From: Verrucomicrobiota bacterium
Lineage (GTDB): Bacteria; Verrucomicrobiota; Verrucomicrobiia; Limisphaerales; UBA11358
DNA: 64,000 nt
Reading direction: 5' to 3'
NCBI GenBank assembly: GCA_049509875.1
Contig: JBEKZM010000015.1
Location: forward strand, 4,546 to 68,545
Below, piece after piece: positions 1-64,000 of the stretch; positions within the stretch are counted from its first letter, which is position 1, and each line of letters starts with the position of its first letter. Below the pieces are notes generated by a model. That model was not told where the DNA came from. It was given only the letters and a program-made list of their open reading frames with translations, and searched no databases. Both the position numbers and the translations under genes were made by a program.

Positions 1-452
1 GTGGCGATCACAAAGAACATCTGCGACAAATCGCGCCGCTCGCCCTCGACGCTCACCTGCCGTTCGCCCATGGCCTCGAGCAGCGCCGACTGCGTGCGGG
101 GCGAGGCGCGGTTAATTTCGTCGGCCAGCAAAATATTGGTGAACACGGGTCCTTCATGGAACTGGAACCGCTGGTCGCGCTGGTTGAAAATCGAGACGCC
201 CAAAATATCCGAGGGCAGCAGGTCGGGCGTGAACTGGATGCGCTTGAATTGCGCGGCGATGGAGCGGGCCAGCGCCTTGGCGAGCGTCGTCTTGCCCGTA
301 CCGGGATAATCTTCCAGCAGGACGTGGCCGCCGGCGGCGAGCGCGGCGAGCAAGTGCCGGGTGGCGCCAGCCTGGCCGCGCATGATTTTGGCGATGTTGT
401 CGGAGATTTTACGGTAAGTTTCCCGGGCAGCGGCAAATTCAGTCACAGTCAT
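1..452 (-). CDS. MoxR-family AAA+ ATPase (N-terminal ~150 aa; gene runs off the left window edge)
   Basis: Own translation of the minus strand from the ATG at 452..450: MTVTEFAAARETYRKISDNIAKIMRGQAGATRHLLAALAAGGHVLLEDYPGTGKTTLAKALARS...ILLADEINRASPRTQSALLEAMGERQVSV. It has Walker A GTGKT and the LADEINRA box typical of MoxR ATPases. It is missing from the ORF track because the frame is open at position 1. Confidence 0.85.
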   Translation of the reverse strand, partial: MTVTEFAAARETYRKISDNIAKIMRGQAGATRHLLAALAAGGHVLLEDYPGTGKTTLAKALARSIAAQFKRIQFTPDLLPSDILGVSIFNQRDQRFQFHEGPVFTNILLADEINRASPRTQSALLEAMGERQVSVEGERRDLSQMFFVIA

Positions 453-643
453 GATTTGGGTGGCGCCATTAAAGCAGCCGGAGGGCCGATTTGAAAGGTT
501 TTACGATTGACGATTTTCGATTGACGCGGCTGCCAAGGGACCGCCGCGGATGGGCGATGGCAGAGCCTTGGCGATCGGGCGCCGCAATTAGACTTGTGAT
601 TGCGGCGCAGGCCAATGACAATCCGAGGTAATTTGAAAAAGGC

Positions 644-1804
644 ATGAATCCTATACGCATTGCGGAGTTAAATGCGCTCTTGACCCGGCTGATCCAGAGC
701 GCCGAGGGCATTTCCGATTTGATTTTTGTGGCCGGCAAGCCGCCCCAGGCCGAAATTTACGGCCGGCTCGTCATCCCGCCCGGCTGCACCGAGCCGCCGC
801 TCGACGGGCAACGCATCGAGACCCTCGCCCACGCCATCATGGCAGGCAACGAACGGCTGATCCGCGACCTGGCCCAGACCGGCTCGTGCGACTGCAGCCA
901 TGCCCTGGACGGCGTTTGCCGTTTCCGCGTGAACATCTACCGCCAGATCGGCAACCATGCCATGGTGCTGCGCCGGCTTTCCTCCGAGGTGCCCACGATG
1001 GAAAAGCTCGAGCTGGCACCCGTCTTTTACGAAATCATCAAGGAGAAAACGGGCCTGGTCTTTGTCACCGGCGGCACCGGCAGCGGCAAGACGACCACGC
1101 TGGCCGCCCTGTTGAATGAGGCGAATCGGAACCACGAGTGCCACATCGTCACGCTCGAGGACCCCGTGGAATTCGTGCATCCCCAACTAAAATGCACCGT
1201 GAGCCAGCGCGAGTTGGGCCGCGATTTTTATACGTTTCCCGACGGCCTCCGCGCCGCCCTGCGGCAGGCGCCGAAAATCATTCTCGTCGGCGAAATCCGC
1301 GACCGCGAAACGATGGAAATTGCGCTGACGGCCGGCGAAACCGGCCACGTCGTTTACAGCACCCTGCACACCATCAGCGCCGGCCAGACGATCAACCGCA
1401 TCCTCGGCATGTTCAGCCGGGACGAGGAGCAGCAGGTGCGCGAGCGCCTGGCTGGATCCCTGCGCTACATTATCAGCCAGCGGCTGGTGCCCAAAAAGGA
1501 GGGTGGACGCTTGCTGGTCACCGAGCTGATGGGCAGCAACCTGCGCAGCCGCGAGGCCATGGCGTTGGGCGAAAGCGAGAATCGCCGTTTTGCCGACATC
1601 ATTGAAGCGGGCGGCACCCTGGGCTGGCACAGCTTCGAGCAATCCCTCGCCAAAGCCTTCGAAGACGATTTAATCACCGAAGAGACCGCCCTGCTTTACA
1701 GCGTCAACAAACAAATGATGTACCAGCGCGTGGATGCCATCAAAAAGCGCAGCAGCGCTCCCGAGTCCCACGGGCTGAAGATGATGACTGTGCGAAAGCG
1801 CTGA
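644..1804 (+). CDS. pilT: PilT/PilU-type type IV pilus retraction (twitching motility) ATPase
   Basis: 386-aa ORF with Walker A GGTGSGKTTTLAAL, an Asp box VTLEDPVEF, and LVGEIRDRETMEIALTAGETGHVVYSTLHT (Walker B and His box of the secretion ATPase superfamily). Confidence 0.85.
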   Translation: MNPIRIAELNALLTRLIQSAEGISDLIFVAGKPPQAEIYGRLVIPPGCTEPPLDGQRIETLAHAIMAGNERLIRDLAQTGSCDCSHALDGVCRFRVNIYRQIGNHAMVLRRLSSEVPTMEKLELAPVFYEIIKEKTGLVFVTGGTGSGKTTTLAALLNEANRNHECHIVTLEDPVEFVHPQLKCTVSQRELGRDFYTFPDGLRAALRQAPKIILVGEIRDRETMEIALTAGETGHVVYSTLHTISAGQTINRILGMFSRDEEQQVRERLAGSLRYIISQRLVPKKEGGRLLVTELMGSNLRSREAMALGESENRRFADIIEAGGTLGWHSFEQSLAKAFEDDLITEETALLYSVNKQMMYQRVDAIKKRSSAPESHGLKMMTVRKR

Positions 1805-1962
1805 ACGCCAGCAAACGTTTCACCGGTGCAGGAATCTGATTTTCCAGGCTTCTTAAAGGTTTGCAAAATTTGGTCCGCGCCCTCCACGAAAATTCCAAAA
1901 AAACAGGCATTGACATCAGGCGCATTTCTGCTTTAATAGCCAACCCTTTGCGGGATTTTTTT

Positions 1963-2274
1963 ATGTACGCCGTTTTAGAAACAGGTAGCAAACAGTATCG
2001 CGTCGCCGCGGGCGACACGCTCGAAATTGAACGTCTCGAAACCGAGGCCGGCAAGCCGGTCACGTTCGACCGCGTGCTGCTCGTCAACAACGAGGGCAAG
2101 GTCACCATTGGTTCGCCCACCGTCAGCGGCGCCACCGTGGCCGCAGACGTCGTGGCCCATAAGCGCGACGAGAAGAAGCTCACGTATAAGATGAAGCGCC
2201 GCAAGGGCTACCGCAAGACCATCGGCCACCGCCAGGAGTTGACGGTGGTAAAAATCACCGCCATTAACGCCTGA
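1963..2274 (+). CDS. rplU: 50S ribosomal protein L21
   Basis: MYAVLETGSKQYRVAAGDTLEIERLE... is a canonical L21 N-terminus. I use the internal ATG (aa 35 of track ORF 1861..2274) as the start. Confidence 0.95.
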   Translation: MYAVLETGSKQYRVAAGDTLEIERLETEAGKPVTFDRVLLVNNEGKVTIGSPTVSGATVAADVVAHKRDEKKLTYKMKRRKGYRKTIGHRQELTVVKITAINA

Positions 2275-2324
2275 TTCGCGGATCGCTTTTAACATCCAGT
2301 AATACCATTTAACACCCACTTGTT

Positions 2325-2594
2325 ATGGCACATAAAAAAGGTCAAGGCAGCGTCAAGAACGGACGAGACAGCGTCAGCAAACGTCTGGGCGTCAAAGAAT
2401 TTGGCGGCGAAGTTGTCACCGCCGGCAGCATCATCGTCCGCCAGCGCGGCAGCAAATTCCTCGCCGGCCAGAACGTCGGCATCGGCCGCGATTGGACGCT
2501 CTTTGCGCTCAAGGACGGCGCGGTCAAATTCGACCAGAACGGCCGCCGCGTGAATATTGTGGCGACCACCACTACCACTACCACCACCACTTGA
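2325..2594 (+). CDS. rpmA: 50S ribosomal protein L27 with a C-terminal run of nine Thr
   Basis: [45 protein letters not shown]... is canonical L27. It follows rplU, as in most bacteria. It ends in ATTTTTTTTT. Confidence 0.95.
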
Positions 2595-2614
2595 ACGGCC
2601 CGCAAAAACTTTTC

Positions 2615-2647
2615 AGGCGAGGCCCGGCGCCTCGCCTTTTTGTTTTT
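2615..2647 (+). terminator. Rho-independent terminator after rplU-rpmA
   Basis: A 9-bp GC-rich stem (AGGCGAGGC / GCCTCGCCT, 2615-2623 and 2629-2637) with a 5-nt loop, followed by TTTTTGTTTTT. Confidence 0.75.
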
Positions 2648-2720
2648 GGCGGCGGCCTCATGATTTGGCTGTCACCGCGAGCGGCCACACAATCGCATTT
2701 GGACAGTTGCAAATTGACCC

Positions 2721-3911
2721 ATGTTTGTTGACGAAGTAAAAGTTTACGCTCAGGCCGGACACGGCGGCAAAGGCTGCGTGGCCTTCCACCGCGAGGCCTT
2801 CGTGGCCAAGGGCGGCCCCAGCGGCGGCAACGGCGGCCGCGGCGGCAGCGTCATCCTTCAGGCCGACCATGACCTGAACAACCTCGTCCAGCAGTATTAC
2901 GTGCCGCGGCTCATCGCCCCCGAAGGTGAAGCGGGCATGGGCAAGGGCATGGACGGCCACGCTGGCAAGGATCTGATCGTGAAGGTTCCCTGCGGTACGC
3001 TCGTCTGGTTGCTCAAGGACACCACCCCGCCCATCGAGACCAAGTCCGCCTCTGATGAGGACGAAGATGACAACGAAAAGCCGTTGCTGGCCAGCAGCAC
3101 CAGCCATCGCCAGGTCCTTCGTACTTCCCGGGGCCAGGTCGCGCGCGAAATTGACCTAGGCGCCGAACCTGAGGCTGCGCCCCAGGAGGAGAAAGCTGAA
3201 ATCCAGGGTGAACTTGTGGCCGACCTCACGGAGAACGGCCAGCAGTTTATTTTGTGCAAAGGCGGACGCGGAGGCCTGGGCAACCGCAATTTCGCCACCC
3301 CCCGCCGGCAGACCCCGCGCTTTGCCCAGCCCGGCGAGCCGGGCACCGAGGGCAATTACCGCCTGGAGCTTCGCCTCCTCGCCGAGATCGGCCTGGTCGG
3401 CTACCCGAACGCCGGCAAGTCCACGCTGCTAACGGCCATTTCCAAGGCGCGCCCCAAAATCGCCTCCTACCCGTTCACCACGCTGCATCCGCAAATTGGG
3501 ATCCTGGAATACCCGGACTGGAAGCGCCTGACCGTGTGCGACGTGCCCGGGCTGATTGAAGGCGCGCACCAGAACGTGGGCCTGGGCCACGCCTTTCTGC
3601 GCCACATCAAGCGCTGCAAAATTCTCGTTCTGCTGCTCGACATGGCCGGCACCGACAATCGCGATCCCTGGGATGATTACAAGCAATTGCTCAAGGAACT
3701 CGCCCTGTACGATCCGGCGATGCTCGAGAAGCGGCAGCTCGTGGTGGCCAACAAGATGGATGAAGCCGTGGCCGAGGCCAATTTGAAGCAGTTCAAAAAG
3801 AAGATCAAAAAAATCCCCGTCCTGCCGATTTCCGCCGCCTTCGACCAAGGCCTGGAAAACTTCAAGAAGACGATTCGCGAAGCCGTGGAAGAGGCGTCCA
3901 AAGCTACGTAG
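2721..3911 (+). CDS. obg: GTPase Obg/CgtA
   Basis: MFVDEVKVYAQAGHGGKGCVAFHREAFVAKGGPSGGNGGRGGSVIL is the glycine-rich Obg fold. G1 is GYPNAGKST, G3 is DVPGLIEGA and G4 is ANKMD. Conserved L21-L27-Obg neighbourhood. Confidence 0.95.
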   Translation: MFVDEVKVYAQAGHGGKGCVAFHREAFVAKGGPSGGNGGRGGSVILQADHDLNNLVQQYYVPRLIAPEGEAGMGKGMDGHAGKDLIVKVPCGTLVWLLKDTTPPIETKSASDEDEDDNEKPLLASSTSHRQVLRTSRGQVAREIDLGAEPEAAPQEEKAEIQGELVADLTENGQQFILCKGGRGGLGNRNFATPRRQTPRFAQPGEPGTEGNYRLELRLLAEIGLVGYPNAGKSTLLTAISKARPKIASYPFTTLHPQIGILEYPDWKRLTVCDVPGLIEGAHQNVGLGHAFLRHIKRCKILVLLLDMAGTDNRDPWDDYKQLLKELALYDPAMLEKRQLVVANKMDEAVAEANLKQFKKKIKKIPVLPISAAFDQGLENFKKTIREAVEEASKAT

Positions 3912-4482
3912 TCTCTGCTTCCAGAAACCGCATGACCGTATCGCCGTGCTTGAGCATCTTCACTTCCACCCAGGGAGCAGCCAGTTCCAGCGTGTCCCGT
4001 TTCGTGTGGCCCAGCACAAATCTTCCGCCGGGCGCCAGCAGCCTGGGCAGGTGCGCAGCGTCGAGCAATTGCTGCGCGAAGGAAGTCGAGCGGCGGTTCA
4101 CATTTTTCTCCCCGTAGGGCGGGTCGGCCAGGATCAAATCGAATTGCCGCCCGTCGGCCGCAAGCTGGTTCAGGGCGGGAAAGACATCCTGGGTGCGCAC
4201 CTCCAGCATGTCGCCATAGCCGGCACCGGCCGCATTGTGGCGGATGAAGTCGGCATGGCGATGCGATCTTTCGATGGCTAGCGCGCTCGCCGCGCCGCGA
4301 CTCAGGCATTCGAGGCTCAGTGCGCCGCTGCCGGCGAACAATTCGAGCACCCGCGCGCCGGCCACCCGCGCGCCCAGCGAATTAAACACCGCCTGCTTGA
4401 CGAGGTCCGGCGTCGGCCGCACGTCCAGTCCCTTGGGGACCTTCAAAATCCGCCGCGCTGCCTGGCCGCCGGTGATACGCAT
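3904..4482 (-). CDS. rsmD: 16S rRNA (guanine966-N2)-methyltransferase RsmD-like
   Basis: MRITGGQAARRILKVPKGLDVRPTPDLVKQAVFNSLG..., a SAM motif LELFAGSGALSLE and the catalytic ADPPY. Confidence 0.85.
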   Translation of the reverse strand: MRITGGQAARRILKVPKGLDVRPTPDLVKQAVFNSLGARVAGARVLELFAGSGALSLECLSRGAASALAIERSHRHADFIRHNAAGAGYGDMLEVRTQDVFPALNQLAADGRQFDLILADPPYGEKNVNRRSTSFAQQLLDAAHLPRLLAPGGRFVLGHTKRDTLELAAPWVEVKMLKHGDTVMRFLEAETT

Positions 4483-4515
4483 GGGGAAAATCCAAGCAGG
4501 AAGGCGCCCGCGGAA

Positions 4516-5694
4516 TTATTTGACCAGCGTCCGGCAGAACTTGTCGAGGCGGTCCAGGCCCTTCTCGATGTTGGCCATGCTGGTGGCATAGCTGAGCCGG
4601 ATGTAGTTATCGGCCCCAAAGGCGACGCCGGGAACGGCGGCCACTTTTTCCGTTTCGAGCAACCGGGCGCAGAACTCTGACGATTTAAGTCCGGTTCCGG
4701 AAATGTTGGGGAACAGGTAAAAGGCGCCCCGGGCGTTCACGCAGGAGAGGCCCGGAATGGCATTCAGATTCTGGTGCGCGTAGCGCCGGCGGCGGTCGAA
4801 TTCCGCCAGCCATTTGGGCAAGTGATCCTGGGGGCCGGTGAGCGCGGCCACGCCGCCTTTTTGCGCAAAAGAGGTTGGATTGCTGGTGCTGTGGCTTTGC
4901 ACGGCATCGATGGCCCGGGCAATCGGCTCCGGGGCGGCCAGAAACCCCAGCCGCCAGCCCGTCATGCTCCAGGCCTTGGCGAAGCCGTGGACAATGATGG
5001 TGTGATCCTGGTGCGCCGGCGAGAAACTGGCGACGCTCCTGACTTTTGCCCCGTCATACAGCAGGTGCTCGTAGATTTCGTCGCTCATGATGAGGACGTT
5101 CTTTTCCACGCAAACATCGCCGAGCGCCTTGACCTCTTCGGGGGAATAGACGCTGCCGGTGGGATTGCTGGGCGAATTGAGGATAAACAGCCGGGTATTC
5201 GGCGTGATGGCGCGGCGCAAGGCCTCGGGCGTCACTTTGAATTCAGTTTGGTCAGAGGTCGGCAGAATCACGGGCCGGGCGCCGGCCAGTTTGACCATTT
5301 CGGGGTAGCTCAGCCAGTAAGGCGCCGGAATGAGGACCTCGTCGCCCGGTTCGCAGGTGGCGAAGATGGTGTTAAAGCAGGAATGTTTGCCGCCGCAGGA
5401 GACAATGATCTGGGACGGCTTATACGTGAGGCCGTTCTCGTTTTTGAACTTGGCGGCGATGGCCTCGCGGAGTTCGGGAATGCCGCTGCTGGGCGTGTAC
5501 TTGGTAAAGCCGGCGGCGAGGGCCTTGGCGGCGGCGTCTTTGATGTGTTGCGGCGTGTCAAAATCCGGTTCGCCAGCACCAAAACCGACGACATCCTCGC
5601 CCGCGGCCTTCATCGCCTTGGCCTTGGCGTCGATGGCCAGGGTCAGCGATGGCGTCAATGAGGCGGCACGTTGGGAGATTTTATAATTCGTCAT
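4516..5694 (-). CDS. Class I/II pyridoxal-phosphate aminotransferase (aspartate aminotransferase-like)
   Basis: MTNYKISQRAASLTPSLTLAIDAKAKAMKAAGEDVVGFGAGEPDF..., NSPSNPTG, and the PLP lysine region HGFAKAWSMTGWRLG. I chose the start at aa 26 of track ORF 4516..5769. Confidence 0.9.
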   Translation of the reverse strand: MTNYKISQRAASLTPSLTLAIDAKAKAMKAAGEDVVGFGAGEPDFDTPQHIKDAAAKALAAGFTKYTPSSGIPELREAIAAKFKNENGLTYKPSQIIVSCGGKHSCFNTIFATCEPGDEVLIPAPYWLSYPEMVKLAGARPVILPTSDQTEFKVTPEALRRAITPNTRLFILNSPSNPTGSVYSPEEVKALGDVCVEKNVLIMSDEIYEHLLYDGAKVRSVASFSPAHQDHTIIVHGFAKAWSMTGWRLGFLAAPEPIARAIDAVQSHSTSNPTSFAQKGGVAALTGPQDHLPKWLAEFDRRRRYAHQNLNAIPGLSCVNARGAFYLFPNISGTGLKSSEFCARLLETEKVAAVPGVAFGADNYIRLSYATSMANIEKGLDRLDKFCRTLVK

Positions 5695-5781
5695 GCGCGG
5701 CCACAATTCTACGCACAAAAAAGTGCCGTGCAAGGCGTGATTTTCTTGGGACCAAGGGGCGAGCCGCATCAGGGCAAAGAA

Positions 5782-5821
5782 AAGAGCCTGACTAAAAAAC
5801 CACTAAAAAAGTCAGGCTCTT
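5782..5821 (-). terminator. Strong stem-loop, probably a minus-strand terminator or insulator upstream of the aminotransferase gene
   Basis: An 11-bp perfect inverted repeat AAGAGCCTGAC / GTCAGGCTCTT with an 18-nt A/T loop. On the minus strand it is followed by TTCTTTG. Confidence 0.4.
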
Positions 5822-6113
5822 AACCCTTATCCCAATCACCTACATCTATTCAGACCGGGCTGACGGGAAATCGTTCAAAGGAGTTTGAATTTTTTTCAAT
5901 CTTCTTTCAAACCGCACGCGAGCGGTGTCGTGTATGTATAAAGTGTTTTAGTTGAGTAACTTAATTAAAACCACTCGGCTCTTCGCTGTTTTCGATTGAA
6001 TGGGACTGGAGGACGTATGGTGGTTCAGTGATTGGAGTTCCGACGTGGGTTCCGAAAGACGCAAGCGGAGCACCTGGACACGGAAGACCCAAGATTTAAA
6101 TGGTTTAACGATC

Positions 6114-6149
6114 ACCCTCACCCCGCCCTCTCCCCCCAGGGAGAGGGTG
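6114..6149. repeat. REP-like hairpin element, family C (CCCTCACCCCGnCCCTCTCCCC...GGGAGAGGG)
   Basis: ACCCTCACCCCGCCCTCTCCCCCCAGGGAGAGGGTG. The inverted repeat is CCCTCTCC / GGAGAGGG. A second copy lies at 44238..44273. Anchored on track ORF 6000..6194 (TLTPPSPPRERV). Confidence 0.6.
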
Positions 6150-6277
6150 AAACGCTCCCAGCGTTTTGGCAAAAAGTGGCCTTGCTGGTTCTAGACATCC
6201 TCTGAAGTTCCAGCGGCAGCAAAGTGAATTCCGTTGAAATCAGCGAAAAACCAAAAGCCTGCCCCGGGTAATGCGGC

Positions 6278-6643
6278 TCAACTTTCCGTACTCTTGGCGG
6301 CTTCAATCAATTCCCAGAATTTCGGATTTTCCTGGAGCGCCTGATCCTCGGCCATTTTAATGCCCGAGCGGAAGAGGAAATCCTTGAGGGTATGGCGGCT
6401 CAGGATGCGATGGACCAGAACGCCCAGTTGGTGGCGTTCGAAGTAGATCCGATAATCCCCGACCCGGAATCGGTGGAGCGTGTGCCCGTCGCTTTCCAGT
6501 TTGCCAAAGTCGTCGAGCTCACTGCCAATGACATGCTGGGGCAGACCCCGGAAATCACCCAGAATTTGCAACTGCAGTTCCTTGGGCATCCCCGCCAGCT
6601 CGGCGGCGCTGGTGGGCGTGAAAATGATTTGGAATGTATTCAT
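6278..6643 (-). CDS. RelE/ParE-family toxin-like protein with a ~35-aa C-terminal extension
   Basis: The 121-aa ORF has a core HRFRVGDYRIYFERHQLGVLVHRILSRHT. This matches the RelE/ParE signature (yRlRvGdYRiiY...v.v..v.hR). Confidence 0.65.
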   Translation of the reverse strand: MNTFQIIFTPTSAAELAGMPKELQLQILGDFRGLPQHVIGSELDDFGKLESDGHTLHRFRVGDYRIYFERHQLGVLVHRILSRHTLKDFLFRSGIKMAEDQALQENPKFWELIEAAKSTES

Positions 6644-6794
6644 TGACGAACGCGGTCAATCTACCCCCCGCGCGCTGGCGAGGCAACTCTCATTCCGCTG
6701 CCGGCAATGCGGGGACGAATCTGGAGACCATAAGGGTTGTGGCATTGGGCAAGGGTAAGAATGCCCGTCACCACGCGGTTGAGGGAAACGGAGC

Positions 6795-8327
6795 TCACGG
6801 CACTGCCGGTTGTTTGCCAAATGCCTTGGGGTCGTCCCGGTCCGGTTCCTTGAGTTCCCTTCTTTGGCGGAGAACTTCCTGCATGAGACGGTTCTGGACT
6901 GAGGCGTAGGCGGGATCTCCCAGTACGCTCTTCATTTCCTCCGGGTCTTTGTGGCGGTCGAACAGCTCCCAATAATCCACATCCGGCGCATAAAAATGCA
7001 CGAGCGTGTACCGGTCGGTGATGACGCCATAATGAGGGCGAACATGGTGGTCGGCGGGATATTCATAATAATGGTAGTAAAAGGCCGTGCGCCAGTCCGC
7101 CGGCGTGCGGCCTTGGAGCAGCGGCAGGAGGCTGCGACCCTGCATCCGGTCGGGGATGGGAAGGCCAGCGGCCTCGAGAAACGTCTCCGCCAGATCGATG
7201 TGGGACACGATATCGCGGTTGACGCTGCGGGCTTTTACTTCGCCCGGCCAGCGAATGAGCAATGGCGTGCGGGCGGATTCCTGAAAAATCCAGCGCTTGT
7301 CAAACCAGCCGTGTTCGCCCAGGAAAAAGCCCTGGTCCGACGAGTAAATGACCATGGTGTTCGTCGCCAGGCCGGTTTCATCCAGGTACTTCAAAAGGCG
7401 GCCGACATTGTCGTCCACGCCCTTGATGCAACCGAGATAATCATGCATGAACCGGTTGTATTTCCATTCGACCAACTCCCGGCCGGTGAGGTTTTGCTTT
7501 AAGAAGGCCTGGTTGCGCGGGAGATAATATTCGTCCCACGGCTTTCTCTGTTCGGGTGTGAGGTCGGGCGGGTCGGCCAGTTTGCAGTCCTCGTTCATTC
7601 GCAGGGTGCGGGCGATGGTCATGTTCTGGTCATGCTCGGCCAGGCCGCGTCCCGAGTAATCGTCAAACAGGCTGTCCGGGGGCGCATAGTGGCGGCCCTG
7701 GTCGAAATCGAGGTCACGCAAGGCGGGTTCCCATTCGCGGTGCGGGGCCTTGTGCCAGCAGAACAACAAAAAGGGCCGGGCCGGGTCCCGATGCTTCAAC
7801 CAATCGAGCGAAAGGTCGGTGATCAGGTCGGTGACATAGCCGGGATGCTTCACGTGTTCGCCCTCGCGAATCATCTGGGGATCGTAATAAATGCCCTGTC
7901 CGGGCAGGATTTCCCAGTGGTCAAAGCCCGTGGGATCGGTTTCCAGGTGCCATTTGCCGATGATGGCGGTCTGGTAGCCGGCCTGTTGCAGCAGTTTTGG
8001 AAAGGTGATTTGCGAGCCGTCAAACCGGCAGTTGTAATTGTTGTAAAAGCCATTGATGTGGCTGTAGGTGGCCGTGATAATGGACGCGCGGCTGGGGCCG
8101 CAGAGCGCATTGCCCACCAGGCAATGATCAAACCGCATGCCCTCGCGCGCCAGGCGGTCGAGGTTGGGCGTCTGGATGAGATGCCGGGAATCGCCATAGG
8201 CGCTGACCGCCTGCCAGGCATGGTCATCGGCCAGAATGAAGAGAATATTCGGCCGCGAAGCGGCGCCATACAGCGTGGCCGGCAACAGAATGGCCGCCGC
8301 GAGGAGCTGACGGTTTATCCGGATCAT
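6795..8327 (-). CDS. Secreted Cys-type sulfatase (arylsulfatase / N-acetylglucosamine-6-sulfatase-like)
   Basis: Signal-like MIRINRQLLAAAILLPATLYGAA, then NILFILADDH, with the formylglycine motif CGPSRASI. The start is ambiguous (8327, 8339 or 8378). Confidence 0.9.
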   Translation of the reverse strand: MIRINRQLLAAAILLPATLYGAASRPNILFILADDHAWQAVSAYGDSRHLIQTPNLDRLAREGMRFDHCLVGNALCGPSRASIITATYSHINGFYNNYNCRFDGSQITFPKLLQQAGYQTAIIGKWHLETDPTGFDHWEILPGQGIYYDPQMIREGEHVKHPGYVTDLITDLSLDWLKHRDPARPFLLFCWHKAPHREWEPALRDLDFDQGRHYAPPDSLFDDYSGRGLAEHDQNMTIARTLRMNEDCKLADPPDLTPEQRKPWDEYYLPRNQAFLKQNLTGRELVEWKYNRFMHDYLGCIKGVDDNVGRLLKYLDETGLATNTMVIYSSDQGFFLGEHGWFDKRWIFQESARTPLLIRWPGEVKARSVNRDIVSHIDLAETFLEAAGLPIPDRMQGRSLLPLLQGRTPADWRTAFYYHYYEYPADHHVRPHYGVITDRYTLVHFYAPDVDYWELFDRHKDPEEMKSVLGDPAYASVQNRLMQEVLRQRRELKEPDRDDPKAFGKQPAVP

Positions 8328-8520
8328 TCGTCCAATCATACAATGCCGTGGGTCACCCGGCAAATCTGCCATAAACAAGGATCATGCCAAGGCGCGCCTG
8401 CGTCCGGCAACATGGTTTAATTCATTGACTTATCGCGGGGAAAATCTAGCCTCAACGTTTCCTGACTTTGTGGGAGCTGCCAACGGCAGTGATCCCGCCC
8501 CTGGAAAGGAAGTGAGTGCA

Positions 8521-8718
8521 TTGACAGAGATTAAACTAAAAAAAGGCGAACCGGTGGATCGTGCGTTGCGACGACTTAAGAAAAAAGTCGATCGCGAAGG
8601 CACGCTCAAGGTTGTTCGCAACCGCCGGCAATACGAGAAACCCAGCGCCGTGCGGCGCCGCAAGGAAAAGGTCGCCCGTTTCTCCGCCATGCTTGCCGCC
8701 CGTCACGCGGATGATTAA
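8521..8718 (+). CDS. rpsU: 30S ribosomal protein S21
   Basis: (L->M)TEIKLKKGEPVDRALRRLKKKVDREGTLKVVRNRRQYEKPSAVRRRKEKV is canonical S21. The TTG start at 8521 is preceded by GGAAAGGAAG. The track ORF 8425..8718 is over-extended upstream. Confidence 0.9.
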   Translation: MTEIKLKKGEPVDRALRRLKKKVDREGTLKVVRNRRQYEKPSAVRRRKEKVARFSAMLAARHADD

Positions 8719-8729
8719 ATTGAATTCGT

Positions 8730-8784
8730 TGAAGCGTTGAAGCGTTGGAGCGCCAGCCGGGCGGTTCGAGCTTCAACGCTTCAG
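8730..8784 (+). terminator. Long stem-loop after rpsU, built from TTGAAGCG repeats with a GGAGCGCC motif in the loop
   Basis: A 14-bp stem TGAAGCGTTGAAGC / GCTTCAACGCTTCA with a ~26-nt loop containing GGAGCGCCAGCCGGGCGG, followed by GTTTCC. Confidence 0.5.
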
Positions 8785-8819
8785 TTTCCCGATGTTCCAC
8801 CGCTCCCGGTTCACACGCC

Positions 8820-9731
8820 ATGTATTCGCTTTCGACCTGCTGGAATTCCGCGCGCCACACGGATGGCCGGGCCATGCTGCGGGAGATCCACGAACTCGGC
8901 TTTGACTACGCCGAGCTGAGCCACGGCATCCGCCTCAGCCTGGTGCCGGGCATTCTCGACGCTCTCAAGGCCGGGGAGATGAAGATTTCGACCCTGCATA
9001 ATTTTTGTCCCCTGCCGGTAGGTGTCAACGGCCCTTCCCCGAACCTGTATGAGTTTTCGTCCGACCGCGACCGGGACCGGCAGCTGGCGTTCAAGCACAC
9101 GATGACGACGCTGGATTTTGCGGTGCGCGTGGGCGCGCCGCTGGTGGTGCTGCACTTTGGCCGCATGGATTTGAAGGACTACAGCGGCAAACTCAAGGAG
9201 CTGCTCGAACGGGGCAAGCGCGGCACCCCGGAGTTTCGCAAGCTCACCGCTGACGCCAACGCGGCGCGCGAGTCCAAAAAAAAGCGATTCTACGATCATT
9301 CGCGAGAAGTGCTGCGAGAACTGGTCAGCGAAGCCGGGAAGCGCGGCCTGAAGTTCGGCATTGAAATACGCGAAGCCGTCGAAGAGCTGCCGGTGGAACC
9401 AGACTTCAAGTCGCTGCTGGAGGAATTTCCGGCGCCAACGGTTTATTACTGGCACGACACGGGCCACGCGCAGATCAAGCAGGACCTCGGCTTCATTGAC
9501 CACGCGCAATTTCTGGGCGAGCGGGCCGACCGGCTGGCCGGCTTTCACATTCACGACGTGAAATTTCCGGCGCGCGACCACTTTCCGCCCGGGGGCGGCG
9601 ACATCGATTTTGCCGCGCTGAAGCCGTTCGTGAAACCGGGGCACATCAAGGTGTTTGAACTAAGCCCGAAGCTGGGGGTGGAACAGGTCCGCGCCGGCGT
9701 GGCCCACCTCAGGCAGCTTTGGGGCGAGTAG
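8820..9731 (+). CDS. Sugar phosphate isomerase/epimerase (xylose isomerase-like TIM barrel)
   Basis: MYSLSTCWNSARHTDGRAMLREIHELGFDYAELSHG... followed by HDTGHA and HIHD metal-ligand-type motifs. The start is at aa 26 of track ORF 8745..9731. Confidence 0.8.
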   Translation: MYSLSTCWNSARHTDGRAMLREIHELGFDYAELSHGIRLSLVPGILDALKAGEMKISTLHNFCPLPVGVNGPSPNLYEFSSDRDRDRQLAFKHTMTTLDFAVRVGAPLVVLHFGRMDLKDYSGKLKELLERGKRGTPEFRKLTADANAARESKKKRFYDHSREVLRELVSEAGKRGLKFGIEIREAVEELPVEPDFKSLLEEFPAPTVYYWHDTGHAQIKQDLGFIDHAQFLGERADRLAGFHIHDVKFPARDHFPPGGGDIDFAALKPFVKPGHIKVFELSPKLGVEQVRAGVAHLRQLWGE

Positions 9732-9733
9732 AT

Positions 9734-11308
9734 TTACTTCCAATAGTTCCAGTCCACCTCCGGAAAGAGATTATCGCGCGATTCGATTTCGGTGAGCCAG
9801 GGCTCGTTGATGCCGGTGACGGTAAGCTGTTCGTGCAGGGCGATGAAGCGGAGCAAGTGATCCTTCACGCGGCGGCGGGCGTATTCGGGGCTGGTCTTGG
9901 CGCGCAGGATGAAGGGCCAGTCGCTGGCCTGGGCGAGCAGCAGTTCGCGCGCGGCTTGTTTCAGCGTCCGGGCCACCAAACCGTGGGCGCGGGGATATTG
10001 CCGGGCCAGTTCGGTCATGCGTTCCTGTGCCACTTGCAGGTGCGGGTAAATCCACTCGTTTGATTCATTGAGCCACACGCGCCAGTAACCCTCCTCGCCC
10101 CACGAGGACGCGCCGGGCGTGGCAATTTGATTGGTGGGATGGAGCCGTAGATAGCCGCGGGGTGTGATCAAGGACAGCGTGGATTGCTGCTCCTGGCAGA
10201 GCTTGCGCACGAGGAAGTCGAGAAATTCCGGGCCTTCATACCACCAATGGCCGAACAATTCGGCATCGTAGGGCGCGACGATGATCGGCGGCCGGTCGAG
10301 GATGCTTTCCAGCTTGCGGACCTGCGCGACGCGTTCGTCGAGGAAATGCCGGGCATGGTCACTGGCGGTGGCCAGGGCGTGGTCCCGCTGGTAAATTTGT
10401 TTCTCGCCGACGCCGGTAATGCGGTAGTACTTGATGCCGGTGAACCCGCGGTTGTCCGGCGACGGCAGATGTGGCCGGACGTAATCGAAGTCCAGATCGA
10501 AGCCGATGTCGCGGTAGAAATCGCGGTATCGCCAGTCACCGGGATAGCCTTCGTGCTTGCTCCAGACCTGGCGGGAGGAATCGAAATCGCGTCCGAAGGC
10601 CGCCACGCCGTTGGGCGCGTAGATGGGGGCGAAGGTGCTGTAGCGCGGGCGCGGGGTGGCGTGCAACAGGCCATGGGTATCGAGAATGAACCAGCGGATG
10701 TTCGCCTCCTGCAAGAAATCCTCGACGCCGGCCGAATAGGCGCATTCAGGCAGCCAGATGCCGGAAGGATCGCAGCCGAAACAACTGCGGTAATGGTCGC
10801 GGGCGGTGAGGATTTGTGCGCGGACGGAAGGCGGATGATTGCCCAGCAATGGCAACAGGCCGTGCGTGGCGGCGGTGGTGATGATTTCCAGCGTGCCCGC
10901 GTCCTGCAACAGCCGGAAGGCCTGCACGAGGTCGCCATTGTATTGCCGCCAGACCTCGCGCGCCCGCACGAATTTGTCGTGATACATCCAGGCGAGATCG
11001 CGGAAGGCGCGGTCCCAATGCGTGCGATGAATTTCCTTTTCCGCGAGGTCAATGAGGCCGTCCAGATGCCGCGCGTAACGCTGACACAGCAACGGGTCGC
11101 GCAGCATGAAGCAGAGGGTGGGCGACAGCGAGACAGTGAGGCGGGCGGGCAGGCCGTCGCGCAGCCAACCGTTGAAAATCTGGATGAGCGGCAGATAGGT
11201 TTCGGTGATGCCCTCAAAGAGCCAGCTTTCCTCAAGGAATTTTTCGTGCTCCGGATGCCGTACAAACGGCAGGTGCGCGTGCAGGACCAATGAGAGATAG
11301 CCGGGCAT
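9734..11308 (-). CDS. Glycoside hydrolase family 57 (1,4-alpha-glucan branching enzyme type)
   Basis: MPGYLSLVLHAHLPFVRHPEHEKFLEESWLFEGITETYLPLI is the typical GH57 branching-enzyme N-terminus. The ORF is 524 aa. Confidence 0.9.
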   Translation of the reverse strand: MPGYLSLVLHAHLPFVRHPEHEKFLEESWLFEGITETYLPLIQIFNGWLRDGLPARLTVSLSPTLCFMLRDPLLCQRYARHLDGLIDLAEKEIHRTHWDRAFRDLAWMYHDKFVRAREVWRQYNGDLVQAFRLLQDAGTLEIITTAATHGLLPLLGNHPPSVRAQILTARDHYRSCFGCDPSGIWLPECAYSAGVEDFLQEANIRWFILDTHGLLHATPRPRYSTFAPIYAPNGVAAFGRDFDSSRQVWSKHEGYPGDWRYRDFYRDIGFDLDFDYVRPHLPSPDNRGFTGIKYYRITGVGEKQIYQRDHALATASDHARHFLDERVAQVRKLESILDRPPIIVAPYDAELFGHWWYEGPEFLDFLVRKLCQEQQSTLSLITPRGYLRLHPTNQIATPGASSWGEEGYWRVWLNESNEWIYPHLQVAQERMTELARQYPRAHGLVARTLKQAARELLLAQASDWPFILRAKTSPEYARRRVKDHLLRFIALHEQLTVTGINEPWLTEIESRDNLFPEVDWNYWK

Positions 11309-11323
11309 GTCGCAATAAAATTG

Positions 11324-11560
11324 TTAGAGGTCCAATATGTCCGAAATCCAATCGGCAATGGCCCGCGCGCGAAGGAGCACCACGAAACCAATGAGGGACG
11401 GGACCAGGCGCACCAGGAGCGGAATAAGTCGCACCGGGACACGGCGGCCCGGGATGGAGCAACTGGCCCAATACAGGCCCAGTTCCAGGATGGTGACGAC
11501 AATACAAAGGACGCCGATCAGCCGGACCAGCGTCATGGCTCCGCGTTGGGGCGCGTCCAT
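11324..11560 (-). CDS. Small hypothetical 2-TM membrane protein
   Basis: A 78-aa ORF packed tightly between the DUF4912 stop (11565) and the GH57 start (11308). It has two hydrophobic segments (LVRLIGVLCIVVTILELGLYW and LIPLLVRLVPSLIGFVVLL). I recognise no family. Confidence 0.4.
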   Translation of the reverse strand: MDAPQRGAMTLVRLIGVLCIVVTILELGLYWASCSIPGRRVPVRLIPLLVRLVPSLIGFVVLLRARAIADWISDILDL

Positions 11561-11564
11561 GGCC

Positions 11565-13112
11565 TCAGAGACTGGCGGCTACCGGGGGCTTGAGTGAGGG
11601 GTCTTGCGGCGTGGCGCCGACTTCGCCGAGATATTCGGTCGAGCGGCTAAACTTCAGTTCCGCGGCGCGTCCATCGGTGCCGTCGGCGGAAACGGCGATG
11701 GCCGGCAGGTCATATTGGCCGTCGGGCAAGGCAAACCGGAAGCTGAAGGTGCCGTCGGAACGCAGTTTGATTTCATGGCCGCCGAGAGTGACTTTGGCGC
11801 TGGGCTCGGTGGCGCCGTAAATGATCAATTCGGCGTTCACGCTAAACCAAAAGCCCCTGGCCTTCTCTATCTGGCCGCCAAACGGGCTGGTGACGCTGGA
11901 TATACCGGAGGGAGCCGGGGCAGCACCGGGAAGGCCGACCCCAAAGGCGGTCAGCGGCGAGGTGACTTCCTGGGCCACGCGGCGGCGGATTAGTTCCGTG
12001 ATTTCAAGGGAACCCATCCAAATGCGGCGGGTCTGGTCAATATTAATGACGCGGGCGAGGGCTTTTTCCTGTTCCGGTGTCCAAACGCGCGCCTGGCCGG
12101 GCTGGCTGGAGGGCGAAGGGGCAACCGAAGAGAAACCGGAGGAGGAAAACCGCGGCAGATCGGGATGGCCGTGCCGTCGCAACTCTTCAATGGCCACTGC
12201 CAAGGGCAGGTTCTCGCGAACCGCTTCCTCAATGATCTGCATCAATTTCGCGAAAGGAAACTCGAACGGGATGGTGGCGAATTCCGCTTCGGCTTCGGCG
12301 GAAACGGCATCGGGCGGGGTGAGCGTGCCACTGGACAGGGCGACGCGCATCCATTTGCCGAGGGCAGAGTAATAGCCCAACTCGGCGGCGTAGGAGTTTC
12401 CGGCCCGTTCGACATGTGCAAACCAATGGCGTGATTCTGGATGCACATGGATCTCATAAGCTGGATGGCCTTCAATTTTGCCGGCGTAAACGCGGAGAAT
12501 CAGGTGTCCGTCGGTGGAGGCGGCATTGAGTTCCTTTTGCTGTTCGGACGTAAGGTCCCAGTTTGCGTAGAGCCAGTGGGGATCACGAGCGGTCAGAAAG
12601 AGCTTTTTGGTGCCATAGCTTTGCGGCAGTTCGCCACCCGAAAAACTTTGGGCGGGCGGGGTGGCGCCGAGTGAGAATTTTTCTCCCGGCCCGCTGACGG
12701 GCGGCACCGACGGGGCATCCCCCTCCAGCAAGATGGGGGGCACCTCGATTTTCTTTTTGCGGGTATAGCTCCGCCTCACAACCGTGGCGGCATTTACTTC
12801 CACCTTTTCGACTTTTGGATCTTCGACGCCGTTTTTTCTGGCCGGCTTCGGGGGGGCGGTCTTTTCCGGGGAAGGTTTGGCGGGAGTGGGGGCGGCTCCT
12901 AGTATTTTTTTGACGGTGTCCACGGCGACATCAAGCAGGGGTTTACGGGTGGCGCGGATTGGCTTTGACTTGGGCGTTTCCGAGGCAGCGGGAGGCGGAG
13001 CCGGTTCGCCGGAGCGAGCCGGGCGGGCACGCTCAGATTTGCCTGGGACTTTGGGGATTTCCGACCCGGATGCTGGATTTTTTTTCATGGCAGCAATTCC
13101 TTGTTTGGCCAA
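11565..13112 (-). CDS. DUF4912 domain protein with a Pro/Ala/Lys-rich N-terminal region
   Basis: LFLTARDPHWLYANWDLTSEQQKEL...HLILRVY matches the DUF4912 signature. It lies directly upstream of GH57, an association I recall from other genomes. Confidence 0.75.
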   Translation of the reverse strand: MAKQGIAAMKKNPASGSEIPKVPGKSERARPARSGEPAPPPAASETPKSKPIRATRKPLLDVAVDTVKKILGAAPTPAKPSPEKTAPPKPARKNGVEDPKVEKVEVNAATVVRRSYTRKKKIEVPPILLEGDAPSVPPVSGPGEKFSLGATPPAQSFSGGELPQSYGTKKLFLTARDPHWLYANWDLTSEQQKELNAASTDGHLILRVYAGKIEGHPAYEIHVHPESRHWFAHVERAGNSYAAELGYYSALGKWMRVALSSGTLTPPDAVSAEAEAEFATIPFEFPFAKLMQIIEEAVRENLPLAVAIEELRRHGHPDLPRFSSSGFSSVAPSPSSQPGQARVWTPEQEKALARVINIDQTRRIWMGSLEITELIRRRVAQEVTSPLTAFGVGLPGAAPAPSGISSVTSPFGGQIEKARGFWFSVNAELIIYGATEPSAKVTLGGHEIKLRSDGTFSFRFALPDGQYDLPAIAVSADGTDGRAAELKFSRSTEYLGEVGATPQDPSLKPPVAASL

Positions 13113-13254
13113 TACATTGCCGACGACATCCTACCCTCGTAACTGGCGGGAAGCAACTCGTTTGCATCATTTTTATTTCTCAACTAATTCCCGCTTGCTC
13201 GCGGATACGTTGTGATGATATGTTGGTGAGAGGTTCTGCCTTGAATCACGAATC

Positions 13255-13641
13255 ATGATCGCCGCCCAGACCAAAAATGCCAGCCCGACGGTGTTCGTCG
13301 TGGATGATGAACCGATGCTGCTGGAGCTGGCTGAGGCCATTCTAATGCCGTTGGGCTACCAAGTGCGGACTTTTCGCGATCCCGAGCTTGCCCTTAAGGA
13401 GTTTCCCAATGCGCGACCCGAAGTCGTGATCACCGATTATGCGATGGGCCGCATGAACGGGATGGATCTTATCCGCGAATGCCGGCGGCTGAACCCGCGG
13501 CAGAAGATGATTCTCCTGAGCGGGACGGTGGATGAGCACGTTTTTGCTGATGCGCCCGTAAAGCCTGACCAGTTTTTAACCAAGCCTTATCAGATCCAGG
13601 AGCTGGCCGAACGCGTTCGGTCGCTGATCATGGCCGGATAG
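13255..13641 (+). CDS. Stand-alone response-regulator receiver domain (CheY-like)
   Basis: VFVVDDEPMLLE...VVITDYAMGRMNGMDL...ILLSGT...TKPY. The acidic pocket, phospho-Asp, Thr and Lys positions are all present. There is no output domain. Confidence 0.85.
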   Translation: MIAAQTKNASPTVFVVDDEPMLLELAEAILMPLGYQVRTFRDPELALKEFPNARPEVVITDYAMGRMNGMDLIRECRRLNPRQKMILLSGTVDEHVFADAPVKPDQFLTKPYQIQELAERVRSLIMAG

Positions 13642-13730
13642 GCAGTCCGGGGCGGCCCGACAAGGACGGGCTGGCCGGCTGTGACACGTGGCGGGACTAT
13701 GTCCAACCCAACACTAAAACAAATCAAACC

Positions 13731-14546
13731 ATGAAAATCAAAATCATTCTCAGCATCCTGCTAATATTGGTAATTCTCTGTGTGGTCGTGCTGTTGGTGG
13801 TCGGCACGCATCTGGGTGACATCGTCAAGACCGTCATGGAAACCGTGGGACCCAAGGTCACCCAAACCACCCTCACTGTGGATAATGTAAATGTTTCGCT
13901 CCTGAGCGGTTCCGCGAGCGTCAAAGGTTTGACCCTGGGCAATCCCGAAGGCTATAAGGCGCCGCAATCCATCACGGTTGGCAATGCTTCCGTCAGCCTG
14001 GAACCCCGTTCGGTGCTGGCCGACAAAGTGGTCATCCATTCCATTGAACTGAAGGCGCCGGAGATCACGTTTGAAGGCAATCCGCTCGGTGAAAATAATC
14101 TCACGAAAATCATGGCCAACGTGAATGCCATGACCGGCCCGGCGGACCGGGCCGCCACCAACGCCCCGGCGGCCGCCACTCCGGCCGAAAAGAAGGCCGG
14201 CAAGAAGCTGGAAGTGGACGACTTTGTCATCACCGGCGCCACGGTCCACGCCAACATCACCGGCTTGCTCAACCAGGTGGTCACCCTGCCTTTGCCAGAC
14301 ATTCATCTCACCGACCTCGGCAAAGGCACCGACGGCATCACGGCCGCGGATCTGACGCAAAAGGTCTTGAATGAAATTACCGTGCAGACCATTAAGAGCC
14401 TGGCGACCTACGCCACTGGCGTGGTCAAAGACGCGGGCAACGCGGCGCAGGGCGCCCTCAAGGGCGTGCTCCAGAACTCCAATAATGCCGTTGGCGACAG
14501 TGTGGATAAATTGAAGAAGGGCTTGGGCAATTTGTTGGGCAAATAG
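13731..14546 (+). CDS. Hypothetical N-terminally membrane-anchored protein (possibly AsmA/DUF748-like)
   Basis: The N-terminal TM is MKIKIILSILLILVILCVVVLLVV, followed by beta-rich repeats (LTVDNVNVSLLSGSASVKGLTLGNP...VVIHSIELKAPEITFEG). The family assignment is tentative. Confidence 0.6.
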   Translation: MKIKIILSILLILVILCVVVLLVVGTHLGDIVKTVMETVGPKVTQTTLTVDNVNVSLLSGSASVKGLTLGNPEGYKAPQSITVGNASVSLEPRSVLADKVVIHSIELKAPEITFEGNPLGENNLTKIMANVNAMTGPADRAATNAPAAATPAEKKAGKKLEVDDFVITGATVHANITGLLNQVVTLPLPDIHLTDLGKGTDGITAADLTQKVLNEITVQTIKSLATYATGVVKDAGNAAQGALKGVLQNSNNAVGDSVDKLKKGLGNLLGK

Positions 14547-14621
14547 CCTCCCATTGGTGATTGGCCAACCGGCGGTCTGGGCCGGGCAGCAGGCGCCTGC
14601 CGATGGACTGAATTGGTGCCG

Positions 14622-14649
14622 GGAGGGCGAGCTTCAGCCCGCTTAAATG
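14622..14649. repeat. Degenerate GGAG-headed hairpin element related to family D
   Basis: GGAGGGCGAGCTTCAGCCCGCTTAAATG resembles GGAGCGCGGGCTTCAGCCCACTTCAGCG, the reverse complement of 41071..41098. Confidence 0.35.
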
Positions 14650-14672
14650 TCTGTTTGCAAGGTGGCGTCCGA

Positions 14673-15086
14673 TTAATGTTTCAGCGAATGCAAATAGGCA
14701 ACGACTGCCAGGGCGTCCTCATGGTTGAAGCGGTACTGCGGCATGGGGGCCATGGCCAGTTTCCCGACCGCATTGGTGCCGGTCTCCAGGAACCGGACGG
14801 CCGCGGCGTCGGTGGCATAGCCCGGGAGACCGGCGATGGGCGGAGCAATGGCGGCGAACGGCATGGGGTGATCCGGCTTGAAGCTGATCAGTTCGCCCTG
14901 CAGCCATTGCGAGCGGTCAAACTCGCCATCACTTCGGCGGGGCGAATGGCAATCTCCACACATGCCAATGCCCTCGACAAGATATTGGCCGCGCGCAATT
15001 TGATCCGCGTCCGCGGCGGGCGCGCAAGCCCCGGACGCGAAAACAACGGCAGCGGCAAGATATGGAATCGTGCTTCTAAACTTCAT
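14673..15086 (-). CDS. Secreted mono-haem c-type cytochrome
   Basis: Signal peptide MKFRSTIPYLAAAVVFASGACA, the haem motif CGDCH, and a distal Met region (LAMAPMPQY). Confidence 0.85.
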   Translation of the reverse strand: MKFRSTIPYLAAAVVFASGACAPAADADQIARGQYLVEGIGMCGDCHSPRRSDGEFDRSQWLQGELISFKPDHPMPFAAIAPPIAGLPGYATDAAAVRFLETGTNAVGKLAMAPMPQYRFNHEDALAVVAYLHSLKH

Positions 15087-15171
15087 ATTTACTCATGTAA
15101 CGGCTCGAAGAGTCGGTGGCAAGTGGAAAGGGTGCGGCTCATGGCGGACCTGAGTACGCTTTATGGGAAGC

Positions 15172-15292
15172 CCCGACCTCCAACATTGGATGCACATTGA
15201 GGCCATGAACGCGCATGCTGGGAGCGCCGGTCTCCGACCCGGCTCGATCCTATTGCAGCCATCCAACGAGCCGGGTCAGAGACCGGCGCTCC
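15172..15292 (+). repeat. About 120-nt composite repeat B1: a 50-nt conserved flank plus a REP-B inverted doublet
   Basis: The arms GGAGCGCCGGTCTCCGACCCGGCTCG and CGAGCCGGGTCAGAGACCGGCGCTCC (15221..15292) flank the loop ATCCTATTGCAGCCATCCAA. The flank is CCCCGACCTCCAACATTGGATGCACATTGAGGCCATGAACGCGCATGCTG. A near-identical copy lies in reverse orientation at 44077..44196. Confidence 0.75.
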
Positions 15293-15330
15293 AAAGAAAA
15301 ACGGCGCAGACTCACAGGTCTGCGCCGTTT
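15293..15330 (-). terminator. Rho-independent terminator of glnII
   Basis: An 11-bp stem ACGGCGCAGAC / GTCTGCGCCGT with a 6-nt loop. On the minus strand it is followed by TTTTCTTT. Confidence 0.8.
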
Positions 15331-15359
15331 GGTTCCTGGTTCTCCTGGCGGGTGGCCAA

Positions 15360-16400
15360 TTATTTCTTGCCCTTCTTGGGGATCGGCACCGAGGCGATGG
15401 TTTGCAGAATGCGGCCCGCGATCTTGTAGGGGTCGCCCTGGGAATTCGGCCGGCGGTCTTCCAAATAGCCGCGATAGCCGCTGGGAATGAAGGTCTGGGG
15501 AAGCCGGACGGAAGCGCCGCGATTGCCGACGCCGAAATTGAATTTGTCAATGGACTGCGTTTCATGCAGGCCGGTCAGGCGCAGATGATTGTCCGGGCCA
15601 TAGACGGCAATGTGTTCGTTCTTGTATTTGTCGAACGCGGCCATGAGCGCCTCGAAGTATTCCTGGCCGCCGACTTCGCGCATGTGTTCGGTGGAGAAGT
15701 TCGTGTGCATGCCGGAGCCGTTCCAGTCCACGTCCTTGCCCAGCGGCTTGCAATACCAGTTCACGTCGACGCCATATTTTTCGCAGAGGCGCATCAGGAG
15801 GTAGCGGGCAACCCACATCTGGTCGGCGGCATTCTTGGAGCCCTTGCCGAAAATCTGGAATTCCCACTGGCCCTTGGCCACTTCGGAATTGATCCCTTCG
15901 TGATTGATGCCAGCCTCGAGGCAGAGGTCGAGGTGGGTGTCCACAATCTCGCGGGCAATGCAGCCGACGTTCTTGTAGCCGACGGCGGTGTAGTATTCAC
16001 CCTGCGGCGGGGGGAAGCCGCCACCGGTCGGGAAGCCGAGCGGTGCGCCGTCCTTGTAGAGAAAATATTCCTGTTCGAAACCGAACCAGGCACCGGGGTC
16101 ATCGGGAATCGTGGCTCGGCTGTTGCTCGGATGCGGGGTCTTCTTGTCGGGCATAAACACCTCGCACATGACGAGCGCGCCGTTCTTCTTGGTGGCGTCG
16201 GGATGGACCGAGACGGGCTTGAGCATGCAGTCGGAAGTTTTGCCCTCGGCCTGGCGGGTCGAACTGCCGTCGAAGTTCCACCAGGGGAGCTCTTCAAGTT
16301 TCGGGAATTTCGCGAACTCCTTGAGGGTTGTCTTGCCACGGATGTTGGCAACGGGTTCATAGCCGTCCAACCAGAGGTATTCTAATTTATATTTAGCCAT
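15360..16400 (-). CDS. glnII: Glutamine synthetase type II
   Basis: [27 protein letters not shown]... in a 346-aa ORF. This is the eukaryote-like GSII length and N-terminus. The motifs FEQEYFL and [12 protein letters not shown] are present. Confidence 0.95.
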
Positions 16401-16486
16401 TTGAGTGCGTGATCGGTTGTTGTTATCTAGACCGGTTCGTCCCGGGTGCGTTCGTGCGCCGGTGGAACCTTGTGTGAAATGGTTTT

Positions 16487-16502
16487 AGCAGGGCCGATGC
16501 CA
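16487..16502 (-). promoter_or_regulatory. Putative sigma-54 (-24/-12) promoter of glnII
   Basis: The minus strand reads TGGCATCGGCCCTGCT, with GG and GC at the canonical spacing of TGGCAC-N5-TTGC. It lies ~87 nt upstream of the glnII ATG. Confidence 0.45.
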
Positions 16503-16724
16503 GATCGCAAGCTCTTTGCTTTCGGGCATGGGCAAAACTCATTTTCCCCCACAAAAGCAATGGTTTTCTGATGCAAGAGGTTGTTCACAAAACGGCCCGG
16601 AGCGCGGGCGGCAAAAAAAACGCTGTGGAATTTTGCCCGGGCTGGACAAAATGCGGCGGACTTGCGTCGGGGAAAAAATCGGCAATAGTGATAAGGAAGA
16701 GACAGTTCGGCCAGCCCGAGCCCC

Positions 16725-17114
16725 ATGCTAAAAGTCAAAGACACACTCCGCGCCACGGTCCATCTCAGTTTCGATGGCCGGGTGCTCAAGGCCTACCACG
16801 GGCCGGACGCGGCCAAACGATTTGCCAACGAGGTGCGTGTGCTGCGCCATCTGGAGGCGCGCGGCTGCAACTTCGTGCCCCGCCTGCTTGAGGCCGACCA
16901 GAAAAACCTCTGCATTGTGACCACCAACTGCGGCGCCCGCGTGGAACACATTGATGAAGAACGCGCCCGCCAGTTGTTCGCGGAACTGGGGAAGTTTGGC
17001 GTTCGCCATGATGACGCCGACCCGCGCAACATCACCTATCGCTTTGCCGACGGACGGTTTTGTTTGATTGATTTCGAGTTCGCCGCCATCCTGCCCGACA
17101 ACCCAAGATCGTGA
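16725..17114 (+). CDS. Minimal (129 aa) protein-kinase-like protein (RIO / Kdo-kinase-like core)
   Basis: It has a candidate ATP-binding Lys (RVLKAY), an alpha-C-like Glu (ANEVRVLRHL), a catalytic loop GVRHDDADPRNI and a DFG-equivalent LIDFEFA. GC3 bias is good. Its stop overlaps the PP2C start (TGATG). Confidence 0.6.
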   Translation: MLKVKDTLRATVHLSFDGRVLKAYHGPDAAKRFANEVRVLRHLEARGCNFVPRLLEADQKNLCIVTTNCGARVEHIDEERARQLFAELGKFGVRHDDADPRNITYRFADGRFCLIDFEFAAILPDNPRS

Positions 17115-17959
17115 TGAAGGAAAACGCGTTTCCGCAGAAGCCCGCCCAGCCCGCCCCGGTTTTGCAGTGGTTCGGTTGCACAGATATTGGCCGGGTCCGC
17201 AAGAACAACGAGGATGCCTTCCTGGGCCTGCGGTTCAACGCCCGGGAGGTTCACCGGCTCGGCAAATTTGGCCTGGCCCCGGTGGCGGAGCATGATTTCA
17301 CGTTTGCGGTCTGCGACGGCATGGGCGGTGCGAAGGCCGGCGAATATGCCAGCCAGATTGCCGTGGAAAAAATCACCACCTTGCTGCCCCGCGCGTTCCA
17401 GAGCGCGGCGACCGGGTTCAACGCCGATTTCGAGGACGTGCTGGAGGAACTTTATTCACAGGTGCATCGGTCGCTGGTCTATCTGGGCTGGGCGTATGAG
17501 GAGTGCCACGGCATGCAAACGACGATGAGCCTGGTTTGGTTCCGGCCCGGCTCGATGTATTTTGGCCACGTCGGCGACACGCGAATTTATCTGTTGCCGG
17601 CGGGCAAGGATGAGCTCAAGCAGCTCACGGAGGACGACACTCACGTCGGCTGGCTGCTTCGCAACGGCAAGCTCACAGACTATGAGGCGCGCACGCATCC
17701 GCGGCGCAATGTGCTGCAAAAGGCGCTGGGCGGAGAGAATCGGTATGTGGACCCGCAGGTGGGTGCGGTGAGCAGCGGCCCGGGGGATGTCTTTCTGCTG
17801 TGTTCGGACGGGATGAGCGAAGGACTCTATGAACACCAGATACTGGATATTTTGAAGGTTACCAAGCCTGGGTTTGATCCGGCCAGAACCCTCGTGCAAT
17901 CAGCGGTTAAGGGCGATGGCAGGGACAATGCCACGGCGCTGGTCGTAAGGGTGGTGTGA
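17114..17959 (+). CDS. PP2C-family (PPM) Ser/Thr protein phosphatase
   Basis: FAVCDGMGGAKAGEYAS..., GHVGDTRIY, LCSDGM and DNATALVVRV are the PPM metal-binding motifs. I prefer the ATG at 17114. The track starts at the GTG at 17111. Confidence 0.9.
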   Translation: MKENAFPQKPAQPAPVLQWFGCTDIGRVRKNNEDAFLGLRFNAREVHRLGKFGLAPVAEHDFTFAVCDGMGGAKAGEYASQIAVEKITTLLPRAFQSAATGFNADFEDVLEELYSQVHRSLVYLGWAYEECHGMQTTMSLVWFRPGSMYFGHVGDTRIYLLPAGKDELKQLTEDDTHVGWLLRNGKLTDYEARTHPRRNVLQKALGGENRYVDPQVGAVSSGPGDVFLLCSDGMSEGLYEHQILDILKVTKPGFDPARTLVQSAVKGDGRDNATALVVRVV

Positions 17960-18025
17960 CGCGCGCCGCGAGGGCGTGCGCTTGCCCTGTGTTTCTTGTC
18001 ACCCGTCGCCCGTCGCGTGTCACAC

Positions 18026-18060
18026 AAAGTAAAACGGCGGGCAACTTGCGTTGCCCGCCG
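18026..18060 (-). terminator. Rho-independent terminator of amtB
   Basis: An 11-bp stem CGGCGGGCAAC / GTTGCCCGCCG with a 4-nt loop. On the minus strand it is followed by TTTTACTTT. Confidence 0.8.
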
Positions 18061-18079
18061 CGTGTGACTCAAGCCGGAA

Positions 18080-19735
18080 TCAGGCCAAATCGTGGTAGCC
18101 CACTTCGCCGTGTTCGGATTCGTCGAGACCGGTGATTTCGACTTCTTCCGTGGGACGCAGGCCGACGAGCAGCTTGGTGACATAGGCGATGACCGCCGTG
18201 CCCACCACGCTCAGGATAATGGTGATCACCACCGCCTTGCATTGTTCCCAGACCAGCGGTTGGAACAGATTGTCGGTGACGTATTTGCTCATGTTGGTGG
18301 CGAAGTTGGGATTCGCCGCATTGCGGGCCAGCATGCCGGTCATGATGGCGCCCGTCGTTCCGCCGATCGCGTGAACGCCGAAAGTGTCGAGCGCGTCATC
18401 ATAACCGAACCAAGCCTTGACCTTGTAGCACATGAACCAGCAAATGGTACCGGCCGCGATGCCGATCCAGATCGAGCCTTGCGGGGTGACGTAACCGCAG
18501 GCAGGCGTGATCACAACCAGGCCCGCCACGGCACCAGAGCAGAAACCGAGCACGCTCGGCTTGCCTTTGACAATCCACTCCCACATGGGCCAGACGAAGG
18601 AGGCGACGGCCGTCGCGATGGTCGTGGTGGTGAAGGCGTTCGCCGCAATGACGTCACCGGCCAGCGCGCTGCCGGAATTGAATCCGTACCAGCCGACCCA
18701 CAGCATGCCAGTGCCGATGAAGGTCAGCACGAGGCTGTGCGGGGCGAAGTTCTCCTTCCCCCAGCCTTTACGCTTGCCGAGAATCAAGCAAAGCGTCAGC
18801 GCCGAATAGCCGGAGGTCATATGCACCACGGTACCGCCGGCAAAGTCCATGGCGTGAATCTTCGCGCCCGCGTTCCACACTCCGTTCATCGCGCCGTTGA
18901 TGCCCCAGACGGCGTGGCCCTGGGTGAAATAGACGATCAACATCCACAAGGTCATAAACACGAAGATGGCCTTGAACTTCATGCGTTCCGCGATGGAACC
19001 AATGATCAGCGCCGGGGTGATGATGGCGAACATCAACTGGAACATGGCCACCACGTTTTCAGAAACCCAGTAGGAATAATTTCCGTTGGGCGCCGAGGTG
19101 ACATTCTTCAGCATCCAGCAGATCATCGGGCTGCCCACCCAGCCGGTAAGCAAGTCTTCCTTGCCCATGGAAGCCCACCGGCTGGCGGCGTCCGAGCCGC
19201 TGCCCGAGCCACCGAAGATCATGCCGTAGCCGACGAACACCCAGAGGATGGTGACGAGGCCGGTGATGAGGAAACATTGCGCGAGGACGGACAGCACGTT
19301 TTTCTTGCGCACCATGCCGCCGTAGAACAGCGCGAGACCGGGCAGCGTCATGAACAAAACCAGCGCCGTGCTGGTGAGCAGCCAGGCGTTATGACCGGCG
19401 CCGGGATAGGATACATTGGTTCCGGGGGCGGTGCTGTTGGACAGGTTCGTGTTGATGATGGAAGGGCCCAGGGCAAAATTCACGGTCCAGTTGCCATTGG
19501 TGTCCTTGTACGGAGCCGTCGGGTCTGAATTTGCAAAATACGCTTCGACGGACTCGAGACGTTGTTCCACAGACGGACCGTTGGTCAGAGCCGGGGTTGC
19601 CGGCGCGGCATTGGTGGCGGCCGGCGCGGCAGCCGGAGCATTCGTGGCCGCTGAATTGGTATCATCGGCGCGCAACTTGGTTACGCAGAGTGCCGCGGCG
19701 GCAATCAAACCGAGGGTCAATAAGTATTTTTTCAT
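18080..19735 (-). CDS. amtB: Ammonium transporter (Amt family) with a signal peptide and a ~110-aa N-terminal extension
   Basis: AGHNAWLLTSTALVLFMTLPGLALFYGGMVRKKNVLS..., DFAGGTVVH and VHAIGGTTGAIMTG are Amt signatures. It lies directly downstream of glnK. Confidence 0.95.
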   Translation of the reverse strand: MKKYLLTLGLIAAAALCVTKLRADDTNSAATNAPAAAPAATNAAPATPALTNGPSVEQRLESVEAYFANSDPTAPYKDTNGNWTVNFALGPSIINTNLSNSTAPGTNVSYPGAGHNAWLLTSTALVLFMTLPGLALFYGGMVRKKNVLSVLAQCFLITGLVTILWVFVGYGMIFGGSGSGSDAASRWASMGKEDLLTGWVGSPMICWMLKNVTSAPNGNYSYWVSENVVAMFQLMFAIITPALIIGSIAERMKFKAIFVFMTLWMLIVYFTQGHAVWGINGAMNGVWNAGAKIHAMDFAGGTVVHMTSGYSALTLCLILGKRKGWGKENFAPHSLVLTFIGTGMLWVGWYGFNSGSALAGDVIAANAFTTTTIATAVASFVWPMWEWIVKGKPSVLGFCSGAVAGLVVITPACGYVTPQGSIWIGIAAGTICWFMCYKVKAWFGYDDALDTFGVHAIGGTTGAIMTGMLARNAANPNFATNMSKYVTDNLFQPLVWEQCKAVVITIILSVVGTAVIAYVTKLLVGLRPTEEVEITGLDESEHGEVGYHDLA

Positions 19736-19774
19736 TGGTAGTTCGCTAGTTCGAGTGAGGTTTTTGCGTTCAGG

Positions 19775-20116
<342 letters not shown>

Positions 20117-20238
20117 TTATTGGTGTTTGAACAGCACTCCGGCCAAGCAAGCGCGGCACGCGCAACTGCTTCCGCCCGCCCCAGCGGGCAAAATTGTCCA
20201 ACCGCGACGGGTTGTGTTTGGCACTCGCGGGTGGCTTT

Positions 20239-20254
20239 AGCAACGGCGGTGCCA
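20239..20254 (-). promoter_or_regulatory. Sigma-54 (-24/-12) promoter of glnK-amtB
   Basis: The minus strand reads TGGCACCGCCGTTGCT, a full match to TGGCAC-N5-TTGC. It lies ~125 nt upstream of the glnK ATG. Anchored on track ORF 19988..20329. Confidence 0.6.
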
Positions 20255-20486
20255 ACTCAATCCCGCCTGTGCCACAAAATGATTTTCTCCTTATTTAACG
20301 CGGGTTCTATCGGTGATGGATTTTTTTAGACAGCCCGAAACCGGCTTTCGCTTGCAGCTTTTTATCCAGCGGAAGAATTTTTCGCCAGCAGCGGGGAGGC
20401 GCGGTCGTCGTTTTTATGTGTGGCCGGGAGGACTTTTCAATCGCATTGTTCTTGACCCGCCGGCGAACCGCGAAAATAGTGCCCTT

Positions 20487-23084
20487 GTGAAATCCATTGC
20501 CTTAAACATTTTCACGCTTCCGGCGCTTCGCACGGCGGGAGGCGGTCACGCTGCGCCACCCAGGCTGCGCCTGTCGTTTTCAATTTTAATTGCTGGATTT
20601 ATTATGTCGTCAACACTTTCAGGATTGGCCCAGGCCAGTGCCGGCGGCGGGTGGACAACACTCGGGGCGATGTCCGCACCCGCCTGGGACGGGAAGACCT
20701 TGCGGTGGGAGAGTGGACAGGGCATCCTGGCCATCACCCCGCTGTCCGACGATGTTGTGCGCGTGCGTTTTACCACCGCGCCAGCGTTTGGCCGCGATCA
20801 TTCCTACGCGATTGTGAACCGGGCTCTGGAAGCCGCGACGGTCAAGACGGAAATGGGGCCGGAGGCGACCTTGCTGACCACGGCGTCGCTGAAAGTGACC
20901 GTCCGGCACTCGCCCCTGAGAATCTCGTTTGCCAGCCTGGCCGGGGAGGTTCTGGACGCGGACGACTCGGCGCGGGGGCTTTCCTTCGCCGGTACGGAGT
21001 TTCGCATCGCCAAGCAACTGCGCGACGACGAGCACGTCTATGGCTTTGGCGAAAAATGCGGCCGGCTCGACAAGCGGGGCCAGCAGCTTGGCGGCTATAA
21101 CTATGTGATGTGGAACTCCGATACGCCGGCTTACGATTCCGCCACCGATCCGCTGTACGTGGCCGTCCCCTTCTTCATGGTCACGCACCAGGGGCAGGCG
21201 CACGGCATTTTTCTGGACAACACGTGGCGCAGTTTTTTCGATGTGGGCCGCGAACAGCCGGGCTTGCTGACCTTTGGCGCCGACGGCGGCGACGTGGATT
21301 ATTATTTCATCAACGGCCCCGGGCCCCGGAAGGTCATCGAGCGCTACACCGCGCTCACGGGACGGATGCCGCTGCCGCCGTTGTGGTCGCTGGGCTACCA
21401 GCAATGCCGCTGGAGCTACTATCCCGAGGCGCGGGTGCGGCTGCTGGCGGACACGTTCCGGGCGAAGCAGGTGCCCGCCGATGCCCTATGGCTCGACATT
21501 CACTACATGGACGGCTACAAGCCGTTCACCTGGGACCCGCAGCGTTTTCCGAATCCAGCCAAAATGATTGCGGATTTGCGCGCCCAGGGATTCCGGCTGG
21601 TGACCATTCTGGATGGACATCCGCCGGCCTTGAAGGGTTATGCGCCCTACGAGTCGGGCCTCGCCGCCGGTCACTTTGTCAAATTGCCGGACGGAAAGGT
21701 GTTTGAAGGGCCGGTGTGGCCTTCGCAGGCCGAGCGGGAACCCGCGCCGAGCGTATTTCCGGATTTCAGCCGGCCGGCCACGCGTGATTGGTGGGGTGGC
21801 CTGTATGGGAGCCTGCTCGAGGTCGGCGTGGCCGGCATCTGGAACGACATGGATGAGCCCTCCGTATTCGACACCCCCAACGGGACCATGCCCATGGACG
21901 TGGTTTTCGACAATGAGGGTGAACCGGCCAACAGTCGCCAGATGCACAATCTTTTTGGCCAGTTGATGAGCCGCTCGACCTTCGAGGGTTTGAGCCGGTT
22001 GCGCCCGGAGGAGCGGGCGTTCGTGCTCACGCGGTCCACATTTGCGGGCGGCCAGCGTTATGCGGCAGTCTGGACGGGCGACGCCTCGGCGGACTGGTCT
22101 TCGCTGCGGCAATCCGTTTCCATGTTGATGGGGCTGGGCATTTCTGGATTTCCTTTTGTGGGCAGCGACATTGGCGGGTTCGTGCGGATGCCGTCGGCGG
22201 AACTGTGCACGCGCTGGCTGCAGGTCGGTGTCTTCAGTCCCTTCATGCGCATGCACACCGAAATCGCGACGCCGGACAAGGAGCCGTGGTCGTTTGGGTG
22301 GCGCTACGAAGCAGTCAACAAGGCGGCCATTGAGCTGCGTTACCAACTGCTGCCCTATATTTACAATGTGATGCAGCAGGCCAGCGAAACCGGCGTGCCG
22401 GCGCTGCGGGCGCTGTTGGTGGACTTTCCCGATGACGAAAAGACAGCCAAAGCCGACGACGAGTTCCTGTTTGGCGATGATTTGCTGGTGGCGCCGGTCT
22501 TATGGGAGGGCGCGGACGAACGGGATGTCTATCTGCCCGCCGGCGAGTGGTTTGATTATTGGACCGGCCAAAAATACGCGGGCAAGGCCACGATTCATAG
22601 GCCGGTAACGATTGATTCGATTCCCCTGTTTGTGCGCGGTGGCGGGTTTGTCTTTCGCCAGCCGGTGGTTCAGCACACGGGCGAAATGCCGGGGCAGCCG
22701 CTGGGGGTGCTCGTGGCGCCGGCGGCGGCGTCTGAAGGATCGCTGTACGAGGATGACGGTAAAAGCCTGGCTTACCGGCAGGGTGAATTCATGAAACGTA
22801 CGTTTCGTCAGACTCGCGACGCGGCCTCCTGGGTGGTTGCAGTGGGTGCGCCGGCAGGGACGTATCGCCCGGCCAAGCGCGACTTGGTTTTGGAAACGTG
22901 GCTGGAACATGAGCCCAACGCGGTCAGCGCGCAGGCCAACGGGGCGGCGGCCAGCGAGACGTTGGCGCGTATGAGTCCCGCCGAGCTGGCAAAAGCACCC
23001 CGCGGCTGGTCGTTCGCTGACGGGTTGGTGACGTTAAAGGACAATGATCGTTTTGAGGCAGCGCGCTACACGGTTCAGTTTTGA
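20487..23084 (+). CDS. Glycoside hydrolase family 31 alpha-glucosidase (secreted)
   Basis: The catalytic region GIWNDMDEP plus FVLTRSTFAGGQRYAAVWTGD and FVGSDIGGF. The start is uncertain: GTG 20487 gives a signal-like N-terminus, and the alternatives are 20313 or ATG 20604. Confidence 0.88.
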   Translation: MKSIALNIFTLPALRTAGGGHAAPPRLRLSFSILIAGFIMSSTLSGLAQASAGGGWTTLGAMSAPAWDGKTLRWESGQGILAITPLSDDVVRVRFTTAPAFGRDHSYAIVNRALEAATVKTEMGPEATLLTTASLKVTVRHSPLRISFASLAGEVLDADDSARGLSFAGTEFRIAKQLRDDEHVYGFGEKCGRLDKRGQQLGGYNYVMWNSDTPAYDSATDPLYVAVPFFMVTHQGQAHGIFLDNTWRSFFDVGREQPGLLTFGADGGDVDYYFINGPGPRKVIERYTALTGRMPLPPLWSLGYQQCRWSYYPEARVRLLADTFRAKQVPADALWLDIHYMDGYKPFTWDPQRFPNPAKMIADLRAQGFRLVTILDGHPPALKGYAPYESGLAAGHFVKLPDGKVFEGPVWPSQAEREPAPSVFPDFSRPATRDWWGGLYGSLLEVGVAGIWNDMDEPSVFDTPNGTMPMDVVFDNEGEPANSRQMHNLFGQLMSRSTFEGLSRLRPEERAFVLTRSTFAGGQRYAAVWTGDASADWSSLRQSVSMLMGLGISGFPFVGSDIGGFVRMPSAELCTRWLQVGVFSPFMRMHTEIATPDKEPWSFGWRYEAVNKAAIELRYQLLPYIYNVMQQASETGVPALRALLVDFPDDEKTAKADDEFLFGDDLLVAPVLWEGADERDVYLPAGEWFDYWTGQKYAGKATIHRPVTIDSIPLFVRGGGFVFRQPVVQHTGEMPGQPLGVLVAPAAASEGSLYEDDGKSLAYRQGEFMKRTFRQTRDAASWVVAVGAPAGTYRPAKRDLVLETWLEHEPNAVSAQANGAAASETLARMSPAELAKAPRGWSFADGLVTLKDNDRFEAARYTVQF

Positions 23085-23091
23085 CCAGAGT

Positions 23092-23311
23092 GGAGCGCCG
23101 AGCATTGCTCGGCCCGGGCTAATTAAAGCGTGTCGCTCTCCGGACGGATAGTGGTTGGTCGGGGACCACCTGATTCTTCTTCAGGTTTTCCACACGTTGA
23201 GGCGCGCGGGCCGAGCAATGCTCGGCGCTCCGTTGCGGAGACGGACACGCCGGGTCGCGCTTGGTGGTCCACGCGTTGAGACATACCGGCCGAGCAATGC
23301 TCGGCGCTCCG
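23092..23311. repeat. Composite REP-A cluster, left: one forward and two reverse REP-A hairpins
   Basis: The forward unit is GGAGCGCCGAGCATTGCTCGGCCCGG (23092..23117). The reverse units TCCACrCGTTGAG-N7-GGCCGAGCAATGCTCGGCGCTCCG lie at 23189..23232 and 23268..23311. The hairpin is CCGAGC-ATT-GCTCGG. Confidence 0.85.
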
Positions 23312-23324
23312 GCAGCGATCCAGT

Positions 23325-24023
23325 TTATGGTACCAAGCCATCGGGAATGATCAGCCGGCGGTATTGGTCCCTAAACCGGGCGCTGCTGGACGGCCCCTCT
23401 GGCAAGCCAAGCCTGGCTTTGATTGGGTTGCTTTCAATATCGTGAGCCGCTTTCTGCTCCTGCTCCGGGTTGCGCATGAAGCTGTCCCAGTATTCGCGCT
23501 GCCAAAAGGAACCGTCGCGACCCAGAATGCGATTGGCTTGGAGAGCCATAATGGACTTCCAGTTTTGAAGGATTTTGGCAAGCAGCCAATCCCAGACGTG
23601 GACAAGCACGTGGAAATGATTTGGCATTACGCACCAAGCAAGCAACTCATATCGCTTGTGATGGTGAAATAAAGATGCCCGCTCAACGGCTTGGGCAATC
23701 TGGGGCAGGCGTAGCCAGCATTCGCCAAAGCCGCGGTCCAGGTATGATTCCAGCTCCTTGCGGCGTGCCCGGGTATCCTCAATCTCCAGCAGATGTTTCC
23801 ATTCGGAGCGCCGGGAAGCAGGCAACGAATTCACCAATCTCAACGTGATAAATTGAACCAATCCGGGCTTGTCGCAATGCGGAAGATAACCGCGCTCGTG
23901 CCAGCCGAGAAAGCCATGGGCACGATCTTCGGCGGTGAGCGGCTCGTCCCACCGGTTCTTTTCGTAAACCAGTTCACGGAGGTACTCGCGTTTTCCAGCC
24001 GGCGGGCGCTTCAATTGCGGCAT
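23325..24023 (-). CDS. REP-associated tyrosine transposase (RAYT; IS200/IS605 TnpA-like HUH Y1 enzyme), copy 1
   Basis: GWHERGYLPHCD, the HUH motif VMPNHFHVLVHV, the catalytic Tyr region FWQREYWDSFMRN, and ESNPIKARL. I prefer the ATG at 24023 (MPQLKRPP...), because the track ORF start at 24110 reads through a REP. Confidence 0.85.
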   Translation of the reverse strand: MPQLKRPPAGKREYLRELVYEKNRWDEPLTAEDRAHGFLGWHERGYLPHCDKPGLVQFITLRLVNSLPASRRSEWKHLLEIEDTRARRKELESYLDRGFGECWLRLPQIAQAVERASLFHHHKRYELLAWCVMPNHFHVLVHVWDWLLAKILQNWKSIMALQANRILGRDGSFWQREYWDSFMRNPEQEQKAAHDIESNPIKARLGLPEGPSSSARFRDQYRRLIIPDGLVP

Positions 24024-24024
24024 A

Positions 24025-24244
24025 GGAGCGCCGAGCATTGCTCGGCCCGGATTGATTAAAGCATATGACCTTCCCGCCGGGCAATAGTAGGTTGGCAGCG
24101 CCTGGCCCACTTTTCAGTCGTTCCACGCGTTGAGGCGCGCGGGCCGAGCAATGCTCGGCGCTCCGGTGCGGGGACGGTCACGCTGGGCCGCGCTTGAGGT
24201 TCCACGCGTTGGGGCACACGGGCCGAGCAATGCTCGGCGCTCCG
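24025..24244. repeat. Composite REP-A cluster, right: same architecture as 23092..23311
   Basis: The forward REP is at 24025..24050. The reverse units are at 24122..24165 and 24201..24244. Anchored on track ORFs 23325..24110 and 24130..24453 (the recurring GRAMLGAP translation). Confidence 0.85.
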
Positions 24245-24253
24245 GACGCGCAC

Positions 24254-25120
24254 TCACTCACGGGAACGGTTGTCGTAGAGTTCCTTCGACAATTGTTCCA
24301 ACTGTTTCCGCTGGGCAGTCGAAAGGCTTTCGAGACCATCCCGCGAAATCTTGTCCAGCAGCTCATCCATTTGGGCGATCTTTTGGTTACGCTCGCGGTT
24401 TGCCTCATATCGGCGCGCCCGTTCGCCGCCCGCCGGCTCTGCTTTGTTTTTAAACGGCCACTTAAAGCAGCAAAGCGGGTCGCGAATCAAAATGACCAGG
24501 ATGATCGACGACAAGATCATTACCGCCGCAAATGTCCCGGGAGCCGCCCGGATCAATCGCGGATACATCGCGGCTGCCACGAGAAGACCGACCATGGCGC
24601 CGCCGAGATGAGCATCGTGGCCGAGGTTGCCGGCCTGGCGGCGGTGGGCGGCGAATGAGCCCACGAGGAAGATGGGCGCATATAAATAACCGGGCACGCC
24701 GAAAGGGAACGGGAACATGATGATGTTGTTCCCGGGCATCAGGAAAATGGACGCGAAAATAATGCCGCAGACGCCGCCGGACGCCCCCAGCGCCCGGTAT
24801 TCGTGGTGGCGATGAACGATCAGCGACAAGAGTGAGCCGCCGACAATCGAGGAGCCGTAAATCAGCAGCAGGGTCCCGGCTCCGTAGAGCGATTCGATGA
24901 TCCGGGCGAAACTGAAGAAGCTGAAGGCGTTGAAGGCAAAGTGCAGCCAGTCGAGGTGAATCAGGCCGGACGTGAATATCCGGTGGTACTCCTTGCGCAC
25001 CAGAATGGCCTGGGGATCAAACATCCAACCCTCGCGCAGGTCCGGCCGTTGAAACGCGTAAATTGTGGCCAGCGCGGTGATGATCAGGACGGCAATGGTC
25101 GCGGGGGCGTGCATCACCAC
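24254..25120 (-). CDS. Rhomboid-family intramembrane serine protease with a C-terminal cytoplasmic coiled tail
   Basis: Six or more TM segments, the catalytic GASGGVCGI and the His region AHLGGAMVGLL. The C-terminal tail ...IAQMDELLDKISRDGLESLSTAQRKQLEQLSKELYDN is helical and charged. Confidence 0.85.
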   Translation of the reverse strand: MVMHAPATIAVLIITALATIYAFQRPDLREGWMFDPQAILVRKEYHRIFTSGLIHLDWLHFAFNAFSFFSFARIIESLYGAGTLLLIYGSSIVGGSLLSLIVHRHHEYRALGASGGVCGIIFASIFLMPGNNIIMFPFPFGVPGYLYAPIFLVGSFAAHRRQAGNLGHDAHLGGAMVGLLVAAAMYPRLIRAAPGTFAAVMILSSIILVILIRDPLCCFKWPFKNKAEPAGGERARRYEANRERNQKIAQMDELLDKISRDGLESLSTAQRKQLEQLSKELYDNRSRE

Positions 25121-25890
25121 ATGGAGCGCCGGTCTCCGACCCGGCCCGTTGGAAAGGTCAACCGCCGATATTCATCCCTGAACCGCGCGCTGCTGAACGG
25201 CCCCTCTTCGGGCAGGCGGCAAAGCTCGGCCTTGAGCGGGTTGTTTTCAATGTAGTGAATGGCTTTCTGCTCCTGCTCTTCGTCGCGCAGGAAGGTGTCC
25301 CAGTACTCGCGCTGCCAGCGCAATTGGAGCGCCAGTCTCCGACCCGGCCCGTCGAACTTCGGATCGCCGTCGAGCCGGGCCGGAGACCGGCGCTCCGTCA
25401 TGACATCCACCGCCTGTGTGGCGATAAATCGTTTCCAACTTTGCATGATCTTTCCCAACGGCGTCATTCGCACGTTTACGAGCACATGAACGTGGTTGGG
25501 CATCACGCACCAGGCCTGAAGGTCATAGCGCTCTCTGTGAAAATGCAGCAAAGTTGTTTCGGCAAGTTCTGCGACGCGTGCCTCCCGCAGCCGGCATTCT
25601 CCTACGCCGCGATCCAAGTACTCCTCTAGTTTCAGGCGGCGATCTCGGATATCCACAAGCTTTAGCAGATGTTCCCACTCAGCGCGCCGGCTGGCCGGCA
25701 TTGAATCGTGGAGGCGGATGGTGACCAACTGAGTCAGATTTGGAAAATCACAATGGGGCAGATAGCCACGTTCGTGCCAGCCAAGAAAGCCCAAGAGACG
25801 CTCGTGCTCGGTCAACGACCGCGACCACCTGTCCTTGTTTTCGACTAAACGGCGAAGATGTTCGCGCTTGGAACGAGTCGGCGTAACCAT
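25114..25890 (-). CDS. REP-associated tyrosine transposase (RAYT), copy 2, carrying an in-frame REP-B doublet
   Basis: GWHERGYLPHCD, the HUH motif VMPNHVHVLVNV, RWQREYWDTFLRD and ENNPLKAEL. I prefer the ATG at 25890 (MVTPTRSKREHL...). By eye, about half of the positions are identical to copy 1. Confidence 0.8.
   Translation of the reverse strand: MVTPTRSKREHLRRLVENKDRWSRSLTEHERLLGFLGWHERGYLPHCDFPNLTQLVTIRLHDSMPASRRAEWEHLLKLVDIRDRRLKLEEYLDRGVGECRLREARVAELAETTLLHFHRERYDLQAWCVMPNHVHVLVNVRMTPLGKIMQSWKRFIATQAVDVMTERRSPARLDGDPKFDGPGRRLALQLRWQREYWDTFLRDEEQEQKAIHYIENNPLKAELCRLPEEGPFSSARFRDEYRRLTFPTGRVGDRRSMW
25123..25146. repeat. Single REP-B unit at the RAYT-2 stop / rhomboid start junction
   Basis: The minus strand reads GCCGGGTCGGAGACCGGCGCTCC, translated as GRVGDRRS at the RAYT-2 C-terminus. 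Confidence 0.7.
25326..25396. repeat. REP-B inverted doublet inside the RAYT-2 coding sequence
   Basis: The minus strand reads GGAGCGCCGGTCTCCGGCCCGGCTCGACGGCGATCCGAAGTTCGACGGGCCGGGTCGGAGACTGGCGCTCC. It is translated as ERRSPARLDGDPKFDGPGRRLAL (aa 240-262). Confidence 0.8.
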
Positions 25891-25937
25891 GCGAGTGGTG
25901 TAACAAAGGCGCGGTTTGGATGCGAGCGCAATTGGAC

Positions 25938-26004
25938 CGCCGGGCTCCGACCCGGCCTGATGGCAGTCCAAATTCCAACGCGCCGGGTCGGAGACCGGCG
26001 CTCC
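25938..26004. repeat. REP-B inverted doublet between the acnA stop and the RAYT-2 start
   Basis: The minus strand reads GGAGCGCCGGTCTCCGACCCGGCGCG...GGCCGGGTCGGAGCCCGGCGG. It starts 5 nt downstream of the acnA stop and may double as its terminator. Confidence 0.7.
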
Positions 26005-26008
26005 GGCA

Positions 26009-28822
26009 CTAAGCCTTCGCGACCAACTGGCGCAGGACGAACGGGAGAATGCCGCCGTGCTGGTAGTAGTCGATTTCGATGGGCGTGTCGATGCGGCAGC
26101 GGACGGGAACATTTTCCACGCTGCCGTCCTTGCGCGTGATCTGGAGCACCAAGTCCTGCTGCGGTTTCAGATGTTCATCGAGCCCCACGAGGTCGTAGCT
26201 CTCCGAGCCATCGAGCTTGAGGCTGGGCGCCGTGGTGCCGTCCTTGAATTGCAGGGGCAGCACGCCCATGCCGACGAGGTTGCTGCGGTGGATGCGCTCG
26301 AAACTCTGCGCCACCACGGCTTTCACGCCGAGGAGGTTGGTGCCCTTCGCGGCCCAGTCACGGGACGAACCGGTCCCGTATTCCTGCCCGGCAATGACGA
26401 TGAGCGGCGTGCCGCGCCTCTGGTATTCGAGCGAGGCGTCGTAGATGGAGAGCTTGCGGCCTTGGGGCTGGAGGATGGTGTCGCCGCCTTCCTGGCCGGC
26501 GAGCATGAGGTTTTTGATCCGGACATTGGCGAAAGTGCCGCGGGTCATCACGCGGTCGTTGCCGCGGCGCGAACCGTAGCTGTTGAAGTCTTCCGGCGCG
26601 ACCCCGTTGGCGACGAGATATTTTCCGGCGGGCGAAGTCTTCTTGATCGAGCCGGCCGGCGAAATGTGGTCGGTGGTGACGCTGTCGCCGAAGATGGCCA
26701 GGGCGCGGGCGCCGTTGATGGGCTTGATGCCGCCGATTTCAAGCGAGAAATTCTCGAAGAACGGAGGCTCCTGAATATAGGTGGATTTGCGGTCCCATTC
26801 GTACACATTGCCCGCGGTGGAAGGAATTTCGTTCCACTTGGGATTTTGCGCCGCGAAATCCTGGTAGAGCCGGCGGAAGACGTCGGGCTGCAACGCGGAT
26901 TGCATGAGTTCGCGCACTTCGCGCAGGCTGGGCCAGATATCGCGCAGATGCACGGGTTGGCCGTTCTTGCCGGTTCCCAACGGGTCGTTGGCAAGGTCGA
27001 TGTCCACCCGGCCGGCGAGCGCAAAGGCCACGACGAGCGGGGGCGACATGAGGAAATTGGCCTTGATATTTTGATGCACGCGCGCCTCGAAATTGCGGTT
27101 GCCGGACAAGACGGAGGCGGCGACGAGGTTGTTTTTGACGACGGCGTCCTCGATGGCCGGATGCAACGGGCCGGAATTGCCGATGCAGGTGGTGCAGCCG
27201 TAACCGACGAGGTTAAAGCCCAGCTTGTCGAGATAGGGCTGCAGGCCGGTTTTGTCCAAATAGTCGCTGACGACCCGCGAGCCGGGCGCGAGCGACGCTT
27301 TGACGGTGGAATTCACGGACAGGCCCTGTTCCACGGCCTTCTTGGCGAGGAGCCCGGCGGCGAGCATCACAGAGGGGTTGCTGGTGTTGGTGCAACTGGT
27401 GATCGCCGCGATGAGCACCGAACCATTGCGCACATTGCCATCCAGCGCGGCGGCGCGGGAATGAATGGGATCGGGCGTGGGATGTTCGGAGGCCATTTCA
27501 CCTTCGCCGCGGCCGCGGCCGTTTTTCTGGTCGCCGCCGCCGGGATGAATTTCGCCGCCGGCCGCGACGTGCACCGTGCGCGACAGTTCCTCGGGCTTCA
27601 TGCCAAAACCATTTTCCGTGACGGGCCGGCTGAAAGCGGAGATGAATTCCTGCTTCAACTTTGGCAGTTCGATGCGGTCCTGAGGGCGCTTGGGGCCGGC
27701 CACGCTGGGCAGCACGGTGGCCAGGTTGAGTTCCAGTTCCTGCGAATACGCGAGGTCGCCCTTCTTGGGAATGCCCCACAGTCCCTGCGCCCGATAATAG
27801 TTCTCGTAAGTCTTGATCGCCTCCTCGCTGCGGCCGGTGGCGCGGAGATAATTGACGCACTCGGCGTCAATCGGGAAAAAGCCCATCGTGGCACCGTATT
27901 CCGGGGCCATGTTGGCGATGGTGGCGCGATCCACAATCGGGAGCGCGCTCGCGCCGGGGCCAAAGAATTCGACGAACTTGCCCACCACCTTGGCTTTGCG
28001 CAGCATCTGGGTGACGGTGAGGGCCACGTCGGTCGCCGTCACGCCTTCGCGGATGGCGCCCGTCAGGTGGACGCCCACGACGTCGGGCGTGAGAAAATAA
28101 ACCGGCTGGCCGAGCATGCCGGCCTCGGCTTCAATGCCCCCAACGCCCCAGCCGACGATGCCCAGGCCGTTAATCATGGTGGTGTGCGAATCCGTGCCCA
28201 CCAGGGTGTCGGGATAATGGACGCCCCCGGCTTCGAGCACGCCCTTGGCCAGGTATTCGAGGTTCACCTGATGCACGATGCCGATGCCCGGCGGCACCAC
28301 CTTGAAGGTGTCGAAGGCTTGCATGCCCCATTTCAGGAACTGGTAGCGCTCGCGGTTGCGGGTGAATTCCAGGTCGAGGTTGCGGGCCATGGCCGTGGCG
28401 TTGCCGGCAAAGTCCACCTGCACCGAGTGGTCCACCACCAGGTCCACCGGCACGAGCGGTTCGATGATTTTGGGATTCTTGCCCAGCTTGGACACGGCGC
28501 TGCGCATGGCGGCCAAATCGACCAGCAGTGGCACGCCGGTGAAGTCCTGCAGCACGATACGGGCGACCACGAACGGGATTTCCGCCGTGCGCGTCTCGGC
28601 GGGCTTCCAGTTGGCCAGTTCCCGCACATTGGCCTCGCTGACCTTTTTGCCGTCGCAATTGCGCAGGACGGACTCGAGGACGAGGCGGATGGACACCGGC
28701 AGTTTGGAAATGGGACCGGCGCCGGCCTGTTCCAAGGCGGGCAGCGAATAAAACTTTCCCTGGGCGCCGTTGCCCAGCTCAAAGGTTTGCAGAGTGCCGA
28801 GTAAATTGTGTGGTGTGCTCAT
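26009..28822 (-). CDS. acnA: Aconitate hydratase A
   Basis: A 937-aa ORF with Fe-S cluster ligand regions (GTDSHTTM; [10 protein letters not shown]; [10 protein letters not shown]) and the swivel domain at the C-terminus. Confidence 0.95.
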
Positions 28823-29519
28823 TCTAATGATATCATTAAAAAAACAATCACCAGAAAATGAGGCTTGCGAGTTGCGCTGTCAAGCGAAGGCGGCAAGAGT
28901 GATTTACGATTTGTGATTTGCTAACGGAGGATTTATTAAAACCAAGTCAAAACCTCAAGAACGATTGGTCTTTACAAGACAACGGCAGGGTATCCGCGAG
29001 ACGGGGCAGGCGCGGAATTCTTAACGCAGCGACGCCAAGAAGCAGAAACGCAAGGGTTTAGACACGAATTAGCCGGTCAATTGAACAAGTTGAGCAAATG
29101 AGCAGCATCACCGGCGGTGTTGATGTGAACGAAAATAAGCCTTGAACCCAGGCCGTCGGAGTGATTGACTCGCCATTGATTCAGAAACATTCAAGCCGGG
29201 TATGTTGGTGCGTTTTCGGCCACAATCCCGATTGCTCCGCACCTATTTGCTTGAAAGTGTCGAGTTTGAAAGGACGTTTAGCGAACTGGAGCATCGCCCA
29301 TGTTACAACTTGAAGATTGATTGTGGCAGTTTGGAGTCAGTAGAATTTTTGCACGACCTCCATGTCGAAGGTGAAGATATTGAGTTGGTCGAATTGCGCG
29401 CAGAATGATCCGCATAATCCCCGGAGCCATCCGCCGTTGATGCAGGCAGTTCCGCTGCGCGGCCCATGCCGCGAATCGGCGGTGGCTCGGGTCTTGGCCG
29501 TTAAACGGATTCGAGTATT

Positions 29520-29891
29520 ATGAAATGCTACAATCATCCTGAGGTCGAGGCAGTCGCGGTTTGCCGTTCATGCGGCCGCGCTCTGTGTCACACTTGCATT
29601 ACCGAAGTTGGCCTAAGTTCAAGTTGCAAGGGTCGCTGCGAGTCTGTGGTCGCGACCATGAATGACTTGGTTGAGCGAGGCAGGACAGCCTACCAGAAAT
29701 CGAGCACGATTCAGCTTCGCAACGGCATTTTTATCATTCTGCTTGGCGCGGCTTTTCTCGTAGTTGGCATTCTTCCACTTTCGAGAGGTGAACCGTCGGA
29801 GTGGAACTACTTCATCATTGTCGCAGGTGTGCTTTTTGCGGGTATGGGTGTTTCCAGTGTGATTTCAGCGAAGAGATTTCGTGAAAAATGA
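29520..29891 (+). CDS. Hypothetical zinc-ribbon / B-box-like protein with two C-terminal TM helices
   Basis: MKCYNHPEVEAVAVCRSCGRALCHTCI...CKGRC carries a Cys/His zinc-binding pattern. It is followed by NGIFIILLGAAFLVVGILPL and YFIIVAGVLFAGMGVSSVI. It sits in an AT-richer island. Confidence 0.55.
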   Translation: MKCYNHPEVEAVAVCRSCGRALCHTCITEVGLSSSCKGRCESVVATMNDLVERGRTAYQKSSTIQLRNGIFIILLGAAFLVVGILPLSRGEPSEWNYFIIVAGVLFAGMGVSSVISAKRFREK

Positions 29892-30469
29892 GTCCGTTTA
29901 TCATCTCGCCGGAGTCGTCGCCGGACGGACACCTGAGCTTATCGAGATGATGCAGATTCGCCAGTGTCTCTGGTCCGGCTCGGCTCGGTCTTTAGCCCGA
30001 CTTTCGCAACTGGAAGGGACAAGACGCGAAAATCCCTGAAAAAGGGCTACATTATTCAAAAGGTCTGCACCAAGGATTTACTCTGACCGCAGTTGTCCCT
30101 TCTGGGTGACCGCACAAAACGACGGAAGGAACGCTTGCAGCAACAGGGCAAACGATTTCTCAAGACGCTCGAAGAAGTTCAGGTGTTGGTTGCCTCGGCG
30201 CCATCCGGCTTAACGCGCAAATGGCTCAGGGCTTTGGCCAGCGCAGGGGTTTTTCCCCGGGCAATTCTCGCCAGCGCCCGTCCAGCGGGCAAAACAACTC
30301 GGCACCATGCCTTCCCGGAACCCACCCCTTTATACGTCGTTTCACTCTGGTGCGGCAAGTGGAGGCGGAGCAAATCCGAAGGCCGAATTCCGAGTGCCCA
30401 AGCCCGAAGGTGCCAGCCTGGGGCGAATCCGCGGCCTTTGCGGAGATGGCGGCGAACGCCAGTTCGCCG

Positions 30470-31873
30470 CTACGCAGCGCGAGGGGTTTTGCGGAGCGTG
30501 ACCGTGAATGCCGCTCCCGCACCCTCCTGGCTGGCGACGGTCACCCGGCCCTGGTGCGCTTCGACAATCGCCTTGACCAGGCTCAGCCCCAGGCCGAGGC
30601 CGCGTTCAGAGCGGCTCTTGTCTCCCCGATAGAGACGGGCCCAAATCTTCTTCTGCTCCTCCGGGGCGATGCCGATGCCGGTGTCGCGGAAGATGACCTC
30701 GGCGCGGTCCGGTTCCTCGCGGACGGAGACGGTCACGCTGCCGTTCGGGGGCGTGTATTTGAGGGCATTGTCGAGCAGATTGGCGAATACCTGGCGCATC
30801 CGGGTCCGGTCCACGCGCAGTTCACAGGCCGGCGGCAGCTCCGTCCGCACCGGGATCTTCTTTTCCTCCGCCACGTATTCGTAAAGTTCCACGACTTCGC
30901 GGATCAACTGGCACAGGTCCACGCTTTCAAGCTGGAGCCGCATGGTGCCGGCCTCGGCGGCACTGATGTCCATCAGTGTGTTTAGCATGCTGAGGACGCG
31001 TTCGGATTCCTCCACGCAATCGGCCAGGGCTTCGCGCGCGGCGGCGGGCTCCGCGCCGGGCTGCATGGCCAACTCAGCCGTGCCGCGCATCCGCGTCAGC
31101 GGCGTGCGCAGGTCGTGCGCCACGTTGTCCAATGACTCGCGCATGGCCCGGATCAGCGCCTCGTTGCGCTCCAGCAGCGTATTGAAGAGGTGGACCAGTT
31201 CGTCCAGTTCGTCCCGCGACCCGCGCGTGGGCACGCGGGCGTCGAGCTTGCCGGTGCCCAGAATCTCCTTGGCGGTGGCCACGATTTCCCGCACCGGCCG
31301 CAGGGTGCGATGAGCAATAATGGCGCCGGCAGCGAACGCCAGCAGGACCATGACCAGCCCCACGACAAAGAAGTTCCGCCGCATCGGCTCCAGCACGGAA
31401 GACCGGATGTTGCTGATGATGCCGACTTGCAGCAGGGAATTGTCCGGGAGGATGGCCGAGGCGATGACAAAGTCCCGGTCCGCATTCTTGGGAATTCGGA
31501 TGACCCCCACCTGCCGCCGGTAACCGGCCACGCCGGACGGCAGGTCGTGGAAGGTCACCCAATCTTCCGGCACGTTGACGAAGCTCACGTCGTTCCACGC
31601 GCTGACCAGGCGCACATACAACGTCTTTTGATTTCCCTCCCCCTGGTGGATCACGTTGCGCAATTCAGCCGCGCCGCCGTTCGCGTAAACGGCGGCGTAT
31701 TCCCGCAGCCGCGCTTGCACCACTTCGCGGTCCCGGCCGCCCACGGCCGCCTCCAGCAGGTAATACGCCAGCGCCAGCAACCCGAGGCAACTGACCGCGA
31801 AGATGACTGCGGAGAGCAGCCCGAACCGCACGCCGATGCTGCGCCGGATGGTTTCAACCAGCCTTAAGGACAT
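30470..31873 (-). CDS. Sensor histidine kinase (2 TM, HAMP, HisKA, HATPase; CusS/heavy-metal-sensor-like)
   Basis: The H-box is [15 protein letters not shown], the N-box LLDNALKYT, the G1 box FRDTGIGI and the G2 box GLGLGLSLV. It overlaps the response-regulator gene by 20 nt. Confidence 0.9.
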
Positions 31874-32522
31874 AGCCCACTCCTCGCATGGTATGGATCA
31901 TCGTCCGGCCCGGATCCACCTTGTTTCGCAGACGATGCACCAGCACGTCCACGACGTTCGTTTGGGGATCGAAGCTGTAATCAAAAATGTGTTCCAGGAT
32001 CATGGTCTTGGTCACCGCGCGATTGGCCGAGCGCATGAGATATTCCAGCAGGGCGAACTCGCGCGGCTGCAATTCGACCGGTTCGGCGCCGCGCCGCACT
32101 TCGCGGGTGAGCAAATCAAGGGTCAGGTCGCCGGCGGTCAGGCGGGTGGGCTCGACGGCCTGCGTGGAGCGCCGGATCAGGGCTTGGATGCGGGCCAGCA
32201 ACTCGGAGAAGGCGAAAGGCTTGGTGAGATAATCATCGCCGCCGGCCTGCAGTCCGCGCACGCGGTCGTCCACCGACGCCTTGGCGCTGAGAATCAGGAC
32301 GGGCAGGCGCACTTTCCGGGCGCGCAATTGCTGGATGAGGCTCAGCCCGTCAAGCTTGGGCAGCATCACGTCCACCACGGCCGCGTCGTAGGCCACCGTG
32401 TGGGCCAGGGCCAGTCCCTTTTCCCCGTCCGCGCGATGGTCCACGGCATAGCTGTTCTGCTCCAGTCCTTTCACAATGAAGGAGGCGATCTTCTCGTCAT
32501 CTTCCACCACCAGGATGCGCAT
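31854..32522 (-). CDS. OmpR/PhoB-family DNA-binding response regulator
   Basis: [20 protein letters not shown]...[11 protein letters not shown]... followed by the winged-helix output domain [15 protein letters not shown]...[12 protein letters not shown]. The start is at aa 9 of the track ORF. Confidence 0.9.
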
Positions 32523-32641
32523 GTCTTCCATAATGATGGACACCAAAGCCCATAAAAAGCGGAAAAGCTCCGACGAATGACGAGGGACCGTCTGGCAACG
32601 GTCGCGGCGCGCACGGAGTGACGCGCCCTACCAGCGTTCGC

Positions 32642-32667
32642 AGGCGCGCCGGGCATTGCCCGGCCCG
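32642..32667. repeat. REP-A variant with compensatory stem changes
   Basis: GGCGCGCCGGGCATTGCCCGGCCCGC compares with family A GGAGCGCCGAGCATTGCTCGGCCCGG. The stem pair A/T is changed to G/C on both arms, so the palindrome is retained. Confidence 0.5.
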
Positions 32668-32807
32668 CCCTGTCCCTACCATGGAATTTCGGCGCCGGCC
32701 CGGCTTCGCCACCACGGCCAGGCAGCCCCGCACACCGGCCAGTTCGCATCTCCCAAGTCCGAAGGGAAGCCATTGACTACCATGCCCTCTGCGCGTTAAT
32801 TACCGTC

Positions 32808-34841
32808 ATGCGCAACGGACATTTCCTCTTCCTGGCGGCCTTGCTGGCCACTACCCCCGTACTTTCCTGTTCGCCCGCCGCCCGGACCGATTCGGATGCC
32901 GGCGCGGCCAGGCAATTCACGGCGGTCCCTGGCACCAACACACTCATGGCGGCCCGCGATGCCGTCCGCGCGTGGCGCGCCCGGGGTCATGTTCATGAAG
33001 CCGTGACGATTTTGCTCGCGCCCGGCGAGTATGCGCTCACCGAACCGCTCCGGCTCGACGCGCGCGACGGCGACCTGACCTGGACGGCACGAGACGCCGG
33101 TCAAGTGCTCATCACCGGCGGACAACGCATCACCGGATTCGCCGCGGATGCTTCCGGCGTTTGGCGCGCCCACGCGGAAGCGGAATTTGAACAGCTCTAC
33201 GTGAATGGCCAGCGCGCCACCCGCGCCCGATTCCCGTTGACCGGCCATTTTACCATTCAGGACGTCCGCCAGGAAGACGCGCCCAACGGCAAAGTTCGCC
33301 TCACCGTCAAGGTGGCGGCCACCAATGCCCCGTTCTTCGCGGCCAGCCCAGACGCATTTCGCGAGGCGCAGATTCTGGTCTTTCATAATTGGGACACCAG
33401 CCGGTACCGGGTTGCCTCTGTGGACCCGGCGGCTGGCACCGTCTCGGTGGTCGGCGATCGCATGCAACCGTGGAATCCCTGGAATGCCCAGAGCCGGTTC
33501 ATTTTGGATAACAGCGCCGGCGGCCAGCCGTTGCCCCCCGGCACCTGGATGCTGGGCGCGTCGGGAGACCTGGCCTACTGCCCGCGCCCGGGCGAGCTGG
33601 TCGGCAAAACTGAATTTATCGCCCCCGCCATTGATCGCCTGCTGGAGGTCAACGGCGCGGACCACGTCCATTTCCACCACCTCCGGTTTCAGCACACCCA
33701 ATTTAAGCTGCCGCCGGACGGATGTCCCCCCACGCAGGCGGCCTCGCTGCAGACGGCGGCCCTCGAAATCGACGATGCCCGCGACGTGACATTCCAGAAT
33801 TGCGAAATTGCGCACACCGGCAGCTATGCCATCTGGTTTCAAAAGGGCTGCCATGATTGCGGCGCTGCACAGTGTCTGCTGGAGGACCTCGGCGCGGGCG
33901 GCATCCGCATTGGCGAAATGAATATGCGGGATGATTCGCGGGAGCAAACCGAGGGCAACCTTATCGACAACAACATCATTCGCAATTGCGGCCGGGTGCA
34001 TCCCAGCGCGGTGGGAGTCTGGATCGGCCAGAGCGCCAGCAACCGCATTACGCACAATGACATCAGCGACACGTTCTACACCGCCATTTCGGTCGGCTGG
34101 TCCTGGGGCTACGGGCGCAGCCTGGCCACGAATAATTTCATCGGCTTCAATCGCCTCCATCGGCTCGGCCAGGGCGTGCTCAGCGATATGGGCGGCATTT
34201 ATACGCTGGGTGTGAGCCCCGGCAGCGCCAGCATCGGCAATGTCATTTACGAGGTGCGGGCGCATGACTATGGCGGCTGGGGCATCTATCCGGACGAGGG
34301 CAGCACCGGCTGGAACATCGAGAGCAACCTGGTCTGGAACTGCACCTGCGTGGAACCGCACGGCGGCGGCGGATTTCATCAGCATTATGGCGCGACGAAT
34401 CTGATTGCGAACAACATCTTTGCGCTCAGTTCGGGCCCGCCGATGCAGGCCACGCGCGCGGAAAATCATCTTTCCTTCATTCTCGAACGGAACCTGATCG
34501 TAAGTTCAAATGCCGAATTCTTTACCGGTCCGTGGGACAAAATCGACTTTGAGAGCCGGAGCAATTGCTTTGTGCTGTTTGGAACGCCCAAGCCGCGCCA
34601 GTTTCCGAACGGCGACCTGGCCCACTGGCAACAAACCGGCCACGAGCTCGGTTCAATATTAACAAATTGTAATTTTTTAGGAGCGTGGCCAGACGTCAGC
34701 CTTTCCCCAAACTCACCCGCCTATTCCATTGGATTTACGATGTTTAACCCGGAAACGGCAGGCGTTTATGGCAGCCCGGCCTGGCAACAGGCTGCCGGTG
34801 CGAGGAAAATGGCCGGCAATGGTCCAATTACCTATGAATGA
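32808..34841 (+). CDS. Right-handed parallel beta-helix repeat lipoprotein (pectin-lyase fold, probable glycan hydrolase/lyase)
   Basis: A lipobox-like signal FLAALLATTPVLSC. Repeated beta-helix turns follow (NCEIAHTGSYAIW; NNIIRNCGRVH; ITHNDISDTFYTAISVGWSWGYG; NLVWNC...). The ORF is 677 aa. Confidence 0.8.
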   Translation: MRNGHFLFLAALLATTPVLSCSPAARTDSDAGAARQFTAVPGTNTLMAARDAVRAWRARGHVHEAVTILLAPGEYALTEPLRLDARDGDLTWTARDAGQVLITGGQRITGFAADASGVWRAHAEAEFEQLYVNGQRATRARFPLTGHFTIQDVRQEDAPNGKVRLTVKVAATNAPFFAASPDAFREAQILVFHNWDTSRYRVASVDPAAGTVSVVGDRMQPWNPWNAQSRFILDNSAGGQPLPPGTWMLGASGDLAYCPRPGELVGKTEFIAPAIDRLLEVNGADHVHFHHLRFQHTQFKLPPDGCPPTQAASLQTAALEIDDARDVTFQNCEIAHTGSYAIWFQKGCHDCGAAQCLLEDLGAGGIRIGEMNMRDDSREQTEGNLIDNNIIRNCGRVHPSAVGVWIGQSASNRITHNDISDTFYTAISVGWSWGYGRSLATNNFIGFNRLHRLGQGVLSDMGGIYTLGVSPGSASIGNVIYEVRAHDYGGWGIYPDEGSTGWNIESNLVWNCTCVEPHGGGGFHQHYGATNLIANNIFALSSGPPMQATRAENHLSFILERNLIVSSNAEFFTGPWDKIDFESRSNCFVLFGTPKPRQFPNGDLAHWQQTGHELGSILTNCNFLGAWPDVSLSPNSPAYSIGFTMFNPETAGVYGSPAWQQAAGARKMAGNGPITYE

Positions 34842-35024
34842 TCGTTCCCATGGCCAAGCGAATTTGCGGGCGGAGCATAGTTGTTTTGCAGTGGCCTTTT
34901 CCCGCTGAGCTGCGTGACGCCCTTTTTCCATGGGAAATTGAGGTTATTCGGCCGGAAATACCGGCTCGGCCCGGGCGCAAGCAAGATTTCCCTTGGCACG
35001 TTTCGTGCAAACCCGGATGACGCT

Positions 35025-36110
35025 ATGAAAAATAACCCCGTAGTCCTTTCCCTGGTGAGTGCGGCGGTAATATTCTGCGGGCCAGCCGCCCTCCCCGTTT
35101 CAGCCCAACTGGCGGTGCCGCCGCCCATGCCGGCTTATCAACCGCTTTCGGACCAGCAGCTGGACCAGTTGCTCGCCCCGATCGCGCTCTACCCCGATCC
35201 GCTGCTGGCGCAAATCCTGCCGGCGTCCACGTTGCCCACGCAAATCGTGCTCGCCGACCGCTATGTGGCCAGCGGCGGCGATCCCAACTTGATCTACCAG
35301 CAGCCGTGGGATCCCAGCGTGCAAGCGCTGGCCCGATACCCCTCGGTGTTGCAATACCTGGATAATAATCTGGCCTGGACGACCGAGGTGGGCGAGGCGT
35401 TTGTAAACCAGCAGGAGCAGGTGATGGATTCCATCCAGCGCTTGCGGCTTTCGGCGCAGAACTTCGGGAATCTGGTGTCCACGCCGCAGGACCAGGTGGT
35501 GGAAGGCGATGGCGACATCGAAATTCTGCCGGTGGATCCGAATGTGATCTATGTGCCGATCTACCAGCCGGACCTGGTCTATTATCAATCCGGCTGCCCG
35601 CTGAGCTTTGGCCTGGGCATCGCCATCGGCTCCTGGCTGGACTGTGATTTTGACTGGCATGGGCACCACTTGTTCTTCTGGGGCCCCGGCCATCCGCGGC
35701 CTGGCAATTGGTGGCACCAGTCGCCCAACCAGCGCGCCGCTTGGCTGGCCCGCGAAGGAACGGTCTGGCGGCCCGAGGATCATGGCCACGCCGGCGGCGC
35801 CCGTTCGGGTGACCGTGGCTGGAATAATCAGGCGCCGGCACCGCGCAATAACAGCGTGGCCTGGACGCGGCCCAACGCCAGCCCACGTCCGGCGGCCCAA
35901 CTCCGCCCGGCCGCGGGCAACCCTTCCGCCGACCGGGGAGCGTTTATCGGCAGCGACAGTTCGCGCGCGGTTCGGAATGACAGCGACCGCGGCCAGGAAA
36001 GCCTGCATGCGCTCGAGCGAGCCCAGCCGGCGCCGGTGGAACGTGCCCAGCCGGAATCGCATTCAGCTCCTGCACCGGAGATCCACGAATCGGGTTCGCA
36101 ACGACGCTGA
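35025..36110 (+). CDS. DUF3300 domain secreted protein
   Basis: The signal MKNNPVVLSLVSAAVIFCGPAALPVSA is followed by LSDQQLDQLLAPIALYPDPLLAQILPASTLPTQIVLADRYV, the DUF3300 signature. The C-terminal region is Arg/Pro-rich. The start is at aa 49 of the track ORF. Confidence 0.8.
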   Translation: MKNNPVVLSLVSAAVIFCGPAALPVSAQLAVPPPMPAYQPLSDQQLDQLLAPIALYPDPLLAQILPASTLPTQIVLADRYVASGGDPNLIYQQPWDPSVQALARYPSVLQYLDNNLAWTTEVGEAFVNQQEQVMDSIQRLRLSAQNFGNLVSTPQDQVVEGDGDIEILPVDPNVIYVPIYQPDLVYYQSGCPLSFGLGIAIGSWLDCDFDWHGHHLFFWGPGHPRPGNWWHQSPNQRAAWLAREGTVWRPEDHGHAGGARSGDRGWNNQAPAPRNNSVAWTRPNASPRPAAQLRPAAGNPSADRGAFIGSDSSRAVRNDSDRGQESLHALERAQPAPVERAQPESHSAPAPEIHESGSQRR

Positions 36111-36122
36111 AAAGACCGGCAT

Positions 36123-37121
36123 ATGAACTCAATTCTGACCCGCATGAAAACGAACCTACGAAATTGCCGCGGAAACCCCGGTTGCTTATCAGGCCAACGA
36201 ACACGGCCGGGATGCGCCGGCCTGATTCTGGCCGTTGCATTATTGGCGTGGAGCCAGCGTGCGCCGGCCGCCGGTGAAGCAACCTTTGACTCGCCCGCAG
36301 CCGCTGTTGGCGCCCTGAGGGACGCGGCCGCGGCGCACGACACCAACGCGATGCACTCGATCTTCGGACCGGAGGGGCACGAATTGGTCTCGCCCGATGC
36401 CGTGCAGGCTACCCAGGCCTTCAACCGGTTCGTTCAGCGCATCCAGGAAAAGACGCAGTTGGTGACCAATGCCGGGGGCGGCTTCACGCTGGAAATTGGC
36501 AAAGACGAATGGCCCTTTCCGATCCCGCTGGTGAATCGGGGCGGAAAGTGGTCTTTCGACACCGCCGCCGGCCGCTCGGAAGTTCTCCGCCGTCGCATTG
36601 GCCAGGACGAACTCGGGGCGATTGATGTCTGCCGCGCGTATGTGGATGCCCAGCGCGAATATGCCAGCCAAGACCGGCTGGGAGACGGCGTTTTGGCCTA
36701 TGCGCAGCTTCTCCACAGCACGCCGGGGGCGCATGACGGTCTTTATTGGCCGGCCAAACCAGGCGAACCGCCAAGCCCCCTGGGACCGCTGGTGGCGGCG
36801 GCACACGTGGAGGGCTATCATCATACTGCCGGGACGCTGAACGACCAAGAGGCCCCATATCACGGCTACTATTTTAAAATCCTCACCTGCCAGGGCCGGC
36901 ATGCGCCGGCCGGCAAATATGATTACCTGATCAACGGCCGGATGATCGCCGGTTTTGCGCTGGTGGCCTGGCCGGCCCAATGGGCCAACACCGGCGTCAT
37001 GACCTTTATCGTGAATCAACAGGGCCGCGTGTATCAGCGCAATCTGGGCCCCAAAACGGCCCGCCTGGCCGCCGCCATGACCCGCTACGACCCGGACGAC
37101 CAATGGACGCCGGTGGATTAA
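36123..37121 (+). CDS. DUF2950 domain secreted protein
   Basis: DGLYWPAKPGEPPSPLGPLVAAA...YHGYYFKILTCQG...YDYLINGRMIAGFALVAWPAQWANTGVMTFIVNQQGRVYQRNLG matches DUF2950. It lies immediately after DUF3300. Confidence 0.8.
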   Translation: MNSILTRMKTNLRNCRGNPGCLSGQRTRPGCAGLILAVALLAWSQRAPAAGEATFDSPAAAVGALRDAAAAHDTNAMHSIFGPEGHELVSPDAVQATQAFNRFVQRIQEKTQLVTNAGGGFTLEIGKDEWPFPIPLVNRGGKWSFDTAAGRSEVLRRRIGQDELGAIDVCRAYVDAQREYASQDRLGDGVLAYAQLLHSTPGAHDGLYWPAKPGEPPSPLGPLVAAAHVEGYHHTAGTLNDQEAPYHGYYFKILTCQGRHAPAGKYDYLINGRMIAGFALVAWPAQWANTGVMTFIVNQQGRVYQRNLGPKTARLAAAMTRYDPDDQWTPVD

Positions 37122-37241
37122 GCCGGAGCACGGGGTTTTGGCACGGGCGCTCAACGTGCCCGCCGGCGAGGGATGGCGGAGCGCTGGGAGTTGAGACCAC
37201 TCGCGGTCCGGGCGAGCGCCAAACCGGCAAGTACCGGCAAT

Positions 37242-37269
37242 TTGCCAAATATAAGCACGTATTTGGCAA
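37242..37269. promoter_or_regulatory. Perfect 10-bp inverted repeat (candidate operator) upstream of the radical SAM gene
   Basis: TTGCCAAATA-N8-TATTTGGCAA lies 45 nt upstream of the ATG at 37314, in an AT-rich intergenic stretch. Anchored on track ORF 37151..37399. Confidence 0.4.
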
Positions 37270-37313
37270 GAATTGCAAAGTAAAAATCCAAATGAGGCTG
37301 TTTAATACATTTA

Positions 37314-38189
37314 ATGCAAATTGGCGGAAAAGGACCCGTGGGCGACCCCCAGGACAAGGCCGTCGGCTGGCCCCGTGATTTCCTGGGCAACCGTTTCATC
37401 TACGCGGTCATCTCGCAGCGGGCGCACGGGCTGTCCATCGGCGTCAATTTGAATCCCGAGAAGTACTGCAATTTCGACTGCATTTATTGCGAGGTACAGC
37501 GGGGCAAGGCGCGGGAGGAACGACCCGTGGACGTCAACCTGCTGACGAAGGAATTGACCCACATGCTGGATCTGGCCGTCGGCGGCGGGCTGCGCGCGTG
37601 GCCGCGCTTTCGCAAAATTCCCGAGGATTTGTTGCAGCTCAAAGAAGTGGCGCTGAGCGGCGATGGCGAGCCAACGCTCTGCCCGAACTTTGACCAAGCG
37701 GTGGCCGCTGTTTTGCGCGTGCGCTCCCAGCGGCCCAGGTTCTTCAAAATCGTCCTCCTCTCCAATACGGCCGGCCTGTTCCGGCCACACGTGCAGCGGG
37801 GCTGGCGGGAGCTGGCGCTCGAGGACGAAGTCTGGCTCAAGCTGGAGGCGGGCACGGAGGAGCACATGAAACAGATCAACCGGCCCGAACACACGACGCT
37901 GAAAAATGTCATGGCCAACATCCTGCAAATCGGCCGGGAACGGCCCGTCGTCATTCAAAGTCTTTTCCCAATGCTGGCCGGCGAGGAGCCCGATTCCGAG
38001 GAGATCGAGGGCTATGTCCATCGCCTGCAGGAATTGGTGGCCGGCGGCGCGCAAATCAGCCTGGTGCAAATCTATTCGGCCCATCGTCCCGCGCAAAATC
38101 CCTCCTGCCGTCACCTGCCGCTGAGCAGCCTCTCCGCCATCGCCCGGCGGGTCCGGGAAAAAACCGGCTTGCGGGCCGAGGTGTTTTAA
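37314..38189 (+). CDS. Radical SAM protein (function unassigned)
   Basis: The CNFDCIYCE (CxxxCxxC) cluster motif lies near the N-terminus. It also has the SGDGEPTL glycine-rich SAM motif and is 291 aa. There is no SPASM-type C-terminal Cys cluster. Confidence 0.85.
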   Translation: MQIGGKGPVGDPQDKAVGWPRDFLGNRFIYAVISQRAHGLSIGVNLNPEKYCNFDCIYCEVQRGKAREERPVDVNLLTKELTHMLDLAVGGGLRAWPRFRKIPEDLLQLKEVALSGDGEPTLCPNFDQAVAAVLRVRSQRPRFFKIVLLSNTAGLFRPHVQRGWRELALEDEVWLKLEAGTEEHMKQINRPEHTTLKNVMANILQIGRERPVVIQSLFPMLAGEEPDSEEIEGYVHRLQELVAGGAQISLVQIYSAHRPAQNPSCRHLPLSSLSAIARRVREKTGLRAEVF

Positions 38190-38207
38190 CCGGCCGCCCC
38201 GGCCTGG

Positions 38208-38678
38208 TCATTTCAAGCCGGCAAAGAGCGCCGCCTGATAGCCGACCACCACCAGCCGCCTGCCTTTGGCCTCAATTTTGTGTCCTTCGGCGCGCAGCCG
38301 GCGGGCGACGCCTTCGGCGCCACCGGGATATTTCGGATTGATTTCACCGCCGGCTTTCAAGGTGCGCCAGAACGGCGTGATGCGTTTTTTTCCTTTGGCT
38401 TCCTGCTCCGCAGCGGCATTGGCCGCGATCCAGGAGAATATCCCGGTCGTGATGGGACAGGTGAAATCGGTCTTGTGCCTGCGGGCCAGGGCCGCGCGCA
38501 GGTCGTTGATGGTCGCCAACCGGCCGCGGGGCACCTGCTTCATCAGCGCGTCCACTTCGCGCGGCGCCGGAATCACAAACCTTCCTTCACCCCAGCGTTT
38601 GCCCAGCTTGCCGGTCGCTTCACAAACCTTGGGCAGGTCCTTGTCATCCGCCAGTTTTTCGCTCCAGGTTTTCTTCAT
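38208..38678 (-). CDS. MGMT/Atl-like DNA-binding family protein
   Basis: MKKTWSEKLADDKDLPKVCEATGKLGKRWGEGRFVIPAPREVDALMKQVP...ITPFWRTLKAGGEINPKYPGG resembles proteins usually annotated as MGMT family. There is no PCHR active-site Cys motif. The start is at aa 10 of the track ORF. Confidence 0.6.
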   Translation of the reverse strand: MKKTWSEKLADDKDLPKVCEATGKLGKRWGEGRFVIPAPREVDALMKQVPRGRLATINDLRAALARRHKTDFTCPITTGIFSWIAANAAAEQEAKGKKRITPFWRTLKAGGEINPKYPGGAEGVARRLRAEGHKIEAKGRRLVVVGYQAALFAGLK

Positions 38679-38881
38679 AGGAATCCGGGTTGAATTAAGA
38701 CGCATTCAATTAACACCAACCGGATGAAATTTGTCAAGACGCCCGGTCGGACCGGAGCGCGCCCGTCCCGGGCGCTGCGGCGTGATTCCAAGCGGAACGT
38801 GGTAAAGTGAATGCTGCCAGAACGAAAGGCCGTCCGGTTCAGCGCCTTCGAATTTTTCAAACGGCCCGCAGGTTCCACATC

Positions 38882-39583
38882 TCAGCGGCCGGGACGGCCA
38901 GTGTTTCCTCCCAGGCGAAATTCTTCCAGCACGCGCAGGTTGTCCGTGGAGCCGTACCAGTCGCCCCACACCAACTCAATATTCTGCACGTAATCCGTTC
39001 CGAAGGCCGTTCCGCGATGGGCGGTCAAAACCGCCAGCAGCCGCCGCCAATCCGCGTCCGCCCGCGCGAAACGCATGGCGGTGAGGTGAGCCGTCCGGCT
39101 GCGATAACGGCGATCCAGCCGGTTCGCGAACCCGCTTTGGGCAAAAGCCTGCCGCAAATCGTTGCGGATATTTTCCAGGGCCTCGCCCCGGGGAAATCCC
39201 TGGACCATGATCGCGTTCGGAGCCGCCGTGACACCGTTGAATTCGATCGCCATGGGATCGTGGCGGCCCAGAACGTCGCGGAGAATGACGCGAAACGCGG
39301 CGACGTCCCGCATCTCACTTCGCCAATGGCCAGAGGCCGAAATCAACGTGAGAACGGTAACGTGGAGCTCTTCGGGCTGGTAAAAATATTGGCCGGGAAA
39401 GGCGGCGGCGAGTTCGTCCAGGAAAGCTTTCACGCGCGCCTGGACTTCCGGCGAGGGCCGGAAAATCAGGCACACGCCCCGCCGCCGGTCATTCACCCGA
39501 TCGGACAAATGGGGGTCGATCTGCGGGCCGCCGAGCGCCAGGGCCGACGCGGCGTCCGCCCAAAGCTGTTCGTAAATTTGCAT
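38882..39583 (-). CDS. 2H phosphoesterase superfamily protein (LigT / 2-prime-5-prime RNA ligase-like)
   Basis: It has two H-x-T/S-x motifs, LHVTVLTL and AHLTAMRF, at the expected spacing. I prefer the start at MQIYEQLW (39583), because the track start at 39634 reads through a REP-B unit. Confidence 0.55.
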   Translation of the reverse strand: MQIYEQLWADAASALALGGPQIDPHLSDRVNDRRRGVCLIFRPSPEVQARVKAFLDELAAAFPGQYFYQPEELHVTVLTLISASGHWRSEMRDVAAFRVILRDVLGRHDPMAIEFNGVTAAPNAIMVQGFPRGEALENIRNDLRQAFAQSGFANRLDRRYRSRTAHLTAMRFARADADWRRLLAVLTAHRGTAFGTDYVQNIELVWGDWYGSTDNLRVLEEFRLGGNTGRPGR

Positions 39584-39606
39584 TACCCTGGGAAAGTCGG
39601 TTGCAT

Positions 39607-39632
39607 CGAGCCGGGTCGGAGACCGGCGCTCC
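39607..39632. repeat. Single REP-B unit
   Basis: The minus strand reads GGAGCGCCGGTCTCCGACCCGGCTCG, translated as ERRSPTRL in track ORF 38882..39634. Confidence 0.65.
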
Positions 39633-39655
39633 ACGGATGCGTCGCCTGCCGTCGT

Positions 39656-40945
39656 TCAGCGGCGGCGCATCAGGCGCTCGATTTCATCCGCCTCGATGGG
39701 AATCTTGGCCATCAAATCGCGCGGGCCGTTGTCGGTGACCACGACGGTGTTTTCCAGCCGCACGCCGAAGCCCTCGTCTTTGAGGTAAATGCCGGGCTCA
39801 ACGCTCAAGACCCAGCCGGGCGCCAGTTTGTAATGGTTGTAGGTGACATCATGCACGTCGAGTCCGATGGGGTGGGAAACGCCGTGCATGAAGAACTTTC
39901 TGACCGCCGGCTCGTCGGTCCTTTGCTTCTTGATCTCCGACATTTTCAGGACGCCAAGGTTCACACATTCCCGGGCGATACGTTCCTCGCATTCCTGGCG
40001 CAAGTCCCGGGTGGTCTTGCCCGGCACGCAGGCCGCAACCTGGGCCCGAAAGACCCGTAGGACGGCTTGGTAAACCTGCCGCTGGCGGCGGGTGAATTTG
40101 CCGCTCACGGGAATCGTGCGGGTGAGATCGCTCATGTAGTTGCCGCGGCCGGCCGCCACGTCGAGCAGGAGCAGTTCGCCCAGCCGGCAGGTCTGGTCGT
40201 TCTGGTTGTAATGCAGGATGTTGTTGTTGGCGCCGCCGGCAATGATGGGCGGATAGGCGAACTGGCCCTTGTGGCGGATGAACTCATGCGCCAGCTCGGC
40301 CTCCACCTCGGTTTCGTTGACGCCGGGCTTCACAAATTTGCAGACGCGCACAAAACCCCTGGCCGTGAGATCGCACGCCGCCTGGATGGCGTCGATTTCG
40401 TCGGCCGACTTGACGACGCGCAGTTCATGCATCAGCGGTGCCAGGCGCTGATAATGGTGCAGTGGATACTTCGCCTGGCAGTCGCGCACAAATCGCCCGT
40501 CGCGGCTTTCCACCTTGGCGTCGGCGCGCTGATGCTCGTTGGCATTGAGATAGACATTGTCCATCTCGCACATTACCTGGCGGAAGAGGGCGGGGAATTC
40601 CGTGAGCCAGCTCACGTTCTTAATCCCCGAAATGGCCGTTGCCTGCTCCTGGGTCAGCTTATGGCCCTCCCACGTCGCGAGCTGTTCGCTGGACTGGCGG
40701 ATGAAGAGAACCTCACGATGGTTCGGATCAAAAGCCTCCGGGGCCAGCAGCAGGATGGTTTCCTCCTGATGCACTCCGGTGAGATAAAACAGGTCGGCAT
40801 TTTGGAGGTGGCCCATGGTGCCGTCGGCATTCGTTGGCATGATGTCATTGGCATTGAGCACGGCGACCGAACGAGGCAGCAGCCTTTTTACCAAGCGGTC
40901 ACGGTTGGAAGCAAACAGGGTGGGTGGCAATGAAACAGCTTTCAT
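39656..40945 (-). CDS. pepP: Xaa-Pro aminopeptidase (M24B)
   Basis: The pita-bread fold metal ligands are present: LLLDVAAGRGNYMSDLTRT, HGVSHPIGLDVHD and the VEPG/ENTV region. The ORF is 429 aa. Confidence 0.9.
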   Translation of the reverse strand: MKAVSLPPTLFASNRDRLVKRLLPRSVAVLNANDIMPTNADGTMGHLQNADLFYLTGVHQEETILLLAPEAFDPNHREVLFIRQSSEQLATWEGHKLTQEQATAISGIKNVSWLTEFPALFRQVMCEMDNVYLNANEHQRADAKVESRDGRFVRDCQAKYPLHHYQRLAPLMHELRVVKSADEIDAIQAACDLTARGFVRVCKFVKPGVNETEVEAELAHEFIRHKGQFAYPPIIAGGANNNILHYNQNDQTCRLGELLLLDVAAGRGNYMSDLTRTIPVSGKFTRRQRQVYQAVLRVFRAQVAACVPGKTTRDLRQECEERIARECVNLGVLKMSEIKKQRTDEPAVRKFFMHGVSHPIGLDVHDVTYNHYKLAPGWVLSVEPGIYLKDEGFGVRLENTVVVTDNGPRDLMAKIPIEADEIERLMRRR

Positions 40946-41070
40946 GGGGCCAGTTTAGGGCCGCAGCGGAAAAAAATTAAGCGAATTCAGCAGTCAACCG
41001 TCACCGGGGAAAGGGCATTGATTAGCAGAGCGCGGCATCCGTGCGGCTTCAACGTGGCCGCGCAAATAGA

Positions 41071-41098
41071 CGCTGAAGTGGGCTGAAGCCCGCGCTCC
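41071..41098. repeat. GGAGCGC-headed hairpin element, family D (coordinates +/-2 nt)
   Basis: The plus strand reads CGCTGAAGTGGGCTGAAGCCCGCGCTCC. The reverse complement is GGAGCGCGGGCTTCAGCCCACTTCAGCG, with hairpin GGGCT-TC-AGCCC. GCTTCAACG and CGCTGAAG motifs nearby are shared with the rpsU stem-loop. Confidence 0.4.
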
Positions 41099-41186
41099 AT
41101 ACACCAATTAAGGCCGGGCCATCACCGGGAACAGGCTTGCGTTTGACGGCGCGATAAACTAGAAGTCAGGCGAACAAGAAAACGTT

Positions 41187-42059
41187 ATGGCCACCTATTT
41201 CGTCCTGGGCGCTGACAACAAGGAATACGGCCCGGTGCCAGAAGATGAGTTGCGAAAGTGGGTCGCCGAAGGCCGGGCTGACGCCCAGTCCAAGGTTCGC
41301 CTCGAAGGCACATCTGATTGGCTGCCGCTGGCGCAAGTGCCCGAATTGGCCGGCGCTGCGTCAGCCAAAGCGCCGGTCCCGCCGCCGCCGATACCTCCGC
41401 GCGCGCCGGCCAGCCGGACCAGCGCGATGGCGGTCACTGCGCTGGTGTTGGGCATTATGGGCTTGTTCAGCTGCGGCGGCACGGCGCTGTTCGGGCTGGT
41501 TCTGGGCATCATCGCCATGGTGCGGGTGACGAACAGCCGGGGCACGTTGACCGGCAAAGGCATGGCGTTGGGGGGAGTGATCGTTTCGGCGGTCTGCCTG
41601 CTCCTGATTCCGATCTTCGCGGCGCTGCTCCTGCCGGCCCTGTCCGCGGCCAAGCAAAAGGCGATGCAAATTAATTGCGTGAACAATGAGAAACAATTGG
41701 CCGCGGCCGTGCGCATTTATTCGGGGAATCATGCGGACCACTTTCCGCCGGCGGCCACCTGGTGCGATGCCATCCATTCCGCCGTTGGTTCCGACCGGGT
41801 ATTTGAGTGCCCGGCGGCGCCAGGCTCCAGCCGCTGTGACTACGCCTTCAACGCCAAACTCGATGGCCTGGACGCAAGCAAAGTCAATCCGCAGACGGTG
41901 CTGCTGTTTGAGTCGAACACGGGCTGGAACGCAAATGGCGGACCCGAACTGGCGGTCGCACGCCATCGCGGGCATTCTTCCATCGTGGTGGCTTTCGCGG
42001 ATGGGAGCGTTCAAATAATGTCGGACACGCGGCTGAACTCTTTACGCTGGGAACCGTAA
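41187..42059 (+). CDS. GYF (DUF4339) - DUF4190-like TM - DUF1559-like pseudopilin-core fusion protein
   Basis: The N-terminus is YFVLGADNKEYGPVPEDELRKWVAEGRADAQSKVRLEGTSDWLPLAQVPEL (GYF_2). The TM pair is AVTALVLGIMGLFSCGGTALFGLVLGIIAMVRV...GMALGGVIVSAVCLLL. Then come LLLPALSAAKQKAMQINCVNNEKQLAAAV and the terminal HRGHSSIVVAFADGSVQIM, typical of PVC DUF1559 pseudopilins. Confidence 0.75.
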   Translation: MATYFVLGADNKEYGPVPEDELRKWVAEGRADAQSKVRLEGTSDWLPLAQVPELAGAASAKAPVPPPPIPPRAPASRTSAMAVTALVLGIMGLFSCGGTALFGLVLGIIAMVRVTNSRGTLTGKGMALGGVIVSAVCLLLIPIFAALLLPALSAAKQKAMQINCVNNEKQLAAAVRIYSGNHADHFPPAATWCDAIHSAVGSDRVFECPAAPGSSRCDYAFNAKLDGLDASKVNPQTVLLFESNTGWNANGGPELAVARHRGHSSIVVAFADGSVQIMSDTRLNSLRWEP

Positions 42060-42086
42060 CCAAAAGCAGGCAAACCTAAGACTATT

Positions 42087-43085
42087 ATGGCCAACTATTA
42101 CGTCATCGGAGGCGACGGCAAGGAATACGGTCCGGTGACCGATGCCGAGGTGCGGCAATGGATTTCCGAAGGCCGGCTCAATGCCGAATCGCGCGTGAAA
42201 GCTGAGAGCGACGCCGAATTCCGCGCCTTGGGGCTTTTTCCGGAATTCGCCGAGGCCTTAAAGCAGAGGAGTTCTCCGGCCGCGGTTCTTCCAGCCGGCC
42301 CGAAACCGGACGCAGAGGAGGCAGACTGGCAGGCGGAGGTCCTGGCGCGCGAGCCGGAGCTGAGGTTTGGGGAGTGCCTGGCGGCTGGCTGGAGTTTTCT
42401 GGGAGCCAACACGGGCTTTTTGACCGCCGCGGTATTGTTGACGTGGGCAACCAATCTTGTGTTTGCGGTCATTGCGGTCACGGTGCCGGTGGTTGGCCCC
42501 TTCATTCTGCTGTGTTTTCACGGCGTCGTTCTGGGCGGGTTTTATCTCGCCTGCCTGCGCCGCCTGCGCGGCGAAGCGGTGTCGCCCGCCGAAGTTTTCA
42601 GCGGATTCAAGAGCGGGTTCGCACAACTGCTGCTAACCGGGCTGGTGAGCATGTTGCTGGCTCAATTGGGCGCCTGCTGTTTTATCCTGCCCTTTGTTTA
42701 CCTTATCATTGCGTGGTTCTTCGCGGTGCCGCTAGTGGCGGACAAAAAGCTTTTCTTCTGGGCGGCGATGGAATTGAGTCGAAGGGTGGTCACGCGCGTC
42801 TGGTTTGAAATGTTTGTCCTGCTGGCGATTGCGTTTCTGCCGATGCTGGTTTTCCAGGCCTATAGCCTGGTCGAGACCGGGAAATTCTTTCTGGGGCTGT
42901 ATGACCAGTCCGGCCACGACTGGCAGCAATTGGCGCAACTGTTGCAGTCCAAGGCCGGCGACATCCGAAATCTGACCATCCGATCGACGGTGATCGGACA
43001 AGGCGTTTACTTGCTGAACCTATTCTACTGCGCCGGTGTTGTAATACGTGCGTATGAAAACCTTTTCGGGCGCAGAAAATCATGA
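42087..43085 (+). CDS. GYF (DUF4339) domain polytopic membrane protein
   Basis: YYVIGGDGKEYGPVTDAEVRQWISEGRLNAESRVKAESDAEFRALGLFPEF is paralogous to the preceding gene's N-terminus. About six hydrophobic segments follow. Confidence 0.75.
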   Translation: MANYYVIGGDGKEYGPVTDAEVRQWISEGRLNAESRVKAESDAEFRALGLFPEFAEALKQRSSPAAVLPAGPKPDAEEADWQAEVLAREPELRFGECLAAGWSFLGANTGFLTAAVLLTWATNLVFAVIAVTVPVVGPFILLCFHGVVLGGFYLACLRRLRGEAVSPAEVFSGFKSGFAQLLLTGLVSMLLAQLGACCFILPFVYLIIAWFFAVPLVADKKLFFWAAMELSRRVVTRVWFEMFVLLAIAFLPMLVFQAYSLVETGKFFLGLYDQSGHDWQQLAQLLQSKAGDIRNLTIRSTVIGQGVYLLNLFYCAGVVIRAYENLFGRRKS

Positions 43086-43461
43086 TGGCGGCGGCGGTCA
43101 AAAGGCCCGGGGCTATTTGACCACCAACATTGTGATGCCCGGCCTGGGTTCGCTGGTCGGCGGCAGAAAGGTCGGCCTGTTGCAACTCGGCTTGAGCCTG
43201 GGCAGCTTTGCCATGACCGTTGGCTGCGGGATACCCTTTATCTATTGGTCGCTCGCCCACTGGTCGGAATACCACGGCGCCAATGCCGCCGCTGACCCAC
43301 TTAAAACTTTGCACGATCTATGGCAGCACGCCCGCTGGCCTTTGCTGGGCATCGTCATGTTTCTGTTCACCTGGCTTTGGGCGCTGCTGACCAGCCGTTC
43401 GCTGCTGACCGAATCCAAAGCACAGCCGCCGGTGCTCAAGGCCGTTCCCGATGAGAAATGA
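43048..43461 (+). CDS. Small 2-TM protein with a PGLGSL motif (paralogue of the N-terminal half of the next gene)
   Basis: TTNIVMPGLGSLVGGRKVG and FLFTWLWALLTSRSLLTESKAQPP align with LVNILVFPGLGSLRSGRRVAG and FAISWLWAGVTSLSLFQAASKPNP of ORF 43451..44077. The start is uncertain (43048, TTG 43117 or 43135). Confidence 0.5.
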   Translation: MRMKTFSGAENHDGGGGQKARGYLTTNIVMPGLGSLVGGRKVGLLQLGLSLGSFAMTVGCGIPFIYWSLAHWSEYHGANAAADPLKTLHDLWQHARWPLLGIVMFLFTWLWALLTSRSLLTESKAQPPVLKAVPDEK

Positions 43462-44077
43462 AGCGCAGCGCGACGCCAAAAACGCGCTCGTGAACATTCT
43501 CGTTTTTCCCGGGCTGGGCTCGTTGCGGTCAGGGCGAAGGGTCGCCGGCTGGGGACAAATCATTTTGGTGCTGACTGGCTGCGCCCTGCTGGTGGCCTGG
43601 TTTTTCAAGGAAATGTCCCAATACTATGGTATGATGTTCGGAGACGAGAAACCGAAGGCAATCGGCTGGATCGGCGCAACGGGCGGAGCGCTGTTCGCCA
43701 TTTCCTGGCTGTGGGCTGGCGTAACCAGTCTCAGTTTGTTTCAGGCAGCGTCAAAGCCAAACCCGACGCCGCCGGTGATTCCGCCCGCCGCAAAAATGAA
43801 TCTGGACGCCGACACCCTACGGACCGCATGCGCCTCGCTGCCAAAATGGCAGCGCCACGGCGAAATCATTTCGCGCACGTACGAGTTTGAGGATTTTGTT
43901 GCGGCAATGAAGTTTGTCAACGCCGTGGCCGCCCTGGCCGAACGGGCGCAGCATCATCCCGACATCGACGTGCGCTGGAACAAGGTCACGCTTGCGCTCA
44001 CCACCCACGATGCCGGCGGCCTCACGGAAAAGGACTTTGTGCTGGCCCGCGAATGTGACGGGCAGGCCGGACTTTGA
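43451..44077 (+). CDS. 2-TM PGLGSL-motif domain fused to pterin-4a-carbinolamine dehydratase (PCD/DCoH)
   Basis: The C-terminal half WQRHGEIISRTYEFEDFVAAMKFVNAVAALAERAQHHPDIDVRWNKVTLALTTHDAGGLTEKDF is a canonical PCD core (HHPD). The N-terminal half has two TM helices. The start overlaps the previous ORF by 11 nt. Confidence 0.8.
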   Translation: MRNEAQRDAKNALVNILVFPGLGSLRSGRRVAGWGQIILVLTGCALLVAWFFKEMSQYYGMMFGDEKPKAIGWIGATGGALFAISWLWAGVTSLSLFQAASKPNPTPPVIPPAAKMNLDADTLRTACASLPKWQRHGEIISRTYEFEDFVAAMKFVNAVAALAERAQHHPDIDVRWNKVTLALTTHDAGGLTEKDFVLARECDGQAGL

Positions 44078-44196
44078 GGGCCGGTCTCCGACCCGGCTCG
44101 TTGGATGGCAGCAATAGGATCGAGCCGGGTCGGAGACCGGCGCTCCCAGCGTGCGGGTTCACGGCCGCAATGTGCCTCAATTTTTGGAGTTCGGAG
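44077..44196 (-). repeat. About 120-nt composite repeat B1 (second copy, reverse orientation)
   Basis: GAGGGCCGGTCTCCGACCCGGCTCG-TTGGATGGCAGCAATAGGAT-CGAGCCGGGTCGGAGACCGGCGCTCC plus a 50-nt flank ending ...TTTTTGGAGTTCGGAG. The loop and flank match the reverse complement of 15172..15292 with few changes. Confidence 0.75.
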
Positions 44197-44237
44197 CTTG
44201 CCACGAACTGGGAAGTTGGGGCGACAGAACAAAGCCC

Positions 44238-44273
44238 GCCCTCACCCCGGCCCTCTCCCCCGGGGAGAGGGAG
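44238..44273. repeat. REP-like hairpin element, family C (second copy)
   Basis: GCCCTCACCCCGGCCCTCTCCCCCGGGGAGAGGGAG. Anchored on track ORF 44151..44468 (ALTPALSPGERE). Confidence 0.6.
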
Positions 44274-44376
44274 GCGTCGTTCCCGTGTCTTGGCGTTACG
44301 TCGGCACTGGATCTGCGCAGGTTCATAGTCCCAATGCGCGGCCAAAAGGCCGTGAAAGCTCCCCATGAACCGCGCT

Positions 44377-44904
44377 TTATTTGGAGCCGTTCTGCAGCTT
44401 CTCCACCTGTTTGGCCAGCTCGTTGTATTTGGCCACGATGTCGTTCCGGTCCTTCACTTCTCGATTGAGTTTCGTCACCAATTCGTCGCGCTGGGCGACG
44501 AGGTTGGTGATGGCGCCATTCTGCTTGTCAATGCCGGCGTAGGCTTCCTTTAACTTCGCCTCGAGCGTGTCCACGGCGGCTTTATACTGGGTGAGTTCGT
44601 TGGTGAGGTTGAGATTGGCGAATTCCAGCCGGGCAATTTCGGCCTTCTGGGTGACGATGATAACTTCGTTGGTTGCGGCGGCGGCCTTGAGGTCGGTGAG
44701 ACGCGAGTCCATTTGGGCAACCTGATGATTCAGGGTGTCGATGGAATTGGTGTAGCCCTGGATGGACATATTCCGGTCATAAACCAGCCGGTTCAAAGTT
44801 CCGATTTCGATGCGCTGGAGGGTTTGTTCGTACCATTGCCAGGCGCACAGACCACACAGCGCGAGCGCGAGAACAATCAGCAGGTTCACTTGGAAATTTT
44901 TCAT
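44377..44904 (-). CDS. Membrane-anchored coiled-coil protein, last gene of the Ton operon
   Basis: The N-terminal TM is FQVNLLIVLALALCGLCAW. About 140 aa of heptad-like, Gln/Leu/Lys-rich sequence follow. The ORF starts 2 nt after the exbD stop. Confidence 0.6.
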   Translation of the reverse strand: MKNFQVNLLIVLALALCGLCAWQWYEQTLQRIEIGTLNRLVYDRNMSIQGYTNSIDTLNHQVAQMDSRLTDLKAAAATNEVIIVTQKAEIARLEFANLNLTNELTQYKAAVDTLEAKLKEAYAGIDKQNGAITNLVAQRDELVTKLNREVKDRNDIVAKYNELAKQVEKLQNGSK

Positions 44905-44905
44905 G

Positions 44906-45325
44906 TCAGGGTTGATCGGGAGCGGCTTTGACGGCGATGGCGATGCGCTGGATGCCGGCGCGTTTCACAAAATCCAGAACGAACATCATCGAACCGTGCG
45001 TGGCGCTGCGCGCGCCGGTAATGTAAACCGGCAGGTTGGTGTTCAAACTGTAACGATTCGTCAGCAGCGTGAACAGCTCGGGATAGGCGATGGCTTGGTC
45101 GTCCACGGAAACCTGTCCGTCCCGATTCACGGTAAGATTGACGATGTCGGGCTTTTTCGTGGGCGCGGCGAGGGTGGCCGTGGGGAGATTGGACTTGAGC
45201 GTGCGGACCATCTGCATTTGCAGGCTGATCATCATGAACGACGCGAGCAGGAAAAACATAATGTCAATCAGCGGAATGATTTCCAGCCGCGATTTTTTTT
45301 CCGAAATGGGCGTGCGGATCTTCAT
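44906..45325 (-). CDS. exbD: ExbD/TolR biopolymer transport protein
   Basis: SRLEIIPLIDIMFFLLASFMMISLQM is the ExbD TM signature with the conserved Asp. The ORF is 139 aa. Confidence 0.85.
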   Translation of the reverse strand: MKIRTPISEKKSRLEIIPLIDIMFFLLASFMMISLQMQMVRTLKSNLPTATLAAPTKKPDIVNLTVNRDGQVSVDDQAIAYPELFTLLTNRYSLNTNLPVYITGARSATHGSMMFVLDFVKRAGIQRIAIAVKAAPDQP

Positions 45326-45747
45326 GGCCTCGCCGGACTCGGCCGGCTGTCGGTCATGAAAGCGATCTTTTGAATCCCGACTGCGCGGGCCGTTTCGTAC
45401 ACCTTCACCATGTCGCCGTGCAGCGTGTCGCGGTCGCCGCTGATATAGACGGGGAGTTCGGGATTGGCGTGAAAGCGATTGCTCAAGGCGAAGCCGAGGT
45501 CCGCGAGCGAAATCTCCTTTTTCTCCAGCCAGACCGCACCCGACTTGTCCACGGCGATGTTGATCATGTCCGGCCGGAAATCCTGACGCGATTGCGTGGC
45601 GGACGGCAGGTTGACCTTGATGTTCTCCGTCTTGCTCATCTCCAGGCTGACCATCATGAACGCCGCCAGCAGAAAAAACATGATGTCAATCAGCGGGATG
45701 ATGACGATCCTGGTTCGGCGCCTGGCAATTGGGGAGGGGATCTTCAT
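45322..45747 (-). CDS. exbD: ExbD/TolR biopolymer transport protein (second paralogue)
   Basis: MKIPSPIARRRTRIVIIPLIDIMFFLLAAFMMVSLEM. The start is at aa 33 of the track ORF. It has an ATGA overlap with the downstream exbD. Confidence 0.85.
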   Translation of the reverse strand: MKIPSPIARRRTRIVIIPLIDIMFFLLAAFMMVSLEMSKTENIKVNLPSATQSRQDFRPDMINIAVDKSGAVWLEKKEISLADLGFALSNRFHANPELPVYISGDRDTLHGDMVKVYETARAVGIQKIAFMTDSRPSPARP

Positions 45748-45754
45748 TTCCCGG

Positions 45755-46432
45755 TTAATGGCTCGTCGCCTGGCCAGGGGTCGATGGCTTGTGGAGGTGA
45801 ACGGCGTCGCCGGTATTGCCGCTGCCCACCAGCACTTCGACATTCGTCGCCGCCGTTTCCAGATCGAACTGCAATTGCGCCACCTTCGCGGAAAAATAAT
45901 TGAAGGGAATCAGAGCGAAAATTGCGATGCCCAGACCGCAGGCCGTCGCGATCAACGCCTCGCCAATGCCGCCGGTGACGGCGGTGACGGACAATTCCGC
46001 GCTGCCGATGTTCAGAAATGCGCGCATCAATCCCGTCACGGTGCCCAACAAACCGAGCAGCGGCGCGAGCGTGACCAGCGTGTCCATTACTGTCAAAAAG
46101 CGACCGGCCCGTTTGAGCTCCACGCCGGCCGCCAGTTGCAGCGCGCCGAGCAGCGAGCCATGCGCATGGCCCAAATGACTCAAGCCGTGGCGAATCACGC
46201 GGATGATGGGGTCGTCCGAACCGGCGGAAACTTGCGTCGCCGCGGCGACATCGGAATTTTCGAGCGCGGCCAGCAATTGCTCCATTTTCTGCGGGTCGCG
46301 CTTGCGGCTTTCCCGCCACCACCAGAAGGCGCGCTCGCCGACCACGGCGACCGCGACAAGGGCGCTGAGGAGAATCGGCCACATGACCGGGCCGCCTTTG
46401 AGGAAGAATTCGAGAGCGATGTTTGCGAGCAT
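45755..46432 (-). CDS. exbB: MotA/TolQ/ExbB proton channel protein
   Basis: Three TM segments with the TLVTLAPLLGLLGTVTGLMRAF and TGGIGEALIATACGLGIAI signatures. Confidence 0.9.
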   Translation of the reverse strand: MLANIALEFFLKGGPVMWPILLSALVAVAVVGERAFWWWRESRKRDPQKMEQLLAALENSDVAAATQVSAGSDDPIIRVIRHGLSHLGHAHGSLLGALQLAAGVELKRAGRFLTVMDTLVTLAPLLGLLGTVTGLMRAFLNIGSAELSVTAVTGGIGEALIATACGLGIAIFALIPFNYFSAKVAQLQFDLETAATNVEVLVGSGNTGDAVHLHKPSTPGQATSH

Positions 46433-46573
46433 AGTGTTTAGACGTTAAAGGGTTGAGAAGCTGAGGCGCGGAAGCGGAGGGCGACGGAAATATGCGCCGC
46501 GACCACGCCCAAACGGTTTAGCACCTCAACGCTTCGCTGGTTTGTGTTCATGGGATCGGACGGTTTGGTGGGT

Positions 46574-47257
46574 TCAGTTCAACAGCAACTTGTACGTGAT
46601 GCTGGTTTCGAAAAGCCGGGCTCCGCCGTCGGCGGGCAGCCGCCAATGGCGTTTGATAAAATCCGCCGTGGCGCGGTCCAGCATGGGAAAGCCGGATGAC
46701 GTCTTCACCTCCACAGAAACGACGCTGCCCGCGTCGTCGCCGGTGAGCTGCAAAACCACAGTGCCTTGTTGCCCCTCATCCAGGGCGATTTTGGGATAAG
46801 GCGGTTCGGGGCGTTCGCCGCCCGCGCCGGTGGTATTGAGCGAACTGATGCGCAGCGGGGCCGCCACCGGCGGCGGCGCGGCGGCCAGCTCGGCGGGCGC
46901 CACCAGCGTGCCGGCGGTCGGAACACCAAAGTTGATGTTCGGCGTACTCGGAAGCACCACCAAAACCTGCGGCTGGCTGATTTTTTCCACTTGCTCCGGT
47001 TTTTGGGCGACTGCCTGCGGCGGCAACACCGTCGGCAGCACGACGACCGGAACCTCCACCCGGATGGGCGGGACCGGTTTGATGGAAATCACCCCCCGCC
47101 GCGCGCCGGCAATGCCAATAAGGAGAAAAAGGAGGCAAATGGAATTCACCCAGGCCAGCTTGAGGTTCACGTCGCGACTGGCCGACGGCAGGCATAGCCG
47201 CGCGAGTTCGTCTTTCAACTCGTACGCAGGCGCTGTCCGGTTTGTTTCCATGGTCAA
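46574..47257 (-). CDS. tonB: TonB-family energy transducer
   Basis: An N-terminal anchor, a Pro-rich spacer (PVPPIRVEVPVVVLPTVLPPQ), and a C-terminal TonB domain PPYPKIALDEGQQGTVVLQLTGDDAGSVVSVEVKTSSGFPMLD. Confidence 0.8.
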   Translation of the reverse strand: MTMETNRTAPAYELKDELARLCLPSASRDVNLKLAWVNSICLLFLLIGIAGARRGVISIKPVPPIRVEVPVVVLPTVLPPQAVAQKPEQVEKISQPQVLVVLPSTPNINFGVPTAGTLVAPAELAAAPPPVAAPLRISSLNTTGAGGERPEPPYPKIALDEGQQGTVVLQLTGDDAGSVVSVEVKTSSGFPMLDRATADFIKRHWRLPADGGARLFETSITYKLLLN

Positions 47258-47487
47258 GCGGTCAAAATGTCGCCGTCAGGCGGCAAGGCACCTGAAGTGG
47301 ATTGACGAGGTCAAACACATCCGGAAACACCCCCAAGTCGGCGCTGTGGTCCACGGTAATAATCGTGTCACGTTCATTCCGGAAGATATTGCACGCGGAA
47401 CAAGTATTACGAAAGGCCAAATTCGTATGAAGAAATGAATTCCGCCGCCGGCCCCGCGGGAGGCCGGCGGCGGGAGGTTGAATCGTC

Positions 47488-49734
47488 TCAAAACACATAG
47501 CTGATCGAACCGAAGAACCCGAGCCGCTCACCGTACTGCGCGGCATTGACGCCCACGCCGGTGCCACTGCGGAGTTGGTAGATGTCGTCCGTGAGGTTCA
47601 CGATGTCGAGCCGCGCCTTGATGAATCGCCTTTTGGCCAGCTTGATGCTCTGCTCGACTCCAACGTTGATCGAATAATAATCCGGCACGCTGCCACCGTT
47701 CGGGATCACCTCGCCGGTGGGCGTCGTATCGTCCTGGCGCAAACCGCTGCCGTAGACTGCGTCCGCATAAACGCTGGTGGCGTGGTGATCGCCTTCCTTC
47801 CAAGTGTAAGCAACCCCGAATGTTCCGGTCACCCGCTGGTCATGGTCCAGATAAATCCAGTGATTCTGGACATAGGCCAGGGCCGACGGGTCGAACAGGA
47901 ACTGTGCCGAGCTCCAGTCCTCGCCCTCAGCTTCCGAGTACGCCAGGTTGGCATAGGTCGTGAAGCCGCCGCGGGTGTAGCTGCCAGTGGCTTCCACGCC
48001 ATAAATCCTGCCGTGCAGGTAATTGAAGGCGGAGAGAATGAGCGTCTGCCCAAACAGGCCGTCATCGAGTTGGTTGTGCGCCTGCTTGTAATAACCGTCC
48101 AAGCCCACCTGGAGCCCCGGCGCCAGCTTCTGGGTGACGCCGATGTCGAAGTAGTTGGACCGCTCGGCCTTCACCGAACCGTCGGTCTGCACGGCGGATT
48201 CGTTTGACGTGCCGTTGAACAGGGAGACGTCGCTGCCCGACACGTTCTCCACCGGCGGCGGCGTGAAATAACGTGAGTAGCCTGCGTGGAGGGTTGTGGA
48301 ATCCCGCGGCTGCCAGATCAGGTTCACGCGCGGGCTGAGCTGCCATTCGTTGTCAAACGACGAATTAAACATATCCAGGCGCGCGCCATAATTAATCGTG
48401 AATTGGTTGAAGAACTTCCACTCATCCTGCAAGTACGCGCCCGCGAACAGCCCGGTCAGCCGCTGATTATCCGTAAGGTTGTACGCCGGGCCGATCGGAT
48501 TGCCGTTGCCATCCACTGGGAACACCGTGCTGGTGGAATCGGCAAACACCACCTCGTCCAGCAACATGGCCCCGCCGCGCAGGGTGTTGTTCTCGGTCAA
48601 TTGGTAGCTGGCGTCCGCTTGCAGGCCACCCGAATACAGGTCGCGCTCCACGTCGCTGGCCACGCCGTTGAAGTAGAGGTCCCCAATCTCGTCCGGCCGG
48701 AAATGGACGCCGCTGGCGCGGCCATAGGCCGAAATCTGCCCATTGAAATCGCCCACGGATTTCTGGTAGGTCACGACGCCGTAGTAGTTCTGTTCCCGCT
48801 GCTGCTCGTTCAAGGCGGAGGAATCAAAATTAGCCGGCATGCCGGGAGCCTGATTCCATTGCATCGTGCCATCGGGCGTCGAGCCGGACGGCAGGCCGGG
48901 CGTGTTGGGCACCTGGAAGTTGCTGTATGACGCGCTCCCCATGAAGGTCACCCGGCTCGTATCGTCGATGAGGTAGGACGCATACGCGAACACCTTGAAT
49001 TGGTCGGTATCGTCGTGGATCGCGGCATGGCTCGCCGTGGGATTTTCGATGCCCAGGGCGTTGTGATCAAAGCTGCCGTCCACAAAATACTCCCATTTGC
49101 CCGAGGTGCCGCCGTATTCAAGACTCGGCCGGATCGTGTCGAAACTGCCGCCGTACACGTCCACTGTGCCGCCGTTTTCGTACACGCCGGTTTTGGTTTG
49201 GATGTCCACGACGCCCGCCGTGCGGAAACCATACTGCGCCGGCAGGGAGCCGGTGATTAATTGCATGCTCTGCACAAAACGCGGGTCCAGCTCCAAGCCG
49301 AAGCCGGTGATGCCTTCAGGGAGCAGCACGTCGTCGATGCGGTATTGCAAATTGGCGTGCTCGCCACGCACGTGCAAATCCCCGTTCACGGCCGAATCCT
49401 GGGCGACGCCCGGCGAGCGCAGGATCACCTCGTTGAACGGCGCGTCTTCGCCCTGTGACTGCATTTCAATCTGGTCTGCCGTATGCGTGTATGCGGTCGC
49501 ACCCAGGTTGGGTACGATGCTGCTCCGCGCCTCGTTCAGCTTGCCAATGACCGTCACGTTGCCCAGTTGCGTCACGTTTGTCCCGGTGGCCGCGACCCCA
49601 TTGGTGAAACTGCCCGCCGCCCCGACGTTGTTCGTCTGCGCCAGCGCCTTGCCGCCGCAGGACAACGCCGCCAGGGAAACAACCGCCCCATAAACTCTGC
49701 GATTCTGGTTCATCTGTTCTTTAAAAATTTTCAT
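47488..49734 (-). CDS. TonB-dependent outer-membrane receptor
   Basis: A signal peptide, a plug region (NEVILRSPGVAQDS...GDLHVRGE), a long beta-barrel, and the terminal aromatic motif ...FFGSISYVF. Confidence 0.9.
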   Translation of the reverse strand: MKIFKEQMNQNRRVYGAVVSLAALSCGGKALAQTNNVGAAGSFTNGVAATGTNVTQLGNVTVIGKLNEARSSIVPNLGATAYTHTADQIEMQSQGEDAPFNEVILRSPGVAQDSAVNGDLHVRGEHANLQYRIDDVLLPEGITGFGLELDPRFVQSMQLITGSLPAQYGFRTAGVVDIQTKTGVYENGGTVDVYGGSFDTIRPSLEYGGTSGKWEYFVDGSFDHNALGIENPTASHAAIHDDTDQFKVFAYASYLIDDTSRVTFMGSASYSNFQVPNTPGLPSGSTPDGTMQWNQAPGMPANFDSSALNEQQREQNYYGVVTYQKSVGDFNGQISAYGRASGVHFRPDEIGDLYFNGVASDVERDLYSGGLQADASYQLTENNTLRGGAMLLDEVVFADSTSTVFPVDGNGNPIGPAYNLTDNQRLTGLFAGAYLQDEWKFFNQFTINYGARLDMFNSSFDNEWQLSPRVNLIWQPRDSTTLHAGYSRYFTPPPVENVSGSDVSLFNGTSNESAVQTDGSVKAERSNYFDIGVTQKLAPGLQVGLDGYYKQAHNQLDDGLFGQTLILSAFNYLHGRIYGVEATGSYTRGGFTTYANLAYSEAEGEDWSSAQFLFDPSALAYVQNHWIYLDHDQRVTGTFGVAYTWKEGDHHATSVYADAVYGSGLRQDDTTPTGEVIPNGGSVPDYYSINVGVEQSIKLAKRRFIKARLDIVNLTDDIYQLRSGTGVGVNAAQYGERLGFFGSISYVF

Positions 49735-49878
49735 AATTCAAATTGGTTAAATTCTCCAGGAAACTTCGCGAACCCTCCACGGATTCGCGTCTTTGACCCG
49801 CGCCGCTGGCGCGAAGCAAAGAATTCATAGTGGAAACCAACTCCAAACCGCCAGGTTCGCGCGGTCGGAATTGACGAA

Positions 49879-50223
49879 TCAGGAAACTGCGGGAAGAACG
49901 GGCGGGGCGCGACCGGCGGGAAGATTTTCAATCGCCGGACTAAAAACGGAGCCGGCCGCGGCGGGAACTGCCGCGATCAAAGTCACCGGGGCGGGAACGA
50001 GAACGTCAACCGTGGCGCAATTCACCTTGCCGTGGGCAAACATCGTGACGGCGCACTGATGTTCGGGCTGGCCGGCGTCGGAGTGGAACCAAGCGTGCAG
50101 CGAGGGCGAGGCGGCCATCGCGTTAAGCAAGAGGACGAGGCCGGCCAGCAGCGAGGCAATGGCTGCCTGGCCGTACGCTTTAAAATGGCGCTTCGCGAGT
50201 CGCAAGCGGTTTGCTTTTAGCAA
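49879..50223 (-). CDS. Small membrane protein with a His/Cys-rich motif (possible metal-binding accessory of the receptor)
   Basis: The TM is AAIASLLAGLVLLLNAMAA, followed by SPSLHAWFHSDAGQPEHQCAVTMFAHG. The apparent start is TTG. It lies upstream of and co-directional with the receptor gene. Confidence 0.45.
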   Translation of the reverse strand: MLKANRLRLAKRHFKAYGQAAIASLLAGLVLLLNAMAASPSLHAWFHSDAGQPEHQCAVTMFAHGKVNCATVDVLVPAPVTLIAAVPAAAGSVFSPAIENLPAGRAPPVLPAVS

Positions 50224-50278
50224 AGCTCGCGTCTAATGCAAGCTATTTCAAATTCTTTTTCAATTCGGAAGCGACGGC

Positions 50279-51991
50279 CTAATTGGCGCCCTCGCCCAGC
50301 AGACCTGGCTGGATCGCTTTCGGCGCGGGAAGCTGGTCGGGGGGGACCACGTTGCAGCGTTTCGCCCATTGGTCGTATAGATCCGAAAGCTCCTTCACCT
50401 TGTCCGGACGCTGGCCGGCCAGGTTGTGCAACTCGGTGCGGTCCGCGGCCATATCGTAAAGTTCCCAGGCGTCAGGATACCGGGAGACCAGTTTCCACTG
50501 TCCCCACCGGACGGCGCGGTTGCCTTCATGTTCCCAAAAGATTGGTTTCGGATGCGGTCGGTCCCGGCCATCGAATATTGGTTGCAGGCTTTGGCCTTCG
50601 AGCGACAAAATTGAACGGGACTTGAATCCCGACGGATAATGCGTCCCGGCTACTTCCAGCAAGGTGGGCATGATATCGGTGATGTGACCGATCTGGCTGG
50701 TCAACGCGCCCCGGCGCTTGATGACGCCCGGCCAGCGGACGATGAAGGGCGACGAGATGCCACCCTCGTGCGTCCAATGCTTGTAGAGCCGGAAGGGCGT
50801 ATCGCTGACATTGGCCCAGGGCGTCCCATAACTCTGCCAGACATCCACGGGTCCGGCCATGACGGTCACATCCTGGTGACCGACCTTGACGGGCTGGCCA
50901 TCGCGCGTCCGGCTGGGCACATCGTACCATTCCGGCGCCACCAGTTCGTTGCAGGCGCCGTTGTCCGATAGAAAGATGACCAGGGTATTATCCTCGATAT
51001 TCTTGCGCTTCAGTTCCGCCACGATGGCCCCAACGCCCTGGTCCAGGTGCTGAATCATCGCGGCGTAGGCGGCCATCTTGTTCGCCTCCCATTCCTGGTT
51101 GACCACGTTGGTCCAGGGGATGACGCGCGGGTCACGGGGCGACAAGGCCCAGTCCTTGCTGATCAGCCCCAGGGCGAGCTCGCGCTCGTAGCGGTTTTCG
51201 CGAAGCGCGTCCCAGCCGGCCCGGTAGGTGGAGCGGTTCCTGGCAATGTCCGGCTCCGGCGCCTGCAACGGCCAGTGCGGCGCCGTAAAGGCGACGTATA
51301 AGAAGAAGGGGTGGTCGCCGCCGCCATACTTCTCGATGTCCGCAACGGCATGTTCGCTGAGGGCATCGGTGTAGTAGAAGTTCGTACGGGCGGGGTTGAT
51401 CGGGACATTGTTGCTCACCAGCGAGAATGGTTCATAATAGCTGCTCACGCCGTGAATGGTGCCGTAGTACTCTTCGAAGCCCCGCTGGCGGGGCCAGTCC
51501 TTTTTGCTGTCCCAAAACGGCTCGTTGGTTTCAAAGTTCAACTGCCTTTTGCCGTCGAAGAAGATGTGGCTGAGGTGCCATTTGCCGACCATCAATGTGT
51601 GATAGCCGGCGCCCTGCAACACCTCGGCCAGAGTGACACAGTGATCGTTTAGTTCACCGTGATACCCGGGGATGCCGCGGTCTTCCATCATGGCGCCGAC
51701 GCCGGCTTCCTGCGGGTACAGACCGGTCAACAGGGCGGCCCGCGAGGGACAGCAGCGGGGCGTGTTATAAAATTGCGTGAACCGCAAACCGTTCGCGGCC
51801 AGATGGTCCAGATTGGGCGTGGCGATTTCCGAACCGTAGCAGCCGAGATCGGAATAGCCCAGGTCATCCGCCAGAATCAGAACGATATTGGGCCGCTGGC
51901 CGGCCGCCGCGGCGCACGGCAGGAGCAAGACCGAGCCAACAACCGCCAAGGTCAAAGGTAGTATCGTCTTAATCATGAAAGTGGGCCTCAA
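50279..51991 (-). CDS. Secreted Cys-type arylsulfatase
   Basis: A signal peptide, then [19 protein letters not shown] and the formylglycine motif [11 protein letters not shown]. The ORF is 570 aa. Confidence 0.9.
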
Positions 51992-52208
51992 ACACGCAAT
52001 GCTGCGAACCCAGTATGCCCGGCCCTGGCCGGCACGCGCAACCGATAGTGTATTCCCGGATTTACGAGATACGAATGACCAATGACGAATGGCCGGGGGC
52101 GAACGGGCACTTGATCCAGCGCGGTTGGCCCGCTAATGCCTGGCTGGGCCAGCCGACGGGGGTGCCACCGATTTTGACTTGACCGGCCGTTTCTTCTAAC
52201 CTCGGACC

Positions 52209-53504
52209 ATGAAAATTGCCCGCCACACCGACAAGGATTTTTCCGCCAAGCTCGGGGAATTGTCCGCCAACGCCAGCCTGTTCGATCCCCAAATTGAAGA
52301 ACGCACCAAGTCGATCCTGGACGAGGTCCGCCTGCGGGGCGACGAGGCGGTGCTGGAATTGACGGAGAAGTTCGACGGCGCGAAGCTCACCGCCGGGGAG
52401 CTCGCAGTGACCCAGGCGGAATTGTTCAACGCCTCGCTGGCTGCCAATGAAGCGCTGCGGGCGGCCGTGGCTGAAGCCGAAAAGAACATTGCCAGTTTCG
52501 CGAGGAAATCGCTCCGGAAGGGCTGGCAGTCCAAGAATTCGCATGGAGCCACGGTGGGCGAGAAATTTGATCCATTTCAGCGGGTGGGCGTCTATATTCC
52601 CGGCGGCACCGCCCCGCTGGTTTCGACCGCCCTCATGACGATCACGCTGGCGAAGGTGGCGGGGTGCAAGGAAATCGTGGTGACCACGCCCTGCGGCCGG
52701 GATGGAACGATCAATGCGGCGATCCTGTTCGCCGCGCGAACGGCGGGCGCCACCGAAATTTATCGTGTGGGCGGCGCCCAAGCCGTGGCGGCCATGGCCT
52801 ATGGCACCAAAACCATCCGGCGGGTCCAGAAAATCTTTGGTCCCGGCAATGCCTACGTCAGCATGGCCAAGCGCCTGCTCGTCGGGCGGGTGGCGATCGA
52901 CCTGCTGGCCGGGCCCAGCGACCTCCTGGTGCTGGCGGACGACACCGCCAACCCCCGGTACGCCGCGTCGGATCTGCTGGCGCAGGCCGAGCACGGCTCC
53001 GGACACGAGCGGGTCTGGCTGGTCACCAACTCCGCGAAAATTCTCCGGGGAGTGGAGAAGGAAATTGCGCGGCAACTGCCCAAGCTGGCCCGCCGGGACC
53101 TGATTCAGCGCGTGCTGGAGCGCAATGTCTGGCTGATTCAGGTGAAGTCCATCGCCGAGGGGGTGACGCTCGCGAACCGGATTGCGCCGGAACACTGCGA
53201 AGTGATCACCCGCGAGGCGCGGAAAGTGAGCGCCGGCATCGTGACGGCGGGCGCGTTGTTCCTTGGCAACTGGTCGCCGACGGTGCTGGGCGACTACATT
53301 GCCGGCCCCAGCCACGTGCTGCCCACCGACGGCGCCGGCGCGTCCTTCGCCGGCCTGACCGTGGATCAGTTCCAGCGCCGCACGAGCGTCGTGGAATACA
53401 GCCTGGGCGCGCTGAAAAAGGCGCTGAAAGGCGTGCAAAAATTTGCCGAGATGGAAGGCTTGGGGGCGCATGGCCGAAGCGCGGAACTGCGGCTGGGAAG
53501 CTGA
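52209..53504 (+). CDS. hisD: Histidinol dehydrogenase
   Basis: A 431-aa ORF with GVYIPGGTAPLVST, QAEHG, and IAPEHCEV...GDYIAGPSHVLPT. Confidence 0.95.
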   Translation: MKIARHTDKDFSAKLGELSANASLFDPQIEERTKSILDEVRLRGDEAVLELTEKFDGAKLTAGELAVTQAELFNASLAANEALRAAVAEAEKNIASFARKSLRKGWQSKNSHGATVGEKFDPFQRVGVYIPGGTAPLVSTALMTITLAKVAGCKEIVVTTPCGRDGTINAAILFAARTAGATEIYRVGGAQAVAAMAYGTKTIRRVQKIFGPGNAYVSMAKRLLVGRVAIDLLAGPSDLLVLADDTANPRYAASDLLAQAEHGSGHERVWLVTNSAKILRGVEKEIARQLPKLARRDLIQRVLERNVWLIQVKSIAEGVTLANRIAPEHCEVITREARKVSAGIVTAGALFLGNWSPTVLGDYIAGPSHVLPTDGAGASFAGLTVDQFQRRTSVVEYSLGALKKALKGVQKFAEMEGLGAHGRSAELRLGS

Positions 53505-53624
53505 CGACAAATTTTGGAAGCTGGCGACCGGAAAGTTGCCGGAACCCGCAGAGCGGAATGTCTGCGCCAAGAAAAAGCCGCCCGCGACTCCTGGGTCACG
53601 GGCGGCTCTTGAGAATTCCAATGA

Positions 53625-55502
53625 TTACGCGACTTCCGCGCCTTCGAGGAAGCCCTGCAAATGGCGCACGCGCGTGGGATGGCGCAGTTTGCGCAACGCC
53701 TTGGCCTCGATCTGCCGAATGCGTTCGCGGGTGACGTTGTACATCTTGCCGATCTCCTCGAGCGTCCGCTCGTAACCGTCGGCCAAGCCGAAGCGCATTT
53801 CCAGAATCTTTCGTTCGCGCTCGGTCAGGGTGGTCAGGACATCGCTCAATTTCTCACGCAACAGGCTGTAGCTGGTCACATCCGACGGGTTCTCCGCCGA
53901 CTTGTCCTCAATAAAGTCGCCGACGCTCACATCGCCGTCATCGCCCACGGGCGCATGCAACGAAACCGGCTGCTGGGCCATCTTGAGCAGGGCGTGGATG
54001 CGCGCCACCGGCATGTGCATTTCGTCGGCCAGCTCCTCCGGGGTGGGCTCGCGGCCAAGCTCCTGGGTGAGCTGCTTTTGCGCGCGCCAGAGCTTGTTCA
54101 TGATTTCAATCATGTGCACCGGAATGCGGATGGTGCGCGCCTGGTCGGCGATGCTGCGGGTGATCGCCTGCCGGATCCACCAGATGGCGTAGGTCGAAAA
54201 CTTATAGCCGCGGCGATACTCGAACTTCTCGACGCCTTTCATCAGGCCGATGTTCCCTTCCTGGATCAGGTCCAGGAAGGACTGGCCGCGATTGGTGTAT
54301 TTCTTGGCCACGGAGACCACCAGGCGCAAGTTGGCCTCGGCCATGTGAGTTTTGGCCTTCAGGCCGCGGTCAGCCGCCGCCTTCAGGGACAGATACGCCT
54401 TCTGAAACTCCTCGCGCGGCATGCGGCCAAACAATTCCAAGGTCTGGACTTTCTGCTGTTCCGCCTCGATCGCTTCGCGTTTTTCGTTGGTATTGCGATG
54501 GGCTTCCAGCTCCTGCAACCGGCGGACGCTGGCCTGGAATTTTTCATGAATATTCCCCGCCACCACAATCATCTCCTCGACGACCTTTTGCTTGTAGTAA
54601 AACTTGGCGAAAAGCTCCTGGAGCCGGGCGTTGAGCTTTTTCAAATCGCGCTCGAGGGCCTCCTTGCGGCCTTTTTGCTGCGCCTTTTGCCAGGCGTAAT
54701 ATTTTTCGTCCACCTTTTGGTCCTGTTCGCGCACTTTTTTGATGTGCTTGCGCAGATCCTTGAGGTGGCCCTCGCGATTGGCGATCTTCTTGTCCACGAT
54801 CACCCGGTCAAAACGTTCCTTGGGCGGCTCGGACAGAAGTTTCTCCGCGATGGCAATGTGTTCCTTGGCGGTGAAACCCAGGCTGTACACAATGTTCTTC
54901 ATCTCCACCTCGGCGTCCTCGATCTTTTTGCAGATCTCCACCTCCTGCTCGCGGGTGAGCAGCGGCACTTTGCCCATTTGGTTCATGTACATCCGCACCG
55001 GGTCGTCCAGAATTTCCAACCGCGCGTCCTCATCCACCTCGTCGGCTTGGGCCTGGTCGGCCGGCTTGCCGCGGTCGGCCCGCTCCGCCTCGGCCTGATC
55101 CATGACAATTTCGACGTCCAGGCCGCGCAGCTTGGACAGCACGGAATCCAGCTCTTCCGGGCTTAAGTTGTCCGGCAGAATGTCATTGATGTCGTCATAG
55201 GTGACATAGCCATGCTCCTGCGAGAGATGCAGCAGCGTCTTGATCGTCTCGGTCAAATCCAAGGCTGACGGCGGGACTCCGGGCGCGGTCGCGGGGGCGC
55301 TGCCATTGGTCGGCGGCTTCGGAGGCGCCACTTTGGCGGGAGCCGGGACAACCGGTTCGGACTTGGTGGCATCCATTTTAACGGCCTTGCTGGAAATGAC
55401 AAATCGCCTCCGCACGGGCGGCGCTTGCAATTTGGGCGCTTTGGGACTGGAGGTGCGCGTGTGCGGCGTGTGCTTGGCCGCCAATGCTTTGCGTTTCAAC
55501 AT
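53625..55502 (-). CDS. rpoD: RNA polymerase primary sigma factor (sigma-70)
   Basis: Region 2 [17 protein letters not shown], region 3, and region 4 [26 protein letters not shown]...[30 protein letters not shown]. The non-conserved N-terminal extension is long. Confidence 0.95.
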
Positions 55503-55858
55503 AAATATTCAGACAAATGAATCAGCGCGTCGGTTCAGAAATTTCATCTTAAACCACCGCAAATTTGCGGCTTCTGACGAAACTAGCGCGTTCATCGCTG
55601 TGAAGCTGGAACTGCGAACACCAGAAGACTGACGCCCGTCTATCTTAATGCCTCCGGGCGAAATTTCAAGCATAATCTTTCCCGTGTTGGCACCGCAAGC
55701 CTCTTGATGAGAAAAATTTCAAGTCCCGCAGAGGCAAAGACTTGAGTTTCCCTATGGCACCCGGAATTCTGACCTTTTGCCCTCGGGCGCAGACCCCGGC
55801 TGGCGCCGGCCACCCGCCGTGCCGCGGGCGGACAATTCGGCCTCAGGCGCGTCGCGGG

Positions 55859-56782
55859 CTAATCCATTCCCCGAACCGCGGCCACGTCCCGCTCAATCTG
55901 GCTCCGCAATTCCGCCCGGGATCCAAAACGAATCTCGTCCCGCAGTTTCACGCCCAGCTCCAGTTCCAATTCCTCCTGGTAAAGATTGCCGGTGAAATCG
56001 AGCAGATGCGCCTCCACGCGCACTTGCGGCCGGGCGGAGGACACGGTTGGGCGAAGGCCAATGTTCATGGCGGCCCGAAAGACGCGCCCCTGCAAGTTCG
56101 TGACCGCGAAATAAACCCCATTGGGCGGCAGCACCAAGTTCGCGGCGTCCAGATTCGCCGTGGGAAAACCGAGTTGGCGGCCGATCCCCTCGCCGGGAAT
56201 GACGCGGCCGCAGAGGCTGTAAGACCGGCCCAGCATCTGGCTGGCGGCGTCCAAATTACCCGTGCGAATCTGGTCCCGGATTCGCGTGCTGCTCACCGGT
56301 TGACCGTCCAGCGCGACGGCCGCGAGCCCGTGCACCTGAAAATGCAGTTCCTGGCCAAGCTGTTCGAGCAGGGCCACGTTGCCGGTCCGCCCGTGGCCGA
56401 AGACAAAGTCCGCCCCCACGCAGACGCTGTGGATTTTCCCAAACCCGCCCGCCAGTTCGCGGACAAACCGGTCGCCCGGCTTTTGGCTGAAGGGCTTGTC
56501 GAAGGCGATCTCGAGCAGGGCCTCCACGCCAAGCGCCCCGATGGCGCGAAGCTTTTGCGACCGCGAGTGAATCTGGGCCGGCACGCGGTCGGGCGCCACC
56601 ACCACGTTGGGATGGCGGTCAAACGTTACGACCACGGGCAGGGCTTCATGCTGGTGGGCGTCGGCAACGGTCTGCCGGATGATCTGCTGGTGGCCCAGAT
56701 GCACGCCGTCGAACACGCCAATCGCCAGGCAGACGCGGCGACTGCCGTTGCCGAGCTCTTCGGCGCTGTGGATGAGTTTCAT
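55859..56782 (-). CDS. ribF: Bifunctional riboflavin kinase / FMN adenylyltransferase
   Basis: LAIGVFDGVHLGHQ... (nucleotidyltransferase) and GFPTANL...YFAV...MNIGLRPT (riboflavin kinase). Confidence 0.95.
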   Translation of the reverse strand: MKLIHSAEELGNGSRRVCLAIGVFDGVHLGHQQIIRQTVADAHQHEALPVVVTFDRHPNVVVAPDRVPAQIHSRSQKLRAIGALGVEALLEIAFDKPFSQKPGDRFVRELAGGFGKIHSVCVGADFVFGHGRTGNVALLEQLGQELHFQVHGLAAVALDGQPVSSTRIRDQIRTGNLDAASQMLGRSYSLCGRVIPGEGIGRQLGFPTANLDAANLVLPPNGVYFAVTNLQGRVFRAAMNIGLRPTVSSARPQVRVEAHLLDFTGNLYQEELELELGVKLRDEIRFGSRAELRSQIERDVAAVRGMD

Positions 56783-56858
56783 CGGTACTAGAAAACGTAA
56801 AAAGGCCGCGCCGCTAAAGCGGTGCGACCGCTTCCGCCGGCGAACGCCGCCCAGGCAT

Positions 56859-57572
56859 TCATGCGGCCGCCAGTTTCAAAAAGGGAAGCACGCGCTGCTC
56901 CAATTGCGCCTCGCTCAGTTGCAGGACGGCCTCCAGCGGCAGCGCGTCGGCGACGTCGAATTTTCCGGAAGCAATCCGGCGCAAGGCCGTCAGGTGGGCG
57001 CCGCAGCCGAGCTTTTGGCCCAGGTCATGGGCCAGCACGCGCACGTAGGTGCCTTTGGTGCAGGCGACCCGGAATTTTCCGAAGGGCTCGCTATATTCCC
57101 TGAAGCGGAAATTGTAGATGTGAATCAAGCGCGGCTCGCGCTCCACCTCCACGCCCTGGCGCGCCAGCTTGTACAGCGGCACGCCGTTCTTTTTGATGGC
57201 CGAAACCATCGGTGGCACCTGCATCAGGTCGCCAACGAACGTGGCCGCCTCCCGGTTGAGTTCTTCCAGCGTCATGGGCATCACGGGCAGCGACCCGGTC
57301 AATTCGCCGTCGGCGTCGTGGCTGTCGGTCGCTTCGCCAAATTTGACCGTGCCTTCGTACACTTTGTCGTGCCCCATGAGACGCTCGGAGAGCTTGGTGC
57401 CGCGGCCGAGCACGATGATCAACAACCCCGTCGCGTTCGGGTCCAGCGTCCCGCAATGGCCGACCTTTTTGATCCCGAACTTGCGGCGAATCGCGTCCAC
57501 GACGTCGTGCGAGGTCGGGCCAGCGGGCTTGTCAACGAGAATGGCGCCGTCAAAGGCAGAGAATTCTTGCAT
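56859..57572 (-). CDS. truB: tRNA pseudouridine(55) synthase
   Basis: ILVDKPAGPTSHDVV...KVGHCGTLDPNATGLL is the catalytic Asp motif, followed by the PUA-less short form. Confidence 0.95.
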   Translation of the reverse strand: MQEFSAFDGAILVDKPAGPTSHDVVDAIRRKFGIKKVGHCGTLDPNATGLLIIVLGRGTKLSERLMGHDKVYEGTVKFGEATDSHDADGELTGSLPVMPMTLEELNREAATFVGDLMQVPPMVSAIKKNGVPLYKLARQGVEVEREPRLIHIYNFRFREYSEPFGKFRVACTKGTYVRVLAHDLGQKLGCGAHLTALRRIASGKFDVADALPLEAVLQLSEAQLEQRVLPFLKLAAA

Positions 57573-57579
57573 GGTCCAG

Positions 57580-58563
57580 TCACTTCACCGAGTTCAGCGC
57601 GCGTTTCACGGCCGCGATCACCCTGCGTTGCACGGCCAGCGGCGTGCCGGGAATGCGTGCCCCCGCCGCGGCCGGGTGGCCGCCGCCCCCGAATTGCCGG
57701 CAGATTTCGCTGACATTGACCGCTGCGCTTTTCGAACGGAGGCTGAGACGGGTCAACTCCGGCTCCAGTTCCTCGAAAACGCAGGCGACGATCACCGGCT
57801 CAATGGCGCGGATGTGATCGATCAGGCCCTCCGTATCATCGCTCTCGGCGCCCGTCCGGGCAAAATCCTTCTTCTTCAGCCAGAACCAGGCGATGCGGTT
57901 ATCGGCCGTCAACCGGAACGTGCTGTAAACGTGCCGAAGCAGCCGCGCCCGCGAAAGCGGATAGGATTGGTAAACCTCGTCGCAGATTTTGGCCAGGTTG
58001 GCCCCGCGGGTGACTAGTTCCGCGCCGACGTGAAAAGTTCCGGGCCGGGTGTTCGAATACTGGAACGAGCCGGTGTCCGTCGAAATCGCCGTAAACAACT
58101 GGTCGGCGATCGGCCGGGTGATGGGCCAGCGCGCCACCTTGAGCAGCTTGAAAATCAACTCGCCGGTGGACGGTTCGCGCGGCGAAACCCAGTTCACGTC
58201 GGCGTAGCGGGTGTTACTTTCGTGGTGGTCGATGTTGATGAAAACCTTGCGCTTGGCCACACACTCGCCGGCCTTGCCCAGCCGCTCAAAGCTGGCGCAA
58301 TCGGTGGCAATGACGCAGTCGAACTGCTCGCCGCTGCGGGGCTTCGCGAACAACCCGCTGGCGTTGAGAAACTTGTACTTCTGCGGAATGGCATCATGAT
58401 TCCATACCGTCACCTGTTTGCCCTCGTTTTGCAGGGCCAGCGCCAAGCCGAGCTGCGAGCCGATGCAGTCGCCATCGGGGCGCACATGGCCGACGATGCA
58501 GAACGTTGCGTTCTGGCGGAGGATCTCGAGAATCCGGTCGATAATTTTCGGATAACTTTTCAC
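57580..58563 (-). CDS. nrnA: DHH/DHHA1 phosphoesterase (NrnA-like oligoribonuclease / pAp phosphatase)
   Basis: HVRPDGDCIGS, INIDHH and GGGHPAAAG are the DHH and DHHA1 motifs. Confidence 0.85.
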   Translation of the reverse strand: MKSYPKIIDRILEILRQNATFCIVGHVRPDGDCIGSQLGLALALQNEGKQVTVWNHDAIPQKYKFLNASGLFAKPRSGEQFDCVIATDCASFERLGKAGECVAKRKVFINIDHHESNTRYADVNWVSPREPSTGELIFKLLKVARWPITRPIADQLFTAISTDTGSFQYSNTRPGTFHVGAELVTRGANLAKICDEVYQSYPLSRARLLRHVYSTFRLTADNRIAWFWLKKKDFARTGAESDDTEGLIDHIRAIEPVIVACVFEELEPELTRLSLRSKSAAVNVSEICRQFGGGGHPAAAGARIPGTPLAVQRRVIAAVKRALNSVK

Positions 58564-58588
58564 GATTCGGCTGCTTCAGAGGAGATTC

Positions 58589-58987
58589 TTACTGGTCGCC
58601 CGCGGGATCGGAGGCCTTTTCGCCCTTTTCCACCGGACCGGCGGATTCCTTTTCCAGTTCGTCGATGATCTGCAAAACACGGTTGCCACGCACAATGGAA
58701 TCATCGACCAGGAATTTGAGCGTGGGCGTGAATTTCAAGACGACGGATTTGGCCACCAGGCCTTGCAGCCGGATTCGATGTTGTTCCAAGGCCTGCAGAC
58801 CGTGCTTCTGCTGGTCGGCGTTGCCCAGGATGCTGACAAAGGCCACGGCCGACTTGAGGTCGCCGCCGACGTCCACGTCGTTCACGGTGATGAGGCCGAC
58901 GTCGTCAACGTTAAATTCCCTGCGAACGGCTTCGCCAATGGCTCGTTTCAACAGTTCGCGCACGCGTTCATGTCGCAATGTGTGCAT
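58589..58987 (-). CDS. rbfA: Ribosome-binding factor A
   Basis: RVRELLKRAIGEAVRREFNVDDVGLITVNDVDVGGDLKSAVAFVS... It sits between infB and truB, as in most bacteria. Confidence 0.9.
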   Translation of the reverse strand: MHTLRHERVRELLKRAIGEAVRREFNVDDVGLITVNDVDVGGDLKSAVAFVSILGNADQQKHGLQALEQHRIRLQGLVAKSVVLKFTPTLKFLVDDSIVRGNRVLQIIDELEKESAGPVEKGEKASDPAGDQ

Positions 58988-59067
58988 AGGTCAATTCGAA
59001 TCGTTGAACGGGTGAAGGGCTGGCTCAACGCCGACCCTTCGTCCATCCGTGTCCAGGGGTCCGCGGT

Positions 59068-61611
59068 TCATAGTTTGGCCGCCGATTTTTCAATGGCATA
59101 GCACTCGATGACATCCCCGACCTGGATTTCGCCGAAGCCTTCGATGCGAATGCCGCATTCCATGCCCGCGCGAACTTCGTTCACCTCGTCCTGGAACCGC
59201 CGCAACGACTGAGTGACGCCCTCGTAAATGATGTCCTTGCGCCGGCGCACGCGCACTTTGCCGCGCGTTACACGGCCGTTGGTGACCGCACAGCCGGCGA
59301 CGGGCAGGCCCTTGGACAATTCGAATATCTGCCGCACCTCGGCCGAACCGACCACGGTTTCCTTGATGACCGGATCCAGCAAGCCCGCCATCGCCGCCTT
59401 CACCTCGTCGATCAATTCGTAAATGATCGCGTAGAGCTTGATCTGCACGCCCGCATGTTTGGATTTTTCCGCGGCGGTGCTGTCCACGCGGGTATGAAAG
59501 CCCAGGATGACCGCCTTGGACGCCGATGCGAGCGCCACGTCGTTTTCGGTGATGGTGCCCACGTCGCTGTGCAGGATCTCGAGCGAAACCTTGTCCGACT
59601 CAATCTTCTTGATCGCTTCGACGATGGCCTCCACGGAACCCTGGGTGTCGGCCTTGACGACGACGCGCAGCACCTTGCTTTGCGCGGCTTCCAGGGAGGC
59701 GAACAAATTCTCGAGCGTCACCTTCGAGCGGTTCTCCAGGTCCTGGCTCTTATGCACCATGGCACGTTCCTCAGCCAGGGCGCGCGCCGCTTTTTCGTCG
59801 TCCACGGAGCTGAATTCCCAGCCCGCTTCCGGCACGCCGTTGAGGCCCAGCACGCTCACGGCCACCGACGGCCCGGCTTCCTTGAGCCGATGGCCCTCCT
59901 CGCTGATCAGCGCGCGCACCTTGCCGTAAAACTCGCCGCAAATGATCACGTCGCTCAAATGCAGCGTGCCTTTGCGCACCAGCACGGTCGCCGTGGGACC
60001 GCCGGCTGAAACCCCGGACTCGATCACGTTGCCCTTGGCGTGGCGGTCGGGGTTCGCCTTGAGCTCCAGCAAATCCGCCTGGAGCAGAATCATCTCCAGC
60101 AGCTTGTCGATGCCCTGTTTCGTGAGCGCTGAACACTCCACGTAAATGGTGTCGCCGCCCCAGTCGTCCGGCACCAGGCCCTTGTCTTGCAACTGCTGGC
60201 GGACCTTCAACGGGTTGGCGTTTGGGTGATCGCATTTGTTGATGGCGACCAGAATCGGCACCTTGGCCGCCTTGGCGTGAGCGAGGGCTTCCAGCGTCTG
60301 CGGCATCACGCCGTCGTTGGCGGCCACCACCAGCACCACAATATCCGTCACATTGGCGCCGCGGGCACGCATGGAGCTGAACGCCGCGTGGCCGGGCGTG
60401 TCGAGAAAGGTGATCTGCGCCATTTCACCCTTTCGCTCCGGATGGGGCACCGATATGGTATAGGCGCCGATGTGCTGCGTGATGCCCCCGGCTTCCCCCG
60501 CCGCCACGTTCGCCTTGCGAATGACGTCCAAGAGGGAGGTCTTGCCGTGGTCAACGTGGCCCATGATGGTCACCACCGGGGCGCGCGGCTTCAAATCCTC
60601 GGCCTTGTCGTCCACGTCCAGTTCCACCTTGCGCTCCTGCTGGTGGACGATACCCTCGCCTTTGGCCCGTTTTTCCGCCTCAAACCGATAACCAAAATTC
60701 GCGGCCACCTGCGCGGCGATCTTCTCGTCAATGGATTGGTTGACCGTGGCCATGACGCGCAGCTTCATCAGCTCCGCAATGATGGCAAACGGCTTCTGCT
60801 TCATCGCTTCGGCCAGCGCCCGGACAATGATCGGGGGCTTGATGGTGATCACCTGGGCGTCCGACGGCAGGACGATCCTTGGCTGTTGCGGCGGCGCGGG
60901 TTTGGCGGGAGCCGCAGCCGGCATGGGGCGCCCATCCCGGCCACGCTGTCCGCCGTGGCGCCCGTCGCCGCGCTGGTCTCCGCGTGACGGCAGGGCCGGC
61001 CGCCCGGCCGGCGGCACGCGCTGTCCGCCGCGGTCACGATCCCGGTCATTGCCTCGCGGTGCCGGGCGTGCCGGCAACTGGATGCGGCCGACCAATTCAC
61101 CGATTTTTGGCCTGGGTGGCAGCGGCGGCGGGATGGGAGCCATGGGCTTGGGCGGCGGCGGCGCCACGGGCGCTGGCGGCGAGAGGGGAATGGCCGCGGC
61201 AATCACGGGGGCAGGCGCGGGTGGCGGGACTGCGGCTGGCTTGGGCGCCAACTCGGGCACCGGCGGCGGTTCCACTTTGGTCTCCATAACCGGTTCTGCC
61301 TTTTTTACTTCTTCAACTGGCGCGGGTGCGGGCGGCGGCGGCGCCAGCGGCGGCGGCGGGGCGGTGATGAGGATGATCGGTTCGGGCGCAGGCGGGGGCG
61401 CGGGCTTTTCCTCGACGGGCTTGGGGGAGAGGCGGGCGGCTACGGCTGGATTGGTACGTATGATTTCCTCTTCCAGCCATTCGGCGGTGATTTTGTCAAG
61501 CGAGCTGGACGGGACCTTGGCGGCGGCAATGCCCAATTCCTTGGCCTTCACGAGAATTTCTTTGTTCTCGAGGCCAAGTTTCTTTGCAATGTCGTAAACA
61601 CGAACGGGCAT
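59068..61611 (-). CDS. infB: Translation initiation factor IF-2
   Basis: [13 protein letters not shown]..., a Pro/Ala-rich linker, the GTPase [14 protein letters not shown] / DTPGH / NKCD, and a C-terminal beta-barrel. Confidence 0.97.
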
Positions 61612-61706
61612 AATTTCTTTCCACTGCCGCCGACCGGAATGTGCGCTTCGCCGTCATGGCTTAAATCGCGTTCATCCAAACAGTAACGATCCGCGTCATA
61701 AATCGA

Positions 61707-62990
61707 TCAATGTGGCGCCGCGGTTTCGCCGCCGACCGGCAACGTGCGGCGGCCCGCTTCGGCTCGCGCGGCTACCAAGATCGCCGCAGCGCTTTCCCCA
61801 ATTTGCGGGATGTCCGCCAAATCGGTGGCTTCCGCCGACAACAAATCTTCCAGCCGCGTGATACCGTTATGGACCAGGACGTCGGCCTGCTCGCGCGTGA
61901 TGCCGGGGATGGCCGCAATCAGCTCCACGGCTTCCGCCACTTTCTCGTCAAATCCTTTGGTGATGATTTGCTCGGCATCAATGTTTACTTCCCAGCCCGT
62001 CAAGCGCGCCGTCAGCCGCGCATTCTGTCCCCGCTTGCCGATCGCCAGCGAAAGCTGGTCCTCCGTCACCATGATGTTGAGTGCCTTCCTCGCCTCATCC
62101 ACCTCGATGCTCTTGATCTTGGCCGGCTCCAGCGCCTTGGTGACGAACGCCTTGATGTCCGATGACCACGGGATCACGTCCACCTTCTCATTGTTCAGCT
62201 CGCGCACGATGTTCTTGACGCGCTGGCCGCGCATGCCCACGCATGCCCCCACCGGGTCCACTTTGGAATCGCGCGAATAAACGGCCATCTTCGTCCGAAA
62301 ACCGGGTTCGCGCGCTATGCCCTTGATTTCAATCGTTCCGTCATTGATTTCGGAAACCTCAAGTTGAAAGAGCTTTACTATGAACCGCGTGTCCGCCCGC
62401 GACAGGATGATCTCCGGCCCGTGCGCGCCTTCCTGCACCGCCTTAATATAGCAGCGAATCCGTTCGCCCACCTGGTATTCTTCGGTTGGCACCCGTTCCT
62501 TGTTGGGCATGAGCGCCTCATATTTCCCCAAATCCAAAATAACATCCGACCGGTCAAATCGCCGAACGGTGCCGCTGACGATGTCCCCCACGCGGTCCTT
62601 GTACTCGGTAATGAGCATCGCCTTTTCGGCCTGGCGCACCTTTTGCATGAGCGCCTGCTTGGCGTATTGAGCCGCAATCCGGCCGAACCCCTGGGGAGTC
62701 ACTTCCTTCTCAATCTCATCCCCCACCTTGGCGTCGGGCTTGAGGCGCCGGGCGTCAAACACCGAAATCTGGTCATGCTGGGAGACCACCCGGTCGGCCA
62801 CGATAAGTTTCGCAAATGCCTTAATATCACCGGTTTTGGGGTCCATGTCCACGCGCAGCTCGCGCGCCGGGCCCACGGCCTTCTTCGCGGCCTGCAACAA
62901 TGCATCCTGGACGGCAGCCATGAGAGTTTCACGGCTGACGCCTTTCTCACGCTCCCAGAATTCTAGTCCAGCTATAAAATCTGCATTCAT
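61707..62990 (-). CDS. nusA: Transcription termination/antitermination factor NusA
   Basis: The N-terminal domain, S1, KH1/KH2 (GACVGMRGQRVKNIVREL; AIGKRGQNARL) and C-terminal HhH repeats are all present. Confidence 0.97.
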   Translation of the reverse strand: MNADFIAGLEFWEREKGVSRETLMAAVQDALLQAAKKAVGPARELRVDMDPKTGDIKAFAKLIVADRVVSQHDQISVFDARRLKPDAKVGDEIEKEVTPQGFGRIAAQYAKQALMQKVRQAEKAMLITEYKDRVGDIVSGTVRRFDRSDVILDLGKYEALMPNKERVPTEEYQVGERIRCYIKAVQEGAHGPEIILSRADTRFIVKLFQLEVSEINDGTIEIKGIAREPGFRTKMAVYSRDSKVDPVGACVGMRGQRVKNIVRELNNEKVDVIPWSSDIKAFVTKALEPAKIKSIEVDEARKALNIMVTEDQLSLAIGKRGQNARLTARLTGWEVNIDAEQIITKGFDEKVAEAVELIAAIPGITREQADVLVHNGITRLEDLLSAEATDLADIPQIGESAAAILVAARAEAGRRTLPVGGETAAPH

Positions 62991-63027
62991 ACGCTATCGC
63001 TGCGCGGCACCGGCATCCGTTCCGGCG

Positions 63028-63084
63028 AATAAAAAAGTCGGAAGGACCTTTGTCTCCGACTTCGCACGGCTGGCAAAACCAGCC
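63028..63084 (-). terminator. Two tandem hairpins, the second with a U-tract, in the nusA leader (candidate attenuator)
   Basis: The minus strand reads GGCTGGTTTTGCCAGCC (63084..63068), then AAGTCGGA-GACAAAGGTCCT-TCCGACTT (63062..63035), followed by TTTTATT. This ends 38 nt before the nusA ATG. Confidence 0.5.
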
Positions 63085-63103
63085 AATACCGCTTTGTTCT
63101 AAT

Positions 63104-63131
63104 ATGATAAGTTTTTCCATTCCACCGTCAA
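63104..63131 (-). promoter_or_regulatory. Candidate sigma-70-type promoter for nusA-infB
   Basis: The minus strand reads TTGACG-N16-TATCAT (63131..63126 and 63109..63104), in the divergent nusA / moeA intergenic region. Confidence 0.35.
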
Positions 63132-63277
63132 GTCGAAAACCCCGGGAATATTTCGCCGCCCCCACCGGGCAAAAATGGCCCCCCTCCCCGCATCCTGTCC
63201 TTCCACTGCCTTACAATACACTACCGCCCATCGGCAACAGTGGAAATCTCCGGCGGATTGCGTTATATGTTTTCCGC

Positions 63278-64000
63278 ATGATCTCCCTGGGCGAGGCCCG
63301 CGCCTTGATTGTCCAAAAGATTCTGCCGTTGCCTGCCGTCGCCACGCCGTTGGCCACGGCGTGCGGTCGCGTGTTGCGCCGGGATGTCCGCGCCCGGGAG
63401 GATCTGCCTGCTTTTGACCGCTCGGCCATGGACGGCTACGCCATCGCCGCCGGTGACTCGTCCCGCAGATTTCGCATCGTGGCCGAAGTCCAGCCGGGTC
63501 CGGCGCCGACCTGCAAAATCCGCCCCGGGGAATGCGTTCGCATTTTTACCGGCGCGGCGATTCCCGGTGGCGCCTCACAGGTGCTCGCGCAAGAACACGT
63601 CCGCCGCGAGGGGAATTTCATGGTGCCGCTGGAAAGAGAGGCTGCCACGCACATCCGTCGCCGCGGCGAGGACGCGCGAAAAGGCGATTTGCTGTTGAAA
63701 AAAGGCGCCCGCCTGGGCCCCGGCGACCTGGCCCTGCTCGCCAGCCTGGGCCTGACCCGACCAAAGGTGTCGCCGCCCGCGCGGGTGGCGCATTTGACCA
63801 CCGGCAATGAACTGGTGGCGCCGGAGAAAGAGCCGCGGCCGGGTATGATCCGCGATTCCAACAGCACGCTGGTGGCGGCCCTGGCCGCCAAGTTCGGCGG
63901 CCAAATCGTCTGCCAGGAGCGCGTCCCCGACGATTTCAACCTGCTCCTGAAAAAAGGGCGCGCCTTGGGCAGGTCCATTGATCTGCTCCTGCTCTCGGGC
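63278..64000 (+). CDS. moeA: Molybdopterin molybdenumtransferase MoeA (N-terminal 241 aa; runs off the right window edge)
   Basis: Own translation from the ATG at 63278: MISLGEARALIVQKILPLPAVATPLATACGRVLRRDVRAREDLPAFDRSAMDGYAIAAGD...IFTGAAIPGGA...IRRRGEDARKGDLLL...GNELV...IRDSNS. It is missing from the ORF track because the frame is open at position 64000. Confidence 0.85.
   Translation, partial: MISLGEARALIVQKILPLPAVATPLATACGRVLRRDVRAREDLPAFDRSAMDGYAIAAGDSSRRFRIVAEVQPGPAPTCKIRPGECVRIFTGAAIPGGASQVLAQEHVRREGNFMVPLEREAATHIRRRGEDARKGDLLLKKGARLGPGDLALLASLGLTRPKVSPPARVAHLTTGNELVAPEKEPRPGMIRDSNSTLVAALAAKFGGQIVCQERVPDDFNLLLKKGRALGRSIDLLLLSG

Follow-up and report, generated by a model that had tools for sequence, protein, structure and literature searches.

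A Limisphaerales-like member of the Verrucomicrobiota very probably carries two adjacent REPtrons, each comprising a single-copy, vertically inherited gene for a TnpAREP (RAYT) protein of the subclass 2.4 (group 4) type and a set of REP hairpins of its own. The occurrence of REPs and REPtrons in Verrucomicrobia, and of in-frame REPs in tnpAREP genes, is already on record, and the original prediction was too strong in treating such an arrangement as not described for this lineage, as Di Nocera (2013, PMC3733652) and Quentin (2018, PMC6006769) precede it. What is new here is a foot reading GGAG in place of GT[AG]G, the synteny downstream of acnA, and the co-variation of the alphaC helix with REP type.

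Organization of the locus

The analysis covered a stretch of 64 kb (the window), in which the copy number of each RAYT gene was counted. As originally predicted, two RAYT-type paralogues lie side by side on the minus strand, their ORFs specifying proteins of 232 aa (RAYT1) and 258 aa (RAYT2), and the estimate that they were about half identical agrees well with the 55% identity found (BLASTP E 3e-89). The RAYT slot is directly downstream of the aconitase gene acnA, and a rhomboid-family protease gene separates RAYT1 from RAYT2, the stop codon of RAYT2 overlapping the rhomboid start (TGATG). A rhomboid gene is also found downstream of the RAYT gene in two related loci (L015 and L024). The features of the window are as follows (coordinates; strand, where there is one; description).

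15221..15292; dispersed REP-B doublet (REPIN) at an ORF boundary, -34.5 kcal/mol, z -9.0
23092..23317; REP-A module downstream of RAYT1, units 23092-23113 (+), 23210-23231 (-), 23289-23310 (-)
23325..24023; minus; RAYT1, insert-free paralogue, HUH intact (H136/H138), Asp195 at the nucleophile position
24025..24250; REP-A module upstream of RAYT1, units 24025-24046 (+), 24143-24164 (-), 24222-24243 (-)
24254..25120; minus; rhomboid-family protease gene, context (Pfam Rhomboid, 84.7 bits, and DUF6576)
25114..25890; minus; RAYT2, TnpAREP-like HUH/Y1 protein, H133/H135, predicted catalytic Tyr Y213
25123..25145; plus; single REP-B unit closing the RAYT2 ORF at its 3' end (tail ...TGRVGDRRSMW), abutting the rhomboid start
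25326..25396; in-frame REP-B doublet inside RAYT2, units 25326-25348 (+), 25374-25396 (-), single-stranded DNA hairpin -34.9 kcal/mol, z -5.8
25934..26004; REP-B doublet (REPIN) upstream of RAYT2, units 25934-25956 (+), 25982-26004 (-), single-stranded DNA hairpin -29.8 kcal/mol, z -5.1
26009..28822; minus; acnA (aconitase), context, 937-aa ORF (Pfam Aconitase and Aconitase_C)
32643..32666; plus; degenerate REP-A-like unit, GGCGCGCC-GGGCATTGCCC-GGC
39610..39632; minus; dispersed single REP-B unit (core search)
44075..44146; dispersed REP-B doublet (core search), in the opposite orientation to the same REPIN at 15221

Two families of REP hairpins

The REPs, which lie mostly as inverted doublets (REPINs), have a 7-bp stem (GCCG-NNN ... 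NNN-CGGC) placed one nucleotide after a 5' foot, GGAG, which is followed by CGCC; the same foot was found in all the REP families of related genomes. The 5' head thought to be common to both families (the foot GGAGCGCC) is indeed shared, far above chance: when units were sought by their hairpin core alone, 14 of 16 had the exact foot GGAGC. The foot is not the conserved tetranucleotide GT[AG]G by which REPs described so far are defined: its position and its A3 and G4 are kept, but not T2. In an alignment of 29 REP variants, registered by hand, 97% of cells were paired and changes on both sides of the stem occurred in 39 cells, a level reached in none of 500 shuffles.

A search of the window with the REP-A core GCCGAGCATTGCTCGGC gave the six predicted family A hairpins around RAYT1 (23097, 23210, 23289, 24030, 24143 and 24222) and no site beyond these; it lists 13 matches, the core being a near-palindrome counted on both strands, against 0.05 expected by chance. 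The six units form two modules of about 226 bp, direct repeats with about 87% identity at a distance of 933 bp, which bracket RAYT1. Within the window, REP-A survives beside RAYT1 only, plus one degenerate relic (at 32643) with a single mismatch in the foot and, in the stem, a compensatory change of A-T to G-C; beyond the window, dispersed REP-A occurs in at least 116 other metagenome stretches. All six cores beside RAYT1 are perfect, which counts against a long-dead system.

The REP-B core GCCGGTCTCCGACCCGGC has 10 matches in the window (0.00 expected). These recover the doublets (25939/25982 and 25331/25374) and single unit (25128) recognized beforehand, and add three loci: a doublet at 15226/15270, a single unit at 39610, and a doublet at 44080/44124, the spacer of the doublet at 15221..15292 being, with one mismatch, the reverse complement of that at 44075-44146. 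REP hairpins occur on both sides of the RAYT genes, and REP-B is dispersed at three other loci in the window. Five units lie around and inside RAYT2. The upstream doublet, one unit of which (25934-25956) has a degenerate foot, GGACCGCC, has a 3' flank in common with the intragenic doublet, CCAATTGCGCT(C/G)GCA.

Family membership and catalytic residues

Profile, fold and REP enrichment agree in identifying RAYT/TnpAREP-type HUH genes associated with REP hairpins. Alignment to PF01797 (Y1_Tnp), which had been suggested as a check, places both proteins narrowly above the gathering score (25.1 and 23.7 bits; cut-off 23). Both also match NCBIfam REP_Tyr_transpos (E 2e-16 and 1e-19), and reach 60 and 70.4 bits against NF047646, for which the equivalog cut-off is 80: homology is clear, yet both proteins are divergent from the curated seed. 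A phmmer comparison with E. coli TnpAREP (4ER8) aligned the HUH motif and Y115, the catalytic residue of that enzyme (PMC3479197). The AlphaFold model of RAYT2 (mean pLDDT 83.5) has 4er8_A as its best Foldseek match (E 4e-6, probability 1.00), and its best matches in the PDB are TnpAREP and the IS200, ISDra2 and IS608 transposases.

The motifs originally quoted, GWHERGYLPHCD, NH(F/V)HVLV and WQREYWD, are all present in the ORFs. The HUH motif (NHFHVL in RAYT1, NHVHVL in RAYT2) aligns with PEHMHCI of 4ER8, with the His columns unchanged in 225 of 226 homologues. WQREYWD, which had been listed among the Y1/HUH signatures, is not the nucleophile motif, and the 4ER8 alignment sets Y115 on the Tyr of IHYIENNP, so that the catalytic Tyr sits in YIENNP. 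The family consensus (NHVH, WQ, YIENNP) corresponds to the entry for subclass 2.4 in Table 1 of PMC6006769, and RAYT1 and RAYT2 are accordingly assigned, as judged from sequence, the signature NH[IFV]H, WQ, YIxNNP of TnpAREP subclass 2.4 (Bertels group 4), a putative placement that goes by motif signature and in-frame REPs. None of five verrucomicrobial names searched for in the supplementary text files of PMC6006769 is named there.

The expected alignment with the HUH and Tyr residues of Y1 transposases thus holds in full for RAYT2, in which the HUH (codons 25492-25494 and 25486-25488), Tyr213 (25252-25254; equivalent to Y115 of 4ER8) and Asn217 are intact, but for RAYT1 it holds only as regards the HUH. 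The catalytic column contains Tyr in 222 of 226 homologues, and Asp only in RAYT1 (codon GAT, 23439-23441) and in the identical protein P0001, which is encoded on three separate metagenome contigs. RAYT1 also deviates at seven of the 103 columns with conservation of 90% or more, putting it among the top 7.5%. With Asp at the nucleophile position, RAYT1 is therefore probably catalytically dead, most likely representing an inactivated copy or a copy that serves for DNA binding only, and the natural experiment with two enzymes that had been envisaged probably has one dead enzyme because of Asp195.

The in-frame doublet of RAYT2

Residues 166-189 or so of RAYT2 (ERRSPARLDGDPKFDGPGRRLALQ) come from its internal doublet and belong to the alphaC-beta4 loop; the region is disordered in the AlphaFold model (pLDDT 50-65). 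To describe the gene as interrupted by hairpins, as had been done, is misleading, as the RAYT2 clade has conserved the in-frame doublet: more than 100 homologues, the majority of those of RAYT2 type, have an insert at the same in-frame site. The architecture of the clade is stereotyped: one REP doublet lies upstream, another lies in frame in the alphaC-beta4 loop, and the stop codon has a lone REP, RAYT2 orthologues commonly having one inverted REP at the stop codon or beyond it. RAYT2 shows this architecture in full, in the conserved slot downstream of acnA. The lengths of 14 of 15 intragenic doublets are 1 mod 3, and 12 of them are exactly 70 nt; upstream doublets are 66 to 88 nt long, 12 of 20 being 1 mod 3. 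Intragenic and flanking REPs of the same gene have an identical 15-nt core in 17 of 25 loci or genomes, and mean best identity between intragenic and flanking copies is 0.95 within loci versus 0.75 between loci (permutation p <= 1e-4). The intragenic doublet therefore preserves the reading frame, and it has been homogenised with the REPs that flank the gene in its own genome; gene conversion, or the action of the enzyme itself, may be the cause.

By analogy with E. coli TnpAREP, a RAYT enzyme of this type might bind REPs that have folded as single strands, helix alphaC and the foot mediating the contact, and then cut nearby by means of an HUH-bound metal and the tyrosine; such cutting would mobilise or rearrange REP doublets.

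Relatives, synteny and the pairing of RAYTs with REPs

In about 30 related loci (from MAGs and metagenome contigs), acnA is followed directly, on the same strand, by a RAYT gene, as would be expected of vertical inheritance. The supposition that each RAYT has its own REP was borne out in general, REP-A going with RAYT1-type and REP-B-like families with RAYT2-type genes in other genomes as well, but the pairing is not strict at every flank. REP-A accompanies a RAYT1-type gene in L005, L096, L109, L116 and L200, and of 120 metagenome stretches with REP-A the four that have an adjoining RAYT all have one of RAYT1 type. In L200, whose acnA is the most similar among the relatives (91%), the RAYT1-type gene has REP-A upstream but a REP-B unit in its 3' end, and several RAYT2-type genes have a downstream REP from a different family. 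REP family and RAYT type co-vary between genomes, and among relatives the alphaC helix co-varies with REP type. One protein (P0048) combines a RAYT1-type backbone (75-100% identical to P0011) with a RAYT2-type cassette of alphaC plus insert.

Alternative interpretations

Could RAYT2 be a pseudogene, broken when a REP-B doublet jumped into it, its open frame being accidental? The insert is a bona fide REPIN, only one or two mismatches from dispersed REP-B copies, and three orthologues (L036, L037 and L018) are broken at or near the insert site. Such an origin is nevertheless very improbable, given the same in-frame insert in so many homologues, the frame kept in nearly all genomic copies and the intact catalytic residues of RAYT2; moreover, tblastn yields one alignment over the full length for about 23 of the 27 close genomic orthologues, the insert is predicted to form a surface loop on an otherwise confident model, and the same phenomenon was non-disruptive in the study of Quentin (2018, PMC6006769). 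It is unlikely, though a good deal less far-fetched, that the intragenic doublets reflect many independent REPIN insertions at a hot spot, rather than one ancient insertion followed by gene conversion. The REP family at the site differs between genomes, the NJ tree has small insert-bearing groups among insert-free proteins, and the short 3' flank CCAAT..TTGGCA common to upstream and intragenic copies could be a target motif. However, dispersed REPINs in the window are without this flank, all inserts occupy one position in one codon phase (ERR... / ...ALQ), and the alphaC helix beside the insert changes with it as a block; the P0048 cassette suggests recombination, not a fresh insertion, and the deletion derivatives P0070 and P0112 have been left with scars, with no return to the ancestral GRxGxF loop.

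The hairpins might also be ordinary host regulatory elements (terminators or mRNA stabilisers) with transposase-like neighbours that are incidental. REP units in the window do lie at ORF boundaries, the doublet upstream of RAYT2 beginning 4 nt past the acnA stop codon, and effects of REPs on mRNA stability and termination are known (PMC3733652). As a full explanation, this seems decidedly improbable in view of the co-variation of REP family with RAYT type across genomes and the finding that REP-A adjoins a RAYT only if the gene is of RAYT1 type; no REP unit falls on any of the predicted terminator-like sites, and a T-run is absent from the REPs. Regulation by the hairpins would in any case be compatible with their spread by RAYTs. 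That both genes are active autonomous insertion sequences of the IS200/IS605 type is scarcely credible, in spite of the Y1_Tnp fold and the hairpins at both ends: the window has one copy of each gene, only 55% identical and with no near-identical copies, the place beside acnA is constant across about 30 genomes, among which RAYT divergence is 30-45%, the Y motif reads YIxNNP (YIENNP here) and not Y[IV]ENQ as in IS200 transposases, and RAYT1 has no Tyr.

Comparison with known systems

The reading as two REPtrons invites comparison with subclass 2.4 of Quentin (2018, PMC6006769), equivalent to RAYT group 4 (Bertels 2017), for which in-frame REPs inside tnpAREP genes have been published. Besides the shared motifs (NH[IFV]H, WQ, YIxNNP), there is likeness in the in-frame REP of RAYT2 (25326-25396), in 'double-foot' REPs (here at L039 16914-16940 and in the contracted insert of P0112) and in low copy number. 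The foot, however, is GGAG rather than GT[AG]G, and the insert lies in alphaC-beta4, not beta3-alphaC, and is a complete REPIN of nearly fixed length; an N-terminal extension brings the proteins to 232-258 aa, compared with a median of 194, and they come from Verrucomicrobiota, whereas descriptions of subclass 2.4 are mainly from Cyanobacteria and Bacteroidetes.

E. coli TnpAREP (YafM/RayT, PDB 4ER8) is the best match both by sequence and by fold, sharing the HUH and a Tyr on helix alphaD in the motif Y-I-x-x-N-P, and the E. coli REPtron likewise has a single-copy gene flanked by REPs with a 5' tetranucleotide foot. A3 and G4 of that foot, proposed to select the CT cleavage site (PMC8266576), are retained in GGAG, but position 2 is G here and T there. 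Identity is only 15% in the structural alignment, the 7-bp stems are perfect or have one bulge in contrast to the bulged E. coli hairpin, and further differences are the in-frame REPIN and the protein scores under the NCBIfam equivalog cut-off.

The genome of the verrucomicrobium Opitutus terrae contains multiple REP families, as well as many intragenic REP dimers that are in frame and encode 20-30 aa, and the paper describing them gives it as a general rule that several REP families in a species imply repeat-specific REPtrons (Di Nocera 2013, PMC3733652). The REPs of that study, though, have GTAG or GTGG feet, and its intragenic cases are in uvrA, ligase and helicases, not in a RAYT gene. The REPIN-RAYT systems of Pseudomonas (group 3; Bertels and Rainey 2011) also have REP doublets with conserved spacers as their unit, several vertically inherited RAYTs per genome and a REPIN family for each; they belong to another RAYT subclass, in which an intragenic REPIN is not reported, whereas here the two RAYTs are 1 kb apart.

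The two genes and their repeats

Two genes of the TnpAREP/RAYT type lie on the minus strand downstream of the aconitase gene acnA, each associated with its own family of hairpins (REP-A at RAYT1, REP-B at RAYT2). The features concerned are as follows.

23325-24023, minus strand: RAYT1, ORF of 232 aa
25114-25890, minus strand: RAYT2, ORF of 258 aa
15226/15270, 39610 and 44080/44124: five REP-B copies away from RAYT2, at three loci (core search)

The original prediction of two RAYT-type genes, about half identical and separated by a rhomboid protease gene, is borne out by the ORFs, by the profile scores and by a match to the crystallized E. coli TnpAREP (4ER8): the two proteins are 55% identical (BLASTP, E 3e-89), the rhomboid gene is the sole gene between them, and both align to the Pfam profile Y1_Tnp (PF01797), narrowly reaching its gathering score (25.1 and 23.7 bits vs 23). 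The 232-aa form of RAYT1 has no exact protein match because the start called for this ORF lies five codons further upstream, inside a REP, which gives the 237-aa database form (P0001).

As had been proposed, the REP-A core GCCGAGCATTGCTCGGC is found at six sites, every one adjoining RAYT1 (0.05 chance matches expected in the 64-kb window). For the REP-B core GCCGGTCTCCGACCCGGC there are ten matches in the 64-kb window (0.00 expected): five are at RAYT2, including the doublet within the ORF, and the other five are dispersed. The shared 5' head is real, in that 14 of the 16 units, all found by hairpin core alone, carry the exact foot GGAGC. The six REP-A units are parts of two direct-repeat modules of about 226 bp (identity about 87%, spacing 933 bp) that flank RAYT1 on either side. 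On folding, doublets form long single-strand hairpins (-30 to -35 kcal/mol, z -5 to -9); a search of Rfam with them gave only sub-threshold matches to miRNA-like hairpins, so that they correspond to no known RNA family. Two dispersed REP-B doublets have a common spacer and opposite orientations, and thus the doublet (REPIN) is the repeated unit.

The stop codon of RAYT2 overlaps the ATG of the rhomboid gene as TGATG (25114-25120), and the upstream REP doublet starts just 4 nt past the acnA stop codon, an arrangement suggestive of cotranscription of acnA, RAYT2 and the rhomboid gene. A consensus scan of 22900-26300 found no sigma-70-like promoter, the sigma-70 consensus being uninformative for this phylum.

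Protein identity and the catalytic tyrosine

A phmmer search of the PDB gave one relative only, E. coli TnpAREP (4ER8), with PNHVHVL aligned to PEHMHCI (the HUH motif) and IHYIENNP to VDYIYINP; the active site of that enzyme consists of H59/H61, Y115, N119 and H123 (Messing et al., 2012; PMC3479197). Among PDB structures, the AlphaFold model of RAYT2 (mean pLDDT 83.5, from a 141-sequence alignment) likewise most resembles 4er8_A (E 4e-6, probability 1.00), with the IS200, ISDra2 and IS608 transposases next. Scores against the NCBIfam model REP_Tyr_transpos (60 and 70.4 bits) fall under its equivalog cut-off of 80. The motif set of the two proteins (NH[V/F]H, WQ, YIENNP) matches exactly the signature of TnpAREP subclass 2.4, which is Bertels group 4 (Quentin et al., 2018, Table 1; PMC6006769).

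The motif WQREYWD had been taken for a Y1 signature; its E. coli counterpart, WQPRFWEH, has no Tyr, and the alignment places the nucleophile instead at the Tyr of Y-I-x-x-N-P. Tyr occupies this column in 222 of 226 aligned proteins (224 database homologues and the two from the window). In RAYT2 it is retained (Y213), in RAYT1 replaced by Asp (D195, codon GAT, 23439-23441); three separate metagenome contigs encode the same D195 protein, and the substitution is thus no read error. Of 103 highly conserved columns, 7 have a deviating residue in RAYT1 (the median being 3), which is no more than suggestive of relaxed selection. Since the Tyr has been replaced while both the HUH motif and the ORF have remained intact, RAYT1 is best read as an inactivated copy, or as a copy able only to bind DNA.

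An in-frame REP doublet as a clade feature

RAYT2 had been described as interrupted by hairpins. The doublet is, however, in frame, and a segment of the same kind is found in about 135 proteins of the set; it is a feature of the RAYT2 clade and not damage.

Length of the segment from HUH to WQREYWD in the protein set
32-33 aa, about 75 proteins: RAYT1 type, insert-free (...ANRILGRSGSF)
45-56 aa, about 135 proteins: RAYT2 type
61-69 aa, about 9 proteins: longer inserts

The additional residues of the RAYT2 type are translated REP doublets (e.g. ERRSPTR...PGRRPALQ), and when the inserts are read codon by codon their halves prove to be codon-aligned reverse complements (ERRAPAR/PSGCSAL, ERRTPIR/PNRSSAL, ERRSPDR/PIRRSAL): the inverted repeat in the DNA has thus been kept while its sequence changed. 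In the RAYT2 model the insert (residues ~164-191) is a disordered loop leading from helix alphaC (145-163) to strand beta4. The reading frame across the intragenic doublet is under selection. Head-to-head distances are 1 mod 3 in 14 of 15 genomic loci, and exactly 70 nt in 12, whereas upstream doublets vary in this distance (66-88 nt) and only 12 of 20 are 1 mod 3; close orthologues give a single full-length alignment in about 23 of 27 cases. Precise excision restoring an insert-free form was considered and rejected, as the deletion derivatives (P0070, P0071, P0078 and P0112) retain scars (e.g. ALALQSF, ERRRPALQ).

The intragenic doublet also seems to be a rearrangement breakpoint, because RAYT2-type orthologues are rearranged there at L018:10734-10985 (C-terminal part duplicated after the REP), L036:10495-10746 and L037:3651-3683 (split alignments in both). 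Within the acnA-adjacent RAYT at L033:1136-2370 REPs have accumulated to an extreme degree: five units lie near the 5' end and three between HUH and Tyr, eight in all and from three families, and there is a REP-A doublet just downstream.

Annotation is affected as well: members with the insert are often left without a precomputed Pfam match, and many (P0101, P0105, P0121, P0122, P0130, P0134-P0136 and others) carry the JGI label 'type I restriction enzyme R subunit/putative DNA methylase', probably a mis-annotation caused by the REP-encoded insert.

The acnA locus across related genomes

A scan of species-representative genomes yielded 80 loci, the closest 30 or so being from Verrucomicrobiia, Limisphaerales and Pedosphaera MAGs. 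In nearly all of these closest loci a RAYT follows acnA directly and in the same orientation, like RAYT2 in the window (acnA identity to the window reaches 86% in L029, the best species-representative locus, from Limisphaerales, and 91% in L200, the best metagenome contig). The layout is stereotyped: one REP doublet sits at about -115/-45, another lies in frame at about +490/+565, and at the stop codon there is a further REP, single or double. The stem itself varies by genome among about eight families (e.g. GGTCTCCGACC, GATCTCCYGATC, GGCYTCCRGCAC, GAGCACCGYCTC and GAGCTCCTGCTC).

The upstream and intragenic copies at this orthologous locus are in concerted evolution. Intragenic and flanking units of one genome share an identical 15-nt core at 17 of the 25 loci, their mean best identity is 0.95 within a locus vs 0.75 between loci (permutation p <= 1e-4), hetero-pairs recur as pairs (L014, L020, L022, L029, L030), and in several genomes the likeness reaches about 13 nt into the coding flank (...CCAAT..TTGGCA). 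Among 29 REP variants, registered by hand, neither the foot nor the GCCG/CGGC stem base varies, save for compensatory changes at one stem-base pair; such changes occur also at three inner stem pairs. Overall, 97% of cells in this alignment are paired and 39 have changes on both sides, a covariation matched by none of 500 shuffles. The neighbour-joining tree (computed in numpy) is rough, and is read for its broad pattern only. The loose foot-plus-stem filter used for dispersed REPs in the 20-kb loci was too noisy for comparing each genome's dispersed family with its RAYT, the clear cases being the window, L015, L016 and L028.

The acnA slot holds the RAYT2 type in most genomes and the RAYT1 type in L005, L032, L034, L109, L116 and L200; in L032 the remnant of a second RAYT N-terminus lies directly behind the first RAYT. 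Intact pairs like that of the window are rare in the sample. The simplest reading of the side-by-side genes would be an old tandem pair followed by differential loss.

Some acnA-RAYT contigs come from oddly labelled bins ('Bifidobacterium/Bifidobacteriaceae' for L011, L015, L019, L026, L031 and L033; 'Kapaibacterium' for L012; 'Hyphomicrobium' for L025); their acnA is 71-87% identical to that of Limisphaerales-like MAGs, and mis-binning or mislabelling is likely. Other hairpin families, with the foot GGAGCGC and the stem base GCGG...CCGC (e.g. GGAGCGCGGCGTTTACGCCGC and GGAGCGCGGAGCATTGCTCCGC), occur as dispersed doublets (L005:751-870 and 4399-4505; L031:7078 and 14386; L036:11914-11979); no RAYT was identified for them within the 20-kb loci.

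Pairing of RAYTs with REPs and the role of helix alphaC

The exact REP-A 22-mer is present in at least 120 metagenome stretches. Among the matches listed, 116 have no RAYT nearby and four do, all four RAYTs being of the insert-free RAYT1 type with the Tyr present; the RAYT of L005, 72% identical to RAYT1, is likewise paired with REP-A. REP-A is thus a genuine family, dispersed and paired with RAYTs of the RAYT1 type, and to that extent the proposal of one REP family for each RAYT stands. The pairing is not absolute, though: a RAYT1-type gene in L200 is preceded by REP-A and contains a REP-B unit at its 3' end, and REPs downstream of RAYTs are often from another family. The RAYT1-type ORF of L200 ends in a REP-B-encoded tail, and the 5' region of the next gene has a degenerate REP-B (L200:11190-11214, 11400-11425).

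In the RAYT2 clade the sequence of helix alphaC goes with the REP type of the adjoining insert, identity in the helix being 0.70-0.80 within a REP type vs 0.53-0.56 between types, while the rest of the protein is equally similar. In E. coli TnpAREP this helix bears the hairpin-contacting residues R78 and K82 (PMC3479197). The co-variation fits enzyme-substrate co-evolution; it would also fit simple linkage, if conversion tracts span both helix and insert. That the alphaC-insert block can indeed be exchanged is apparent from P0048, an insert-bearing protein whose sequence on either side of the block matches the insert-free P0011 at 75-100% identity, and whose alphaC has 35-40% identity to that of P0011 and 70% to that of the RAYT2-type P0171.

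From work on the E. coli and Marinomonas enzymes (PMC3479197, PMC8266576), a RAYT of this kind would be expected to bind the folded single-stranded REP through alphaC and the foot, to cleave at a nearby dinucleotide picked by A3 and G4 of the foot (both retained in GGAG), and to recombine REPs. Homogenization of the intragenic copy may come about by homologous gene conversion or through the enzyme itself. A bolder reading, which we think distinctly unlikely, is that in the RAYT2 clade alphaC and the in-frame REPIN form a portable specificity cassette, swappable between paralogous RAYTs (such as the two of the window, 1 kb apart) and switching the REP family that is propagated. The gene would then hold in its own frame a template copy of the DNA element acted on, and an arginine-rich, REP-encoded peptide would lie beside the hairpin-recognition helix; the intragenic copy could, if so, be a protected master of the genome's REPIN population, or an autoregulatory site.

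Relation to known systems

Few systems resembling mobile elements are maintained by vertical descent; RAYT-REP associations are among them, and the recognition by a RAYT of its own REP family is so far understood only in part. The system in the window is of a known kind, contrary to the suggestion that it had not been described for this lineage: REPtrons (a RAYT gene with its REPs), multiple RAYTs per genome with their own REP or REPIN families, and vertical inheritance are all established (PMC3116915, PMC5581495, PMC3733652); the verrucomicrobium O. terrae is rich in REPs, which fall into several families and include many dimers lying in frame within genes (Di Nocera, 2013; PMC3733652); and in-frame REPs within tnpAREP genes are the hallmark of subclass 2.4 (Quentin et al., 2018; PMC6006769). 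On our reading of the literature, what is new is the GGAG foot, the alphaC-beta4 site and near-fixed length of the insert, the concerted evolution of insert and flanks, the conservation of the acnA neighbourhood across an order, the link between alphaC sequence and REP type, and the natural Tyr-to-Asp paralogue.

The locus nonetheless lends itself well to comparative and experimental work on RAYT specificity. It and its relatives form a large natural series, in which about eight stem variants share one constant foot (GGAG-C-GCCG...), the recognition helix changes with the stem variant while the remainder stays equally similar, and a Tyr-to-Asp copy is included. The in-frame REPIN is a record, in protein sequence, of the REP family tied to the gene, and the determinants of specificity are directly testable by swapping helix alphaC, insert and foot.

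Other repeats in the window

Two further direct repeats in the window may be mentioned. One, of 110 nt (41167-41276 and 42067-42176; 73% identity, 900 bp apart), probably reflects adjacent paralogous genes. The other, of 66 nt (45215-45280 and 45637-45702; 88% identity, 422 bp apart), reads in its reverse complement as IIPLIDIMFFLLASFMMISLQM, and looks like part of tandem ExbD/TolR-type paralogues on the minus strand.

Follow-up and report, generated by a model that had tools for sequence, protein, structure and literature searches.

A REP doublet in the reading frame of a Verrucomicrobiota RAYT gene and its covariation with neighboring REPs

Introduction

Few repeat systems of bacteria are as common as those formed by REPINs and RAYTs. 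In Pseudomonas, as Bertels and Rainey are said to have described in 2011, REPINs are dispersed, inverted pairs of REPs separated by a short spacer, and the cognate RAYT is flanked by REPs. These REPINs are described as extragenic and, to our knowledge, no copy within the ORF of a RAYT has been reported from that system.

The E. coli TnpA_REP of the REPtron is an HUH enzyme with a single catalytic tyrosine, Y115, on helix alphaD, and with N119 (Messing et al. 2012, PDB 4ER8, PMC3479197). According to a later comparative study (PMC6006769), the REP-interacting region of this protein comprises K82, T85, H86, K91, R97, and R98 (H86 and K91 appear in Fig. S7C), whereas W94/Q95 constitutes the guide-binding region. 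The same study proposes insertions between alphaC and beta4 in subclasses 2.2 and 2.6 as possible aids to DNA binding.

The closest described case also comes from that study (Quentin, Siguier, Chandler, and Fichant 2018, BMC Genomics 19:475, PMC6006769), in which tnpA_REP genes belonging to TnpA_Y1 subclass 2.4 were found to contain REPs inserted in frame; this subclass is equivalent to group 4 of the RAYTs in Bertels et al. 2017. The authors of the study modeled the insertion as a loop at the periphery of the protein that would have little influence on activity. When the literature was searched for other reports of REPs within RAYT genes, only this paper was found. Since in-frame REPs in RAYT genes were already published in 2018, the kind of arrangement analyzed below is known. 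Short palindromic repeats or their dimers that add 20 to 30 aa in frame to apparently functional genes have been described for the Rickettsia palindromic elements and for intragenic GTAG/CGTC REPs (Di Nocera et al. 2013, PMC3733652).

Results

RAYT-2 and its in-frame REP-B doublet

We analyzed a 64,000-nt stretch of contig JBEKZM010000015.1 (assembly GCA_049509875.1, Verrucomicrobiota bacterium), hereafter the window. The features discussed are collected in Table 1. RAYT-2 is a REP-associated tyrosine transposase, for which binding and cleavage of REP single-stranded DNA are predicted. Its true CDS is 25114-25890, with a start confirmed by an identical protein of 258 aa (P0001). The Pfam family PF01797 matched the protein with 23.7 bits (cutoff, 23) and the NCBIfam model NF047646 (REP_Tyr_transpos) with 70.5 bits, which is under the cutoff of 80. 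When the structural model was compared with the PDB using Foldseek, the top match was 4er8_A (E = 1.7e-4, probability 1.00, TM for the target 0.57). HMMER placed IHYIENNP of RAYT-2 on VDYIYINP of 4ER8, with Y213 and N217 of YIENNP equivalent to Y115 and N119.

Table 1. Features of the window discussed in the text (positions count from the first letter of the window)
Feature	Position	Strand	Remarks
RAYT-2 CDS, HUH/Y1 REP-associated tyrosine transposase, 258 aa	25114..25890	-	profile, 4ER8, and Foldseek matches
HuH codons, H133-V-H135 of NHVH	25486..25494	-	align to the HUH of 4ER8
In-frame REP-B inverted doublet (REPIN) in RAYT-2	25326..25396	-	arms 25326-25348 (1 mismatch to GGAGCGCCGGTCTCCGRCCCGGC) and 25374-25396 (0 mismatches); spacer 25 nt
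WQREYWD, conserved W motif opening beta4, directly after the insert	25297..25317	-	aligns to IWQPRFWEH of 4ER8
Catalytic Tyr codon TAC, Y213 of IHYIENNP	25252..25254	-	aligned to Y115 of E. coli TnpA_REP
REP-B singlet at the RAYT-2 3' end	25123..25145	+	codes for the C-terminal GRVGDRRS tail
REP-B doublet between an aconitase-like ORF and RAYT-2	25934..26004		~40 nt upstream of the RAYT-2 start
Dispersed REP-B doublet	15221..15292		
Dispersed REP-B doublet	44075..44146		spacer as in 15221-15292, opposite orientation, 1 mismatch
Dispersed REP-B singlet	39610..39632	-	

The REP-B pattern GGAGCGCCGGTCTCCGRCCCGGC has 10 matches in the window, as opposed to 0 expected from 100 shuffles. One doublet, an inverted repeat of 71 nt, falls within the RAYT-2 ORF on the minus strand, where it codes for residues E166-L188 (258-aa numbering) and is translated as ERRSPARLDGDPKFDGPGRRLAL. 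It has the architecture of a REPIN unit, namely two inverted REP units with arms of 23 to 26 nt around a spacer of 25 nt, and shares this architecture with the three extragenic doublets. The original prediction for this locus had claimed such a doublet in frame within RAYT-2, read through as a peptide; the claim holds, and the peptide strings and arm sequences that it quoted are exact. Its figure of about 21 extra residues relative to the paralog RAYT-1 (23325-24023, 54% identical) is likewise correct, RAYT-2 being 63 nt (21 codons) longer at the doublet site. At 54% protein identity the DNA flanks of the two genes are not alignable base by base, and the comparison gives a net difference of 63 nt but does not recover the original junctions. 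A clean insertion of the 71-nt unit is not what is seen, since 71 is not a multiple of 3. The prediction had also put the insert just upstream of the catalytic tyrosine motif. The insert does end directly before WQREYWD, but that sequence is the W motif of beta4, and the catalytic residue is Y213 in YIENNP, 21 residues past W192 and 25 past the end of the insert.

RAYT-2 is flanked by cognate REPs in the manner of a REPtron, with a doublet upstream and a singlet at its 3' end, and the same is true of most related loci. The upstream doublet is identical to the inner one at 57 of 71 positions. Beyond the window, metagenome contigs that carry the REP-B arm number at least 120, and 50 doublets were counted in 690 kb. 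In all copies, the head of the repeat is GGAGCG, preceded by variable bases, and the canonical 5' GT[AG]G tag is absent. REP-B works like a tagged REP, though it is not a canonical GTAG REP.

The insert is shared by a clade of RAYTs

The best 120 database homologs of RAYT-2 were 62 to 72% identical to it and of similar length throughout. Twenty-four were sampled for alignment (60 to 73% identity), and all of them carry a segment at the insert site with the consensus ERRSPxRR, about 9 variable residues, and xAPxRRxALQ. The two conserved halves of this peptide are reverse-complement translations of each other (e.g., ERRTPIR and PNRSSAL).

We also examined 80 genomic loci from GTDB species representatives. 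The closest 29 (L001-L029) came mostly from Verrucomicrobiia, Limisphaerales, or Pedosphaera MAGs, and a repeat occupies the insert loop in 27 of them, the exceptions being L023 and L028. The frame that yields ERR (G-GAG-CGC-CG) is used in 25 of these 27 loci, and the other two, L026 and L027, are frameshifted. One locus in the ERR frame, L015, has a stop codon within one arm. An open frame is retained by 24 of the 27 insert-bearing loci. Avoidance of stop codons was considered as the cause of the constant ERR frame and rejected, all six frames of the arm being open.

A short, 19-aa stretch from WK to W, ending in the consensus LLGRxGxFWQ, is found in RAYT-1, in L023 and L028, and in most scorable distant relatives (L030-L080, 35 to 46% identity), and is therefore regarded as the ancestral state. 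A few distant relatives have a stretch of 25 to 26 aa, and L075 and L077 have longer loops. The insert-free close relatives, comprising L023, L028, and the L180 homolog, look intact.

The comparison of relatives indicates that the insert is an old, inherited insertion that spans a clade of Verrucomicrobiota RAYTs, and is neither native sequence nor a recent private landing. It is not native because the segment of each relative matches that relative's own REP variant and because the short loop is kept elsewhere. Aligning orthologs had been suggested as a check on whether the segment is native: it is present at the same site in relatives of 60 to 73% identity, but in each case matches their own REP, and it is absent from RAYT-1 and from most of the distant relatives. 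The refuting case that the original prediction had named, the same segment in other genomes, is thus borne out in part. The original prediction that a REP-B element landed in the gene of its own enzyme is right in that the insert is a copy of the flanking REP type; however, the event is not particular to this genome.

In a neighbor-joining tree built with the insert masked, the clade has a bootstrap value of 100%, with values mostly below 50 inside it. RAYT-1, which has no insert, pairs with the insert-bearing L024 at 94%. A single gain followed by losses and a small number of gains would fit this tree equally well.

In L077 (Opitutales), a 32-nt repeat occurs in exact copies at positions 9872, 9944, and 10400, of which one is in the loop and two are upstream of the gene. 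L075 presents a weaker case of a locus with its own repeat in the same loop. The loop sequences of L077 and L075 match their own flanks, and the same loop has been hit independently by these unrelated repeats. The distance from HuH to W is extended in ~35 of ~85 scorable representatives of clusters formed at 50% identity, and the added peptides are often visibly repeated.

The arms of the insert follow the local REPs

The stem positions of the arms vary between loci, as illustrated by CCGAACTCCGATTCGG in L007, CCGGCTTCCAGCACGG in L008, and CCGAGCACCGCCTCGG in L010. Each arm was compared with its best match inside the 2-kb flanks, and mismatches were counted out of 23. The left arm had 1.2 mismatches to its own flanks as opposed to 4.2 to other loci; for the right arm, the respective values were 0.9 and 4.1. 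When the assignment of arms to loci was permuted 20,000 times, a mismatch total as low as the observed one never occurred. The two inner arms are also complementary to each other, with 90.9% of cells paired, whereas controls slid by 1 to 3 columns gave 28 to 44%. Changes affecting both sides of the stem were found in 44 cells versus 15.6 in column shuffles (0/500).

Whole inner doublets are usually 75 to 88% identical to the flanking doublets, the differences being accounted for by the spacers. The inner doublet of L009, in contrast to this general pattern, is identical to the doublet just downstream at 67 of 71 positions, spacer included, which indicates recent copying as a unit. Since in most loci it is the arms, and not the spacers, that resemble the flanking doublets, selection on the arms would account for the pattern no less well than copying of whole doublets.

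The constraint on the insert acts on its nucleotides and not on the encoded peptide. Fourfold-degenerate third positions are fixed in the arms (C at column 7 in 23 of 23 loci and G at column 22 in 22 of 23), while the encoded residues vary with the REP stem, taking the values S/T/A/L/P at one codon and T/I/D/N/A/P/S at another. Residues encoded by the spacer lack conservation, and the spacer keeps only its length class.

The gene remains under purifying selection

Over the 34 codons from WQREYWD through the catalytic Tyr, the insert-bearing loci gave pN = 0.122 and pS = 0.773, with a pN/pS ratio of 0.158. For a block of 60 codons upstream of the insert, pN/pS was 0.147 and pS was 0.67. With pS values of 0.77 downstream and 0.67 upstream, neutral sites are nearly randomized between loci. 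At this level of synonymous divergence, arms that are nearly perfect palindromes matching the local REP cannot be passive relics, and must be either renewed or constrained.

Both HuH histidines are invariant in 74 of 74 relatives, and the catalytic Tyr is kept in 72 of 74. Substitution patterns thus show the codons past the insert to be under purifying selection, and the RAYT gene, as far as these patterns tell, stays functional with the insert. The original prediction was right that the reading frame is preserved, and the catalytic residues that follow the insert are intact. The spacer of the inner doublet measures 25 nt in 17 of 23 loci and 19, 22, or 28 nt in the rest, and its length is 1 modulo 3 in 22 of 23, a count that is biased by having taken in only loci with the W motif in frame with HuH but that agrees with the pN/pS values all the same. 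Spacers of dispersed REP-B doublets in the metagenome contigs are 24 to 28 nt long, and 17 of 50 have a length of 1 modulo 3.

The insert lies in a surface loop

An AF2 model built from 120 homologs (mean pLDDT, 72.7; core, 82 to 92) replaced one built from 26 sequences (pLDDT, 54.9). Its numbering is that of a 259-residue translation and exceeds that of the true protein by 1. In the model, alphaC spans residues 146-165, the insert (166-192) is unstructured with a pLDDT of ~51, beta4 follows at 193-198, and the alphaD helix with the catalytic Tyr spans 205-217. The model agrees with the suggestion, made in the original prediction, of a tolerated loop insertion. In the alignment with 4ER8, the end of the insert corresponds to L90/K91, and the insert loop falls between the positions that correspond to H86 and K91 in the E. 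coli protein. The loop between beta3 and alphaC is short in RAYT-2. The model and the alignment together place the insert in the alphaC-beta4 surface loop, which is predicted to be peripheral and to adjoin the DNA-binding face.

Discussion

The reading that we favor, with some reserve, is that the insert is a tolerated in-frame REPIN that has become resident in the gene and has been kept in step with the REPs of the genome by concerted evolution. A REPIN would have entered the alphaC-beta4 loop in the ancestor of the Verrucomicrobiota RAYT clade. REPs may tend to pile up beside and within the RAYT locus, and selection would then spare in-frame copies in permissive loops only. The inner copy could be updated by exchange with REPINs 200 to 600 nt away, either through gene conversion or through replacement mediated by the RAYT. 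An alternative route of updating would be selection for continued recognition by the RAYT. The Arg-rich peptide would be a by-product, borne in a disordered loop.

A regulatory role of the insert in cis is a less likely explanation. Here, the RAYT would bind or cleave the single-stranded DNA of the REPIN in its own gene, or a hairpin in the mRNA would limit translation or stability, keeping the output low. Selection for recognition would then account for the agreement of the inner arms with the REP variant of the genome. The sense strand of the inner doublet does fold into a very stable RNA hairpin with a 26-bp stem (-64.4 kcal/mol, z = -7.15). The match of the arms, usually without the spacers, to the flanking REPs, the compensatory changes in the arms despite synonymous saturation elsewhere, and the persistence of the insert across the clade at 60 to 73% identity would all be expected of such an element. 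However, a G·U bias of the arm mismatches, which would be a sign of an RNA hairpin, was not found: 17 mismatches were G·U compatible in the sense orientation and 23 in the antisense orientation. With no sense-strand bias, the two G·U pairs of the copy in the window are not evidence for an RNA hairpin. Neither a T-run nor another terminator feature was found 3' of the inner hairpin, and the insert-free relatives look intact, which also argues against a regulatory role.

In a wider form of this idea, which we put forward tentatively and regard as doubtful, the REPIN in the gene would be a selected self-recognition element. Each RAYT of the clade would carry its own substrate, and would sense or act on its own gene. 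If so, the gene might be subject to negative feedback or to strand-specific nicking, or its loop might be lost and restored in a programmed manner. Selection would maintain the agreement of arms and REPs, each gene would be a record of an enzyme and its target, and the coevolution of REP and RAYT specificity could be read from such records.

It is unlikely that the insert was retained for a gain at the level of the protein, with the Arg-rich ERRSPxRR…RRxALQ loop adding contacts to the REP hairpin, such that the target of the enzyme encodes a DNA-binding loop. A protein-level effect is possible, as the neighbors of the loop include residues in contact with the REP hairpin of 4ER8. The peptide contains five Arg residues, it lies between the equivalents of the REP-contacting H86 and K91, and insertions at the same place in subclasses 2.2 and 2.6 have been suggested to take part in DNA binding (PMC6006769). 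Against this, nucleotides rather than residues are conserved, as seen in the fixed fourfold positions and the variable codons, the spacer-encoded residues are not conserved, and the loop was modeled without structure and with low confidence.

Still less probable is that the inverted repeat is native to the gene and served as the master copy that seeded the genomic REP-B population. That the segment is found in relatives from many genomes, and that the local REPs are matched by the inner arms in every case, would agree with such a source. The loop of most of the distant relatives and of RAYT-1, L023, and L028 is short and ancestral, however, and the loops of L077 and L075 hold unrelated repeats that match their own flanks. 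In the window, five extragenic arms match the consensus exactly, whereas both inner arms deviate from it, each at a different position. Moreover, the exact 25-nt inner spacer, which was sought in the metagenome contigs as a sign of mobilization of the in-gene REPIN, had 0 matches. Inactivation by self-targeting, which the original prediction had entertained and in which RAYT-2 would have been killed by the insertion and would have kept its open frame by chance, is rejected as exceedingly improbable because pN/pS past the insert is like that upstream, the catalytic residues are intact, and most insert-bearing loci have an open frame, even though decayed relatives exist (L015 with its stop codon in an arm and the frameshifted L026 and L027).

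The favored reading, a tolerated resident REPIN, can be compared with described systems. E. coli TnpA_REP has the same fold as RAYT-2, and both genes have REP hairpins at their flanks that carry a 5' tag and a stem with a bulge; however, the E. coli protein has 165 aa and lacks the N-terminal region of ~100 aa, its gene has no internal REP, and the tag is GTAG rather than GGAG (PMC3479197). The Rickettsia elements and intragenic GTAG/CGTC REPs reside in unrelated housekeeping genes, such as those for DNA repair and tRNA enzymes (PMC3733652). In RAYT-2, unlike in those cases, the host is the enzyme presumed to mobilize the repeat, and the insert tracks the repeat population.

Subclass 2.4 is the closest likeness. 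According to PMC6006769, the REP there also lies in frame between HuH and Y in a gene flanked by REPs, and RAYT-2, with NHVH, WQ, and YIENNP, has the subclass signature NH[IFV]H / WQ / YIxNNP. Clade-wide fixation at one site, covariation with REP variants, and selection downstream of the insert find no mention in the passages of the paper that were consulted, and neither Verrucomicrobia examples nor the GGAGCGCC head were found in the supplement. What the present analysis adds is the evidence for covariation with local REPs and for purifying selection, together with a different loop and a different clade.

Several differences from subclass 2.4, as described in PMC6006769, were noted. The insertion modeled for subclass 2.4 (Calothrix K9PHU2) is in the beta3-alphaC loop, whereas that of RAYT-2 is in the alphaC-beta4 loop; among our distant representatives, P0270 has an insertion of the beta3-alphaC type. 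The REPs of subclass 2.4 begin with 5' GT[AG]G, as opposed to GGAGCG for the REPs of RAYT-2. Subclass 2.4 has no extension of the core domain, whereas the RAYT-2 clade has a conserved W.FSSARFRDEY tail (WPFSS type), which by its motif resembles the Ser motif of subclasses 2.1, 2.2, 2.3, and 2.6 and not subclass 2.4. The hosts of subclass 2.4 are mainly Cyanobacteria and Bacteroidetes, while those of the RAYT-2 clade are Verrucomicrobiota.

The comparison has consequences for annotation and for experiment. Peptides of the ERRSP…RRxALQ type should be annotated as translated repeats and not as protein motifs. The RAYT clade offers a natural series of matched pairs of enzyme and substrate, in which the loop, being open to recoding or deletion, provides an experimental handle. 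The alphaC-beta4 loop, beside the REP-binding surface, is a recurrent site of landing or tolerance. REPs within the ORFs of RAYT genes extend past the cyanobacterial and Bacteroidetes subclass in which they were described, and past the loop that they occupy there.

REP units translated within RAYT genes

In some relatives of RAYT-2, the REP-associated tyrosine transposase whose alphaC-beta4 loop contains the in-frame REP-B doublet, this loop holds more than two REP units. These relatives comprise locus L024 (1939-2112), where three REP arms were found, and the homologous proteins P0264, P0238 and P0152. In P0264, the distance between HuH and the W motif reaches 138 residues and includes many repeated peptides. 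Such loops are in effect REP arrays translated as part of the enzyme.

REP sequence also encodes protein ends. At its C-terminus, RAYT-2 ends in GRVGDRRSMW, a stretch translated from the 3' REP-B singlet, and its open reading frame shares 7 nt with the beginning of the following minus-strand ORF. REP-encoded C-terminal tails, for example GTPVSDPAR, were found in several homologues as well.

In the inner doublets of four related loci (L003, L004, L029 and L001), the two arms are different REP variants, CCGGTC…GACCCGG versus CCGCTC…GAGCCGG. Because the two differences are compensatory inside each unit's own small hairpin, they hint that constraint falls on the hairpin of the individual REP and not on the long stem of the REPIN.

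Several metagenome-assembled genomes with a Verrucomicrobia-type RAYT (L002, L006, L010, L017, L022, L024 and L079) are titled uncultured Bifidobacterium or Bifidobacteriaceae, which looks like a labelling problem.

Copying of REPINs

In locus L009, the inner doublet (10483-10553) and the doublet directly downstream of the gene (10733-10803) are identical at 67 of 71 positions, including the spacer, which suggests that copying or conversion took place here recently. The identity between inner and flanking doublets is about 75-88% in other loci. Within the window, the dispersed REP-B doublets at 15221-15292 and 44075-44146 have a 26-nt spacer in common, which runs in opposite orientation in the two and differs at a single position; both are copies of a single REPIN.

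REP-A and the catalytic position of RAYT-1

The two REP-A blocks that flank RAYT-1, the paralogue of RAYT-2 that lacks the insert, are direct copies of each other (76-87% identity), and all six units in them are identical across the 23 nt of GGAGCGCCGAGCATTGCTCGGCC. REP-A looks local, in contrast to the dispersed REP-B, since the only further match in the window has three mismatches.

Features of the window
Feature	Position	Description
REP-B doublet	15221-15292
REP-A block, copy 1	23092-23317	~225 nt, three REP-A units, one side of RAYT-1
RAYT-1	23325-24023	minus strand
RAYT-1 codon	23439-23441	GAT, at the expected catalytic Tyr site
REP-A block, copy 2	24025-24250	~225 nt, three REP-A units, other side of RAYT-1
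Next ORF	24254-25120	minus strand
RAYT-2 C-terminal residues	25114-25145	3' REP-B singlet
REP-A match	32643	
REP-B doublet	44075-44146	

RAYT-1 encodes Asp (AHDIESNP) where the catalytic Tyr is expected. Tyr occupies this position in 72 of 74 relatives, and the sole non-Tyr case besides RAYT-1 is a frameshifted locus. RAYT-1 may be catalytically dead, or the Asp codon may be a sequencing error.

In a metagenome contig, L180, the region 10270-11430 contains a RAYT-1-like gene without the insert, preceded by REP-A-like units and followed by REP-B units. This gene has the Tyr, and its neighborhood resembles that of RAYT-1 in the window.
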